A stretch of 63,444 nt of DNA, counting the filler, from Reticulomyxa filosa (lineage: Eukaryota; Protista; Foraminifera): the NCBI GenBank assembly GCA_000512085.1. It is 21 parts of 21 records of this genome, joined end to end, with 100 filler letters (N's around TTAATTAATTAA, not from the genome) between each part and the next. Parts side by side here need not be neighbours in the genome. Positions count along the whole stretch, not along the records: positions 9,866 to 17,738 come from ASPP01037079.1; 20 more parts are not named here. One strand, given 5' to 3'. Shown here piece by piece: positions 1 to 63,444 of this stretch. Made by a program: the position numbers and the translations under genes. How positions within the stretch are numbered: the stretch's first letter is position 1; the number at the start of each line of letters is the position of its first letter. The notes under the pieces were generated by a model that saw only the letters and a program-made list of their open reading frames with translations, ran no database searches and was not told the origin of the DNA.

Positions 1-7
1 GGGTAAA

Positions 8-342
8 TTGACAATCGATAAAAAAATATTGACAAACGACACGACAAGCAATGCAAAGACGAAAAACAACACGGTCGTATCGACGGAGTTTGTGACGGAA
101 CTAGCGGCATTGCTCTGCGTGGTGAAAGAAGCCACCGAGCTAATTGACCATATCGACAACAATACCCGCAAAGGATCCATTACAAATGACGAAGAAAAAG
201 TGTACTCGCTCCAAGTTCAACGCAACAAATATCACAATGTATCGCTATCAAACAATAGTGATTCTGATCCTGGTGTGCAAATTGTCTGTCTTTCTTCTTT
301 GCTGTTCTTGTTATTGTATAATTGCATAACTTTCACAAAAGT

Positions 343-381
<39 letters not shown>

Positions 382-1790
382 GTATATATAAGTGGAAGAT
401 AATCATGCGACATTGGTCGAACTGTATCACGGATATATGGACGAATACGAACTTGTGCCTTCGGCCAATTACTTGCTGAAGTTTGCTCGACAACGAGGAG
501 CGAAAGTCACGTACGCGCAGGTCAAAGACTTTATGCAAAATCTCACTCTGTTGGATCGCATCCATCGCAACAGCCAGCTCAAACGCGACGTGCCATCACC
601 TCAGCTGTTCGGTCTGTCCATGGCCAAAAAACGTGAGAGCGAAGCGAGTTTTGATGATCCACATAAATCTAGGCCTGTCCAAAAGTTCATTTTTTTTTTT
701 TTTTTTTTACCCCCTCTGTTTTCTAACTGATTAATAATAAAAAAAAAAAAAAAAAAACTATGTAATTAATTTTTTTTTTTTTGAAAGTCCATGTCAAAAA
801 AAAAAAATTACATTATACATAGACTTATATGTTTATGTATATATGTATGTATATGTTTGTTTATGTATTTATTATCTTTTTTTTAATGAATCGATATGGT
901 GGACACGCAAGACGCAAAAAGATGAACAACAGAGTCCATTTTTCACTATATCAGTCACACACCACAGAACCGCATTTGCAATCAGATGGCGAAGACATGC
1001 ACGAAGATGACGAAATTGGCGACGGCAGAGAAGAGTGGAATATACTTCCAACCAACGATCACGATCATGATCACGATCACGATCACGATCACGATCACGA
1101 CCACGACAACGACCACGATCATGACCATGATCACGATCACAATCACCATAATCATCATGATCATGACCATGATGATGAAAAAGACTTTGCCAACTCACAC
1201 AAAGATATCGACACTGTACCTAGTTTTGTTTTTTGAAACTTGCAACAGAGACTGTGAGATAATAAAAAAAAAAAGAAGCAAATAGTATATGTGTATACGT
1301 GTGTGTGTGTTTGTGTGTTTGTGTTATGGAGTAGAAAGGGAGTCGTGGAACAATCACGACGTGTGGAACTACTTGGCATATGCGGGCGCGAGCGATCACG
1401 AAGTGTTGACCACGCTGAAATCGAAGGTGGAAGAGGTGGTGAAGAACCACGGAACGATCGAAGACTTGCAAGGCGTGTGGCAGCACGAGTACAATTGGCT
1501 CATCAAAGCGTCATTGGAGCGCGAAAGAGAGCTCGATCACTTGGAAAAGCACCACAATTTCGGATTGTTTGTGCCATACCGTGGACAAGGAGTTGCTATG
1601 AATCATTGTATTATTGCGAATGGCAATAACAATTACAATTACAATTACAATTATAATCATGGCAATATTCAATGTCATAACATTAATACTAACAATAATA
1701 CTAATAATAATAATAATAATAATAGCATTATTAATAACATTAATCATATTAATATCAATAATAATAATAATATCAATAATAATAATAATA
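8..1790 (+). CDS. Multi-exon eukaryotic hypothetical protein (partial) with His/Asp repeat, possible SAM-like segment and poly-Asn tail
   Basis: GC-richer coding blocks at about 8-280, 393-680, 892-1220 and 1335-1790 are separated by TA/poly-T introns. SWNNHDVWNYL resembles the W...DV..WL start of a SAM domain. Confidence 0.5.
1057..1175 (+). repeat. (GATCAC)n-type hexamer coding repeat encoding (DH)n
   Basis: Tandem gatcac/gaccac/gatcat units lie in frame with ORF 829-1236. Confidence 0.9.
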
Positions 1791-1890
1791 NNNNNNNNNN
1801 NNNNNNNNNNNNNNNNNNNNNNNNNNNNNNNNNNTTAATTAATTAANNNNNNNNNNNNNNNNNNNNNNNNNNNNNNNNNNNNNNNNNNNN
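1791..1890. other. Artificial contig spacer (44 N + TTAATTAATTAA + 44 N), first of 20
   Basis: The identical 100-nt unit, with stops in all six frames, starts at 1791, 3006, 4106, 5953, 7103, 8255, 9766, 17739, 21281, 23324, 26570, 29520, 31001, 39345, 42157, 48043, 54142, 57471, 60210 and 62106. Confidence 0.99.
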
Positions 1891-1897
1891 AGGTCAG

Positions 1898-1957
<60 letters not shown>

Positions 1958-2025
1958 GAATCCGCCAGAAGTGGGTAGGGTAACCGTAAGGAGCCCGCTT
2001 ACCACGGTAGGTTTCATGACTGGGG

Positions 2026-2078
<53 letters not shown>
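1891..2078 (+). rRNA. rrs: Bacterial 16S rRNA, 3' end (Betaproteobacteria, Neisseriales-like)
   Basis: Contains TTGTACACACCGCCCGTCACACC, AAGTCGTAACAAGGTAGCCGTAGGGGAACCTGCGGCTGG and the anti-SD end GATCACCTCCTTT. The GGTCAGCATACTGCGG start resembles Neisseriales. Confidence 0.98.
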
Positions 2079-2081
<3 letters not shown>

Positions 2082-2161
2082 GAGAAGGCGGGTCAGGCAC
2101 TTACAGCCTATCGGTTATTGGTAAGTTAAGGGCAGTTGGCCGCAAGGCCGCGAGGAAGACT

Positions 2162-2238
2162 GGGTTTGTAGCTCAGCCGGTTAGAGCACTGTGTTGATAA
2201 CGCAGGGGTCGTAGGTTCGAGTCCTACCAGACCCACCA
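2162..2238 (+). tRNA. tRNA-Ile (GAT)
   Basis: 77 nt, GGGTTTG...CAGACCC-A-CCA; anticodon arm CTGTG-TTGATAA-CGCAG; GTTCGA T-loop; located in the 16S-23S spacer. Confidence 0.97.
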
Positions 2239-2249
2239 GTACCCTTCGA

Positions 2250-2325
2250 GGGGGATTAGCTCAGTTGGGAGAGCACCTGCTTTGCAAGCAGGGGGTCGTC
2301 GGTTCGATCCCGTCATCCTCCACCA
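2250..2325 (+). tRNA. tRNA-Ala (TGC)
   Basis: 76 nt, GGGGGATTAGCTCAG...CCTGC-TTTGCAA-GCAGG...GGTTCGATCC...TCCTCCACCA. Confidence 0.97.
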
Positions 2326-2399
2326 CCCAATGCAAACAAAAGCCTGCCAGGTTGGCCGCAAGGTAATCTGGGTGATTTTTGTTTGCGTTGTAAAACGCC

Positions 2400-2412
2400 C
2401 GATCTTTAACAA
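2400..2412 (+). promoter_or_regulatory. rrn spacer boxA antitermination motif
   Basis: CGATCTTTAACAA matches boxA (TGCTCTTTAACA) at its usual position between tRNA-Ala and 23S. Confidence 0.75.
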
Positions 2413-2571
2413 ACTGAAGAAGCCAAATACAAGCGGCGAGACAAAACGATAAGTTAACTCTGATCGTGATGAATCGTCAGCTTGGGTAGAAGATTGTATC
2501 GCGTATCACATACGCCTTAGTGTGTGGTACCGCAAACGCTACCCGTCAAAGTAAGGCAACTGAAATGATAG

Positions 2572-3005
2572 GGTCAAGCGACTAAGTGCATCTGGTGGAT
2601 GCCTTGGCGATCACAGGCGATGAAGGACGTGCAAGCCTGCGAAAAGCAGCGGGGAGCTGGCAATGGAGCTTTGATCCGCTGATGTCCGAATGGGGAAACC
2701 CCTCCGCAAGGAGATCCCTGGCTGAACACATAGGCCAGTGGAGGCGAACCGGGAGAACTGAAACATCTAAGTACCCCGAGGAAAAGAAATCAACCGAGAT
2801 TCCGTAAGTAGTGGCGAGCGAACGCGGAAGAGCCTGTATGTGTTATGGATTGTGTTAGTGGAACGCTCTGGAAAGTGCGGCCATAGTGGGTGATAGCCCC
2901 GTACACGAAAACGCATTCCAAGAACTGAGCATACGAGAAGTAGGGCGGGACACGCGAAATCCTGTCTGAAGATGGGGGGACCATCCTCCAAGGCTAAATA
3001 CTCGT
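2572..3005 (+). rRNA. rrl: Bacterial 23S rRNA, 5' end (partial)
   Basis: GGTCAAGCGACTAAGTGCATCTGGTGGATGCCTTGG...GAACTGAAACATCTAAGTACCC...GGGGGACCATCCTCCAAGGCTAAATAC; truncated by the contig end. Confidence 0.97.
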
Positions 3006-4205
3006 NNNNNNNNNNNNNNNNNNNNNNNNNNNNNNNNNNNNNNNNNNNNTTAATTAATTAANNNNNNNNNNNNNNNNNNNNNNNNNNNNNNNNNNNNNNN
3101 NNNNNTTCAAACATCATTTATTTCATATCAACATTATTTTATTTTCACTTTGATATGTTTCTCTAATCATTGTGTTATTGTCTGTAATTGGAATATTCTG
3201 TATCTCCCAAAAATGACCTGTTTTTAGTTTAGCGTGATAATACTTTCCTTTCACTCAATTTTAATAACGTTAAATGTATCTTTCAAATTATGTTTATCAA
3301 TATTTTAGCTTGTAAATCCACTGTCATTAAATGTTCTGCGTGATATAGCTGTATCATGTTATTCGATATTTGTAATTTGTCTTCCACTGATACTCAGTTT
3401 TTTTTTTGAAACAGACCACAAAAAATTCTTAAAAAAAAAGAGTGAATAAAAATGTGTGATATCAGTAGCATTGAAATAAACGTTAAAAAGTCTATTTTTA
3501 CTTCTGATCAACCAAACGTCCCTCTTTTTCTTGAGTCAAAGCGTTGCCTGGATATTTTGTACCAAAAGTGTAATGTTTGAACTTTTACATCAAAGCTGAG
3601 AAGCGGCTTGAGAAAGGCGGTGATCGAGAAGCATCAATGATGACATGCTTTTGACTCCAAAAGCATAACAGGGAATGTTTGCGTATGCTCGTTTGTACAC
3701 ACGCTTCATAATGGTTCATCAATACAGCTAAAAGAGTGCTTAAGCCATGGCTTTTTTTTGCATTTTTATTGTTAAAAAGATAAAGACAACAGCGAGGTCA
3801 ATAATCTTATGAAGGTCTGATGTGCAAAAATATTTTTTACACAAAAAAGTTTGAGAGCAACACAAAGGTGTTCCAATTTCAAAAAAGCAATCTTATCAAA
3901 TCATTCGATTATCTTTTTAGCTGCTTAATTCCTTATCTTTATTAACAATGGCGAGAGATGGTAAGATATTCCGTGACATAACAAAGAAAACTCTGTTTGT
4001 CTCCAGTTTTTTTTTCTCACTCTGTTTTGTATTTCAACGAAAATGTTTTGAAGTACACACAGGAGGAAAACATGAATTGGGGAAAGGTAACAAAGAGAAA
4101 AATGCNNNNNNNNNNNNNNNNNNNNNNNNNNNNNNNNNNNNNNNNNNNNTTAATTAATTAANNNNNNNNNNNNNNNNNNNNNNNNNNNNNNNNNNNNNNN
4201 NNNNN

Positions 4206-4902
4206 AATCACAGACTATCTTTACTATATGTTGTACTATCTTATCTCTTTCATTTATTTGAAAGGTCATACATTCAGTTTTTTAGCTAGCTTTTACAGTA
4301 TGACTTTTTTTTTTAACAAAAATTTTTTTATTAAATATCTATCAAACTGTAAAGAAAAAATAATCCATTTAACAAACGTTTACACTTGAGTTTAAAAGAA
4401 GCTTTTATATTTGATGCAATGATATGCTGGTAGTTTTTTCCAGTTCTATTTGTATGTCATTTACAATTTCACAATTCTCAGTTACCAATTACCTGACAAT
4501 TTGTCTCACTAAAAATAGATTTTCTTAATGATCAATGCTTTCTGTTTATATTCTCGTTTGTTTGAAACTCTTTTTTCCAATTTTAGACAGTCATCACGCA
4601 AACCTTGAAGTGTTTTCCCACTTTTATCATAGACTTTCCATCCAAGAGCATTTGCACATATCTTCACTTTGTAAACTCGTCACATTGCTTCAATAGAAAG
4701 ATTTTTACTTTCTTATGTGTTTATTTTGCGTCAAATACTTTAATATTAGTCAGCATAATTCATTTTAAACTTTTTTGTTCGGTAACATAGTTTTTTTAAC
4801 ATTGAATTTTTCAAACCCCTGAGGAAAAAGGATGATCTAGAACTTTTCAAATAAATGCAAGAGATAATATAGTACAACATAGAGGAAAGATAGTCTGTCA
4901 TT
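4206..4902. mobile_element. Degenerate TIR element (MITE or decayed DNA transposon), about 700 bp, with at least 60-bp inverted repeats
   Basis: 4206-4265 is the reverse complement of 4843-4902 at 53/60 positions. The left end abuts the contig edge, so no target-site duplication is visible. Confidence 0.7.
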
Positions 4903-5139
4903 TGCCCTATAAATCTACAAAATTATTTTTACTTTAGGTCTTTTCAATAAAGATATACAAGTCAAATGCTAAAAAAGCCCCCTTTTTTTTGTTGTAATAT
5001 TTTTTTTGCAAACTACTGTACATAATGAAAACAATATCTTCACTAAATGATAGTTCTTCTGCTGAAAAGAAAAATTATACACACTATCTAGATCGTATAT
5101 TCATGAAGATGAAATAAATATAATAACTTATATCGGATA

Positions 5140-5348
5140 AATGACCACTCACCAACATACTTAGCTCAAAATCAGGAATGGATTAATATCGAACATACAC
5201 TAAATGGAATACTTACAAACATCGGGTTCGAAATTGAAGGAATAAAAAAGGCTATAACTTATGTAACTACATAATACAAGCATAAGAAAGAAAGATTGAT
5301 CATTTTCAGTGACTGTAAATTTGCAGTAAGTGCAATACTGAACAAAAT
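5140..5348 (+). pseudogene. RNase H-like fragment, probably a retrotransposon remnant
   Basis: The frame through 5221 reads GILTNIGFEIEGIKKAITYVTT*YKHKKERLIIFSDCKFAVSAILNK, matching RNase HI E..A and I.SD motifs; in-frame TAA at 5272. Confidence 0.65.
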
Positions 5349-6223
5349 GCTATGTCCGTTTGGACAGGTTACATAAACTTGCTATTTAAGCAGAGTGGTT
5401 ATGCTAGGTGTAGTGCAAATTGACGAAAAAAAAGATTGTCGAAAACCACGAAAGACCTTTTTTGGTTTGTTTTCAAAACGTTCCAACTATATCCTCTAAA
5501 ATTTTTTGAATCAAATGGAGGAGGTAATTTTCTCTTCATGTTCTCACTTCATTTCCGATGTTGTCCAATAAGATAATTTTTTTTTATAAAAAAACCCGGA
5601 AAAAACCACAGTTAAACGGTTTTCCTGTGATGCACAACTTACCCTTTGGGGACTTTCCAACAGACGTGTACAGACATCACAAAACAGAGCTGGAGACGGA
5701 AGACGAAGATCACTCATGGATAGGCTTTGCATTCCGCATTGCAAGTGGATGTCAGACACTACTGAGTGGCAGCAACGAAAACGACGATAGTTCCCACCAT
5801 GAAAATGAGGGATCATTATCGAAGCATCAACAAAATACAAAGTTGGGTTGTTTGTTCATATATTTTTTTTTTTAAATGTACCCTTGGCACAAACTTTTTT
5901 TTGTTTCCTTTTTTTTTTTTTTTTTTTTTTTTTTTCTTTTTTTTTTTGTTTTNNNNNNNNNNNNNNNNNNNNNNNNNNNNNNNNNNNNNNNNNNNNTTAA
6001 TTAATTAANNNNNNNNNNNNNNNNNNNNNNNNNNNNNNNNNNNNNNNNNNNNAGATTCAATGCACAAATGTTAAAAAAAAAAGAGAGAGAGAAGACAGTG
6101 ATTGAAAACAAACGTTTTTTTTGTTTTTTTGTTTTTTTTTTAATAAAATTTTCTCAAATGTCCATCAATAGAACTTTTTTGTTGTTGTTTCGCTTTTGTT
6201 TGTGCACTTTACGGAGGAAGAAC

Positions 6224-6254
<31 letters not shown>

Positions 6255-6314
6255 CAACACAAAACAAAAAAAAAAAAGTCAGAGTGTGTGTAAATTTCGT
6301 TTGAGTGTTATCTC

Positions 6315-6995
6315 TTATGGATTTTGTGAAAAATCGGTCCAGTACTGAGAAGGGATGAGAAGCATGGTTGTGGTGGTTGCCGTGATGTGTGGATTGGCTG
6401 AAGTCGGATTGTCGTGGAAAGCAGCTGAAGGAACTGAAGATAGAGTCGAAGATGGCCAATTCCAATTCATTATCGATGCACTTGTAGACATAGACGCAGA
6501 TGCAGATGTAGGTGCAGGTGCAGGTGCAGGTGCAGGTGCAAGTGAAGAAGATACAGACGTGGATGAAAGTAAGGATGTTGGTGTTGTCATCGTCGTTGCT
6601 GTTGTTGTTGTCGTCGTTGTTGTTGCTGCTGTTGCTGTTGGTGTCGTTGTGGGCAACACGTAAGAAACACTTGGACAAACAATAAATGGCACATTGGACA
6701 TTGTCATTTCGTAGCTGCAACTCGACGAAGGCTGCCAGCGTTCCAAGTCTTCGGCTACGCGTGTGGACGAGGAGGACGTCTCGACCGAGTGCCGAGCAGC
6801 AATCGGAGAGCAGACGGGGAGGGAAAAGGATAGCGGCAGGGGTAGAGGCAGTGGCAGAGGCGCCGACAGGGGCACCGGCAGGGCGAGTGGAAGAGGGAGA
6901 GGAAGAGGAAGAGGAAAGTGAACGGGAAGGGAAAGAGATAGGGGAAGAGGTAAAGGAACGGAAAGTGAATACATTTGTGATGGGTTTTGCGTCAA
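6315..6995 (-). CDS. Low-complexity (Pro/Leu, Thr, Ser-rich) exon of a hypothetical eukaryotic protein
   Basis: 226-codon open frame with (PL)n, poly-T and (AP)n tracts. The antisense ORFs are shadows of these repeats. Confidence 0.4.
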   Translation of the reverse strand: MTQNPSQMYSLSVPLPLPLSLSLPVHFPLPLPLPLPLALPVPLSAPLPLPLPLPLSFSLPVCSPIAARHSVETSSSSTRVAEDLERWQPSSSCSYEMTMSNVPFIVCPSVSYVLPTTTPTATAATTTTTTTTATTMTTPTSLLSSTSVSSSLAPAPAPAPAPTSASASMSTSASIMNWNWPSSTLSSVPSAAFHDNPTSANPHITATTTTMLLIPSQYWTDFSQNP

Positions 6996-7202
6996 TGAAT
7001 GGTTTCCGTTGTTTAGATATTGACGTGAATCATGATTATGACTGTGTGTAAGATTATAGTTATTATTATTATTATTATTGTTATTATTATTATTATTATT
7101 ATNNNNNNNNNNNNNNNNNNNNNNNNNNNNNNNNNNNNNNNNNNNNTTAATTAATTAANNNNNNNNNNNNNNNNNNNNNNNNNNNNNNNNNNNNNNNNNN
7201 NN

Positions 7203-7442
7203 TTAATAAATAAATAATCTAATAATATATCAAAATTCATTAATATACAATAACGTATTTTACAATATGGATGATTTAAAAATTTTAATAATTGTTTTTC
7301 AATTATTTTTTTATTATTATTATCTTTTATTTCTTCTAATTTAATATGTCTTAATAATTTTAAATAACATAATGTTAATTGACAACATAATTTTTCAGAA
7401 TATTCATTTATTTCTATATTATTAATATTATTATTATCTTCT

Positions 7443-7473
<31 letters not shown>

Positions 7474-8254
7474 CATATTGTATTGATGTTATTTTCCATA
7501 TTTGTTCAAGAAGTTGTATTAAATTTTAACATTTCTGTATAATTTGGTATATGTTTTGGTAATGATTTTAACCATTCTATTTCATCTAATATTTCATCAT
7601 TATTATTATTATTATTATTATTTAATCTTTGAATTATTTCCTTTTTCTTTATTTGAATAGCTTTTTGTGTTAAAAATTTATATCTTAATTGAATAAAATC
7701 ACATGATGGACATTGAAATGATATCATTAAATGTTTTAAAGATTGTAAAGATAATAAATTAGAATTATTATAACCAAATCTATTCCATGAAAAATAAGAT
7801 AAAGATGAATTATCATAATAATTACGATAATTATTTTCTATTATATTATTATTATTATTATCATTATTTGATCTAATAAATGCTGCATTTAAAAAATATT
7901 CCTTATTATTATTATCATAATAAAATCCACCAAATAATACTGTTATATTTATTGTTGATAAATATAATCTAATACATTGTTGTTCATATAATAAATTATC
8001 CCAATTTATTATTATTTCTTTTGTTTTTTTAATTCTTTTTAATATTTGTTGTTGTTTTCCTATAAATAAATATTCATCAAATAATATATTACCACATTGT
8101 ATTATACTTTGTATACAATTAGGTAATGGAAAAAAATCATATGATATAATAGTATCTTGAGAATGAGAATGTATACATATTAATTGTGTAATAGTAGTAA
8201 AAATATATTGTAATAAAGTTAAATTAGATGATAATTTATTATTATTATTATTAT
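7203..8254 (-). CDS. Extremely AT-rich, intron-less coding fragment with poly-Asn tracts (partial, homopolymer frameshift near 7525)
   Basis: The minus frame is open from the contig edge at 8254 to 7506 (...CIQSIIQCGNILFDEYLFIG...FQCPSCDF...) and continues in a shifted frame (QLLEQIWKITSIQYDND...LCCQLTLCYLKLL). Confidence 0.7.
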
Positions 8255-8447
8255 NNNNNNNNNNNNNNNNNNNNNNNNNNNNNNNNNNNNNNNNNNNNTT
8301 AATTAATTAANNNNNNNNNNNNNNNNNNNNNNNNNNNNNNNNNNNNNNNNNNNNTTGCCTGTATTAACAGTGATAATAAAAAAAAACAAATATACTTGTT
8401 TATTTTTATTTAAATGAAATAAAAGACAAAAATAAAAAAAACGTAAC

Positions 8448-8679
8448 ATAATTGACAATCAGTTTATCAAAATCATTTATCCATCCAAATGTGATGTATA
8501 ATGTTCGAATCCAATTCTGGATAATGATTTGGATTTCGTTTTCATCTGGCTATTCAACCACAAGTCAAATACAATAAATACAATTAAACTTGAAGACAAT
8601 CAACTTTTTAGAAATTTAGAATAAAACTTACAATTACTAGTTGAGTTAAAGTTTGTTCATTATTGATAAGATCTGTCAT
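8448..8679 (-). CDS. 5' exons of a lineage-expanded WD40-family gene (partial)
   Basis: Exon MTDLINNEQTLTQL, then exon DENEIQIIIQNWIRTLYITFGWINDFDKLIVNY. The same motif precedes WD40 repeats at 20417-20521 and 37649-37745. Confidence 0.7.
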
Positions 8680-9099
8680 TTTGCAACGATATTCTTCAAT
8701 GATGTAAAGTGGAAAATTTTTACTTTTTTTTTCAAGTTCAATAAAGGGACTTTAAAAAATAGAAATTGCAATAACTGTGTTTTTTTTTAATGAAAAAGCA
8801 AAAGAAAAATAAAATAAAATGAAAACTGGACAGAAAAACAAAAATTTGTTGAACTAAATTATCTATAGTTCTTTTTGTCAACGCTCCAAAACAAATTGGT
8901 CATTTTATTAATTTGATTTGCAATCAGTTGCAAACAGTTCAGTTGACCCTTTTCTTTTTTTTCTTAAATCATAAAAATTTCATTTACTTTCTTTTCAATG
9001 ATATGTATTAAAATATTTTATTCTATTGTTTCCTTTGATCATATACACTTCATTCTTATTTGATTGAATTAAAAAAAAAAATGTTTTGATAATGATATG

Positions 9100-9320
9100 G
9101 CAAAAATTTTACATAATCCACATAATTTGAATGTCCATTGAATTTGTTTGTTGTTATCAACATTTCATACACGAACTGTTTTATCATCTGATCCAGAACA
9201 AATGAATCGACAATCATCATATGCTGAATAGTCAATATTATTTACACAATTAGTATATTCAGTGAACGCATTGATTAATTTGGATGATGAACAATACAGA
9301 TTAAAATTGATATTTGATAA
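9100..9320 (-). pseudogene. Degenerate WD40-repeat pseudogene
   Basis: SSKLINAFTEYTNCVNNIDYSAYDDCRFICSGSDDKTVRV, followed by frameshifts and stops. Confidence 0.7.
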
Positions 9321-10077
9321 TAAAATAGAAGATTCATAAGATTATTTTTTGTGTTAAACATTTAATTTTTGAAGTAATTATTGATAATATTGAGTCAATT
9401 TGGAATTATTTTCTTCCAAAGATTTATTATTGTTTTCCTTTATCATTAAAATCTTTTTTTATTATTTTAATATCTGCTTGTGCTACATTTGTATCAAATT
9501 GCATTCATTTACTAAATGATTATTTAAATATTTTAATTTTCCTTTAAAATTGCATTTAATGTACAATTATTCCTTGTTCTTTTTCACCTTGCTGACTTTT
9601 GAGTAGTAAAACTTGTGCAATTCAATTGTTTATTCTTTGTGTCTATTGAAGATTTCAGCTGAATTACTCTGTTACAATAATTGCTTATTCCTTCAATTTT
9701 GTAAAAATAATTTAAAAAGAAAAATAAAGATTTAAACCTAATTTTTTTTAAAAAAATATCTACTANNNNNNNNNNNNNNNNNNNNNNNNNNNNNNNNNNN
9801 NNNNNNNNNTTAATTAATTAANNNNNNNNNNNNNNNNNNNNNNNNNNNNNNNNNNNNNNNNNNNNAATAAACACATTTTATTTTTCCGTTCCACCTAACC
9901 TTTTCTAAATGCTTGATACATTTATTTTGATTTTTGTAAGTGTTGAAGATAGAAAGAATGTCCATAAACGAAGGAATTAATTTGTTAAAATTTCTATCTA
10001 TTATTTAACCTTGCGTTTATTGTGTTGTCAACAATTATTTTCCCTATTAGTGGGACATTGGGAATAATTATTCTAAT

Positions 10078-10620
10078 TTGGATATATTACAGCAAGAAGA
10101 AGCTATAGCTACGCTGACAAAATATTCATTAATAAACTATACAGAAAATCCTGCTAATTATGATATCTATAATTTATCCGAAGAAGTGATTAAAGGATTA
10201 AAATCTACTTTTACTATACATGAAATGACACAATTTGCTGTTCATGACCATTTGAATAAGCAAGATAAAAAATTCCATATTAAAAAGGGACTAAATACAT
10301 TGGTTAAGTTTCTACCTGACAAGATGGACATTTATGTTCCTCTTGCAGAACAAGCTAATTTCCTCATTTCTCACATACAAACCATCACAGATTATGCACA
10401 AAAAGAGGAAGTTTATAGTGATGATTTAATTACTCTTTATGTAAGAGAATTAGAATATTATTTGGCTGGAAAAAGAGTTTTATAAAAAGTAAAGAATTAA
10501 TCAATAGACTGGATGATATTACTTCAAAGGCTTCTGCCAAAAAATTAACTTTATGTAGATTGCATCTTATGAAGGCAGGATATGCTATTGCTCGTAATGC
10601 CTTTGAAATAAGAGGATCTT
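10078..10620 (+). pseudogene. Fragment of a bacterial STAND (NB-ARC)-TPR-like protein, winged-helix region
   Basis: AIATLTKYSLI...FTIHEMTQFAV resembles the L..YSLI / MH.L.Q motifs. After the stop at 10485 a helical frame continues (KELINRLDDI...LHLMKAGY). Confidence 0.5.
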
Positions 10621-11139
10621 AGTTAAATTTGCAACTAAAATAGATAAGTTCCTTTTAGACATAACTAGCGGCTTTACACTGAACATGCTATTTTTCCTTC
10701 ATCAACATTTGCCTTAAGATTTCTTTGTGAAGCAAATTAACAAAGAAAACGTGCCAGCCTATCGATACCAACAAATCAATACATGAGAGAATAAAAGCTT
10801 GCGCATCTTTCTCAGGCCAAATTTTACCAAGAATTAATACGATAAGTATGATAGGTATATACAGCAAGACAACTACTAGATACGTAAAACAATATATCTC
10901 TAAAAAAATAGGCAAATTTCATTCAACTTGCCTATTCTTAAAATCGCAATTAATCACTTCGATTACAACTGCTCTGCTTCTGTTGTCACATTAGGCAGCG
11001 AATGTAATACATCCCCAATAAAAGCAGCTCCATTGATATTAAGAGTTTCATGAAGCTTTGAAGTTTGAAGAACAAAAGAAACATAACGTCTTTTGGTTAA
11101 CTGTCGCACAGGCAGCTTTGAAGTGAAGAAGAATCAATA

Positions 11140-11372
11140 TCAATTAAGTACGGCAGTTAACTTCAAACGGGAATTCTCAAGTTCAAGTGCCTTTAACCGC
11201 TTTGCTTGCGATACTTGCATGCCTCCATATTCTTTACGCCACTTATAATACGTTGCATCTGATATTTGCAATTCCTTACATATCTCTTCAATCTTTTTAC
11301 TTGGCCAAGTAACACTTCTCCTTGCCGTAGTATTCTTATAATTTCTTTACTATTGTGGTTCTTTTTTCCCAC
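11140..11372 (-). mobile_element. IS3-family transposase OrfA remnant (frameshifted; OrfB absent)
   Basis: GTG start after GGAG. VGKKNHNSKEIIRILRQGEVLLGQ / KIEEICKELQISDATYYKWRKEYGGMQVSQAKRLKALELENSRLK is the HTH + leucine zipper of IS3 OrfA. Confidence 0.85.
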
Positions 11373-11434
11373 GATCTTTCTCCATTTGTTATTGATTCCA
11401 GGCTAGCTCTTTTGTTTTATTTTTACTAACCAAG

Positions 11435-11463
11435 TTCTGCATCAATTTTACGGGGCAAGGACA
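11435..11463 (-). mobile_element. Putative IS3 left terminal inverted repeat
   Basis: Minus strand reads TGTCCTTGCCCCGTAAAATTGATGCAG: a TG-initial, CCCC-containing end about 90 bp upstream of orfA, exactly where the upstream HTH ORF loses coherence. Confidence 0.55.
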
Positions 11464-11616
11464 TTTTTTATACCATTCGTAATAGGTGTTTCTGTGAATT
11501 TCAAAAAAGTTACATGAATCCCCTACATGACACATATTATTCATGTAGACTTTAAGAAAATCCTCTCTCGTTGTGTCGGTTTTTGTAATGCCTGGAAGGC
11601 ATTTTACACTTTGCAA
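11464..11616 (-). pseudogene. HTH protein N-terminus (phage terminase-small-subunit or transposase-like) truncated by the IS3 insertion
   Basis: FLKVYMNNMCHVGDSCNFFEIHRNTYYEWYKK has an HTH pattern (V..AC...I.R.TYY.W); the downstream codons are IS sequence. Confidence 0.45.
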
Positions 11617-11804
11617 CTTTCATATTCACACCTACAAGCTGGACAGATTATTTTTTGGATGCTCTTATATTAAGTGCAGAAGAAGCCTATAATATAAGAA
11701 AGTTACTTGATATAACATTGGGCAGATCTCTAACATTGTCACTAGCCCGCTACGCAGATGCATTGAAACAAGTAAACTCATTATAGGTGGATGCAAATTT
11801 AAAA

Positions 11805-11834
11805 ATTTGAAAAATCTATCGTTCAGTTAAGTGT
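11805..11834 (+). repeat. 30-bp inverted repeat, left copy (recombination-site-like)
   Basis: ATTTGAAAAATCTATCGTTCAGTTAAGTGT is 29/30 identical to the reverse complement of 14502-14531. Confidence 0.93.
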
Positions 11835-11893
11835 TGTTACTGGGTTTTAACCGCTATTACGAATCTGACTAAATATGTGTATAATTATTCATT

Positions 11894-11947
11894 ATGGATA
11901 AGTTATATAGTATAGGAGAGGCTGCTAAATATTTAGGAGTTTCGGCT
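11894..11947 (+). pseudogene. MerR-type HTH N-terminal remnant, IS607 TnpA (serine recombinase)-like
   Basis: MDKLYSIGEAAKYLGVS, after which similarity is lost; TATAAT lies just upstream at about 11880. Confidence 0.55.
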
Positions 11948-11972
11948 TATCATCTGATATATAACATTATTC

Positions 11973-12001
11973 TTGACAGCATACACCTATCGGTTTACGT
12001 T
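11973..12001 (+). promoter_or_regulatory. Putative sigma70 promoter of parA
   Basis: TTGACA - 17 bp - TACGTT, 30 bp upstream of ATG 12032; overlapped by an inverted GGTTTAC / GTAAACC pair (11992, 12025). Confidence 0.5.
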
Positions 12002-12031
12002 TCTCTATAAAATTATGACCGATTGTAAACC

Positions 12032-12987
12032 ATGATTCCAAAAATTACTATCACAGATATTGCCACTACGCTCAATATTACTCGACAAGCAGTATTAAAA
12101 AAGCTAAAAACATTAAATATTACCTATAATTTATCCTCTAACAAGAGTTATTTAACCCATTGCTAAGCACGAAGTTTTTTTAATTATAAAAGAAAAAACA
12201 AGTCATCTCCATTCAAATTGTAAAAGGAGGTTCTGGAAAAACTGCTATTGCTCTAAACCTTGCTATAAGAGCCAGTTTATACGGTGAAAAAGTTTTACTA
12301 ATCGATTTAGATCAGCAGGCTAATTTAACTGATGGCTTTAAAAATTTTAAATTAGAAAACAAACTCACATTCTATGATATACTAAAATCAGGGGTTAGTC
12401 CAAAAGATTGTATTTTGAAAATTTTAGATGGCATTGATCTTATACCAAGTAAGATCGATAACGCATTACTAGACGATTTAATGTTATTTGCTAATTCGCC
12501 AATAAATACTGTTTACAAAGATATTATCAATCAAATTAAAGAGGAATATGATTTGATATTAATTGATTACCCTCCCGCTTTAGGCAGGTCTGTTGGGGCT
12601 GCGGCGATGGCGTCAGATTATATAATAGCTCCTGTAACTCCTGACCAGGCTTGCATTAGAGGGTTGGGAATTCTAGATCAACAACTTTCATTGCTGTCAA
12701 AAAAGTACGGTGGCTCCTCAGTTCCTTATAGGATAATTTATAATAAATATGATGGAAGAACGTTACTTTCAAGGAAAATAATCTCAGCTCTATTTGAACA
12801 TGCAAGTTATAAAGATCGTCTTTTTTCTTCTTATATCAGGAGCAATCAAACATTTGCAAATGATTATAGCAAAGGGGTTTCAATATACGATACCGTACAA
12901 AGTAACTCTGCCCAAGAAGATATTGACTTATTAGCAAGAGAAATATTGGACATTCCTTTCATACCAGAAAAGGAAGCTAATTTATAA
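12032..12987 (+). pseudogene. parA: Plasmid-type ParA partition ATPase with N-terminal HTH, disrupted (TAA at 12164, frameshift near 12185)
   Basis: N-terminal HTH MIPKITITDIATTLNITRQAVLKKLK; deviant Walker A KGGSGKT (12223-12243); VLLIDLDQQANLT; Walker B YDLILIDYPP; NKYDGRT. Confidence 0.9.
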
Positions 12988-12999
12988 AACAGGTCTTAT

Positions 13000-14344
13000 A
13001 TGCCAGTTCTCAATAAACTTAATCTACAATTAAAAAAAGACGACGATATAGAAAATATTTGGGATGTATTTGATGCTCATAGTAAAAAGATAGCAAAATC
13101 TCATAAATTTGTAAACAATCTAAGTAACAACTTGGGTAACAACTTGGGTAACAGATTTCTTTCATATACTGGTGGGAAATTTTACTTGTTTTTATGTGAA
13201 AATTTACTTAATAAGCAAAGCTTAATTTCGAAGCAAATTTCATTGGCTGAGTATTGCCGCAACTCTCATACCAGGCTCACTTCATTCAAAATTATCTTAC
13301 GTCGGTTAAAGACGAAAAATATATTAAAAGTTATCGAGTCTAAATCTGGAAATTATGGTTATGTTAAATTTCAACTTGAGAGAGATTTCTACTTAAAATT
13401 CCTTAAAAATTTAACAACTACTAATTACTATAATAATAATATACTTAAGAGGGAGAGAGTGCAGAGAGAGGGAGAAAAAAAAGAAGAAATAAAGCAAGAG
13501 AAGGAAAATGAGATAAAAAATGAACAGTTAAAAAATGATATACAGAAGAGTGAATCAGAAAAAGTGATAAGTTCCTTGATACTTAAATTTGAAGACTTAC
13601 CAGAAGAATGGAAAACGATTAATATCCATTTATTGGAAGAATGGCAGTTTAAAGAGCATCATCTTGTGAGTTTTATACAAACTTAATGTATTACCAGCAA
13701 GCGTTATTAAGGAATCGATAGAACACTTTGCATATGGAATAAAGCATAATAAGGAGAATTATCAAAAGTACAGCGATCCATTGAAGGTATTAATAGGGAG
13801 GTTAAGGAAAGGAGAAGCATGGATAGAATCAAGTTATAGGAGTAAGGAAGAGCTTGCAACATTGGCGTTCATAAGAAGAAAAAAAGAAGAAAAGATTAAA
13901 AGTTTATCTGCATTATGTAATTTGGTTGATACACTAGAGGTAGATAATTACAGGCAATGGTATGCAAAACTAAAAGAAGAAGAAAAAAGGAAAATAAAGC
14001 TGGAATATAGGGATCAAGATTTGTATGAAGGAATTGGAGAAGCTGTCTTTAAGGTGCATTATGTCAAAAAAGTCCTAAAAGAAGAGAGGAGTGCAGAAGA
14101 GATGGCATTGGAGATTTATCTGAGGGAGAAAGAGTTGAGGGATAATGCAGAGGATGAGAGATTAAGAAGCAAGATGGAAGAAGGTGGTTTATTGCAAAAA
14201 TATTACAATTGGCTTAATAGCTTAAGTAAAACAATGATGAGAGAATTGATTGGAGGAGAGAAAATTGAGAATGGCGAAATGACAAAAGAAGGAGATAAGA
14301 AGCTCAAACAATATTATCTTAAACATGAATTAAAAATACTCTAA
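13000..14344 (+). CDS. Putative plasmid replication initiator downstream of parA; one gene split by a +1 T-run frameshift at about 13672
   Basis: ORFs 13000-13686 and 13781-14344 join via LYKLNVLPASVIKESIEHFAYGIKHNKENYQKYSDPLKVLIGRLRKGEAW. There is a winged-helix-like segment (IILRRLKTKNILKVIESKSGNYGYVKFQL), and the gene starts 12 bp after parA. The Rep function is inferred. Confidence 0.55.
13111..13158 (+). repeat. 4 x 12-bp intragenic tandem repeat (iteron-like)
   Basis: GTAAACAATCTA / AGTAACAACTTG / GGTAACAACTTG / GGTAACAGATTT. Confidence 0.75.
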
Positions 14345-14501
14345 GCAAGCAGAGAAAAAACTAAAACAATAAAAATCACCTCTATTCCATGATTCAAATA
14401 CCGTTTAAATTGATTTTGAGGCTCCTTTTAGAGGGAAATGAATGACTCTGGCTTAAACCCCCCCACAACTTCTTTAAAGGTTTGCAATACATATACAAAC
14501 A

Positions 14502-14531
14502 ACACTTAACTGAACGATAGGTTTTTCAAAT
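14502..14531 (-). repeat. 30-bp inverted repeat, right copy
   Basis: ACACTTAACTGAACGATAGGTTTTTCAAAT; its reverse complement matches 11805-11834 at 29/30. Confidence 0.93.
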
Positions 14532-14532
14532 C

Positions 14533-14679
14533 TTGTTCGTTACTATACTTGGTGTGCTAAGTGTGGAGTTAATCTTTGGAATTGCCAGTTTCTTTGGTAT
14601 AGGTGCAAGCGTTATAGGTGTGCTTGCTGGTATACTTTTATTGTATTGGTATTCATCAGACATTAAACGGGACAAATAA
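14533..14679 (+). pseudogene. Small hydrophobic ORF or C-terminal fragment of a membrane protein starting at the right inverted repeat
   Basis: LFVTILGVLSVELIFGIASFFGIGASVIGVLAGILLLYWYSSDIKRDK*. The frame is closed upstream by a TAG inside the repeat, and a hairpin follows the stop. Confidence 0.45.
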
Positions 14680-14692
14680 GAATCTTAAGTAA

Positions 14693-14722
14693 ACAATCCC
14701 CGCTGTTTGCAACGGGGATTGT
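14693..14722. terminator. GC-rich hairpin, probable intrinsic terminator
   Basis: ACAATCCCCG-CTGTTTGCAA-CGGGGATTGT is a perfect 10-bp stem just after the stop at 14679; the U-tract is weak on the plus strand. Confidence 0.55.
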
Positions 14723-14744
14723 AACAACACAAACAATAACATGA

Positions 14745-15101
14745 ATGAAGAGTGAAAAATTCTATGAAGATTTATTAAACTACCCTGTCCCTGTTGATTG
14801 GAGGATTATTAAGTTACTAAGGTACAGCTCTTTTGCGCTCGATATATATTTTTGGCTTACATACAGGATTAGTTATATGATTGAAGAAGTGTATATACCA
14901 TTGAAAAGTCTAATGCATCAGTTTGGCACAGGTTATAAGAATGACTACAGAGGCAGATATGAATTTAAAAGATCTTTTAAATTACAATTAAGAAAAATTA
15001 AAGTAATATGGCAAGCTCTCAATGTAAATATTGATGAAAAAGAGAATAATCTTGTTATAAAACCTTCTTCTAGCCTTATAAAGAGACAACTAAAACTATA
15101 A
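14745..15101 (+). pseudogene. repA: Plasmid replication protein RepA (RepA_C family), C-terminal part only
   Basis: SEKFYEDLLNYPVPVDWRIIKLLRYSSFALDIYFWLTYR...LMHQFGTGY...FKRSFKLQLRKIKVIW matches the PVP.D / ALD.Y.WLTYR / QFG motifs; the N-terminal portion is missing. Confidence 0.85.
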
Positions 15102-15199
15102 ATTAAACGCAATATTTCTAAAAAATAGGCACTTGACTTTACTTAGTCAGTTGAGTAAAAAGTAGCGAAAACTAGGTAACTGAAAAATATAGGTGAAGT

Positions 15200-16213
15200 A
15201 TGGCAAACATTGGTGTTGAAGAAAAGAATGAAAATACAGTAATAAAAGCTGAGGCTACACAAAAAACAGAACGCGAAGCAATGATGAACCCAGAAACTGA
15301 GCCATTAAAGAAAATGAGCGATACACAGCAAGGAAGAGATGATGCAGAGATAAAAAAAATGATAAAAGAAAAAATCACAGCAGTAAAAAAACTTAGGCAT
15401 TCGAAAAAGAAAAGAATGGAATTTCAAGAAGCTGCAAAAATGGTAAAAGAAAAAGAAAGGGCATTTGGAGAAGCTGAAGCAATCGTAAAAGAAAAGGAAA
15501 TGGCAGTAGAAAAAGCTAAAGCAATTGTAAAAGAAAAGTTAACAACAGTAGAGAATTCGCATGTTTTATTGGAAGCCAAAAAAGTAGCATTTCAAGAAGC
15601 TGAAGCACTAGTCAAAGAAAAAGAAATAATAGCAGAAAAAGCTAAAGCAATTGTAAAAGAAAAATTAGTAACAGTAGAAGAAGCAACCAAAATACTGGAA
15701 GCAAGCAAAATAGCACTCAAAGAAGCTGAAAAAGTGGCAACCGAAAAAGAAATAGCAGCAGAGAAGGAAAAAACAAGTGCTGGATTAGAAGAGAAAAAAA
15801 TAACAGTGAAAGAAGCTGCGACATTAACAAAAGAAAAGTTAATAGCAGTAGAAAAAGCTATAATTGTACTGAAAGAAAAAGAAACAGCTGTAGCGGAAGC
15901 AAAAGTTGTAATGAGTAAAAAAGCAACAGCTGTAGCGGAAGCGAAGCTTGCAATGAATGAAAAAGGAACAGCTGTAGCGGAAGCAAATTTAGCAATTGTA
16001 AAAGAAGACGTTAATTCTGTAGTAAAAGCAACGGAGCTAACAGAAGAATTGATTAAAATAACGGGAAAGATTGATGATTTTGTGATAACAGAACAAACGC
16101 CTGTAAATCTAGTAAAAATAAAGGAAAGTATTGATAATTTCGTGGGAGGAAAAGAAGCAACGGAGCTTCTAATGTGGTATAATGGTCAAGAAGAAATGCA
16201 TCAAGACTTATAA
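15200..16213 (+). CDS. Intact 337-aa Ala/Glu/Lys-rich coiled-coil protein built from about 14 x 14-aa repeats
   Basis: AGGTGA RBS upstream; units such as AFGEAEAIVKEKEM, AVEKAKAIVKEKLT, AFQEAEALVKEKEI and AVAEAKVVMSKKAT. Confidence 0.85.
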   Translation: MANIGVEEKNENTVIKAEATQKTEREAMMNPETEPLKKMSDTQQGRDDAEIKKMIKEKITAVKKLRHSKKKRMEFQEAAKMVKEKERAFGEAEAIVKEKEMAVEKAKAIVKEKLTTVENSHVLLEAKKVAFQEAEALVKEKEIIAEKAKAIVKEKLVTVEEATKILEASKIALKEAEKVATEKEIAAEKEKTSAGLEEKKITVKEAATLTKEKLIAVEKAIIVLKEKETAVAEAKVVMSKKATAVAEAKLAMNEKGTAVAEANLAIVKEDVNSVVKATELTEELIKITGKIDDFVITEQTPVNLVKIKESIDNFVGGKEATELLMWYNGQEEMHQDL

Positions 16214-16251
16214 TCTCTCTCTTTGTTTTATATCTATTGAAAATAGAGGTC

Positions 16252-16279
16252 TTGATACTTTAGGAAAGAGTGATACAAT
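16252..16279 (+). promoter_or_regulatory. Putative sigma70 promoter with extended -10
   Basis: TTGATA - 16 bp - TACAAT with TG at the extended position; AAAGGA RBS and ATG at 16326 downstream. Confidence 0.55.
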
Positions 16280-16325
16280 AACAAGAGTAAAAATATAATT
16301 TATAATTTTATAAAAAGGAAAGTGC

Positions 16326-17738
16326 ATGGAAAATTGGGGTCATGAGGAACTTGGTTTTGATATTATAGAAGAAGCTGAGGCTGTGCAAAAAGAGTAAGTG
16401 AAGCATTAAAAAGATTCAAAGCTGTATTAGACTCAGTGGGTAAAACACAAGAAGAAACTAAAATTGCATTAGACTCAGCGACTAAAATGCGAGAAGAAAC
16501 TAAAATTGCACTAGACTCAGTGGATAAAATACTAGAAATGAGTAAGACTAGCCAACAAATTTTGACAGCATTAGAAGCATCTATAGAAAAAAGAATGGAA
16601 GCGTATCAAATTCATTTGGATGAAGGAGATGATGATCATAATATTACTCTTGCTCCTTCACTAGAGCAACCAGCTAGCTTATGGAATGAGGCACCGAATC
16701 CTCTGGAAATAAAATCAGCGGCCAGCTTACCATCAGACGAGCCAGTAAAGCTAGAAAGCGTATGGCGTTATAATATAAAACCATTTGAAAGTTCAGCTTC
16801 ATTTGAAGAAAAAAACTTGGATACTAGTGGACAAGATTCATTCTTTATACAAGCATATATTCCTAGTACAGAAGATATAAAGGGTTCGTTTAATTGGGCA
16901 TTGGTGGATTGCAAACAGCTTATACTACTTTCCACGATAGCAAGGCTTTTATACCTGTGAGTTCTGCTGTGTCTGGAGGATTAATAGCAGGTCTTCCTGG
17001 AGCAATTGTTACAGGCTTGGCAGGAGTGGCAGATGAAATAGCTATGTCGTATGGCTATACTAGTAAAGCATATATTGCCCCTACAGTTTTAAGTACAATG
17101 AGTGCATACAAAGCGGTTACGAAGCTATCGTCATTTTTATCAGGAAAAATTGAGCAAATAAACAAAGTAGCAGGTGACATAACCCAATATAAAATTGATG
17201 CAGCTATTGCTAATGATAAGGATTACCAATTTATGGCAGATTATCATGACGGGTATGGGAAATTAATTGAAGAAGTTAAAGGAGAAGAAGGGCTTTTGAA
17301 GTTTGCTGAGAATCTAGCGAAAGTAGCTAGAGAAGATGGGGATACAGCAGGTTTGAAAGAGGCTACTACTGCTATTGCATATGCTGAAGAGCAACTAAGT
17401 AAAAGGGCTCCATGGATTTATGAAAACAGATTCGAAGAGTCTGCAAAGAAAATGGAAGCTATTAAGAGTGGTTATGTTGAACAGCATGATGTAAGTGCGA
17501 ATGTTGGGTTGGCTGCAGCAAGGCTATTTGGTTTTGACGAACAGTATGCCGATACGTTTTTAAAAGTATACAACGTGGCTTCTAAGGTTTCTAATGGGAT
17601 AGGAGTATTGGATACAGTACTTAATTTCAATACCGAAAATGTATTAAGTGCAATTCCAGCTATATATACGGTAGGGAATGCTATTATGTCGTTTGCAACA
17701 GCTGCTCCAGTTGTATATGAAGAAATATACACTACTGC
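16326..17738 (+). CDS. Large bacterial hypothetical protein (frameshifts near 16390 and 16890; 3' truncated) with coiled-coil repeats and a Gly/Ala-rich hydrophobic segment
   Basis: MENWGHEELG... joins ORFs 16436-16960 and 16894 onward; contains SAVSGGLIAGLPGAIVTGLAGVADE. Confidence 0.65.
16427..16537 (+). repeat. 42-bp coding tandem repeat, about 2.6 copies (LDS..K..EETKIA)
   Basis: TTAGACTCAG...GAAGAAACTAAAATTGCA units start at 16427, 16469 and 16511. Confidence 0.9.
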
Positions 17739-19459
17739 NNNNNNNNNNNNNNNNNNNNNNNNNNNNNNNNNNNNNNNNNNNNTTAATTAATTAANNNNNN
17801 NNNNNNNNNNNNNNNNNNNNNNNNNNNNNNNNNNNNNNAAAAAAAAGGGATAAATGCTCAGACACTGCTACCAAATATCAATGCATTGTCCCTATCGATG
17901 AAATATTTCATTGTTGGAGACAGATCATGGAAACCAAGGATCAAAGTTGTCAAGTCAGCAGCGAAGTTTGTGATCGATACCAAAAGAAATATTTGAATAA
18001 TTTCAAGTTTTCTTTTTAAGGCAAATTTCAATCTCAACGGATAACTTTATTGTTTTTCTCTTAATTACTTTTGTGTGGACCAGTTGGTCATTATAAGATT
18101 TTGTGTGCTTTCTTTTGTTTTGTGTTTCTTTTTGAGTACTGTATTCTATTTCTTAGAACGAGCTGCTCTTGTAACTTGAAAGACCTGAGTTGTGCATGTA
18201 GAGATGGCAAGCACAATCTCTTTCAAAATACATCTTTTTAAGAAAAGTTAATATTAATGATAAATGTGATAAATATGAATTTTTTTTTTTGCATTAGTAT
18301 AAGAAAATTTGAAAAGTGACATAATTGTTGTAGTATGTAGTGAGTTTTATATGTGGTATTATTTATTTGGCATTCAAAAACAAAAAGAGTATAGCAATAT
18401 ATTAATTAAATAATAAATATATAAATGAATATTGCAATTGGATTCCTTAAAGTAGCAAAATTTATGAAAGAAAAAATTAGAAATGAAGCTACATTAATTA
18501 GGAATTCGTAGTATTACATTTGTATGATTACAAAAACAAGGACTCAGAGTATTCGGTTGATCAGCGCTCCTGCAATCTCTCCTGACAATCCACAGTGAAA
18601 AGCCAAAATTTTTTTTCACACGCTCGTTTTTAACTAGTATAAGATCTTAATTCTAGCTAAAAAAAAGTAAACATATATTTAGCTGCTTCTGATCAAATTT
18701 TGTTTTATATTGAACTTTGTAATATAATCTGCTAATATTGTTCTGAAATACTTGTATATCATTTGCCTATTAGTATTCTCAATGTTAATCTCACATATTT
18801 ATCTATTTACAATCCTCATCTGTATAATGTTATGCTAATTGATTATAAGAATAATTGTAATACTTATTTAATCTATTTTAATTCGCACCTAAGCGATAGA
18901 TTTATATTATGCTATCTTTTGTTGTTATATTTTATTTTCTTATATTAGCCATTTTCTTTGTATTTTGCAACATCAAATAGCAACAGCAGCGAAAAACTAT
19001 TTCCACACTGATTTAATTGTGCTAGTTTGAATTATTACATCTCCATTCATTATTAATTTAATACCAAGTTTTTCTATTGATTTGCCAATAAATTACATTG
19101 CATATAATCTATTGAATGCATATTCGTCATAAAACGCAGGTTTGTTCACTTAGATAGTTCTTATTTCTGCGTTTTGCTGTTTCGTAATTTGTCATCCACA
19201 TATTTTTTGGGACAGTCACGAACAATATAGTTCATATATAGTTTTTTTGATTGTTGAAATGATATTTTGAACGTGTTTGTTCTTATCAAACAGCTGCGAG
19301 ACTAAAAATATTTGATATTTATCCTAATTTCAACATGTAGCATGTCAAAATTGCTAACAAATGATTCGAATTATTCAAAAAGTAATTTATTTTTTATATT
19401 CACACAAAAAATAGTTTCCATTTGTTTAAGGTGACAACTGTTCGAAATTAATTTGTGAT

Positions 19460-21280
19460 TTATAAGAGTCCCCATAATCGAATTGTTTGATCGTAAGAAT
19501 AAGACACAATCACGTTATCCTCTGGTGAAATATCAAAGCTTGTTATATCATTTGAATGTCCTTCTAATACTTGAACCTCCGTTCCAAATTTGATGTCCCA
19601 TAATCGGATTGTCTTATCTTTTGAACATGATATAATAGTTTGACCATCATGTGAAAATTTCACATCAGTAACAACGTGTTTGTGTACTTTCCATTTATGC
19701 ACTTCTCGTGCTGTTTTTACATTCCATAACCTGATTGTTTTATCACTTGAGCAAGAGGTGATAAATAAACCGTCTGGGGAAAATCGAGCTTTCAATACAT
19801 TGTTTGAATGGCCTCGTAGTTCTTTTATTCTTTCACCTGACCTTACGTCCCATATTCCAATTGTTTGATCCTCTGCAGAGGATACGATTGTTTGTCCATC
19901 TGGTGAAAATTGTACATCGTTGATAGTTGAATTTCCTTCTAGTCTTTTTAGTGTTTCCCCAGACCGTACTTCCCATAATCGAATTGTTTTGTCGTATGAA
20001 CTTGACACGATATTTTTGTTGTCTGGTGAAAATTGAGCACTTGTTACACAACCTAAATGTCCTTCAAGTTTTCTTATTTCCCGCTGTGATGTAACGTCCC
20101 ATAATCGAATTGTTTTATCTCGTGATGCTGATAAGATTGTCCTTCCATCTGATGAAAATTGTGCACTTCTAACCTCATCTAAATGTCCCCGTAATACTTG
20201 AATTTCTTTATCCAATTTTACATCCCATATCCGAATTGTGCTATCTTTGGAGGAGCAAATAACTTTGTTCCCATCTGATGAAAACTGTATACTGTTCACG
20301 ATATCAGAATGCACTTGCCATGCTTGTAGTTGCTGGAAGTATTTCATCTGTTGTGTTTCAATTGTTGAATATAACACCAAAGAATAAAAGTGAGATCAAA
20401 AAAAAAAAGAAATAACCAAAATATATCGTGAAATGATCATGTTAAAATCACGAATCCATCCTATTTTGATAAACAATGACCGATTCCAGTATTCAATTAT
20501 CAGTTCAATGGTTTTTCGTTTCTTGTATTGTTTTATTACAAATTCAAATATGCTTTGGTTTGAAAACCTACATTAGTCAAACACAAAAAAAATCAAGCCA
20601 ACTTTGTTTAGCTCGTTTATTTGAAGTGCTTGTGCTACGCCTTTTATTTGTTCAATTTCTATTTTTTCATTCTCTTCTGCAAGCCATTGTTTTTCTTTTT
20701 CTGTCCTTTCTTGCATCCAATCATCTACTTTTGTCTTGATATGCCTTGATACAACTTTATTTTCGTCACTTCTTCCGCCGAGGATATGAAAATACTTTTT
20801 GTCTTCACTCAATAGCCCAACACAGCCATACAATGGAGTGGGTAAAGTGTATTCAAATTTTATCCATTGTTTTTCTATCATTGAATATATATGCACTGCA
20901 TTTAAAACAGCAACATCAGCACCACCAAATCCACCAAAAAATAAAATGACATCATTAACACAAACATGTGCATAGGCATAAAACAATCGAATTGTTGAAC
21001 AAACGCGCAATTTGCTTATTACAAAAAAATTGCTGTCTTCATAATATTCAATTGTTAATCCCGTTTTCCAACAAACCAACACCATTTCGTTCTTTTTTTT
21101 ATTTTCATTGATTCGTGTGCCTGTCGTTAGATCGTTCCCTGCTTTTGATATAAAACAATGATATCGTATATAATTATCAGTCGGTAAAGTACTGTGTGCA
21201 ACAAATTTGAATTTGTTCAAATCAAATACATCAATATGCTTTGGAGAGTAAGTAATGAATAATAAATGATTGTTGCTTCC
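19460..21280 (-). CDS. Kelch-like + linker motif + 7-blade WD40 protein (5' partial)
   Basis: Kelch-type exon (ILFFGG...VHIYSMIEKQW...HILGG); exon 20417-20521 (TIELIIEYWNRSLFIKIGWIRDFN); exon 19460-20347 with seven GH...FS.DG...S.D.TIRLWD repeats. Confidence 0.9.
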
Positions 21281-21471
21281 NNNNNNNNNNNNNNNNNNNN
21301 NNNNNNNNNNNNNNNNNNNNNNNNTTAATTAATTAANNNNNNNNNNNNNNNNNNNNNNNNNNNNNNNNNNNNNNNNNNNNAAAAAAATACATTGAATGAG
21401 CTATATTGTGGTAAAAAAAAAAAAAAAAATGTAATCATAATATCTAGTACACAGTCAAGAACACAATTCTT

Positions 21472-23232
21472 TTGATCGAAACCAGCGAAGGCTTCAAATC
21501 TAGAAAAGAAGAAACCCGAGTCAAATTGATTGAGGAAAAATGGAGGCAAATTATGCTTGACAAACCTTATCTCAAGGAGCTGTCTGCTCCACAGTCCACT
21601 GTTTCAAAACATCAGATCATGTCTGAAAAATCTATCAACCAAAACCAGACCACTAGTGTAAAAGCGGCTCCAATAGCAAAGCGAAAATGTAATACGAATA
21701 GACACTTTTCACTACCTCTACCAATAACCAAAAGTTTAGAAAGAAATGATAGCACTTTTAATAAATCCGAATCAGCCAGAAACATACTGAGCTTGTCATC
21801 GATTCTTCAAGCGAAGCCGAAAGAGGAGCAAAGCCAAGTTTTGTGAAAAAAGAGATTTTTCAACCAATCAAAGTCGTGAATATGACTTTCTTGATTGGCT
21901 GAGGTGTTCGTTTTTTTATACTATTACTGTTTGTCCTTCTGTATGTTAGATCCAAAGAAAGATGATCCGACTACAAATGAAAAAAAAATGCCGATAAGCT
22001 CCCAAAAGAGACCTATCAGCGCTCTTGTCAACAGTTTAAAAAAGAAGCTGATTAAACACAGAACTGAAAACGGGAGAGAGAGAGAGAGAGGAACAAGGTG
22101 CCACCGGACGTGAGAGCTCTTTTAGATTCTAACAAGGGCGTCCAGGTATTAATTTAGTTTATCAATTGAAATAAAGTGATTAAATATAACTATCCATTTC
22201 CTTGTGGACCAACATTGCAACAGCGTCTACCGGTTCAAGTACAACTAGAGACACAAATAATAGGCAACGACATGGGACGTGCTTGTGCAGAAGTCATCCT
22301 TTTCAGAATTGACACTTAACTTTGACCAAAACGAAAACAAAAGTTTAGAAGGCAACAAAAAATAAATAAATTAGATAGTCCTTGCTTTTTTAGTGTAAAG
22401 AAATTTTTACAAACTGTATCAAAAATACAGATCTTGAAAACATGGACATCAAAGTGTCACCACTTTCAAGTCAAAAATGGAGTGAACAGCACAAAGTGTC
22501 GATGAAAAGGATTGAACACATGTACGAACCAAGAGAAGAGCAGACAAAATTTCACAAATTTATCTCTAACTCTAGCACAATGCCTACGTTTACAAAAAAG
22601 TGTTTACAATTTGCTGTTGGACATGACACAAGAAATGGAGATCATCACTTCAAATCGAAAATGCCCGAGACGCATTCTCCAAAATCAAACAAAGTTTTGC
22701 TTTTATGTTTTCTCATTTGTTATAACTCTTGTTATACGAGCTCGCTCAACAACAACAAATGGATCAATACAGTGGCCGATGGGGAAATTGTCGCAACAAG
22801 CCGCCAATACAATTAATGAAAACGAAGCATTTAGGAAGTCTCCAGGAAGGATCAATAATATACAATATGAAATGTCAGATCACGAAAGGTAGTTTAAAAA
22901 AAAAATTTGATTGATTGGTCATAGTTGAGATTCAGATAAACAATCGAAAATAAACAAATAGTGACTTTTCTGATGACGAACCTGACAACACTAAGTACGT
23001 GCCTTTGTGGGCTCGCTCCAAAAATTACATGCCAACTATATGGAGGTAAGGAAAAACAGATCCGGAAGAGGTTTTTGGACCGATAATGCAATATTGCAAT
23101 TTGGAAAATATGTTTTATGACTTTCCTCAAAAGCCTAGATATCGCAACCGGACAAAGAGTGGAGATTGGGGTGAAGATAGGGTAACACAAATGGAAGATG
23201 ATGCATATAAAAAATTTATGGGTTGGATATAG
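21472..23232 (+). pseudogene. INCENP: INCENP-like gene with a C-terminal IN-box (Aurora-B-binding) domain interrupted by an in-frame TAA
   Basis: The spliced 3' end reads YEMSDHESDFSDDEPDNTKYVPLWARSKN...R*GKTDPEEVFGP...CNLENMF...RYRNRTKSGDWGEDRVT..E...YKKFMGWI*. TAA is at 23047, and there is an apparent frameshift in the (GA)n tract near 22080. Confidence 0.75.
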
Positions 23233-23670
23233 TTGCTTTGATAATTGTAAGATATATTTATTTATTTTATGAAGCACATTAACCGTGCTTATATCTGGTG
23301 ACAGCCCACCATGACAACATAAGNNNNNNNNNNNNNNNNNNNNNNNNNNNNNNNNNNNNNNNNNNNNTTAATTAATTAANNNNNNNNNNNNNNNNNNNNN
23401 NNNNNNNNNNNNNNNNNNNNNNNTGTTAGACTCTAAAGCCCGAGAATTGTTGGTATGTTTATATTATACGTTTTTTTTCCAGTAACTTTTTTTCCTCTCA
23501 CAAATTTTTTCTTCCTCCCCCCTTATTTTTCTGGAGGGAAAAAAAAGGGGGAATAAGCCAAAAATAATGTTAAAAAAAAGAACTCTGAGTGTTCTTTTCT
23601 TCCTCTCCTTGATGATGGCAGCGTATACAAAAATTCTTAAAAAAAATGGTTTTGTTGGTTTTGTCATTGT

Positions 23671-24280
23671 ATGAAGAAAGTGGTTGAAAGAAGAACCCGA
23701 AACAAATATCACATGTTGGTACATAAATTGTCGAAATTGATTGGAAAACAACAAAAGGATTTTGGCATTCCAGAAAAAGACCAACGTAATGATGGTTGGA
23801 AAGCTGCTATTGCAAAACTAAAAACTTTAAAGCAGCTTCATTTGCCGTTAGACATGATTCAATGTTTCATGTTGACTGCAGCTGCTATTCATAACAACAA
23901 AAAATCAGAGCAACCTATTGATGCTGATCATTTCATTAATGTCACTTAAACTTGACAACAATCAAGACACCCTTTTTTTCTATACGATATATATACAACA
24001 TATATACATATACTTATGTATGTATGCTGTATATTATGTACGTTATGTTTCATTTTGAAACTTTGACTTATTCTCACAATGACAACAATAAAATTAGATC
24101 GCTATTTATGTGTATGTCAAGTCTTCAACAGTGAAGACTCCAGCTATCACCGAGGCCGAGCTGCTGTTCATTGAAGGACTCATGGATAAACAAACTGCAA
24201 TGTCTGAGGGTGGATATTATTTCACTGTTTTTCGCTCTGTTGTAAATTGGATTTATGCCTTTGAAGAAAAAAAAGAATAG
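23671..24280 (+). CDS. VPS9-domain (Rab5 GEF) protein, 3' exons
   Basis: WKAAIAKLKTL...PLDMIQC...IDADHFIN, then exon 24098-24280 IAIYVYVKS...ELLFIEGLM...SEGGYYFTVFRSVVNWI. Confidence 0.8.
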
Positions 24281-25905
24281 CCATAACGTTGCTTATTTTT
24301 TCTTGTTGTATGCACAAATTGTTATCTGTACATTTTTTGAAAGTTTTTTTTCCTTCCCTATCAGTCTTTTATGTGATGGATGATAGCACAATCGAGCCAA
24401 CTGGTCTTGTGTTGAGCAAATAAGCTATGTAAGAAGGTTCAATTGAAGGAAATGTACTTTTTGTTTGAGAATATATACATATTTGCAATCTCCATCGATA
24501 CTGCGTATTTTGTGTTATTGCTTGACAAATTGTAAGCTTTCGAAGAAATACAATTTTAACAAAACCGCAGGCCTAATGACTTCAATTTTATTGTAGTTCT
24601 ATGGGAAAACGTAGCAACTTTAGATATGCAAAATAGTCAAAGTGATTATTTTTGCAGTTTTTGTGCTTGTTTGTGGAATATTCGAGAGTGCTCGAAGTGT
24701 TTTTGTACATTCTATAGAAACAATTTTTACTTCATATGACCCAAAAATTTTCTAAGCATCTTTCTTATTCATTTTATTACGTTTTTCTCTTGTCAATGTT
24801 TTTTGAAATTTAAAGTTAACAAAGCTAAAAAGTGCTTAGAGAAAGCATCATAAACATTTCTAACTCACATAAGATCAATTTGAAAAAACTTTGTGATTAA
24901 CAGCATGTGATAGTGTTTAAGATATCTAAAATTCAATTCTCAACAAACATTATTTTACTTTGTAGTGTGTATACTGTAGATAGCTACACTAGTTGTAGTA
25001 TGAAAAGGTTTTACTCAAATTGAGATTGGCTTTCAGTAAAACAAAGTAAACTAAATAACCAAAATGAATAACCCAATAAGTAAAAAAGAAAGACCAAAAC
25101 AATAAGTGAAGAAAGTTTGTGGAGAAGTTTAACACAAAGGGAGCTCCTCAGTTCCATAAGAGTTCAGCTATGTGTAATAGGGGCTTGCCCTGCAACTTCT
25201 TGCTTTTCTTGTCATTTTTTTATTGTTTTGATCTTCTTCTCATTATTTAATTACTTAAGCTTACGCAAAAAACTCAGAACACTTTGTGTTACACTAGTGT
25301 TGTCTATGCACTTTTCCTGCATTGAAAAAAACATTATAATCAGCATATGTTAGAGCGGCTAAGAGGCAACAGTTAGATTTAGAAGTAAAATTTTTAATTT
25401 AAGAAAATAAAATATTAGAGTCACTTATAATCCATTATCACGTAGTTTCGTACTACATATGCCGATTTAATTCTTTTCTATTTTACTTAATTTATCTAAA
25501 TTAAAAAATTAATTATATGATATATCAACTAAATATTTCAAGTCAAACTTACAAATGAAATAGATTAATAACCAAACAAAAAGGACAACACTCGCATCGT
25601 GAGCAAATAATTTAAATTACGTTTGCTTTTGTTCTCTCTTGCTGAATTGGAAAAGAGTTATGGTACTGTCAAATTTTTGTTGCAAGTAAACATAAGTTCT
25701 TGTTGAATAAATGCGTTTAAAAATAACTTAGACTTGATTTGAAGTTGATGTGTTGCAAATCGAGGAAGTGTTTGCAAGACGTTTTTTTTTTTGAAAGTTC
25801 TTTGAATTGGAAAATTCAACCAACAAAACGCAGTTTGTCACATTTTCTTTCTATATAATTTTTTTTATTTTCTTTGTATCTCTGAGATTGTATTGAGTAA
25901 CGTGC

Positions 25906-26529
25906 TTGGATTGGCATGTCGACTACTACTACCTCAACGAAAAAAGTTCTGACGATCGGATATATCCTTACGACTACAGGGATGTCCACCAAGACATAGA
26001 AAAAGGCAAATTCGCCGGGGCTTATGGGTGGAATCACGCTTGTTACCACGCCATTGCCGAAAAGAAGGCAGGAATTGATATGGCAAAATTTCATTCCAAA
26101 CGATCCAAAGTTATACAAAAAAACAGACAAAGCATATATTTTTGAATTAATAAAAGGTGTCTTTTTATTGCATCTTTATGTTTCAATAAAATAATTAGAT
26201 TATATGTATCATATGTGAATATTCTACATATAATATACACCTATAATTTTTTAAAAAAAATGATGTATATTTTACTATTCAAAAAAAAAAAAAAAAATGG
26301 TTGGCATTGAAAGGACGAATTCTACATAAAAGAATTGCACGAGTTATTAGAAAATCCAAATACACAAAAACATTGGAAACGCATAGTGACATTTGACCCT
26401 TGGGGAATGACTGCGACATCACCCACCATAGCAGCAACAACTGCGTGTATGGACATACCCGAACTGACCCAACAGCTTCAAAAGGACGGGAAAATTGTGA
26501 ATGAGGACGGTTCGGTTAGCACCACCAAG
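25906..26529 (+). CDS. Urc1/Urg1-like GTP cyclohydrolase II family protein, N-terminal domain (partial, 2 exons)
   Basis: AGAYGWNHACYHAIA, IVTFDPWG, PTIAATTACMDIPEL and DGKIVNEDGSVSTTK parallel the family motifs IGAH.GSY..Y.ALA, IVS.DPWG, PTIA.T.A...PE and DG.....G....TK. Confidence 0.75.
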
Positions 26530-27240
26530 GTAAGCACAGAAGAATGAAGAAGGGAGAGAAAAAAAAAAANNNNNNNNNNNNNNNNNNNNNNNNNNNNNNN
26601 NNNNNNNNNNNNNTTAATTAATTAANNNNNNNNNNNNNNNNNNNNNNNNNNNNNNNNNNNNNNNNNNNNTTCCAAAATTATTTCCACTTCCAAGTTTCCA
26701 ACTGGTGCGTGTTGCCAGTAATGTATTCACATTATGCATATCAATTGAACTAAATGCTCAATTGTTTCAAAAGTTGGAAAGACAAATATTGTTTTTTAAA
26801 CATTTGAAATGTTAACACAAAATAGTAACTACGGGCTACAACAACATTCACATTATTGAAATGAGTGTTGTTGCTTATATTCCACTTGAAAAATGAATAA
26901 AATATTATTTTTTATTAAACTGAAAAATAGTGTTGAAAAAATATAAATTGGTTCCTGGTCACAAGACAGTAAACGTAAAAAGATAGAATGAAAAATCATA
27001 TTTTACAAAATGAAAGATGGAAGTTGCTTTTTAAGAACAGTGGGGATCTTTAAGTTTTCCGTATTTCGTTCTTGTTGTCAACGCTAATTGAAAAAAGAAA
27101 AATATGTGTTCTTCAATTGTTGAAAAAACGGAAATGAAGAGAGAGAGGAGAAAAGAAATAGTGGTACTGCAGCAATCAAAGTTTTTCCTCATTGAGAATT
27201 GCAAAACTTTCAAAAATGAAATAAATTGAGATTACAATCT

Positions 27241-29358
27241 TTAAAACTGCTTCCTAGACAGCGGAATAATCCATCCACTCCTTTTGACCAAATGATAAGT
27301 AACAGCGACAGTGATAATCATCATTGCACTGACAAATCCAAAGCCCCACCGAACGTGCTCAGCAGGCAAGATATCAATTAGTGTATTTTGAAAGGGAAGC
27401 CAAATGTTCATGCCATAAAAAGTTGGGATAAATATAAGCGGTAAAAATATGGCACCAGTGGCTCCCAATCTCGAAGCATTTTCACTTAAAATGACAGCGT
27501 GTTTGCTCATTTCCAAGGACACTTTTGTGACAAAAACGTTTTGAAGAGATTCCAAAGTTTGCAATCCAATCTGTACAACGTCCACCATTCTGGAAACATG
27601 ATCATTGATATCACGCCAATAAGGGGCGGGAACCTCTTGCAAAAAGTTTTGTAACTCAATATTGGTTAAATTGGTTGTCAGTGCAGATTTGGGCCAGAGA
27701 CGAGTGCGCGTCACAGCCAGCCAATGACGAGCGGCTTGAAACCGATCCAAGAATTCATTTTGACTATCAAATCCAATGAACAGTACCATGTGTTCCAAGT
27801 TTTGAACTTCGTCGACGACACGATTGACTTCCGGGATCAGCGCATCAATTACACCATCCACAATCGCATGACAGACCCACCCAGGACTGGGACAATACCA
27901 CCTGTGCTTTGCACCTGGGTAATGCCTCTGATTTATTTTTATTTTATTGCAATGTGTCTAAAATAGGTTAATGTGATATATTTATCATATGTATGCCATA
28001 TGATAAAATTTTGTTTAAAAAAAAAAAAAAAAACCAAACTCCAAACTCGTTTGATAATTCTTCTCGTGTCATCCATGACTCTTGCCGATTGTTCGTGATA
28101 AGTGAAAATGATGGTTTTAAAAGCAATGATGGAAATGCGTTGCGTTCGTTCGCGAGAAGTGGTGGGTGCACGGATACTGATGAACAAATAATGGTCAAAA
28201 ATTTCCAACTTTTCACGACAATCTTTGCTAATGCAGTCTTCGATGGTAAGCGGATGCACTTTGGGATAGATATGTGACATGATCTCCTCAAATGTTTTGT
28301 GATCACAAGACATGTCTACCCACAGCGGGTGCTTGCGTGTGTGCTTCGAGCGACTGAGCTTTTTTAATAACTCCGTGGCGTCGGGCACTTCAATGTGTTT
28401 AATGCCACGCTCCAATGTTTTCGAGTCCGGAGGGGGGCCGACAATAATGAACTTGTTTTCAAAAGGTAAGGTCATCTCATCGTCATTGAATTGCTGATAA
28501 GAAAAGTCATACACATCTCCATGTCCTGCGACCGCACTGTTGTGTGTCCCGGACCTCAGCCCCCTCGTTTCGCCTTGCGAATGGCTGTCAGACAATTCTT
28601 CCGTCGCCATTGCTTGGGTATTCTGCTTCGAATTCTGGGTGCGCGTCCAATCCGTGTCCTCTTTTTTATCCCACCCACTCAATTCCAAACGCACCTCTTT
28701 TTTATTGTCTTGATCTGTTTTTAATTATATACAAATATGTATGTATATGTATACGCATATACATGCATGTGCATAATATGTACACATATGCACGTGACTC
28801 TACAATATGTGTAAAGAAAGGAGAAACAAATACACGACTGATCAAAATAAAACAAAGGCAAAGTCGTGATTACTTATTTTATTTGTAACATAATATACAT
28901 ATATATATATATATATATGTGTATATATGTGTATATGTAGATATTAGAAATATAAAATAATGCACACTTGTCACAGGTGAGGATAATTGTGTGTCCGGCT
29001 TGGACGTATCACGATCAGCATCGGAGTGAAAGAGTGGACGGGCGGCTGTGTAAACGGCTTGTTTTAAGGCGCTGAATGAAATGGACCGCACTTTGTCAAG
29101 TGGATTGAGAGGCGCTTGATCCTTTCCTCCGACATAGACAAGATCGGATGGGGTCATATCCACAGCATGCTGCGGTTGTTCCTCATTTTGACTCGCACTT
29201 TCTGTCGCCACCGTGTTCCCTGTTTCAATTTTTATTCCTACCCCTGCCCCTGTCTCAATCTCTGTTGCCGTTGCTGTCGCTGCCACTGTTGCAATTACGG
29301 TATCTATTGCCGCCGTCGTTATCTTTGCATCTTGTTTATCTTCGCCAATCACCTCCAA
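27241..29358 (-). CDS. CorA/Alr1/Mnr2-family Mg2+ transporter (multi-exon)
   Basis: PLWVDM, VHPLTIEDC, REKLEIFDHYLFI, MDGVIDALIP; two C-terminal TM helices with the YGMN signature. Confidence 0.92.
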
Positions 29359-29692
29359 ATTTATGCGTTCTCCTATACAGCCGACAAAGCAATTGTTGGA
29401 ATGGAAAGCAAAGACAACTTCAAAAAAAAAAAAAAAGGGGGGGGGGGAGGAAGAGGTTACATTTTCTAACCAGTGACAGGAGGTGGAACAACAGAATCGG
29501 GCACTTGCTGTGCAATATTNNNNNNNNNNNNNNNNNNNNNNNNNNNNNNNNNNNNNNNNNNNNTTAATTAATTAANNNNNNNNNNNNNNNNNNNNNNNNN
29601 NNNNNNNNNNNNNNNNNNNATATATATATATGTATATGTATATGTATATATTAATTATTGTTATTCTTCTGTTGTTTGATCAATTTTATTAG

Positions 29693-31000
29693 CCTTATGC
29701 ATATGACGCACGTGAATTTGTGAGAAAGACACTGTGTGACGGTGTGTCAATCCCGGTACTGTGCGTGGGATGGAAAATGAATCGAAAAAGCAAGATAGAA
29801 CATTACTATGGCGACATTTACTTCCATGCAGGACGCAAGACTAAAAAAAGAGGAGACTTTGGACAACCAATCAAGCAAGGAGTCATTGACGCACTTGTTG
29901 GTGTCCAACGGGTTTGCAGACTTGCTTCCCAAAGACAAAACACAGCTTTCAGCCGTGGAATACGATCGATTGGCCAAAGCCTTGGAAACAGCCAAGAAAA
30001 AGAAATTGGGCAAATTTGCGGTGGAAGTGGTTAACGATGCTGCTTCAAAAAAGAAAACTAAAAATACCAATCACAATAACAATAACAATAATAATTACAA
30101 TAATGTAAACAAAACCGAATCACATGTTCGTATATTAAAATGGATTCGAAAACCAGAGGAAAAAAAAGATTTGTTTGAAAAATGGCACAACAAAGAAGTG
30201 ACGGCGATAGTGGACCAAGTGTGGAGTGGGTCCACCTTGCATGTGGAACTGGTGCCCAATGAAAAGGAATGGACGCATTGGTTAGTGCCAATCCGTGTCG
30301 TTGGTTGCGTTACCCCGCAGGTGCGAAAGTTGAAGGGAGGTTCCGAAAACGACCATTATACTAATGGCTATGATCATGATGATAATAGTAATGACAATGA
30401 CAATGACAATGATAATGATAATTATAATCATTATGATGATAATGATGATGGTGATGATGATGATAATTATAATCATTATGATGACAATGATGATGGTAAT
30501 GATGGTAATCAAAGATATCGATACAATAAATCGCATAGTCCAAAATGGAGTTATGAAGCCAAAGAATACACGGAGGGACGTCTGTTGTCGCAACGGGTGA
30601 AAGTGAAGCTTGTCGCAAGTGATTTGCAGCACAATCTATATGGCATTGTGCAACATCCCAAAGGTCAGATCGCATTGTCTTTGCTGCGAAGTGGATTGGC
30701 GTACTTTGAGCCGTGGACGGCGGCGTTGTTGTCGGAACACGAGCAAAAACAAATGAAGAAGGCACTTCACGACGCCCAGTCCAAGCGTGTATGTCTATGG
30801 CGGGACATTACATCCTCTGCAATTGCCGCTATTCCACAGCAACAACAGCAGCAAGACTTTGTCGTGGGAGTGGTTACAAGAGTCCTTTCCGCCACCAGTT
30901 TGCTCTTTCGACCTTCGTCCGATGTCAATGGTCATGAACAGCGTTTCATCTTGTCTTCCATTCTTCCACCCCATTCTTCTTCTTCTTCTTCTTCTTCTTC
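29693..31000 (+). CDS. Tudor staphylococcal nuclease (SND1-like), SN domains, partial; frameshift in an A-run near 29845
   Basis: PYAYDAREFVRK; WSYEAKEYTEGRLLSQRVKV...IALSLLRSGLA...AQSKRVCLW; the next SN domain begins GVVTRVLS. Confidence 0.8.
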
Positions 31001-31100
31001 NNNNNNNNNNNNNNNNNNNNNNNNNNNNNNNNNNNNNNNNNNNNTTAATTAATTAANNNNNNNNNNNNNNNNNNNNNNNNNNNNNNNNNNNNNNNNNNNN

Positions 31101-31134
<34 letters not shown>

Positions 31135-31685
31135 TTTTGTTTGTGGTGATTTCATTTCTTGTTTTTTTTCGTTCACCAACCAAGAGCAAAATTGGAAAGT
31201 GAACGGGACATGGATGTTGTACCGCGTCTTGCAGTATACAATTTGGTCATATTGTCCTGATTTGCCCCTCCTCCTTGTTCATACACTTTGGTGTTGTCCA
31301 AAACATGACCATCTAAAGCTTTTTGCAATAATACTTGGTCAACAAATTTCTTTTTTTTTTACTTTATGTCAACGTTTGTCCATTGATGTAAAAAAAACGA
31401 AAAGTAAAACCAACTGTTGGTTTACACTCGAAACTGGAAGGAGAGTGAAACAAACACTCGTTTTATGTTGTTTTTATGGTTCGATGAATTTGGTATTGTT
31501 AAAAAAAATCTCAGTTATACATTGTTTCTTCTTAAAAAAAAAACAGTGGTCAAATTTTCAAAAAAAAAAGGGATTGCTTCCACAATTTATTTTGAGCCCC
31601 TGGCTGTTATACTCTGATAACTTGAAAAGGGCCACATGTGTTAAAAAATATATGTAGATATGCCAATTTTTTGGTTTAGTGATGA

Positions 31686-32450
31686 TCAGGATTTGAGTTG
31701 CTCATTTGCAGAGAGAATCCCGTATTTACTTGATTCCTTGTGAAACAATTTGGAGTCGTCCAAATTGCCATAATTGCCAAAGACTTGTGTTTGCAATTGT
31801 GCCACACATTCTGTTACATAAGTAAGTTGGCCTTGCAGGTTACGAATATCATTGCCAACTTTGGCATGTTCATTGCGAACTGCTTCAATTTCGTTTTCAA
31901 ATTGCTTCATCGTTTTTTTATTAATTTCAACCACACTTTCAATCATCTTTTTCAAATCAAATGCTTTTTTGTCAGAATACTTTTCCATTGTCATTTTAAA
32001 TGGCTCAAATTTTCTGTATTTATTGTTTTGTTGAAAGTGTTTTTGAAACAGACAAAATTAAATCCGATCTTTTTTCAATTGATCCGTCACACTTCAAAAA
32101 CGCTTCACTCCTTTTTGCAAGCGTACCTATTAAGTTGTTTTAGATCTAACTCATAGTTTTCAAAGGCTAATTCTTGCCGATGAGTTTTTTGCTCCAGTTG
32201 GCCAATTTTAGTGCGGATGCATGAAACATTTTTTAAAGACTTTGCTGGTGAGAGAGAATGGACAGGGGCTCTGAACGTACTTTGGATTTCGCTCGTATCT
32301 GTCGCGTCGTAACCCATGTCAAAGTCTTCCAATTTTGTATCTGTAAAAAAAGATAAAGTCATGCTCATGGATTTTAGTTCTCTTTGTTCATTAGTACAAA
32401 AAATTAAGTACCTGCTTCTTTTCGTAACATTTTACGTTTGACGAGTTTAG
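31686..32450 (-). CDS. Hypothetical coiled-coil protein (multi-exon)
   Basis: Collinear ORFs 32105-32368 and 31686-31994 with a heptad pattern. Confidence 0.5.
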
Positions 32451-32761
32451 CTCCCAATTTTCGTAATAAGGGAAAGAGTTGTGCAATAGACTTTGTAATC
32501 TTCAGTTTAAAAGAACAACTTGTGATACCGTCAGCAAAAAAAGTTGAGGAAACTTAAAACTCGTCGGATTCATAATCTCATTTTTTGATTAAATTTGTAG
32601 TACAAATTGCAGTGTCTATTTCTACATACATTTAAAATAATTCTTTTAAAAAAATGGAAATTTGAAATGTATAAATCGATTTTCGTTTAAAGCTCACAAA
32701 ATCGTGTTTGTGTTTGAACGTTTTAGAGTAAAAAAAAAAATACAATAAATTTCGATTACAC

Positions 32762-33829
32762 ATGACAGAAAAAGTGGTTTTTTTTTTTAAGATTGGTAAG
32801 AGTATATATACGTTGCAATTGCTTTTTCTTGATATCATATTGTTGTTGTCGTTGTGCGTCGCCACAGTACTGATTGGCTCTTCAAACGTAGGAAAGACAT
32901 CAATTTTGGAACGATATGTCAACAACAGTTTTACTGAAAGATTCAAATCCACAATGTTACAAAATGGATTATTTCTTATATGAGAAAGTGTTTTTTGTAT
33001 TTTCAATGTATATGCACTGGACACGGGTTGCGGACGGGGTATGTTTGTGAACTTTTGATGTTCAGAGGGGCCGATTTTCGAACAAAGGAAATAGAAGTTG
33101 ATAACAAACCGCTTGTCTTTCAAATTTGGGATACTGCAGGTCAAGAAAGGTATATTTATTCAAAATATCGAACTCGTGTGTCAGTTGGGCATATTTATGC
33201 CAATCATATAATTTGTGTATGTTATGTTCTTTTTAATACAGATTTCGAGCACTTGGCGCACCGTTTTATCGCGGAGCCAATGCATGCGTGATAGCATTTG
33301 ATGTAACAGATACAACTTCGTTTGAAGCCCTGTCGTCGTGGAGGGAGGAGTTTTTGGCTCATTGTGATTATGACTCGATCGATAGTATGCCTTTCTTTGT
33401 CATAGGCAATAAATGTGATTTAGATGGCCAACGCAAAGTATCTTCCAACATCGTCAGAGATCTGATTAAAAAAGAATGGACAAATACCACCTACTTGGAA
33501 ACCAGTGCAAAGACTGGGGAGGGTGTCACTGCTCTCTTTGAACAAATTGCTAAAAAATGCTTTGCTTTAATGCCTCGAATGTTACGTCTTGGTTTATTAT
33601 ATGCATATATGAATATATGCACACATTTATATGCATATGTGCATATGATTTACATTTTTTTGTTTTGCTTTGTATACACTCTACTTTTCAAAAAAATAAA
33701 AAATAAAAAATAAATAGACCAAAAATTGATGCTAACAAAAATGAAGGAATTTCATTAGAGCAAAAAATGTCTGATAACTTTTCTGACACTGATGAGATTA
33801 TTCAAACTTCAAATTGCCTACGTTGCTAA
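32762..33829 (+). CDS. Rab7-like small GTPase, 5 exons
   Basis: GSSNVGKTS, GADFRTKEI, WDTAGQERFRALGAPFYRGA, WREEFL, GNKCD and ETSAK; C-terminus CLRC*. Confidence 0.9.
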
Positions 33830-34275
33830 ACTCACCGATGAGATGTGTTGATGTTACTTGACAACTCAGGCACAAAACGCTTATGTTTCCAATTTTGACA
33901 TTGTAAAAAAAATAAATGAACAAAACCCTTTGATAAAAGGATCCTTTTTTTGAACTTTTTTGCTGAATTTTGTGTATTGAAATTGACAATATCTTGGTTC
34001 TGCGTTATTTTGTCGGGAAAAGAAAAGGATTGTGCGGGAAGCACAATAACAAAGGCAGGTCACTCAGACCTTGAATTTTCTTTAATTCAAAAAAACAAAG
34101 AGTCCTTTTCCTTTCTCCCCCCCCCCTTTTACCATAAGTCAGGATTAAACAAACATTTAAAAAAACAAACAACTCTTCTAGCAAAAATGTCACAAGTGGT
34201 TACATGAGTTTGGCGGAGTTGGTATATAACGATTGGAGAGTGAATGCAAATAAATGGCTTTTTCTTTCTGTTAGT

Positions 34276-35330
34276 CTACAACTTACTTAAGCATGTCCAC
34301 ATCTGCATCATCTTTTGGTTTTTGTTTTTGTCCTTTTTTTGCTGTTGTGACGGTTTGTCCATGCCCTTTTTTGCAGTGTCAGTATTGAAGCCCCATGGAG
34401 AGGATAAAAACTGCTTTGGATCAGAATTAAATTCTTTGTTATGTAAAAACAAATTATCCAAGAGTTTGACATCTTCCATTAATCTTTTGTTGTTACCACA
34501 CACAAATAATATATACATATATACATGTATATATGCATATTACATATTGCCTATTTTCAAATTGATCATTTGGCAGAGAAGAGAGAGAGAGAGAAAGAGA
34601 GAAAGAAAGAAAAAAAAACAAACACACAAACTTTTTTTGAACGCATTTTTTGTGAACGGGTTTGGAATTGACGTCACAAATGGCATGTGTTGGAGCATCG
34701 GAGGTGTTAGTAAGGTGTGAGGTTTGTGGCTGTGGAAGTGCAATGTCTGGATCTGGCCAGTATTGGATCGAGTCTTGTTTGGTAGTCAAAGGCTCTTGAC
34801 TTTGCCATAAGCTGCTTTTGGATTCAATTTTATCGACAAAGTCCTGTGACTTGTTACTTCGACGCGTGTGTTTACTGCTTTTTCGACTGCTCAATGAACC
34901 GTGTTTCATACGGAAGTTGACTGCACTCACTCTCGCTGCTGGGTCACCGCCTCTTTTCAAAAATGTGGCTGTCGTAAAACTTCGGGGTAAACTTGATCCA
35001 TCTTTCATTTGTGAACATGACTTGGTCACAAAACCGGACTTTAATGCGCTATCGTTTTGCTGCGCTTTTTGCAGTTGCGCCTTTTTTTTTATTGTGTTTC
35101 TTGGGTTCAGTACTTTCCTTGCTTTAAACGTTGGCTTTGTTGGTGCTATCTTCACTTTTGCTTTCTTTTGTCTATTTCACTCCCCTCGAAGTTTGGTGTC
35201 AAACGTTGCCGACATACAATTACAATCAACAACAACAAAAAATTGACGAAATACCTTTTTGATTCGTCAATAGCAGACAGCTTTTTATAAGCAGAAGGAC
35301 CTAATCGACCCATGATAATTTAATATGATG
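34276..35330 (-). CDS. Basic Ser/Lys-rich hypothetical protein (multi-exon)
   Basis: ORF 34493-35155 plus 34276-34518, separated by a TA/GA-rich intron; no recognised domain. Confidence 0.5.
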
Positions 35331-36677
35331 ATGAAAGTGACGGGGAAAAAAAGTGAATCACAACAGAGTTTGGACCTCGGCAGATAGTATAAAATTTGAA
35401 TTTGTACCGTTTGATGTGTCAGTTACATCTTGTGCTTTTTAAATGCATACACAAGAGGAAAAATATTAGTGCAAAATTAACAATAAAAAAAAGTACAAAC
35501 GAAAGAATGAAGTGTGCTTAGTTCCTTGTTAAAAGATAATCAATTTAATATTCTCCTTTTTAAAGCTTTGCTTATTTTGTAAACTTTGTCGTTCTCAGAT
35601 TTGGATAGCATTACTATCCTTTGAATCACTTCCTGATTTGTTCCATAATTTTACTGTTTCGTTATATCGTATGACATAACAAACTGACCATCTGAACGTC
35701 TTCCACCGCCTTCACAGTATCTAAATGTATATAACGTGAAATTATTTTCCTGGCCACAAATTTCATATTCGAATTATGTCATTACAAAAAAGCTATGCAA
35801 CAAAGCATGCATCCATCGATGAAAATATTACTTTTTATTACCCTAATTTGCGATATTTCGCTTAATTTCAATATATAGAATTAATAAGTTCAATGTGGTC
35901 CTTTGCTTTTGATATCTTTTTGAAATTTTATTTTTTATGACATGCTTTGTCAATTTGTTACAATGATTTCATTTGTTATTATTCTGTCATGCAAAATATG
36001 TTATCACAAAACTAAAAATCAATTTTTTTGAACGATCAAACGAATTTGTAAGAATAAGTATTTTGTAAAATCCAAAAAAAAGAATTGTAACGAATGTACA
36101 ATGAAAATAATATAATTTAATCTATAAGATGACACTCTATGAATTAAAAAAAAACAATAATATAAATGGAATACACTTGACTTTGGAAATAATTGATTCT
36201 ATTTACACGTAATAAACTTAATTGAAAAGTAATTATATATACTGGCCCAATCACATGAATCAAACTTTTTATAATATTTTTTAAAGAGCTTTATCATATT
36301 TGAAGTTGAAAAACTTGTCAGTTTTGCATGCAAAATTATGTTAAATTTGATTTTAAAACTTGTAAAATTCAAAGACTGGATCTGTCTATCAACTCATTCC
36401 AAGAAAAAATTTTGTGCAAGTTTTTTCAGCCTATACAAAAATTGAATAAATGGACAACTTGTTGGGTTCTCCGTTATCTTCAGAGGACGGCCAGTATGAC
36501 TTTAGAACACTGTATCACAGTTTCAGTTATATATTATCAAAGAGATGTTTTATAATAATGAACAAGGTTGCTAGAATCAAAGTTTAAATTCATGTCGTTT
36601 CAAACAATATTAGACGATGGTGAAATTGAGTTTAGTTTTTTAGTATGAAATTACAATTTTGAACACTTTTTTTTTTG

Positions 36678-37745
36678 TTATTTCCAAATACGAATTGTTG
36701 TATCACTTCCACAAGATGTAATTATTTTACCATTTAATGAAATATCAATTCCCAACACACGATTAACATGTCCTCGTAATGTATGCGTTTCTTGTTCTGA
36801 TTTTACATCCCATAATTTGACTGTTCTGTCCCATGAACAAGATACAATAGTTTGGCCATTTGGAAAATAGTCAACTTCTCTTACAATATTTGAATGCCCT
36901 TCAAATTTTTTCACTTCTTTTCCTAATGTAATATCCCATATTCGTATTGTTTTATCTGCTGAGCAAGATACGACAAATTGTCCATCTGGCGAAAATTTTG
37001 CACGTATCACATAACTTAAATGTCCATTGAATACTTTCAATTGTTTACCAGATTTTACATCCCATAGAGCAATTGTTTGATCATTAGATGATGATACAAT
37101 CATTTGGCCATCTGGCGAGAATTGTGCATCCCTTACGCTATCTGAATGCCCCACAAAGTTTTGAATCTCTATTCCAGATTTTACATTCCATAATCGTATT
37201 GTTTTGTCCGATGAACATGATACAATATTTTCTCCGTTTGGAGAAAAGCTTACATTCAACACTGAGCTTAAATGTCCTTTCAACTTTTTCAATTTTTTTC
37301 CTTGACTTTACATCCCACAATCGTATTGTTTTGTCCTCTGAACATGAAACAACACTATTTCCATCTGGTGAAAATTTTGCAGCATAAATAAGGCTAGAAT
37401 GTCCATTGAAACTTTGGATTTGTTGTCCCGATTCAACACTCCATATTCGAATTGTTCCATCCCCCGAAGTCGAAACAATCTTGCAAGCATCCGGAGCAAA
37501 TTTTACGCAGTATACTTCAGCGTCATGTCCTTGTAAAATTTTTAACACTTTGAAATATTTAGCCTATTATTATTAGCCCCGTTTATGAACATTTGATTTA
37601 ACCGCAAAAAAAAAAAGGTAAAAAATAAAAAAAAATAACTAACTTAACATATTCTATAATAATTTTGTTAAAATCATGGATCCATCCCAATTTAATATTC
37701 AAAAATCGAAGCCAATTTTGAATTATTACATTTATTTCGTTTTCT
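36678..37745 (-). CDS. WD40-repeat protein of the lineage-expanded family; frameshift in a homopolymer near 37295
   Basis: Exon EINVIIQNWLRFLNIKLGWIHDFNK, then seven WD40 repeats split between ORFs 37138-37548 and 36678-37292. Confidence 0.9.
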
Positions 37746-38660
37746 GGAGTTTTTTTGGTGGTCTGTTCAAAAATATCTTTATTTTGAATAAGCTAACAAG
37801 TCTTTTTTATATACGTCGAATGAAACTTACCGAATACATTTTCTACTGCTGCTTAAGACAAACAAAGAACAGCTAAACTGGATTATTTCAAACATAAACT
37901 GAATTTTGGAATCTCCTTACTCCAGAAAAACTGATATGCAAACTTACGTTTATTTTCAAAACAAACTGCAAATTAGATTTGAGCTTTTTAAAAAAGAAAT
38001 ATTTTTTGTGAATAACCACAATAGTAACAAATAATATCGCAAACGAAGAAAATCTTATTTATTAAACTTTCTTTTTTCAATGAGAAAACTTACAAGTTTT
38101 TTCTTTCATCGCTCAAAGAAAAGAGTATTTTATAAATCCATTTTCATATTTGATATTATGTGTTTTTGTTTTTATTATAACAAAAGATTTGAAAGTCGAA
38201 TTGCAAGCTATTTTTTCAAATAATTGTGAGTATCTCCATCATACATTGCGTTCAAAATAGCACACTTAAAATAATTTTTTTCATCGTAAATCGTACGCCA
38301 AGATAATATAGAATTGTACCTGTTTGTTGACATTCTAAAAAAAGCGCAATTACATCTTAATAGAGATTTTTGAATCGAGAAAGTGCCATAATGAATCGGA
38401 ACATCCATACCTTTGAAATTGTAAGAAATATATTAGGTAATTTGTTTTAGTCTTTATTTCCCTTTTTTAAATTAATCAAAAACGTTACACTGTTTTGTTA
38501 ATATTGTTATAATTTTTCTCGTGTGTGAAAATGTCACAACAGTTCAACTTTGTAAATGTGTTATTTTGAACACTCAACTAAAACATGTGTTACAGTAAAA
38601 ACGAAAGTTCAGTTGTGCAGGGCTTTACAAAAAAAAAAAAAAAAAAAAGGGAATAAATAA

Positions 38661-39265
38661 ATGAAATTAGCAAGGGTATTATGTAAACCCCACTCGACTC
38701 TTTCCTCTCCAGAAAAAAACGCCGTAGTTCTTTCCCTTGGCTTTTTTTTTGTGTTTGCTGGGTTCAACAGTGCACAATTCTTTGCGACAAGTAAGAAAGA
38801 TGCGAAAATGGGTAGTTTTTCATTGTTTGTATTGTATTTAACATTTACGATATCGAGCATGTTGGTATCTCCAATAACTGAGCGCGTGCAAGCAAAGTAT
38901 GCGTTATTTTTTTCATCATTGACGTACGGTTTCTATGTGGTGAGTAACATTGACACGATATTTCCATCGTACGTGGTGATGATTGCGGCGTTCATCGAGG
39001 GGATAGGCGCAGCAGTGCTGTGGATAGTGGAGCAGCGGCTGATTACCAACTTGGGCCACGAGTACGAGCAGCTGTACGGATACGAGCAGAACTCGCAACT
39101 GGGGTATATCAACGGAATTTTTTTCACAGGATTCCAATTCAACAAATGCATTGGAAATTTGATTGCCGCGTTAATCTTTCAATTCCACCGTTCCACGGAC
39201 TTTATGTATTCCTTCATGTCGGTCGTTGTATTGCTCGGATGTTGCATTTTTTTACTCCTTCAGTT
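38661..39265 (+). CDS. UNC-93-like / MFSD11-type MFS membrane protein (partial)
   Basis: NAVVLSLGFFFVFAGFNSAQ, GSFSLFVLY, GIGAAVLW and GIFFTGFQ...GNLI. Confidence 0.85.
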
Positions 39266-39444
39266 TGTCCATTTACATTTGTATAATTATCTGGAATAAA
39301 TATGTATATGTATGTACATATAAATATATATATGTACATATATANNNNNNNNNNNNNNNNNNNNNNNNNNNNNNNNNNNNNNNNNNNNTTAATTAATTAA
39401 NNNNNNNNNNNNNNNNNNNNNNNNNNNNNNNNNNNNNNNNNNNN

Positions 39445-39709
39445 TTAGGATCATTCTCAACTTCGATATAGCCACACTCGTTTTTATTTTCACAAAGCGC
39501 TGCTACTGCAACAAGGCGATCTCGAGGATTTTGTATTGCCACTGCCTATACAACACAGAACAAGAACAAAAAAAAAAACAAAAAGAGGACATTTTATTTT
39601 TATCGACGCCGCATTTCGCAGACGACTTCTCATAACGTTCACTTGTTTGCAACCGTATCAGTTCCCTTCGGTTCCTCCTCCCTCTTCTTCGAATGTTTGA
39701 AATTTCCAC

Positions 39710-39740
<31 letters not shown>

Positions 39741-40506
39741 CTCAACTCTTTTGAATGCGCTGTCGTTTTGATTGGCCAACAATCGAGAACAATGATGGCA
39801 CACACATCGCAGCACACGCAGTACTACTGATAGAAACCCAACGTGGTAACATGGTCTCGCCAACTCCATGTCTTTATTGTTTGTTAGTATGATCATCGCC
39901 ATTGTCCCATTGTAGTCGTTGTCATTATTGTAGTTCATTGATAGGATTCCAAAACAAACAAACAAACAAACAAAAAATGGCTTCAGCTGGGATAGTCCAT
40001 TGTTTAATTATTTATTTGTCCTTTTGAAATGAATAGACTATCTCGCTTAACAGCCAAAATGTCCCGGACATGTTTCACGAGTTCCACTACAAGTTTTGCA
40101 CCGGTAATGACGATCAACGGTGCCAAGTCGCTACGCGATCCTATTTTTTTTTTTTTTTTTTTTGTAGCAAAGTTACTTATTTGAAAAACACAATTAAAAA
40201 AAAAAATCAAACTGGATCCATTAGGCCATTCTATTTGTTAAGTGCATACATATACACACAAGACACGTGACAATAGTTTACGTTGAAATGTGTGCACTTA
40301 TTTCAATTTTGCTGACAAGAAGCAAACAATGCAGAGGATAAATTTTTTCTCTACGCAAAATAAACTTCTTTGGGCATGTTGTTTTCAAAAGACTGAGGAC
40401 TTGTTATTTCGCACACACTCATTTGACGAATTTCTGAAGGAGAGAGCACGCCAAATTGGACGCGCTTTATTTTGCGGACTTCCGCCGGAGAAAACTCAAA
40501 TGCCAT
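39445..40506 (-). CDS. RPB1: RNA polymerase II largest subunit, 5' exons (partial)
   Basis: [31 protein letters not shown] (40506-40366), NGLMDP (40230-40213), [26 protein letters not shown] (40130-40052), [14 protein letters not shown]...[12 protein letters not shown]. Confidence 0.9.
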
Positions 40507-40992
40507 ATTTGCACAATATGTATTTTGTTGAAAGGGTAATCACTTGTCCGAAAGTGAACGAATAGTTGTCCACGTTTCGGTGGGTAAAGTTCCAAAACGT
40601 TCAAAAATTTTTTGCAATAAGATACATCGAATACTGTTATTGATGTTAAAAATTTCTCACTCTTTTGTACAAATAAAAGTTGGGCAGAGATTCAAATTTG
40701 AAAATATTTGTATTTTATCTTTCAATTTATATGGTAAATTGGTTTTAACGAAAAAGAGAGCAAATTGCGTTACAACCATCCAAAAAAAAAACTAAAAAAG
40801 GAAAAAAAATGAAATGTTAGGCAAATACAATTTGCCAAAGATATATGAAAAGAACTTGGAATTTGTGAGTAAAATTGTGCAAGAATGTAAAATACTTTCG
40901 GAGTTAAAAAAAGAAGCACAAATTACAAATCTCCGATTTTTGTTGTTGAGTTTTGCTTTATTATTATTGTTATTTTTTTTTTGCGTTTCAAG

Positions 40993-42118
40993 TTATTTTA
41001 TTTCAATTGCGGTGGATTTCGTGTTCGTAACTTCTTTATACTTGACTCGGTTGAATCTCAAGAAAAGATAGGCAATAAAGTGGAACCCGCAAAACAAGAG
41101 TGCCAAGTTTCTCAATGGAAATGAGACGTCATGACCATCAAACGACAGGAGTTTCAATTGCTAAATCAATGATAAGTGAATAAAAAGACATTTCAAGTTT
41201 TGTTTGGATAAAGCAACTAGTTGTGTTTTGAAATAAAGAAATAATAATAATAATAATAAAAACAACGTAACATCTTCTCCGGTTGCAATACACGTAGTAT
41301 CCTCGGAGGAGCAATGAAAAGTAGCGCCTTTAAATTCGTTGATGCAAAAGACAGTAAGCCCATCGAATAGAACTAAAGTTTTGAAGCCAACTCAGCCAAA
41401 CGGGTAAATTTTTGATGTTGATGTAAAAACCACCAAACAGGACCATGAGGATATTAAAAGGGGGGCCCATGGCATTGGCTGCGTCCACGTTGGGCGCAAC
41501 TGCCGCAACCATGTAACCCAATGCCATGGCAGTGAATGAGGTCATGACCATGGTGATGACGAATATTAAAAAGCGTTCGGGATGTGGATTGAGATTGACT
41601 ATCCAATACACAATGGAAGAATAAATGATGGGATAGACGACATCCACGGGCACCGCTGTAAAAAATTTGGTCAAATAATATGCTAATATGTGATAACTTT
41701 TGGCCTATTTTTATTTATTTATTTTTTTTTTTATTCTTTTTTTTTTTTAAAAAAAAAATACTTGCCTGCCTTTCTCTCATAACAATGGCCTTTTCGACAG
41801 TAAATGCATTGACCACTCCAATCATCCCACTAAACGATTGGTTGATTGAAACAAAGAATAAGATTCCCACTCTGTCTTGAATCGACTTTTGTCCGTAATT
41901 GGTATTGCTGTAAACTGCCGACAAAAATAAACTGAAGAATAACGCCATAAACAAGCGAACACTGAGCGTAAATTTATTTCGATACACCTGTCGAATGTTT
42001 CGAAGTGATAACACCTCCAACTGCGTCAAAAAGCTTGATCGTACTGTTTTAATGTCTTCGAGTTGTTCCAATATTTTCTCATCTACTGGTTCATTGTTAT
42101 CGTCGTCCGTTTTCGTCT
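40993..42118 (-). CDS. ABCG (White-like) transporter, membrane domain, 3' exons
   Basis: SFLTQLEVLSLRN, SIQDRVGILFF, EKAIVMRERQ, LFGGFYINIKNLPVWLSWLQNFSSIRWAY. Confidence 0.92.
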
Positions 42119-44093
42119 ATACATATATATACATATAATTTTGCATATAAATATAANNNNNNNNNNNNNNNNNNNNNNNNNNNNNNNNNNNNNNNNNNNN
42201 TTAATTAATTAANNNNNNNNNNNNNNNNNNNNNNNNNNNNNNNNNNNNNNNNNNNNTGATAAGTTTTTCCTAGATTGATGAAAAATATGATTTTTTCAAT
42301 TGGATTTAGGTCTGTTGAATTAGAAGGAAAATTTATCAATGTATTATTTTCTTAAACTAATACATTATTTCTTCAACTTTGTGACATAATGAATCTTCTG
42401 ACCAGATTCAGCTTTTCTTTTTATGGTTCCATTATACTTATATGACGATAGCCAAAATCGAAGCTATACTTATATTAAATTTATTTGCTACAAATCGAAT
42501 GCTAGCATCAATGACTATCATACTAACATTAACTCTTTTCTTAAAAGGAATTAAATGTTTTAATATTTTAAATATCAAATTTTGAAATACAAATTAAAAA
42601 TATCAACAATAAAGAAAATTAGCAAAAAAAAAATTTTAATATTTAAAAACTACAAGATTAGTATATATTTTTTTTAAAAAAAATTAAGTTTAAATCTTTA
42701 TTTTTCATGGAGAAAATCGATTCTATTCACATAGTGCACTTTAGGTATGTCAGTTTTTTTTCAATTTACTGTAAAAAGACAAAACAGAATTCGATATCAC
42801 TTTTGTATGGACATTGCTACTATGAATCAAGACATAACATTTGTTGTAATTCATTTGCAGATTTACAAGTCACATAATAGTGACAACATTTTTTTGCGAT
42901 ATTCGTATAAACACCAAAGTTTCATCGTAAGTTTCTTGCTCGTTATGACATATCATTTGCACTTGCTTCGCTATCAATGTAAGTATCAACATACTATTTT
43001 TCAATGATTTTTCAATTCAGTTATTTCATTTTTTACTTTTTTTTTTTTAAAAATGTTCACATTCGTTCATAAAATACATATGCACAAATGATATAACTCA
43101 TGATTGATAAATCTTGCACAAGTAAAATTCATAGTATTGTCATTGTGTTGACACAATGGACATCGCACTATGCTTTCCTCAAATACCACATGCTTCGATG
43201 TGTCCGGCACATACAGTTCCACATTTGCTATTTCATGTCCATGACATTTAGTTTCACTATCGGGTAAGAATGTGTCAACAAATCAGGCGAGATTCGCGAA
43301 CGTATTCTAATCGCTTCAAAATCTGTTCCTTCGTTCATGATTCCAGACAACATAACTTAAATATGAAAAGTATTTGAAATTAGAGATTTATTCTATATTT
43401 TCTTATGTAGTTTTTTTCTTGATCACCTTTCCAAAAAAATAAAAAATTCAACGTAAGCACTCGTTGAAAGTTCGACTAATCAAAAAATCAATGCATTAAC
43501 AGGACACACTTTCAGCTTTGCTGACCGCATTTTTGTTTTAACATATTATTTGATCTGTTATTCATTCAATAATTGCTAAGTTTTTTAAATATCTTTCACA
43601 ACAGGACTAATAGAATAATGAATTTTACTATTACTATGTATGATATTTTGTAAATGCATTTTTTAAATCATGCATTTATAAACTCAATTTACAAATATAT
43701 TTCGATCGATAAACGCTAATAACATATTTTTATGTTATTTTAAAAAGTGTGTTGGAAGTGATGATTTTTGTATGGCCCAAATACTTATTTATATTTAAAA
43801 ATATAATATTATGTTTAGTGTTGAAGTATTGTTTCACAATGCAAGGTGATTTAATTTATATACTTATAATTTTTTATATATATTTATTGTTTTAATAAAA
43901 AAGGTATAATAAATATAGCTTCTTTGTACATGCACAACACTTTTTTAAAAATTTTTGCTAATATATTTTAATCTTTAGGCTGTTTCTTTATAAAAATGCC
44001 ATAAGATTTTTAATAACATAACGAATTGATGCGTTGAGACGCTAAAAACAGCAGTAACAGAAAGACAAAAGGAGTTTAAGAAAGAAAAAAAAA

Positions 44094-46513
44094 ATGTCAA
44101 TGATGAATAAACCTTTCAATTATGCAAATATTGTTCCCAACAAAGTGTATGCAGCTCGCCCTGATGGACAAGAAGATATTGTTCCAGAGATATCTGCAGG
44201 TGAAGATTTTTTCTCAAACGTTGCGTTGGTGTACGAATATCAAGAGCGTCACGGGATGATTCCAGACATAACTGAGCTGAGCACAATAGCAGAAGAAAAG
44301 CAAAATCAAAAAAACGCAGAAGAAGACACCGACAGTGTAACAGAAGAAATGGGTCGGATTGAAGAACCAGTATCATTGACGACGTCTCCGTTTGAAGAGG
44401 CCTCCAACAGCATCAAGTATGAATTGGTCACTGGCTAACATTTGAAGAAAAAAAAAAAATCACACATACGCAACTTCGCATAAAAACCAACAGTAAAGCA
44501 CGTTATCAATTGGATGAAATGGTGAAAATAATCGATTGGATAATTGGACGTCACATCACCGCCAAGCCAAAAGCAGCAAATAGCAACATTCCCAATCCAA
44601 CGAGTGACTTGTTGCCCACAAGTGATGTGTCTACCACAGAGTTGAATATTCGTTCCACAAAAGACCAGCTCCTTACTTACAAGCTTATCAAGCCTATTGT
44701 CTACCCATCCCCCACCAACTTTCAAATGCAAGGATTACTGCGACAAAAACAACAAGTTAATATATATGTATATATATGTATATAAATATTTATAACACAT
44801 ATTATATCTATTGTATGTGAATATACACATACATTTATATATATATGCATATTGTGTTTATTTCCAAATACGGAGGATCGTATTGCGTTGCCACAAATTC
44901 AAATACAATATATATATATATATTTTTTTGTATTTGTGTACATTATAAAAACGCACTCCAATCAACACTAACCCCAAAGCAAATGGTGGCTGTTTGTGAT
45001 ATATTTGAAGAAGGAATTCAGTCTCTTCAAAAATCACTACAAAGGTCTCGTAACTTTAATGACGACCTGTTGCAACTTAGTCGTCATTGGAGACTTCGAA
45101 CTGTCGAAATGCTGGTATTGATTGTTTATGTTATATTTAGATATGGGTATATAGTTATCCTCCATCTACTCGCTAGGTTTTGTTTTTTTGTTGTTTTTTT
45201 TTTAATACAATGTTTGTTGAAGAGAATGAATGAAATCCTCCCATCGGGACAATATCCTCGTAATGACATGGTGGTGGCCGACTACCGCATTAACAACCAT
45301 CGACGAAAAGGCTGGCATGGTATTGTTCCGATTGAATATGCGTCCAAGAGTGGACACGTGAAAGTTGTATCACCTGAAATTAAGTATATGCAATCAATCA
45401 TTGGCTTGTCCTCTGGATTCAATGGTGCAAGAATGACGAAGAACCATGAGCCCATGGTTTTGGGTTTAGGAGATGACGATGTAGAAAACGACAAAAAAAC
45501 AGAGTGGTTGTCTTCACAAATACTTGACGATTCAAAAGAATTACAAAATGACGAATGCGTGATTGGATGGAAAAATGTTTGCGAATGCTTGTATCATTTG
45601 CAAATTTTTCTTGTCTATGCTGAATTATTCCACCAAGTCATTGTTATTTATTTATTCTCAAATTCAACCGACTCTATCTTTCATTATTTATTTTATATTC
45701 GTCTTTTTTTCTTTTTTTTGAATGGGCAAAAACTAAAAGTGAGTGATGGATTTGTTGCAGCTGACCAAAGAATGTACAATCTGGAATGAACACATGACAC
45801 GTGGTATTCGTTGCAAATGTATTCAAGATGGCATTGTTGTACATACCCCTGGAATGAATGATTTTACTATTGCTTTTAAATCATCTTCTCTTTTTGTCGA
45901 TTCCAAAACTCAAGAGGAACAACAACATGAATCAGAGAATGAAGCGGAAACCTCAAGCAATAGCACTGATCATCCTAATCATCCTCCATCTGTTTCGTCT
46001 TCTCCAATTTTGCGTCATTGGAATAAAATATTAATTGAAGAGACTAATGGCAAGATGTTGGATGACCAATTTTCCCTTGATCTGGAAGAAAATATTTTGC
46101 GTAAGTTCTTATCTGGTAAATATCATGTCACCGAACAACGTATGGAAGAGGCTTTACTTGGACAAATAATCACTATCACAAATTATACCCGAATCAAATT
46201 AGCTGTCAAACAATCTTTGGTTACGTTTTGCAGTGCAAATCCTAATTTTACCGTTATTTGGGATGATAAAGCCAACAAAAAAAAAAGAAAGATTATTGTG
46301 GATATTCGACACCATGATGAATCATTGCTCAAAATGCAAATTGTTGGTATGGATTTGCACATTTGGAAATTTTTTAGCAAACGCAAACTTGCCAAAATTT
46401 ATAAAGGGATTCACAATAAATCTCAATCTTTTTCAGATGGAACGAGTAAACAAATTCAGTGTTGTAGCATTATTGAGTTTAATGGGTTACTTCAATCTTT
46501 AACGGCTAAATGA
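44094..46513 (+). CDS. MED17: Mediator subunit 17-like protein (multi-exon)
   Basis: VYAARPDGQEDIVP; DIFEEGIQSLQKSLQRSRNFNDDLLQLSRHWRLR; LQIFLVYAELFHQL..E. These resemble the MED17 motifs V.....DG.E, DF..ELL.LRQ.W.LR and AQ.....E.F.QL..EA, in the same order. Confidence 0.7.
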
Positions 46514-46889
46514 TTTTTATAATTAAAAAAAGGAAAATACGTTGAGGGGTGTTTGTGAACCCTTCATTTGGCATTTTTTAAACTGGATCTGATATTCAAT
46601 TCTCGACATTGGACGAATTTTTGCAATTTTAAATGCAAGTTCATATAGGGAGAGAAAAAAAATATTAATTGTATGTTGAAAAACTTTACAAAACAAACAA
46701 TGTCAAGTGAAAAAAAATTTATTTGGCACACGTGGCATACTGTTCACTCGAAAACATAATTACCGTTTATTATCCACGTTATGCCTTACAGCACGTAATA
46801 GAAAGCATTAACATAAAAAAAAAAAGCATATATGTAATCATGAATACAACGTTTACTTCAATGTTACAATAGAAATAGTTTGAACATCA

Positions 46890-47985
46890 TCAGTGGGTTG
46901 TGAAGCGCTTTGAGTTTCTGCCCATCGAATAAACGGCTTTTTTATCATCGCAGTTGTGATGAAGACAATGTAAACACAAACAAAGAAAAGTGAGATCTTC
47001 AACAATTGCAAAAATGAGATATATAATTTTTTTTTTTAAATGAAAAAACAAACCGCGGTCGCAAGAAAGCGCTGAAAAGGTTTTCTCATATTTTTGAATA
47101 CTGACAATAAGCATCCATCCAAAGCGTCTAGTATCGACAAAACCACTGTCTCTGGGAGAGCTTCATCAAAATTTTTGTTTTTGTTCTGATAATCCGACAT
47201 GGCTTTCTGCAGAGGAGAGATGGTCATATTTCCAGGAAAGAAAAAGATAGACAACGATCTCACGGCGTTTTGATAATTAATCCTTGTAGCCGTTCGACTC
47301 GAAGATTGTTTACGCTTAGTGGCAACATTCAAATGTAGCATTTTGTCTAGTTCAGTTTCTGCATCCTGAGGTTTTTCTTTCAGCTCATCTCTGTTGGGCA
47401 GAGCACGTGTTGTGGAAATCCTTGGAAGGTGTAATTTTGTGTAAGATACATTCGGATTGGCGGAGACTCCATTATTTTTTTCTGCATTAAACACTATTGA
47501 ACAAAAGATAGCCCAAAAACAGAGCCCAAACGTATATAATGAATGTATGTGTTTTGTTGTTACAAGCGCAAAAACATAGACATTTATATTATTAAAGCCA
47601 AAGCTAAGAGTACCATGTTGTAATTCTTCTTCCAAAGCTTCAGCAAAACGTGAGCGATGAGAAAAAGCCTCTTCACTACGAACGCTTTCTTGTCGGACTG
47701 AGGTGGGGTTGCCTTCATGTCTGGGGGATGCAGGATTGTCTTCCTGTCTGAGGGATACGCGCGGCAAAGGAGCGAAACTAACTGTTTTATTCGCATTTGC
47801 ATGTTGTGAAAGCGGCGCCATGTCCATAATAATGTCTGGGTTCATTTCAGGTCTGGACAGGGCATTTTCTCTCGTAGATATATCTTCAGTCTTTGTCATC
47901 CTATTTGCATCTGTCAGTACCTCTTGTTTATCCCCATCGGGCAGGGGCTCATTGTCGTACACGATTTCGACAGGGACTATACAAT
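46890..47985 (-). CDS. Hypothetical protein, 3' part, with a possible RGS-like C-terminal helix
   Basis: ILDALDGCLLSVFKNMRKPFQRFLAT resembles the RGS D.....I...M....F.RF motif. Confidence 0.45.
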
Positions 47986-48189
47986 TATAAAAAAAAAAAC
48001 AACAGTAAGCACATGAGTTTACACTTTTTTTTTTTTAAAAAANNNNNNNNNNNNNNNNNNNNNNNNNNNNNNNNNNNNNNNNNNNNTTAATTAATTAANN
48101 NNNNNNNNNNNNNNNNNNNNNNNNNNNNNNNNNNNNNNNNNNTATATATATATATATATGTACGTATGTATGTATGTATATGCTCGCAG

Positions 48190-51100
48190 GAGGTCAGTGA
48201 TCGTGTCAAAGTGAAGCGACGCAACATTCGAAAAAAACTTGCTGAAAAACTCGTTGACCGAATGAGCAAAGACGAAGCTATTAAGAGAAATATCGTGCAA
48301 CAAGAGGAATTTGTCATGGTAAAATTTTTTTTTAAAAAAAAAAAAAAAAAAAGTTTGTATGGCATTTGATATTATTGATGAATGAACCCATTTGAACTAT
48401 GTGTGTATGTGTGTATGTGTGTGTGTGTGTACATGTGAAATGAAAGAACCACGAAGACGTCGAAAAACTAAACGAAACACGTCGACATCAAGTGGCCTCG
48501 CAATTGGAAAGAAATTTGGAGGAACGCCCCAAGCCAAACGAGCTGCCAGAGACAAGCAGCGGTTTGAACTCCTTGCCCGACAACGAGCCAATCCTTTCCG
48601 ACAAAAAAAGAACGTCGCAAAGGTTGGAAGCCTTTCTAAAACGAAGAATCGACAAAGAGGAAATGGAAACGAGACACATTGTCCCTCAGGGATACTGGAA
48701 GGATCCAGTTTGGTAGGATATTCACATATCATCTTCCTTTTGCATTTGTAACACATTTGTTATCTTTTGTTGTTGTTGTTGTTTTGCTCTGATATGTCAG
48801 GACGAAGCCGTCCGAAAGCGAAGGGTGTCGCTGCGAGTTCAAAAAGACAAGTTCAAAATGAAGTTCAAACAAAGGCCTTCGCAAGGTGATGTTGTCTCAC
48901 GAGGCTTGATCCATCCCGAATACTTTGATACAAAAAAAGTTTGCTTTGTTATTTGTGTCTGCTATCTGCTCGTATACTCTCTTTCTCCCCCTTTTGATCA
49001 AATGCCGACTGATCATTATGTGCCCTTTTTGCCATAGGAGCTGACCGAGTCGCATTACGAAATCACACGCAAAAGACATGAGGCCGAAAGTGCAATTGAA
49101 CAAAGCGGTGTCGTGGCCTTGTCCAATGTAGAAAGTGCTATTCGACGACGAGAAAGCATCGCAAATAAACTCCCCAATCCTTACAAACTACAAATGTCTG
49201 ACAATTCCCCTCGCGACTTGGTTCTTTATCAACCTGGAGCAGTTGTACGGCTATATACTATATACATATGTATATATGTGTATATAATATTTTGTATGCT
49301 ATATTTTATAATTGGTCCCTGCGAATAAGAGCAAGTGAATATTTCAAATGTTTTCAATTTGCATGTGTGATTGTAAAGGAAGAGATGAAATCCGACCCTG
49401 AAGTGAGTTTCACGATGAATATGCCCAATTCACTGTTGCAACAAATGCAACAAGAAAGAGCACAGAATAATCTCATTTTGAACTCAAAGCCCCAACCAAC
49501 CCCTTCTCAGAGCCAATTCAATGACAGACAATTAGTGTCCAGGGGTCACGTGGGTGCTCCAGTTTGGCACCTTTTTTTTCTTGTTTGTTTGAAAAGAATA
49601 AATAAATAAATAATAATTTTATAAAACACACGAAACCAAAGCAAACACAAAACCGACGACTTTCCGTGAGTGAATTGGCAGTGTTCTTCAAAAGTCGTCC
49701 AGAAGTGGCATCGCTGTTCGCCAGGGGGATAATGAAGGCAGGAGTTTTGCAAGGCGACGCAACAGGGTATTGGGAACAGCAATTCCAAGCACAGCGCCAA
49801 GGAGTGCGCAATACATTATCGAACAAATTGGACAAGCGCAAGAGACCTTCGCAATTGGACTTGGAATTGCGTGGAATCGTTCCGCCTGGATATTTCAGAG
49901 ATGTAGTTACAACGATGAGCTCTTTTTATGGCTCTCAAACACTCAATGTTGTATAGTGTGTGCGTTATCTTTTTCTTTTTTTTTTTCCCCCTCCTCTTTC
50001 TCTCTCTCTCTCCAACGTGTTTGTAGTGATTGCTTGTTTGAATGCGGACAACTCAGACACACGACCGCCGTGCGACAGCAGAACGCAACTTGAAGACTTT
50101 CCTACAGCAACAACAAGGGCCTACTGAAAGCGAGGTTGAGTGCCAATAGTTGTATGTGTATATATATACATATATATATATATATTGGTCGGGTCAATGA
50201 AGTTAATACAATATTAACATAACATATATGTTTTATCAGAAAGAAAGCTCACCACAGACCAACTTTGTGATTCGGCCGACACAAGCATTGCTACATTCGG
50301 CAGCACCGGAGATGGACATGGACGTATCGCCTTTGCTCACGACGGAGTACAATTCGCTGCCGGCGCCGTTTCCAATGGCTCCAAGCATTCAAAAGAAGAA
50401 ACCGGTCATTGGTAGTGAAGACGCGGCCGAGCAACAGCAAAAGATAACGTCGCAGGTGATGGCCCCCATGACCTTTGCCTCTGTGGCAATGCAACATCAC
50501 CTGAAGGCGCAACGTGCAGATACCCAACAAGCGGCGTCGGCCAACGAGTCGGATCAAAAGAAAGAAGATCGCACGTATCGCGAATCAAAGACATTGCAGA
50601 TCCCGTCCAAACGAAAGACCAAAAAAAGTTCGATGGCGAGACTCAATTTCGGGTTGGGATTGATCAACGACCTGGAGCACGGGCACGAACAGCACGACGC
50701 GATTCACAACGAGGTCAATGTAAGTGACGATTTGTATTCGTCGCTCATGGGACGTTTGCAGTCGGAAAAGCTTAGCATGGAATTACAAAAAGGGGCGGTC
50801 GCGGTCTCCACTTCCGGACAAACTCCTCAAAACGGAAACAAGTTTGCAAACTTGCTTCAAGAGTACCAAACTTTTCAAAAAGAGTTTGTGTCGTCCATGA
50901 CTATCTTGCAGTTTCGAGTTTTATCCAATTTGAATATTTGATATATGTATATATATATATATATATATATTTTATTTTTATTTATTTATATTTATTTATA
51001 TTTATTTATATTTATTTATATGTGTGTATAGACGGGAAAAGAAAGAACTTCACAGAAAATTAAAAGAAGCCGAAAAAGAAGAAAAAAGTGCCATTGATAT

Positions 51101-52389
51101 ATTGCAACAGATAACAGTAGACCACGCCTCTTTGGAAAATCGAATACGTCCGCAAATGAAACAATTGCTGTATCAACAGACGCGACTAGAACAGAGACTA
51201 AATTACAAGCTGGACCAGCTGTCCCCACAACAGCTCAATGCAATGATGAATGACTTGTCTTACTATCAGAAATATATAAAGGAGCTGAACCAAACGTTGC
51301 AACAAATGAATGTAGTCAGGACCCAGTTTGTAAATTCGATACGAGAATGCATGCAAACTAAAACTTCCATCGAACAGTCCTTGCGTCAAAATCAAGACAG
51401 AATTGAACGCCTGCAGCAACAAACCCAAACTCGAATGGCCCAATTTGTTGGAAGCATTAAGCAATTAATGCCACAACCGCAGGTCACATCTCACTCTATT
51501 TTTCTTATATTATTCATATTTAAAACAAAACAAAAAATTAGACAACACCAAATGGATCTGAGAAAGCATTGTCCGCAAAAAGTGGTGATTCGTTGGTGCA
51601 AGTGTTGAGTGCAGAAGACGAAAAGTTAACACACGACTTTGAACTACTGGCATTCCGATTGTCAACAATCCCCGTCGTCGATTATGTCAATCGGCTAATA
51701 GAAATATGTCAATTGTCTTTCATCTATCAACAAGACAAATTGAAAGATTTCTTTGAGTACTTTGTCCGCTTTTCCATTCAAACTTTTATTGAAATATCGT
51801 TTGCTCATTCTTGCTTTGTAAACAAAAACGAAAAAGTTGAGTCTGCTGTGTTCGACATTACCATAACATCAACCAAATACTGTGCTATGTTATACTTACT
51901 ATCAATACAAACACACATATATATAATATATACATTTATTTATCCATTCAGGCAATTGCAGATCAACTACCTCGAATAGAAACGATAAAGTTTATCGCAG
52001 AATTAACGCCAGGTGATCTCAAAAACAAAGAACCATACGAAAGTAGTTTACGCAAGGAATTAGCAGTGATTCAAGAATACTTGGATTTATTGCCGGATCG
52101 GGACATGGTGGTCAGTCACGTTGCAAGGCATTTGTCTGCTAATGTTATTCACTGCTCCGAGATTGATGCCGCGCAAGACTCACAAATACCAATGCTTGCC
52201 AAACAACGCGTCAAAGAATGGGTCGCCACCATTCTTGGACCCTCTCAGAGTACTACAAAAGGAGAAAAAAACAAAACTAGAACGAGACCACTTTTATATC
52301 ACACAAAAAATAACCCAGACGCTCGTGTGGATTCCACTCAAGCCGCCATCATCGTTTTGAACTATGCATTTGGCGTGTATCCGTTGTAA
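48190..52389 (+). CDS. Large multi-RPEL-repeat (G-actin-binding) protein with coiled coil (5' partial, many exons)
   Basis: LAEKLVDRMSKDEAIKRNIV; LERNLEERPKPNEL; LEAFLKRRIDKEEMETRHIV; FKQRPSQGDVVSRGLI; FFKSRPEVASLFARGIM; KRKRPSQLDLELRGIV. Confidence 0.8.
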
Positions 52390-52964
52390 AAAAAAAAAAA
52401 ATTGTTTCCTCCCTTACTAACTCTTTTTTTGTGTGAAAAAGACATTTTGTTGATGAAAAAAGTTAAATCTTATTCTGGCTTTTTTTTTTCTCCTTTTCAA
52501 TGTGTTTGTATTTTTGTTTGGTTGATTTGTTTGTGAATGTGGGATGGCTTGATGTCAACATTTTGTCACAATGACAGTGGTTTTTTCAATACAAACACAA
52601 ACTTTTGGTTGGAGGTTGTCACTGTTTCTCCAAAGACTTATTTTTTGGTATTCAAACTCGGACATTTTCGATAATCATTTGGCATGCGTATTTTCATTAT
52701 CAAAAACTAGCCAATCAAACTGTTCTAAATAAGCCGTTCATTTAGCTGTGTATTGGACATTGATGGACTGGTGTCCACCATATTTTGAACTTTCATTTTG
52801 AAATTGATTCTGTTCTAAAATAAAGTTTACCAAAACGATTGCTTTATTAGATTCCCAACAACTACAAAAAAAGTGAAATTTTACACAGTTTGGTAGAACT
52901 TTTACAACGACCAAAAAAAGGCGCTCTTAAATAAAAGAATAGGGTATATCTCATCACATAAAGA

Positions 52965-54119
52965 ATGACTGAAAGTAATATTGCTTCCTTCTTCAATAAT
53001 GGAAATCCAAATCAGCCACCGGCATATTCCATGCTGGCAAACAAAAAAAACAACGTGAGTAACCACGCAAGCACACACTTACTAGCAGGCGGGCTTTCTG
53101 CTCTGGTACGCTCACAGTCTCGGAATGTGTATCCTTTTCTAACGTACTGCTTCGTGTATCCGCGAATTCCGGATATTCAACACATGCAACTTGTAGATCA
53201 ACCACTGCCACCAGTCGAAGAATTCGGAATACACCCCGACACAAACGTAATGTCACAAACGATTTGTTGAATTTTTTTTTTAATTGGAAAAACTTGTTTC
53301 AATTAATTGTTGTACCTAACAGAGTGAAGAGGAGGCAATTCAATATGTTACCGCAAAAAGAAGTGAAGAAAGCAAAAGAATAAGCTTGTTAATCCAGCAG
53401 CAAAAGAAAAATCAAGGAAAGCTTTTTTTTTTTAACAAAAAAAAGCTTCATATAACAGCATTAAAAAAAAAAAAACAACAGTGGACAAAATTGAAGCAGA
53501 CGTGAAACCTGATGATGAAAGAGAATTGGAGGTTCTGGAAATAATAAGAATTGAACAGGAAAAAATGAAAAGAGAAAAAGAAGGAGAAAAAGAAGGTGTA
53601 GGAGAAGTGGAAGGAAAAGTGAAAGAAAATGATCGCGTTGGAGATAAAGGATACGAAAATCATTGGGATGAGGTAACATATGAAGATCACAATGACCATG
53701 AAAATGCAATGTCGTTGAACGGATTTCAACCAAATCCCACACAAGCATCCAATGGAAATGAATATAAAAATGACAGTAATGCCAAGAAAATGAATGGTCA
53801 TTTATTTGCGGATATCAACTCCGCCACTCTACTCTCTATGCAACAGCAAAAATCCTTGTCTGATCCCGTGCTACTGAATTGTGATCAGGATGAACAATTG
53901 TCAATATTGCTGCAGTTGGAAGAAGAAAAAGAAAAACTTAAAAAAGAAAAAGCTCAAAAAGAGCTAGAACAAGATCCTCTTTATTCAATGGGCATGCCTG
54001 TGCCAGAACATATATCTTCAAAGGAACAACAACTATTGGGAGATTTTATAGAGAAAACGCAATGTTATCATGTGGAAGCTGCTTATGGAATTTTATTTCA
54101 AGCAGAGTGGAAACTTGAG
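52965..54119 (+). CDS. Hypothetical acidic protein with a UBA-like domain (3' partial)
   Basis: LLGDFIEKTQCYHVEAAYGILFQAEWKLE matches the UBA-like F...T......A...L....W.LE pattern. Confidence 0.55.
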
Positions 54120-54887
54120 GTTTCTCCCCTTTTTTTTTTTTNNNNNNNNNNNNNNNNNNNNNNNNNNNNNNNNNNNNNNNNNNNNTTAATTAATTAANNN
54201 NNNNNNNNNNNNNNNNNNNNNNNNNNNNNNNNNNNNNNNNNATCAAAAATTAAAGAAATCCGTAATTTATTATCTAAAAAAAAAAACAATACAACTTCTA
54301 ACTTATCGCAGGATCAATTATATACAACTTTTGTCGAATTACATCAATTAGATGACTTTGATAAATTAGGACTAAATATAAATGAAGATAACATTGAAGG
54401 AACTACAAAAAATAATGAATGCAGGCAAATGTAAAAATAGAGATTTTAAGAATTTTTTTTAGAGTCTTTTTTTTTACCAACTTTTTTGGAGATTTTAAAA
54501 ATTTTTTAGACTTAATTTTTTTACTAAGTTGTTTGATGAAACGTATACACGTGTATGTATCTGTTTTTCTTAAAAACTTAATATTAACACTTTTGTTTAT
54601 TCACGTTATTTGCATCTTTTTTTTTTTACTAGATGAAAATGTGATTCAACAATTTTTGTATACGTAGAATAAAATAGAGTTTTATTAAAAAAAAAAACTC
54701 TAATTTTACCATTCAAGTGCAAATATTTCAAAGCTTGTTTCAATAACTTTTTTTTGCTGGTACAGAACAATTTTAATGCTTTTTTTTTCTCTTCTTTTAA
54801 GGAATTTGATCAATTGAATCGCAAAGTTGCCAACAACAAAAACAAAACACATCAATTATAAATTCCTCAAATTTTAACCACCAATCT

Positions 54888-55514
54888 TTACCAGTCATTC
54901 CAGGTTATTACTTTATTGACATACCCTTTAGTTTTTTCAATTGCCTTCGCCTTATTATTGGTACACAATGCGTTGAACTGGCTAAGCTTGTTCCTATTGG
55001 CCATTAAAATCCTTAATGTTGGTTTTCCTTCAAACCTTGTTTTATATTCAGATGTTGTTGGTCGGTCATCTTCCACCATAATGCTACCACTACAAGACCA
55101 TACTATATACTCTTCTTTATATTCATAGCTATCTTTGCGATCAATTGCCACTGTATCTTTTTGATTGCCACCTGGTTTTGGCCATGTTGGATATCTTTCA
55201 TAATGCCTTTTCCAAATTTCATCTGCTAATATCTCACGAGCTTTTTCTAGGCGCACATCAGTATTCACCAATTTCAAATAGTTAATTAACGCTTGTTTGT
55301 ATTCTTTCCCTGCTTGAATATTATCTGAGCCTTCATGATATGGCATATTAAATATTCTGTTTAATTTGTATGCCTTAATAGCACCTACAGCGTTTAGAGC
55401 TGCAAGAGTTCCCTCGGGTGCTTCTTTCCACACCTCATAGAGCGTAGGATAGTCTTTTTCAATAACTTCTCTAATGAATCCACAATAGGTAATGTCAGTA
55501 TTTGATTGTGCCAT
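54888..55514 (-). CDS. Intron-less 208-aa orphan protein
   Basis: Clean ORF from ATG 55514 (MAQSNTDITYCGF...VITWNDW*) with a globular amino-acid composition, in AT-rich flanks. Confidence 0.7.
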   Translation of the reverse strand: MAQSNTDITYCGFIREVIEKDYPTLYEVWKEAPEGTLAALNAVGAIKAYKLNRIFNMPYHEGSDNIQAGKEYKQALINYLKLVNTDVRLEKAREILADEIWKRHYERYPTWPKPGGNQKDTVAIDRKDSYEYKEEYIVWSCSGSIMVEDDRPTTSEYKTRFEGKPTLRILMANRNKLSQFNALCTNNKAKAIEKTKGYVNKVITWNDW

Positions 55515-57599
55515 TCGTATTTCAAGAAAAAACAAGAAGAACAAAAATTTTTTTTCTTTTTCTGAGGTTAACCTCTAAATGAAAAACAAACACTTAGTGA
55601 AAAAGTATACATATGTGCATATTTACAAGCCTTGTTGTTTATAAATATTGGATCTATTTTTTTCAATAATTTTTTATGGCCTAATTTTCGATACATTTTA
55701 ATTTATGAAATTTTAAAAACATAACATAATTTTTGTTACTATGTTATTTTAAAAAGATTTTTTATGATGAAAAACAATTACCTTACAAAATATCATTTTA
55801 GATGAAAGGTAAACATTCATACATTCTCAACGTCTCAGAATCATTTATGATTATAAAAAAACTATCTAAAGTTTTAAGGATACAGTAAGACAAGTTTCAT
55901 CAGATTAGTTATTAATTACACAAGTAATAATATTTGATAAAGCGAATTAAAACTAAAACCTTCAAATATATACAAATTAATTAATATTCAGTCATATTGC
56001 AAAAGATAACTTAATGAAAAAATTAGTCCTTCACACATAAACAGTGAATATCGGTGTAGTCATTACTGGGTTTATTCAAAAAAAATATCGAAAGATTTCC
56101 TGATGTAAAAATATTTTTTGGTGGCCACCTTCTTTGTGCTCACATAAATACAGATTGCATTGAATAAAATTTATGTTTAGAAAACTGCATCTTTTTGTGT
56201 GAAAATCGTTCCTTGGCAAACATTATCATTTTTTTTTGCATGCGCTCGGTGTAAAGTCAGATATATTTTGTACTCGAAACAATTGGTACAATTCCCTCGC
56301 TCGTAATTCGAAACACATGCGTCATCTCATTCATATCTTTTTTCACTTTCAAAAACGATCCAATGTGAGCATACAGCAATTCCTACGTTTTTGGTCTTTT
56401 TCTCGTCTTCTTTTTCCTCACTTTCAAGTATCTCTTTCGCTAATTAACACAAAATACGTACAAAAAATAAACAACATGTTTTCATTCTTTTGTTTTGATC
56501 TTGTTTTTAATGCATTATTGAACTAATTGTTTGTTATTTGATGTTTTATTTTTGTTGTAAAAACTTGCTTTTTTTTTGCTTATACATATTGTTGTTCATT
56601 AATCGTTTAATGGCATTTCGTGATAGTACTCCGAAGCAACGCATAAAAAGACATTATCCGCACTTGCAAAATTGAAATTTGTAATATTTGAAAAACTAAA
56701 TATGTTATTTGTTTGATTGACACTACTTTACAAAAAAAATTTACCAACGGAAATAGTTTTTTGATTCTGTATTATGAATTATAATTTATGTATTGTGTAT
56801 TATGAGCAGCGTGTTGTTGGTTATGGCAAATAAAGCGCATACAGAGGAAATACAATTAAAGTCTAACCTTTGCTTCACACGTAAAAAAAATTTTAGTACA
56901 GTTACACGTTGTCAATGCTAATGCATTAAATGCGTTGGAGATTGACGTCGTAAGCTCATTGCTAACGATAGCGTTCAAAAACTGTGGAAATCTAATATTA
57001 ATGCGATATGAATGTATTTTTAAGTTCCGTTATTGTGGAGAATACTATACCTTCAATTGCGAATTGCAATTGACTTATCAAAAAGATTATTTGTGTTAAT
57101 ATAAAATGTCATTAAGCATTTTAACTATCTTTGCATTGACAATTTAAAATCACCAAAATCTCTAAAGTCTCCAAAATGCGAAATATTCAACATCTTATAA
57201 AAGTTTTTTAAATAAAACAGGCTGTTTAATGACGACTGTTGCAAACTAGAAGGCAAATAATGCAATGTAATTGTATGAAATGAACATAACGATAGTGGAA
57301 AGTATTGCCTGTTGGAAAAATTGTCAAAAATTATTTTAAAAAGAGCAATTAAATCACTATTTTACAGTAGATTGCAGAAAAAACTGACATACCTAAATGG
57401 CACTATATGAAGAGAATTGGTTTTCTCCATGAAAAATAAAGATTTAAACTTAATTTTTTTTAAAAAATATNNNNNNNNNNNNNNNNNNNNNNNNNNNNNN
57501 NNNNNNNNNNNNNNTTAATTAATTAANNNNNNNNNNNNNNNNNNNNNNNNNNNNNNNNNNNNNNNNNNNNACATATACATAACAATATACAATGTGAGA

Positions 57600-60159
57600 T
57601 GTGTCTGCTTGTTTGAAGTGAACGCAATGCGGCGTTTGAGAAAGTCCAAAATGCAGAGCCATTCCAACAAAAGAAACAACAATATGATTTGGCAAGTATG
57701 AAAACAGACAGCAGCACACAGACCAGCGACACGCTCCATCACATTCAAGCCGCGCAGCAGCGCACGGCCTTCCAATTGATGGCCGAGACCTTGGGCCGTG
57801 TGGCCGACAATGTCAGTGTGGTGACGAGACGATGGGTGAACGGCCAAATGTCCAACTTTGCATATTTGATGTTTCTGAACACATTGGCTGGACGCTCGTA
57901 CAATGACATTACGCAGTATCCCGTGTTCCCGTGGATCCTGCGCGACTACGAAAGCGAGACCCTCAACCTTAGCAATCCTGCTGTTTATCGCGACTTGAGC
58001 AAGCCCATGGGAGCGCAGACCGAGTCCAGAGCATCAGAGTTTAAAAAAAGGTTTGAAACGTGGGACGACCCTACTGGGAAGATACCACCGTGGCATTACG
58101 GAAGCCATTACTCTTGTGCCGCAATCGTGCTTTATTTTTTAATCCGTTTGGAGCCATTTACAAAGTTTTGTATGAAATGACGATTAATACATACGTGTAC
58201 GTATACATATACGTATGCATGTATGTATACATTATACGTGTATGAACATATTTTTTGTCAATATAAATTGGATAGAATTGCATTGGAATTACAAGACGGC
58301 AAATTTGATCACGCAGATCGCCTGTTCAGTAGCATTCCATACAGCTGGCAGTCAGCATCCGACAGCGGTGGAATGCAAGATGTGAAAGAATTAATCCCCG
58401 AGTTCTTTTATTCATCGCATTTCCTAATGAACATCAACCGCTTCAACTTTCACAAAACTGAAAAAAAAATTGCCATTGACGACGTGCTGCTGCCGTGCTG
58501 GGCATGCGGAGACCCAGAAAGGTTCATTCGATTGCATCGCGAGGCGTTGGAATCACCTTATGTTTCTCAAAACTTGCACCATTGGATCGATTTGATCTTT
58601 GGTTACAAACAACGAGGAGATGCTGCCGTGGAATCGTTGAACGTGTTTTATTACTTGACATACGAAGGCGCCGAAGATTTGGAGGCGATTGAAGATCAAA
58701 CTGAAAAAGAAAGCAAAATTGCACATATTAATAATTTTTGGCCAAGTTTGTGTTTAATTGTTTTGTTAGGTTGTGTGTTGTATGGATATTGTTTGATTTC
58801 GTATTGTTGCTGATAAATAAACCGATCAACAGACACCAAAGCAATTGTTCACGAAACCACATCCCCAACAAAAGATGATGAATCCATTAATCAATATCTA
58901 CACACAACCCGATTTGCTCCAGCCCATAGACTTGCTACGTGCCGAAAATGGAGCCTCAATTTCGTTTCTGAGTGTGCTGTCCGACATGAAGGCGGTATAT
59001 GCGACGGGCAGTGAGCTGCTCATTCCGCCCGAATACAGATACTCGATCAAATGGGGATTTCCGGATCGAAGCTTGCGGATTTTGTTCAGAGGCGAGTTGG
59101 TGACGGTGTTTGAAGACATGGTGTGTGCCGAGGACGGACAAGTGAGTTGCGTCATTGCCTCGGACGATGGTACCACCGTGTTCACAGGTGACTCCACGGG
59201 ATTGATTAACGTATGGCGTCTGAAAACAGAGCTTCGAAAAGATAAACGTCGTCCGCCGCACGCCACAATGGCATTGCGAAGTCGCTTATATGGCCATCGC
59301 GATCAAATCACGTGTTTGGCTCATAGCAAAGACTATCGCATTTTGGCCAGTGGCAGCAAAGATAACAGCGTAATTGTCTGGGACCTCAACACCTTGCAAT
59401 TCATGCATCGACTGGAGGGTCACACGCAAAGTATATCTTGTGTCGCTATTCACAACGTTACCGGTATTCAATACACAACTAAAACTTGTTCAACTATGTG
59501 TCTTTTATAAATGCATGTTTGTATGCATGTGTATACATATTTATGTATACGTTTGTGTTTTTTTTCAAATGAAAAAAAAAATAGGAGATATCTTTGTCGC
59601 AGCTGGACAAGTGATTAGTGCATGGACGATTAATGGGGAATTGTTAGCGTATGTGATTACTGGACAATCAATCCATCACAGCGTGTCGTCTATGTCTGTG
59701 AACAACTTACGTGATTGGCAGCCTAGTCAATATTGTGTGTTGATCACCGGACACAAGGACGGATCTCTTCGATTCTGGTCACTTTCCATCCCCAACGGTC
59801 CCAAAGAAGTATCGGAACAAAAGTCAGCCTCCAATCAATCCAAAAAAGTGACGACTCGGACGACAGTTCCAAGACCAATATAGACCAATTCTTTTCTCCA
59901 AAATTGCCGTCGTATCAAAAGAGAAGGATGACATCCAATTCGAGTTTGGTTAAGCATAACCCTAAACTTACTGCCGACTGCAAAAACACTTCATTGAAAC
60001 AATTGGCGGGGGACACCACGCTTCGCTTTAAATCCATGTGCGTCAAAGCCAAAAAACACAACAAACCAGTCACGCAAATCCATTTGTCGACGCTCACACA
60101 TCAGTTTTTATGGACAAGTGATGCAGAGGGAAAGGTGTTACAATGGGAAATTAGAAAAG
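57600..60159 (+). CDS. BEACH + WD40 protein (LvsA/WDFY3/neurobeachin family), partial
   Basis: [60 protein letters not shown] and [12 protein letters not shown], followed by WD40 repeats. Confidence 0.97.
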
Positions 60160-61158
60160 GTATTTTTATTGTTGTTGTCGAAAGTGCAAAAAAAAAAAAA
60201 AAAAAAAAANNNNNNNNNNNNNNNNNNNNNNNNNNNNNNNNNNNNNNNNNNNNTTAATTAATTAANNNNNNNNNNNNNNNNNNNNNNNNNNNNNNNNNNN
60301 NNNNNNNNNAAAAAAAAAATTTAAATGTTCATTTGAGTACCCCTTTTTTTTAACTCTTCGTTTTAAACGACAAAAAGGATATAAAATTATTTTTTTGTAA
60401 CTTGTGTTTTGGGAAGAAGGGAAAAAAGACAAAGAAATTTTTTTAAAAAAATTTCTTTATCTTTCTTTAGATATTCAAAAAGAAAAATTAGTGAAAACTT
60501 GTTTTCCTTCGTAGAAAATTGAACGCTCTTGTAAGTTGGCACTTGAAATATCAACTTATTTGTAGGTACCGCATCAAAAATGGGAGTGAAAGCATTATTG
60601 TATGTTTTTTTTCTCATTATGATATATGATGCACTAGATAAACTTAGTCACGGAATTACATGTACGGAAAAATGTAAATTTTTATTATTCGCACAATGTA
60701 TTTGAATTAAAAATGGGTTGCACATTTTTTTAAAAATAAAAAAAAGTGTTTAATTTGATATTTTTTATCTCATCGAATCAAAACGGAATTTATTTATTTT
60801 TTTTTCTTCCTGTTTTCGCATGTTACCATCAAAGCTAATTGTCGCACATTTAAAAAAAAAAAAAGGGGGGTCGTTGCAGAAAAGACACAGGCAAGTGTTG
60901 CGGTGTGTACGTGTATGCGTATGAAAGGGGGACCAAGACAAGTTTAATCAAGTAGCAAACTCAGCCCAAATGAACGGACAAATGTCAGTATCAAAGATGA
61001 GTGTAAGTTTTATCCACAAAAGTGTATGAACAAAAAGAGAAACGCAAAAAGTTGAAGCAAAGAAACAAAAGCCACACACACACACGCATACACATTGTTC
61101 ATTATCATCACTTTACCAATGATCGATCGATCAATCAATCACCACCATTTGTCCACTC

Positions 61159-61990
61159 TCACTTAATTTGATAGACTTCATACTCTTTCACAGTGAAGTT
61201 GTACGAGCCTGCCAACAAGGTTTGGTCGGTTGGACAGTTGTAGCTGTTTCCTGCATTCGAATAGCTGCTGTTGGAGCTGTCGCAGCCACTCACAAATAAA
61301 AGTCAAATCCGGAACCTTTTTACACAAACACAAGCCACAAAGATACGCGTAATATAATGTAACAAGTATTTCAAACATGACATGCATGCAATGCACGCAA
61401 GTTATATACGTATACATATAAATATATAAATATATATATATATAAAATACCAAAGACAGGGCCATAGCTACTAGAATGATAAACGGCATTGGAACCAACT
61501 TTGCAAGTCCATTTTTGTGGTTTTTTGTAAGTGGGATTGGTGGAGCGCAGCAAAAAGATGAAAGCCTTTGCGTCCTGTTGATAGGCTCCACCGCTGGCTT
61601 GCCAGGGCAGCACAGTGTAGCCACCAAAGACATTGCCAATAGTGGACTGGACAATGGTGACCGTGGTACCCTTGTTGTCGCATTTGGCGTGGAACTGCGA
61701 GCAGCCAAAGCCGTCTTTGGACGCACGGAACAGCAGTTTCCATCGTTTCTTGCGTTCCTTCTTTGTCACAAACTTGAGCAGTGCCTCCTTCTCTTTCGCC
61801 TTCAAAATGTTGCTGTCAATGGTCAGCTTCTTCGTCACGCCCTTCACCGACACGCTAAAGCCGCCCCAGCCCGACTTGTTCTTCCCACGTATACGCACGG
61901 CGTATACTGTCGAGTCTTTCAAGTTGCGAATGTCGTACGTCCATCCGCCATTTTCCAGTCGATATTTGCTTTTTTGGGATTTGATTACCT
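61159..61990 (-). CDS. FN3 + TLDc domain protein, 3' exons; apparent 1-nt deletion in the last exon near 61291
   Basis: YAVRIRGKNKSGWGGFS (FN3); LLFRASKDGF...FHAKCDNKG.TVTIVQS..GNVFGGYT, YGPVFG and FTVKEYEVY (TLDc). Confidence 0.9.
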
Positions 61991-62383
61991 CTTACGCATG
62001 TATCATTTTTATATATTTATATGTATATACGCATGTATTTTTTATTAAAGTTATTAAAAGTTAAAAAAATTATATAAGTATATATATACTTATATAATTT
62101 TTTTANNNNNNNNNNNNNNNNNNNNNNNNNNNNNNNNNNNNNNNNNNNNTTAATTAATTAANNNNNNNNNNNNNNNNNNNNNNNNNNNNNNNNNNNNNNN
62201 NNNNNTAATACAATTGAATTTGTTTGAGGTCTTGGTCCACGCGTAGGAACTTTTGCTGATCCTGTTGGTTGAGGACGTCGAGCTGTGCTCTTTTTTTCAG
62301 AGTCACTGTTATGTGATTCTATTAGCAAATATTTCAATGCGAAAACAACAGAAGATATCATAAATACTTGATTATTAATTTAA

Positions 62384-62872
62384 TTATTGATATTTGTGAT
62401 TATCATGGCAATTACAAATGAATGAATAATAAAACATACCTTTGAATTTATTCTCCTCATCGCTAGAAAAAGAAGAAGAGGAAGAATATGAATAATATTC
62501 ATTCTCTTCACTATTCTTATTAATTGTCACATTCTTTATCAATGCCTCAAGTGCAGGCAAAAGTTCTTTTTCTTCCCAGACATATTCATTATTGTGTCCC
62601 CATTTCGAACGAATTACTCGTTCTATTCGTGTTTTGATCGCATCCCAATGCGTAAACAGGAACAAATCTAATTGATACGATTGATACAAGTCTTTACATT
62701 TCTCAAATATTTGACCCATTGTCAGAGGCAGTTTTTTATTTTTCAAATTATAAAAACATTGTTCAACAAGCTTCTTTGCTATTTCTTCAGATTTGTCAAT
62801 CTTAAAGTCTTTATTTTTTGCAGCAAGATTTACCAAAACGAAAACATCATCGGAACTTATTTTGCTTTTCAT
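62384..62872 (-). CDS. Hypothetical eukaryotic protein exon
   Basis: 162-codon ORF ending in an intron-like tract; no recognised domain. Confidence 0.45.
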   Translation of the reverse strand: MKSKISSDDVFVLVNLAAKNKDFKIDKSEEIAKKLVEQCFYNLKNKKLPLTMGQIFEKCKDLYQSYQLDLFLFTHWDAIKTRIERVIRSKWGHNNEYVWEEKELLPALEALIKNVTINKNSEENEYYSYSSSSSFSSDEENKFKGMFYYSFICNCHDNHKYQ

Positions 62873-62896
62873 TTCCTTCTCTTTTGCTTATTTTGT

Positions 62897-63444
62897 TCAT
62901 TGTATTGTTATTTGTGATACCATTCTCTTTAAAAAGACTTCAAACAAAAGAAAAAAGAGCAAACTCGAAGAGCTCAAAATAAAGTCGATAAATTGAGATA
63001 TTTTTCCATTTTTAATAATTTCCAATGAACCTTCACATGCATCATATAGATCTTTCCAATGCTTGAATTTTCTTTCCATATTTCCTGTAATATGAACATA
63101 CATTACGTTGAAATTCCTTTTTTTTTTTTACTCCATCTCTGTACCCCTTTTTTTTAACGTATGATGATGTTATCCAAAATAACAATTCCCTTCGGATCGA
63201 CATTTGCCTTATATTGATTGATAGACTTTGAGTCCACCAAACATTGAAATTGATTTTCACGATAAGGCCATTCAATTACCATTAGCTTTTTTTCTTTTTC
63301 TCTTTCAATTATTAATTTAAAAAATTCTTGAATGATATCAAATGCAAGAATTGGAGTATTAATTGGTTGATGTGTCATTTTCAATTTCTCAAATAAATGA
63401 GCACAAATAATTTCCAAAGAGTTGTTTGAAAGGTGGTGTTTGCC
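62897..63444 (-). CDS. Hypothetical protein exons (partial)
   Basis: Collinear ORFs 63154-63417 and 62897-63103. Confidence 0.4.

What the first reader, a model, noticed from the sequence alone, without database searches (positions are those of the whole stretch)
11805..14531. parA-rep plasmid module bracketed by inverted, serine-recombinase-like 30-bp sites (candidate invertible or swappable replicon cassette)
Seen: a 29/30-identical inverted repeat (11805-11834 and 14502-14531) encloses the parA promoter, parA and the rep-like gene (2.7 kb). A hydrophobic reading frame begins exactly at the outer edge of the right copy, as if cut there. Known: Hin/Gin/Cin crossover sites are 12+2+12 bp, with arms like TTATCAAAAACC. 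Here ATTTGAAAAACC-TA-TCGTTCAGTTAA matches 9/12 in one arm and 6/12 in the other. Inference: the replication/partition module is or was flipped or inserted as a unit by a site-specific recombinase, next to a second, truncated repA, which suggests replicon replacement. No intact recombinase gene is on the contig. The inner CG.TCAGTTAAG also resembles IS4-type ends, so a composite transposable unit is an alternative.
Basis: partly seen in the sequence, partly recalled or inferred. Interest (0 to 1): 0.8.

Follow-up and report, generated by a model that had tools for sequence, protein, structure and literature searches.

The report
Inverted repeat around decayed plasmid module
A real 37-base inverted repeat brackets a broken plasmid partition/replication gene pair in DNA of a bacterial symbiont of the foraminifer Reticulomyxa; it is not a Hin-type inversion site and looks most like the leftover ends of a dead mobile cassette, though this could not be proven.

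Summary
The repeat is real and longer than reported: 11802-11838 and 14498-14534, 35 of 37 bases, far above chance (60 bits against a simulated maximum of 44). It is sharply bounded, with no similarity beyond either end.

The piece is a whole 7873-base contig of the Reticulomyxa filosa assembly. Its relatives are Midichloriaceae (Rickettsiales) plasmids and genomes.

The arms enclose a truncated HTH fragment, a parA with a stop codon and a frameshift, and a winged-helix "rep-like" gene with a frameshift. The flanks hold IS3 debris and a 5'-truncated repA.

The Hin/Gin/Cin reading fails. The proposed half-sites share 3 of 12 positions with each other. The match to the hix arm is at background level (13 equally good 12-mers in the piece). 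No recombinase gene is present.

The core sequence is absent from every collection I could search. It is also absent from about 90 kb of related parA-X loci, none of which has a flanking repeat.

My best guess (0.38) is that these are relic terminal repeats of a non-autonomous mobile cassette, with a possible 6-base target duplication. Rivals remain open: an unrelated dispersed repeat, plasmid cis-sites, and inversion sites. Interest is low to moderate.

The parts
11802..11838 (.). Left arm of the 37-nt inverted repeat
   Evidence: 35/37 with the right arm. It has no internal dyad and no hairpin.
14498..14534 (.). Right arm of the 37-nt inverted repeat
11857..11885 (+). Putative promoter of the module: a perfect TATAAT at 11880-11885 and a weak -35 (TTACGA) 17 nt upstream
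   Evidence: Read directly. The consensus scan did not list it because the -35 is only 3/6. This is inference only.
11894..12010 (+). Truncated 38-codon HTH (excisionase/MerR/HTH_17-like) reading frame
   Evidence: TIGR01764, E 0.004; HTH_17, E 0.013. The matches are weak and cover only the first 15-17 residues.
12032..12987 (+). parA pseudogene: N-terminal HTH at 12032-12163, TAA stop at 12164-12166, frame change before 12190, Walker ATPase frame at 12190-12987
   Evidence: The ATPase frame is 70% identical to the intact 321-aa P0002. There is no start codon between 12190 and 12415.
13000..14344 (+). Rep-like gene 'X': winged-helix N-terminal domain plus a conserved helical domain. It is split by a +1 frameshift (extra T) near 13665-13672.
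13124..13153 (+). Perfect 12-nt tandem repeat (2.5 copies) in the 5' part of X, resembling iterons or a centromere
14535..14679 (+). Small hydrophobic reading frame (46 codons from the TTG at 14535) starting at the outer edge of the right arm. No family match.
14693..14722 (+). Strong stem-loop after the hydrophobic frame (-17.9 kcal/mol, z -4.9), with no T-tail
14745..15101 (+). Internal fragment of a RepA-type initiator (PF04796). It corresponds to residues 175-283 of the 480-aa RepA of the Rickettsiales bacterium Ac37b plasmid. The 5' part is missing from the contig.
11171..11412 (-). IS3-family remnant (upstream leader and OrfA, HTH_Tnp_1). Its end lies near 11412-11440, so it does not own the left arm.
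   Evidence: E 1.2e-14; 83% DNA identity to L017
11392..11619 (-). Second, weak homeodomain-like HTH remnant of transposase or resolvase type, between the IS3 remnant and the left arm
   Evidence: (HTH_Tnp_1, E 0.07). These are leads only.

Best explanation
The two 37-nt copies are most likely the surviving terminal inverted repeats of a non-autonomous, transposon-like cassette. Such a cassette has IS-type ends around cargo and no transposase of its own. It once carried or delimited a plasmid maintenance module. The module consists of an HTH-ParA and a winged-helix, initiator-like protein X that has iteron-like repeats inside its own gene. The cassette landed in mobile-DNA-rich plasmid or genomic DNA of the Midichloriaceae symbiont of Reticulomyxa filosa, next to an older RepA-type replicon that is now truncated. 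The unit is dead today: parA and X are broken and no transposase or recombinase is nearby.

Shown: the repeat, its sharp edges, its lack of internal symmetry, the decay of the cargo, the mobile-element debris in the flanks, and the absence of the repeat from relatives of the module.

Inferred: that the arms were ends recognised by a transposase supplied in trans, and that the module moved as one unit.
For: - The repeat is non-random and sharply bounded.
- Each arm is asymmetric and unstructured, as transposon ends are and as crossover sites of invertases or Xer recombinases are not.
- At 30-37 nt the arms are in the usual range for IS and transposon terminal repeats (my own knowledge).
- Setting the ends at 11809 and 14527 leaves a 29/30 repeat flanked by AAATTT on the left and AAATCT on the right. 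This could be a 6-bp target duplication, 5/6.
- The arms enclose a complete functional block and nothing else: candidate promoter, parA and X.
- The flanks are a graveyard of mobile DNA: an IS3 remnant, a second HTH remnant and a truncated repA.
- Related parA-X modules carry no such repeat, so it is an add-on and not part of the par/rep machinery. This covers the Bandiella plasmid L005, the marine loci L007-L014, and L016 and L019.
- The parA-X pair does travel as a discrete two-gene unit. It sits alone among housekeeping genes in L019. X alone lies at the end of contig L015, beside housekeeping genes. The pair lies next to F-type tra genes in a 1.46-Mb contig (L016) and on a plasmid in Bandiella.
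Against: - No transposase lies between the arms or intact anywhere on the contig.
- The candidate target duplication is a palindromic hexamer with one mismatch, so it can equally be read as the outer part of the repeat.
- Removing the unit restores no reading frame.
- No other copy of the arm exists in genome contigs, metagenome contigs, viral contigs or PLSDB, so no donor IS family can be named.
- The rest of the R. filosa assembly and ISfinder could not be searched.
- Cassettes of this kind that carry replicon genes are not something I know to be described.
Confidence: 0.38

Rival explanations
1. The two arms are independent copies of a short dispersed repeat of this symbiont genome, such as solo IS ends or MITE stumps. 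They happen to lie in opposite orientation on either side of the module and have no functional tie to it.
For: The contig is full of mobile-element debris. A weak transposase/resolvase-type HTH remnant lies on the minus strand 185-200 nt left of the left arm, about where the first gene of an IS ending at the arm would sit. There is no clear target duplication.
Against: No third copy occurs in the 7.9-kb contig, in the other fetched R. filosa contig L001, or in any collection. Similarity does not run outward from either arm, as it would for two copies of the same IS end region. Nothing transposase-like lies right of the right arm.
Confidence: 0.2
2. The arms are cis-acting plasmid sites, either centromere/operator or origin-associated, bound by the HTH of ParA or by the winged helix of X. 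They would sit at both ends of the operon.
For: The left arm ends 18 nt upstream of the candidate -35, and the right arm lies 150 nt after the X stop codon. The 8-mer GTAACAAC is the core of the tandem repeat inside X. It occurs four times in the piece against 0.165 expected. One of those copies, in inverted orientation, spans the inner edge of the left arm and the two bases beyond it (11833-11840). Both arms carry AACAACAC at their inner ends.
Against: The right arm lacks the GT of the core. Each arm is a single, asymmetric 37-mer with no internal repeat or dyad. In relatives with much larger intragenic arrays, no isolated unit lies upstream of parA or downstream of X. No relative has a flanking repeat. 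After allowing for post hoc choice of the k-mer, the significance is marginal.
Confidence: 0.15
3. This is the reader's idea: the arms are crossover sites of a site-specific recombinase (serine or tyrosine, supplied in trans) that inverts or exchanges the 2.7-kb replicon cassette.
For: Inverted repeats of 20-40 bp around 1-4-kb segments are the anatomy of invertible segments (my own knowledge: the Mu G segment is about 3 kb with 34-bp repeats). Master invertases can act in trans. Related Rickettsiales plasmids encode recombinases near their par genes: a Hin-like invertase/resolvase next to parA-repA on the Ac37b plasmid, and a tyrosine recombinase 2 kb from parA on the Bandiella plasmid.
Against: There is no dyad symmetry in the proposed 12+2+12 site (3/12), and the best alternative register is only 7/11. 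The hix resemblance is at background level. No recombinase catalytic domain is on the contig, even by tblastn with the Ac37b Hin-like protein. Flipping a self-contained parA-X operon with its own promoter would change nothing obvious. Both genes are pseudogenes. The arms differ at two positions, one of them next to the proposed crossover.
Confidence: 0.12
4. The repeat is a chance match or an assembly artefact.
For: The contig comes from an old, fragmented eukaryote assembly. The frameshifts sit in homopolymer runs, which hints at some sequencing error.
Against: The repeat scores 60 bits against a simulated maximum of 44. A 37-nt repeat is shorter than a read and would not be created by misassembly. 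The parA stop codon is a substitution, not a homopolymer error.
Confidence: 0.03

Closest known systems
Mobile insertion cassettes and other non-autonomous IS-end-bounded units, such as MIC231 of Bacillus cereus (from my own knowledge, not checked here)
   Same: Cargo genes sit between two short terminal inverted repeats with no transposase inside. The edges are sharp and the ends are asymmetric.
   Different: The cargo here is a partition/replication module. The donor IS family is unknown, the target duplication is ambiguous, and only one copy is known.
Hin/Gin/Cin invertible segments (Salmonella H segment, Mu G segment, P1 C segment)
   Same: The scale is similar: a segment of about 3 kb between short inverted repeats.
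   Different: The sites lack the dyad-symmetric 12-2-12 structure. The consensus match is at chance level. There is no adjacent invertase gene and no gene whose expression would switch.
pdif modules of Acinetobacter plasmids: cargo between inverted XerC/XerD sites, recombinase encoded elsewhere (from my own knowledge)
   Same: This is the idea of a swappable plasmid module bracketed by inverted recombination sites, with no recombinase on the element.
   Different: The arms contain no 11-6-11 dif-like site. There is no CATAA / TTATG inner palindrome, and the dyad score with a 6-nt spacer is not above other registers.
Composite, IS-bounded replicon modules in multireplicon plasmids
   Same: A replicon module is delimited by inverted mobile-element sequences next to a second, inactivated replicon.
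   Different: Only 37-nt stumps remain, with no IS bodies. Similarity does not extend outward.
Type Ia ParA (P1/F-like, with an N-terminal HTH), and initiators with iterons inside their own gene such as RepA_N-type replicons (the latter from my own knowledge)
   Same: ParA homologs of about 320 aa carry an N-terminal HTH. X has a winged helix and perfect tandem repeats inside its own coding region.
   Different: X matches no Pfam, NCBIfam or PDB family beyond a generic winged helix. Whether it is Rep or a centromere-binding protein is untested.

Membership tests
Hin/Gin/Cin (serine invertase) crossover sites | A 26-bp site made of two dyad-symmetric 12-bp half-sites around a 2-bp core | tested here: not met
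The best register anywhere in the arm is 7/11. There is no self-fold.
Hin/Gin/Cin (serine invertase) crossover sites | A match to the hix half-site consensus that stands above background | tested here: not met
   Thirteen 12-mers in the piece reach 9/12. The site's full-site score of 14-15/24 is equalled or beaten elsewhere (16/24 at 12396).
Hin/Gin/Cin (serine invertase) crossover sites | An invertase gene next to the segment | tested here: not met
   No resolvase catalytic domain was found by Pfam or by tblastn with the Ac37b Hin-like protein. Only HTH-level matches appeared. The contig is only 7.9 kb, so a gene beyond its ends is not excluded.
Hin/Gin/Cin (serine invertase) crossover sites | Both orientations present in the population | not testable with these tools
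Xer/dif-type module sites (pdif) | An 11-6-11 site with an inner palindrome (CATAA ... TTATG) | tested here: not met
   Neither pentamer is in the arms (sequence). No 6-nt-spacer register stands out in the dyad scan.
IS/transposon bounded by terminal inverted repeats | A pair of sharp terminal inverted repeats | tested here: met
   The arms are 35/37 with no similarity beyond them.
IS/transposon bounded by terminal inverted repeats | A direct target-site duplication | tested here: inconclusive
   The only candidate is AAATTT / AAATCT (5/6) with ends at 11809/14527. It is palindromic, so it may be part of the repeat itself.
IS/transposon bounded by terminal inverted repeats | A transposase between the ends, or supplied by related copies | tested here: not met
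   No transposase lies between the arms. The neighbouring IS3 remnant ends near 11412-11440 and is not the owner.
IS/transposon bounded by terminal inverted repeats | Further copies of the ends elsewhere | tested here: inconclusive
   There were no hits in genome contigs, metagenome contigs or viral contigs, and only chance-level hits in PLSDB. There were also none in 90 kb of related loci. The source assembly itself and ISfinder could not be searched.
Tn3-family transposon ends | A repeat of about 38 bp that starts with GGGG and ends with TAAG | tested here: not met
   TAAG is present at 11828-11831. The 38 bp ending there start with unrelated, non-G sequence that differs between the arms, and the similarity runs 7 nt past TAAG. 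The consensus is recalled from memory.
ParA, type Ia-like (HTH plus Walker ATPase) | An N-terminal HTH followed by a deviant Walker A ATPase in one open frame | tested here: not met
   Both domains are present and 63-70% identical to the intact P0002. They are separated by a stop codon and a frame change, so this is a pseudogene.
RepA (PF04796) replicon, right flank | A full-length initiator | tested here: not met
   Only residues 175-283 of a 480-aa homolog are present.
Replication initiator role for gene X | Homology to a known Rep family, or origin activity | tested here: inconclusive
   The N-terminus is a generic winged helix (Z about 8 to the MarR/ArsR and AspA types). Sporadic weak hits of family members to Phage_rep_O, RepL and HTH_36 were seen. 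X is the only candidate initiator on the complete Bandiella plasmid. However, it always sits in the parB position directly after parA.

The most novel reading that the evidence does not exclude
The 37-nt arms mark a so far undescribed kind of portable minimal replicon in Rickettsiales. This would be a parA plus initiator unit, with its origin-like repeats inside the initiator gene, moved or flipped as a cassette between plasmids and chromosomes. The enzyme acting on the arms would be encoded elsewhere in the symbiont genome. It would be the replicon counterpart of pdif modules or mobile insertion cassettes.
Probability: 0.08. Interest if true: 0.65.

Novelty: new member of a known kind. Interest (0 to 1): 0.27.

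Why it matters
If the arms really are ends or sites that move a whole partition/replication module, they would explain how replicon modules are shuffled among the plasmids and integrated elements of obligate intracellular Rickettsiales. In those bacteria, plasmid exchange is otherwise hard to account for. As it stands, this is a single decayed instance with no second copy, so its value is mainly as a pointer. The better-supported and more reusable result is a by-product. Gene X belongs to an unannotated family with about 700 representative clusters. It always follows an HTH-ParA and carries phased, perfect tandem repeats inside its own 5' coding region.

Tried and rejected
- Hin/hix reading: rejected, because there is no dyad and the match is at background level.
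- dif/pdif reading: rejected by inspection and by the dyad scan.
- Tn3-type ends: rejected, because there is no GGGG terminus.
- Left arm as the end of the neighbouring IS3 remnant: rejected, because IS3 homology stops at 11412.
- Module inserted into a gene: no reading frame is restored by excision at four alternative boundaries.
- Missing 5' part of repA elsewhere on the contig: not found.
- Extended or gapped similarity beyond the arms: none.
- Exact-pattern scans of genome contigs, metagenome contigs and viral contigs: no hit.
- blastn of the arm against PLSDB: only chance-level hits, E 0.5 or worse.
- Whole piece against plasmids (megablast) and phages: no match.
- Flanking repeats in related modules: none in the Bandiella plasmid, the marine loci, L016 or L019.
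- Fuzzy search for the arm in 90 kb of related loci: nothing.
- Rfam: nothing at the arms.
- Contig circularity: no terminal overlap.
- Search for other R. filosa symbiont contigs through IS3 OrfA homologs and X-family fragments: none came from that assembly.
- tblastn of the HTH remnant against plasmids: no match.
- The look-up of sequencing runs and the search of earlier findings: not available.
Full report
**Provenance**

The piece 9866-17738 is the whole of contig ASPP01037079.1 (7873 bp) of the Reticulomyxa filosa assembly GCA_000512085.1. Its genes are bacterial.

The nearest relatives of the rep-like gene are all linked to Midichloriaceae or to the same assembly:
- a Midichloriaceae MAG (L002) and Candidatus Anadelfobacter;
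- a plasmid of Candidatus Bandiella woodruffii;
- a second R. filosa contig, L001.

A Midichloriaceae symbiont of R. filosa has been described from the same sequencing data (PMC10847448). The contig is therefore most likely symbiont DNA, either plasmid or chromosome. A nuclear insertion of symbiont DNA is not excluded. The contig has 33% G+C, shows no compositional break at the repeat, and has no terminal overlap that would indicate a circle.

**The observation**

The inverted repeat is real and longer than reported. The arms are 11802-11838 and 14498-14534, with 35 of 37 positions matching.

Several controls show it is not chance:
- It is the best inverted match in the piece by far: 60 bits against 29.6 +/- 3.2 (maximum 44.1) in 200 simulated sequences.
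- A 31-mer pattern with up to three mismatches hits only these two places, and none in shuffles.
- The edges are sharp. The 400 nt outside and the 400 nt inside the arms align no better than shuffled controls.

**What lies between the arms**

1. A candidate promoter with a perfect TATAAT at 11880-11885 and a weak -35. I read it. The consensus scan did not list it.
2. A 38-codon stump of an excisionase/MerR-type HTH frame at 11894-12010. The matches are weak.
3. parA. An intact relative (P0002, 321 aa, 70% identical, from marine metagenomes) shows the gene starts at 12032 with an N-terminal HTH. The window copy then has a TAA stop at 12164-12166. It must also change frame before the ATPase frame that opens at 12190. 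No start codon precedes the Walker A motif in that frame. The stop is a substitution, so parA is a true pseudogene.
4. Gene X at 13000-14344. Intact homologs (P0001, P0126, L002) read straight through where the window has one extra T in a T-run near 13665-13672. This lesion could be real or a homopolymer sequencing error.

**The flanks**

Left of the left arm:
- an IS3-family leader plus OrfA remnant at 11171-11412 on the minus strand (Pfam E 1.2e-14; 83% DNA identity to L017);
- a second, weak homeodomain-type HTH remnant at 11392-11619.

The IS3 homology stops at 11412, so the left arm is not the end of that IS.

Right of the right arm:
- a 46-codon hydrophobic frame that starts (TTG, 14535) at the first base after the arm;
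- a strong stem-loop at 14693-14722;
- an internal fragment of a RepA-type initiator at 14745-15101. It equals residues 175-283 of the 480-aa RepA of the Ac37b plasmid. The missing 5' part is not elsewhere on the contig.

**Test of the serine-recombinase reading**

- The two proposed half-sites match each other at only 3/12, whereas invertase sites are dyad-symmetric. The best dyad in any register is 7/11, and neither arm folds on itself.
- Thirteen 12-mers in this AT-rich 7.9 kb reach 9/12 against the hix arm. The full 26-bp score of the site (14-15 of 24) is equalled or beaten elsewhere, for example 16/24 at 12396.
- No recombinase catalytic domain is detectable, even with the Hin-like protein of the related Ac37b plasmid as a tblastn query. 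Only HTH-level matches appear.

A dif-like 11-6-11 site, as in pdif modules, is also absent. So is a Tn3-type end: TAAG is present but there is no GGGG terminus, and the similarity runs past TAAG.

Flipping a self-contained operon that carries its own promoter would have no obvious effect. The cargo is also broken, so an actively used switch is unlikely.

**Is the repeat part of the par/rep machinery?**

Related parA-X modules were fetched from several contexts:
- the Bandiella plasmid (L005);
- marine metagenome contigs (L007-L014);
- a 1.46-Mb contig where the pair lies next to F-type tra genes (L016);
- L019, where the pair stands alone among housekeeping genes, and L015, where X alone lies at the contig end beside housekeeping genes.

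None of the modules has a comparable flanking repeat. No arm-like sequence occurs in about 90 kb of these loci.

The core of the arm is also absent from genome contigs, metagenome contigs and viral contigs. PLSDB gives only chance-level hits. The repeat is therefore an add-on specific to this contig.

There is one hint the other way. GTAACAAC, the core of the tandem repeat inside X, occurs four times in the piece against 0.165 expected. One copy, in inverted orientation, spans the inner edge of the left arm and the two bases beyond it (11833-11840). Another lies at 14721, just after the stem-loop.

This hint is weak. The right arm lacks the GT of the core. Relatives show no isolated units outside their arrays. 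The k-mer was chosen after the fact.

**Best explanation**

A sharply bounded, asymmetric 30-37-nt repeat pair around 2.7 kb is the anatomy of transposon ends.

With the ends set at 11809 and 14527, the arms are 29/30 and are flanked by AAATTT and AAATCT. This could be a 6-bp target duplication. Because the hexamer is palindromic, it could equally be the outer part of the repeat.

Other points that fit this reading are the mobile-element debris on the left, the inactivated older replicon on the right, and the fact that parA-X occurs elsewhere as a discrete two-gene unit. I therefore rate 'relic ends of a non-autonomous mobile cassette carrying the maintenance module' as most likely, at 0.38.

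The rivals are:
- unrelated copies of a dispersed short repeat (0.20);
- plasmid cis-sites (0.15);
- recombinase inversion sites (0.12);
- artefact or chance (0.03).

Excising the unit restores no reading frame, and no donor IS family can be named. The assignment therefore stays provisional.

**What gene X is**

The family has 689 representative clusters at E <= 0.001 and no Pfam or NCBIfam model. A high-confidence model (pLDDT 86) shows an N-terminal winged helix, a disordered linker and a helical domain. Only the winged helix finds structural neighbours. These are of the MarR/ArsR type, plus the AspA centromere-binding protein, all at about Z 8.

X always follows parA directly, which is the parB position. 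Yet it is the only candidate initiator on the complete 72.6-kb Bandiella plasmid, which has no annotated rep gene. 'Rep-like' is plausible but untested.

**Verdict**

The mechanistic interpretation as a Hin-type or swappable site is not supported. The bracketed module is a decaying partition/replication cassette. The repeat is most simply a relic of mobile-element ends. Interest is low to moderate.

Noticed in passing
window 13124-13153; L005 5138-5472; L008 4130-4272; L009 1399-1423; L019 6523-6621; L015 203-240: In 6 of 8 X genes examined, a perfect (100%) tandem DNA repeat lies 95-430 nt into the coding region. In the four loci other than the window and L015, the units are lineage-specific but share a GGTAC(A) core; the window has GGTAAC(A), and L015 has no such core. 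Where it is present, the core is phased at 11-12 and 21-22 nt, one or two helical turns. There are 20 cores in the Bandiella plasmid. L008 has 8 and L009 has 3 although their ParA proteins are identical, so copy number varies. L002 lacks the array and the N-terminal extension that holds it. This looks like iterons or a centromere embedded in the gene.
   Followed up: partly
window 11831-11840 (-) and 14721-14730 (+); also 14498-14505: The 10-mer GTAACAACAC occurs twice, in opposite orientation. One copy spans the inner edge of the left arm and the two bases beyond it. The other is just after the stem-loop, 15 nt before the truncated repA. AACAACAC also forms the inner end of the right arm. All three junctions between blocks therefore carry this motif. 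After allowing for post hoc selection, the significance is weak.
   Followed up: partly
window 11096-11123, with 11036-11063 and 10976-11003: A 28-nt match to the type I-F CRISPR repeat family CRISPR-DR4 scores 34.4 bits (gathering score 35, E 7e-5). Decayed copies sit exactly 60 and 120 nt upstream (15/28 and 12/28 identical). This may be a remnant of a short CRISPR array abutting the truncated IS3 remnant.
   Followed up: partly
L019 5331-7769; L015 16-1362; L016 5020-7416: The parA-X pair is not confined to plasmids. It stands alone among housekeeping genes in a TARA contig (L019). It lies next to F-type conjugation genes (TraE, TraK, TraB, TraC) in a 1.46-Mb contig (L016). In L015, X alone starts at the contig end and is followed by housekeeping genes, so whether parA precedes it is unknown.
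   Followed up: no
L018 (Rickettsiales bacterium Ac37b plasmid 1) 398-3918: The closest full-length relative of the truncated repA sits in a block made of a Hin-like serine recombinase, then divergently a short ParA, a 111-aa protein and RepA. Recombinase genes do neighbour par/rep modules in related plasmids.
   Followed up: no
window 15200-16213 and 16331-17738: A 337-aa protein is built from 14-residue (42-nt) coiled-coil-like repeats. It is followed by a gene with three more 42-nt repeats that is interrupted: a stop after 16397 and overlapping frames near 16894-16960. This second gene runs off the contig end. Neither has a family match.
   Followed up: no
L008 4730-4879 and 5407-5556: A 150-nt, 96% inverted repeat joins the 3' part of the X gene to the end of this metagenome contig. 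It may be a fold-back assembly artefact or a real inverted duplication.
   Followed up: no
L008 4865-5095 (X protein residues 281-357): The C-terminus of the marine X homolog matches the C-terminal HTH region of the Mpi master DNA invertase model (NF009949, E 5e-9). It has no catalytic domain. The window's X lacks this tail.
   Followed up: no
window 14693-14722: A stable stem-loop of 10 consecutive base pairs plus 2 more beyond a small internal loop (-17.9 kcal/mol, z -4.9) lies after the small hydrophobic frame. It has no T-tail, so it is not a canonical intrinsic terminator.
   Followed up: partly
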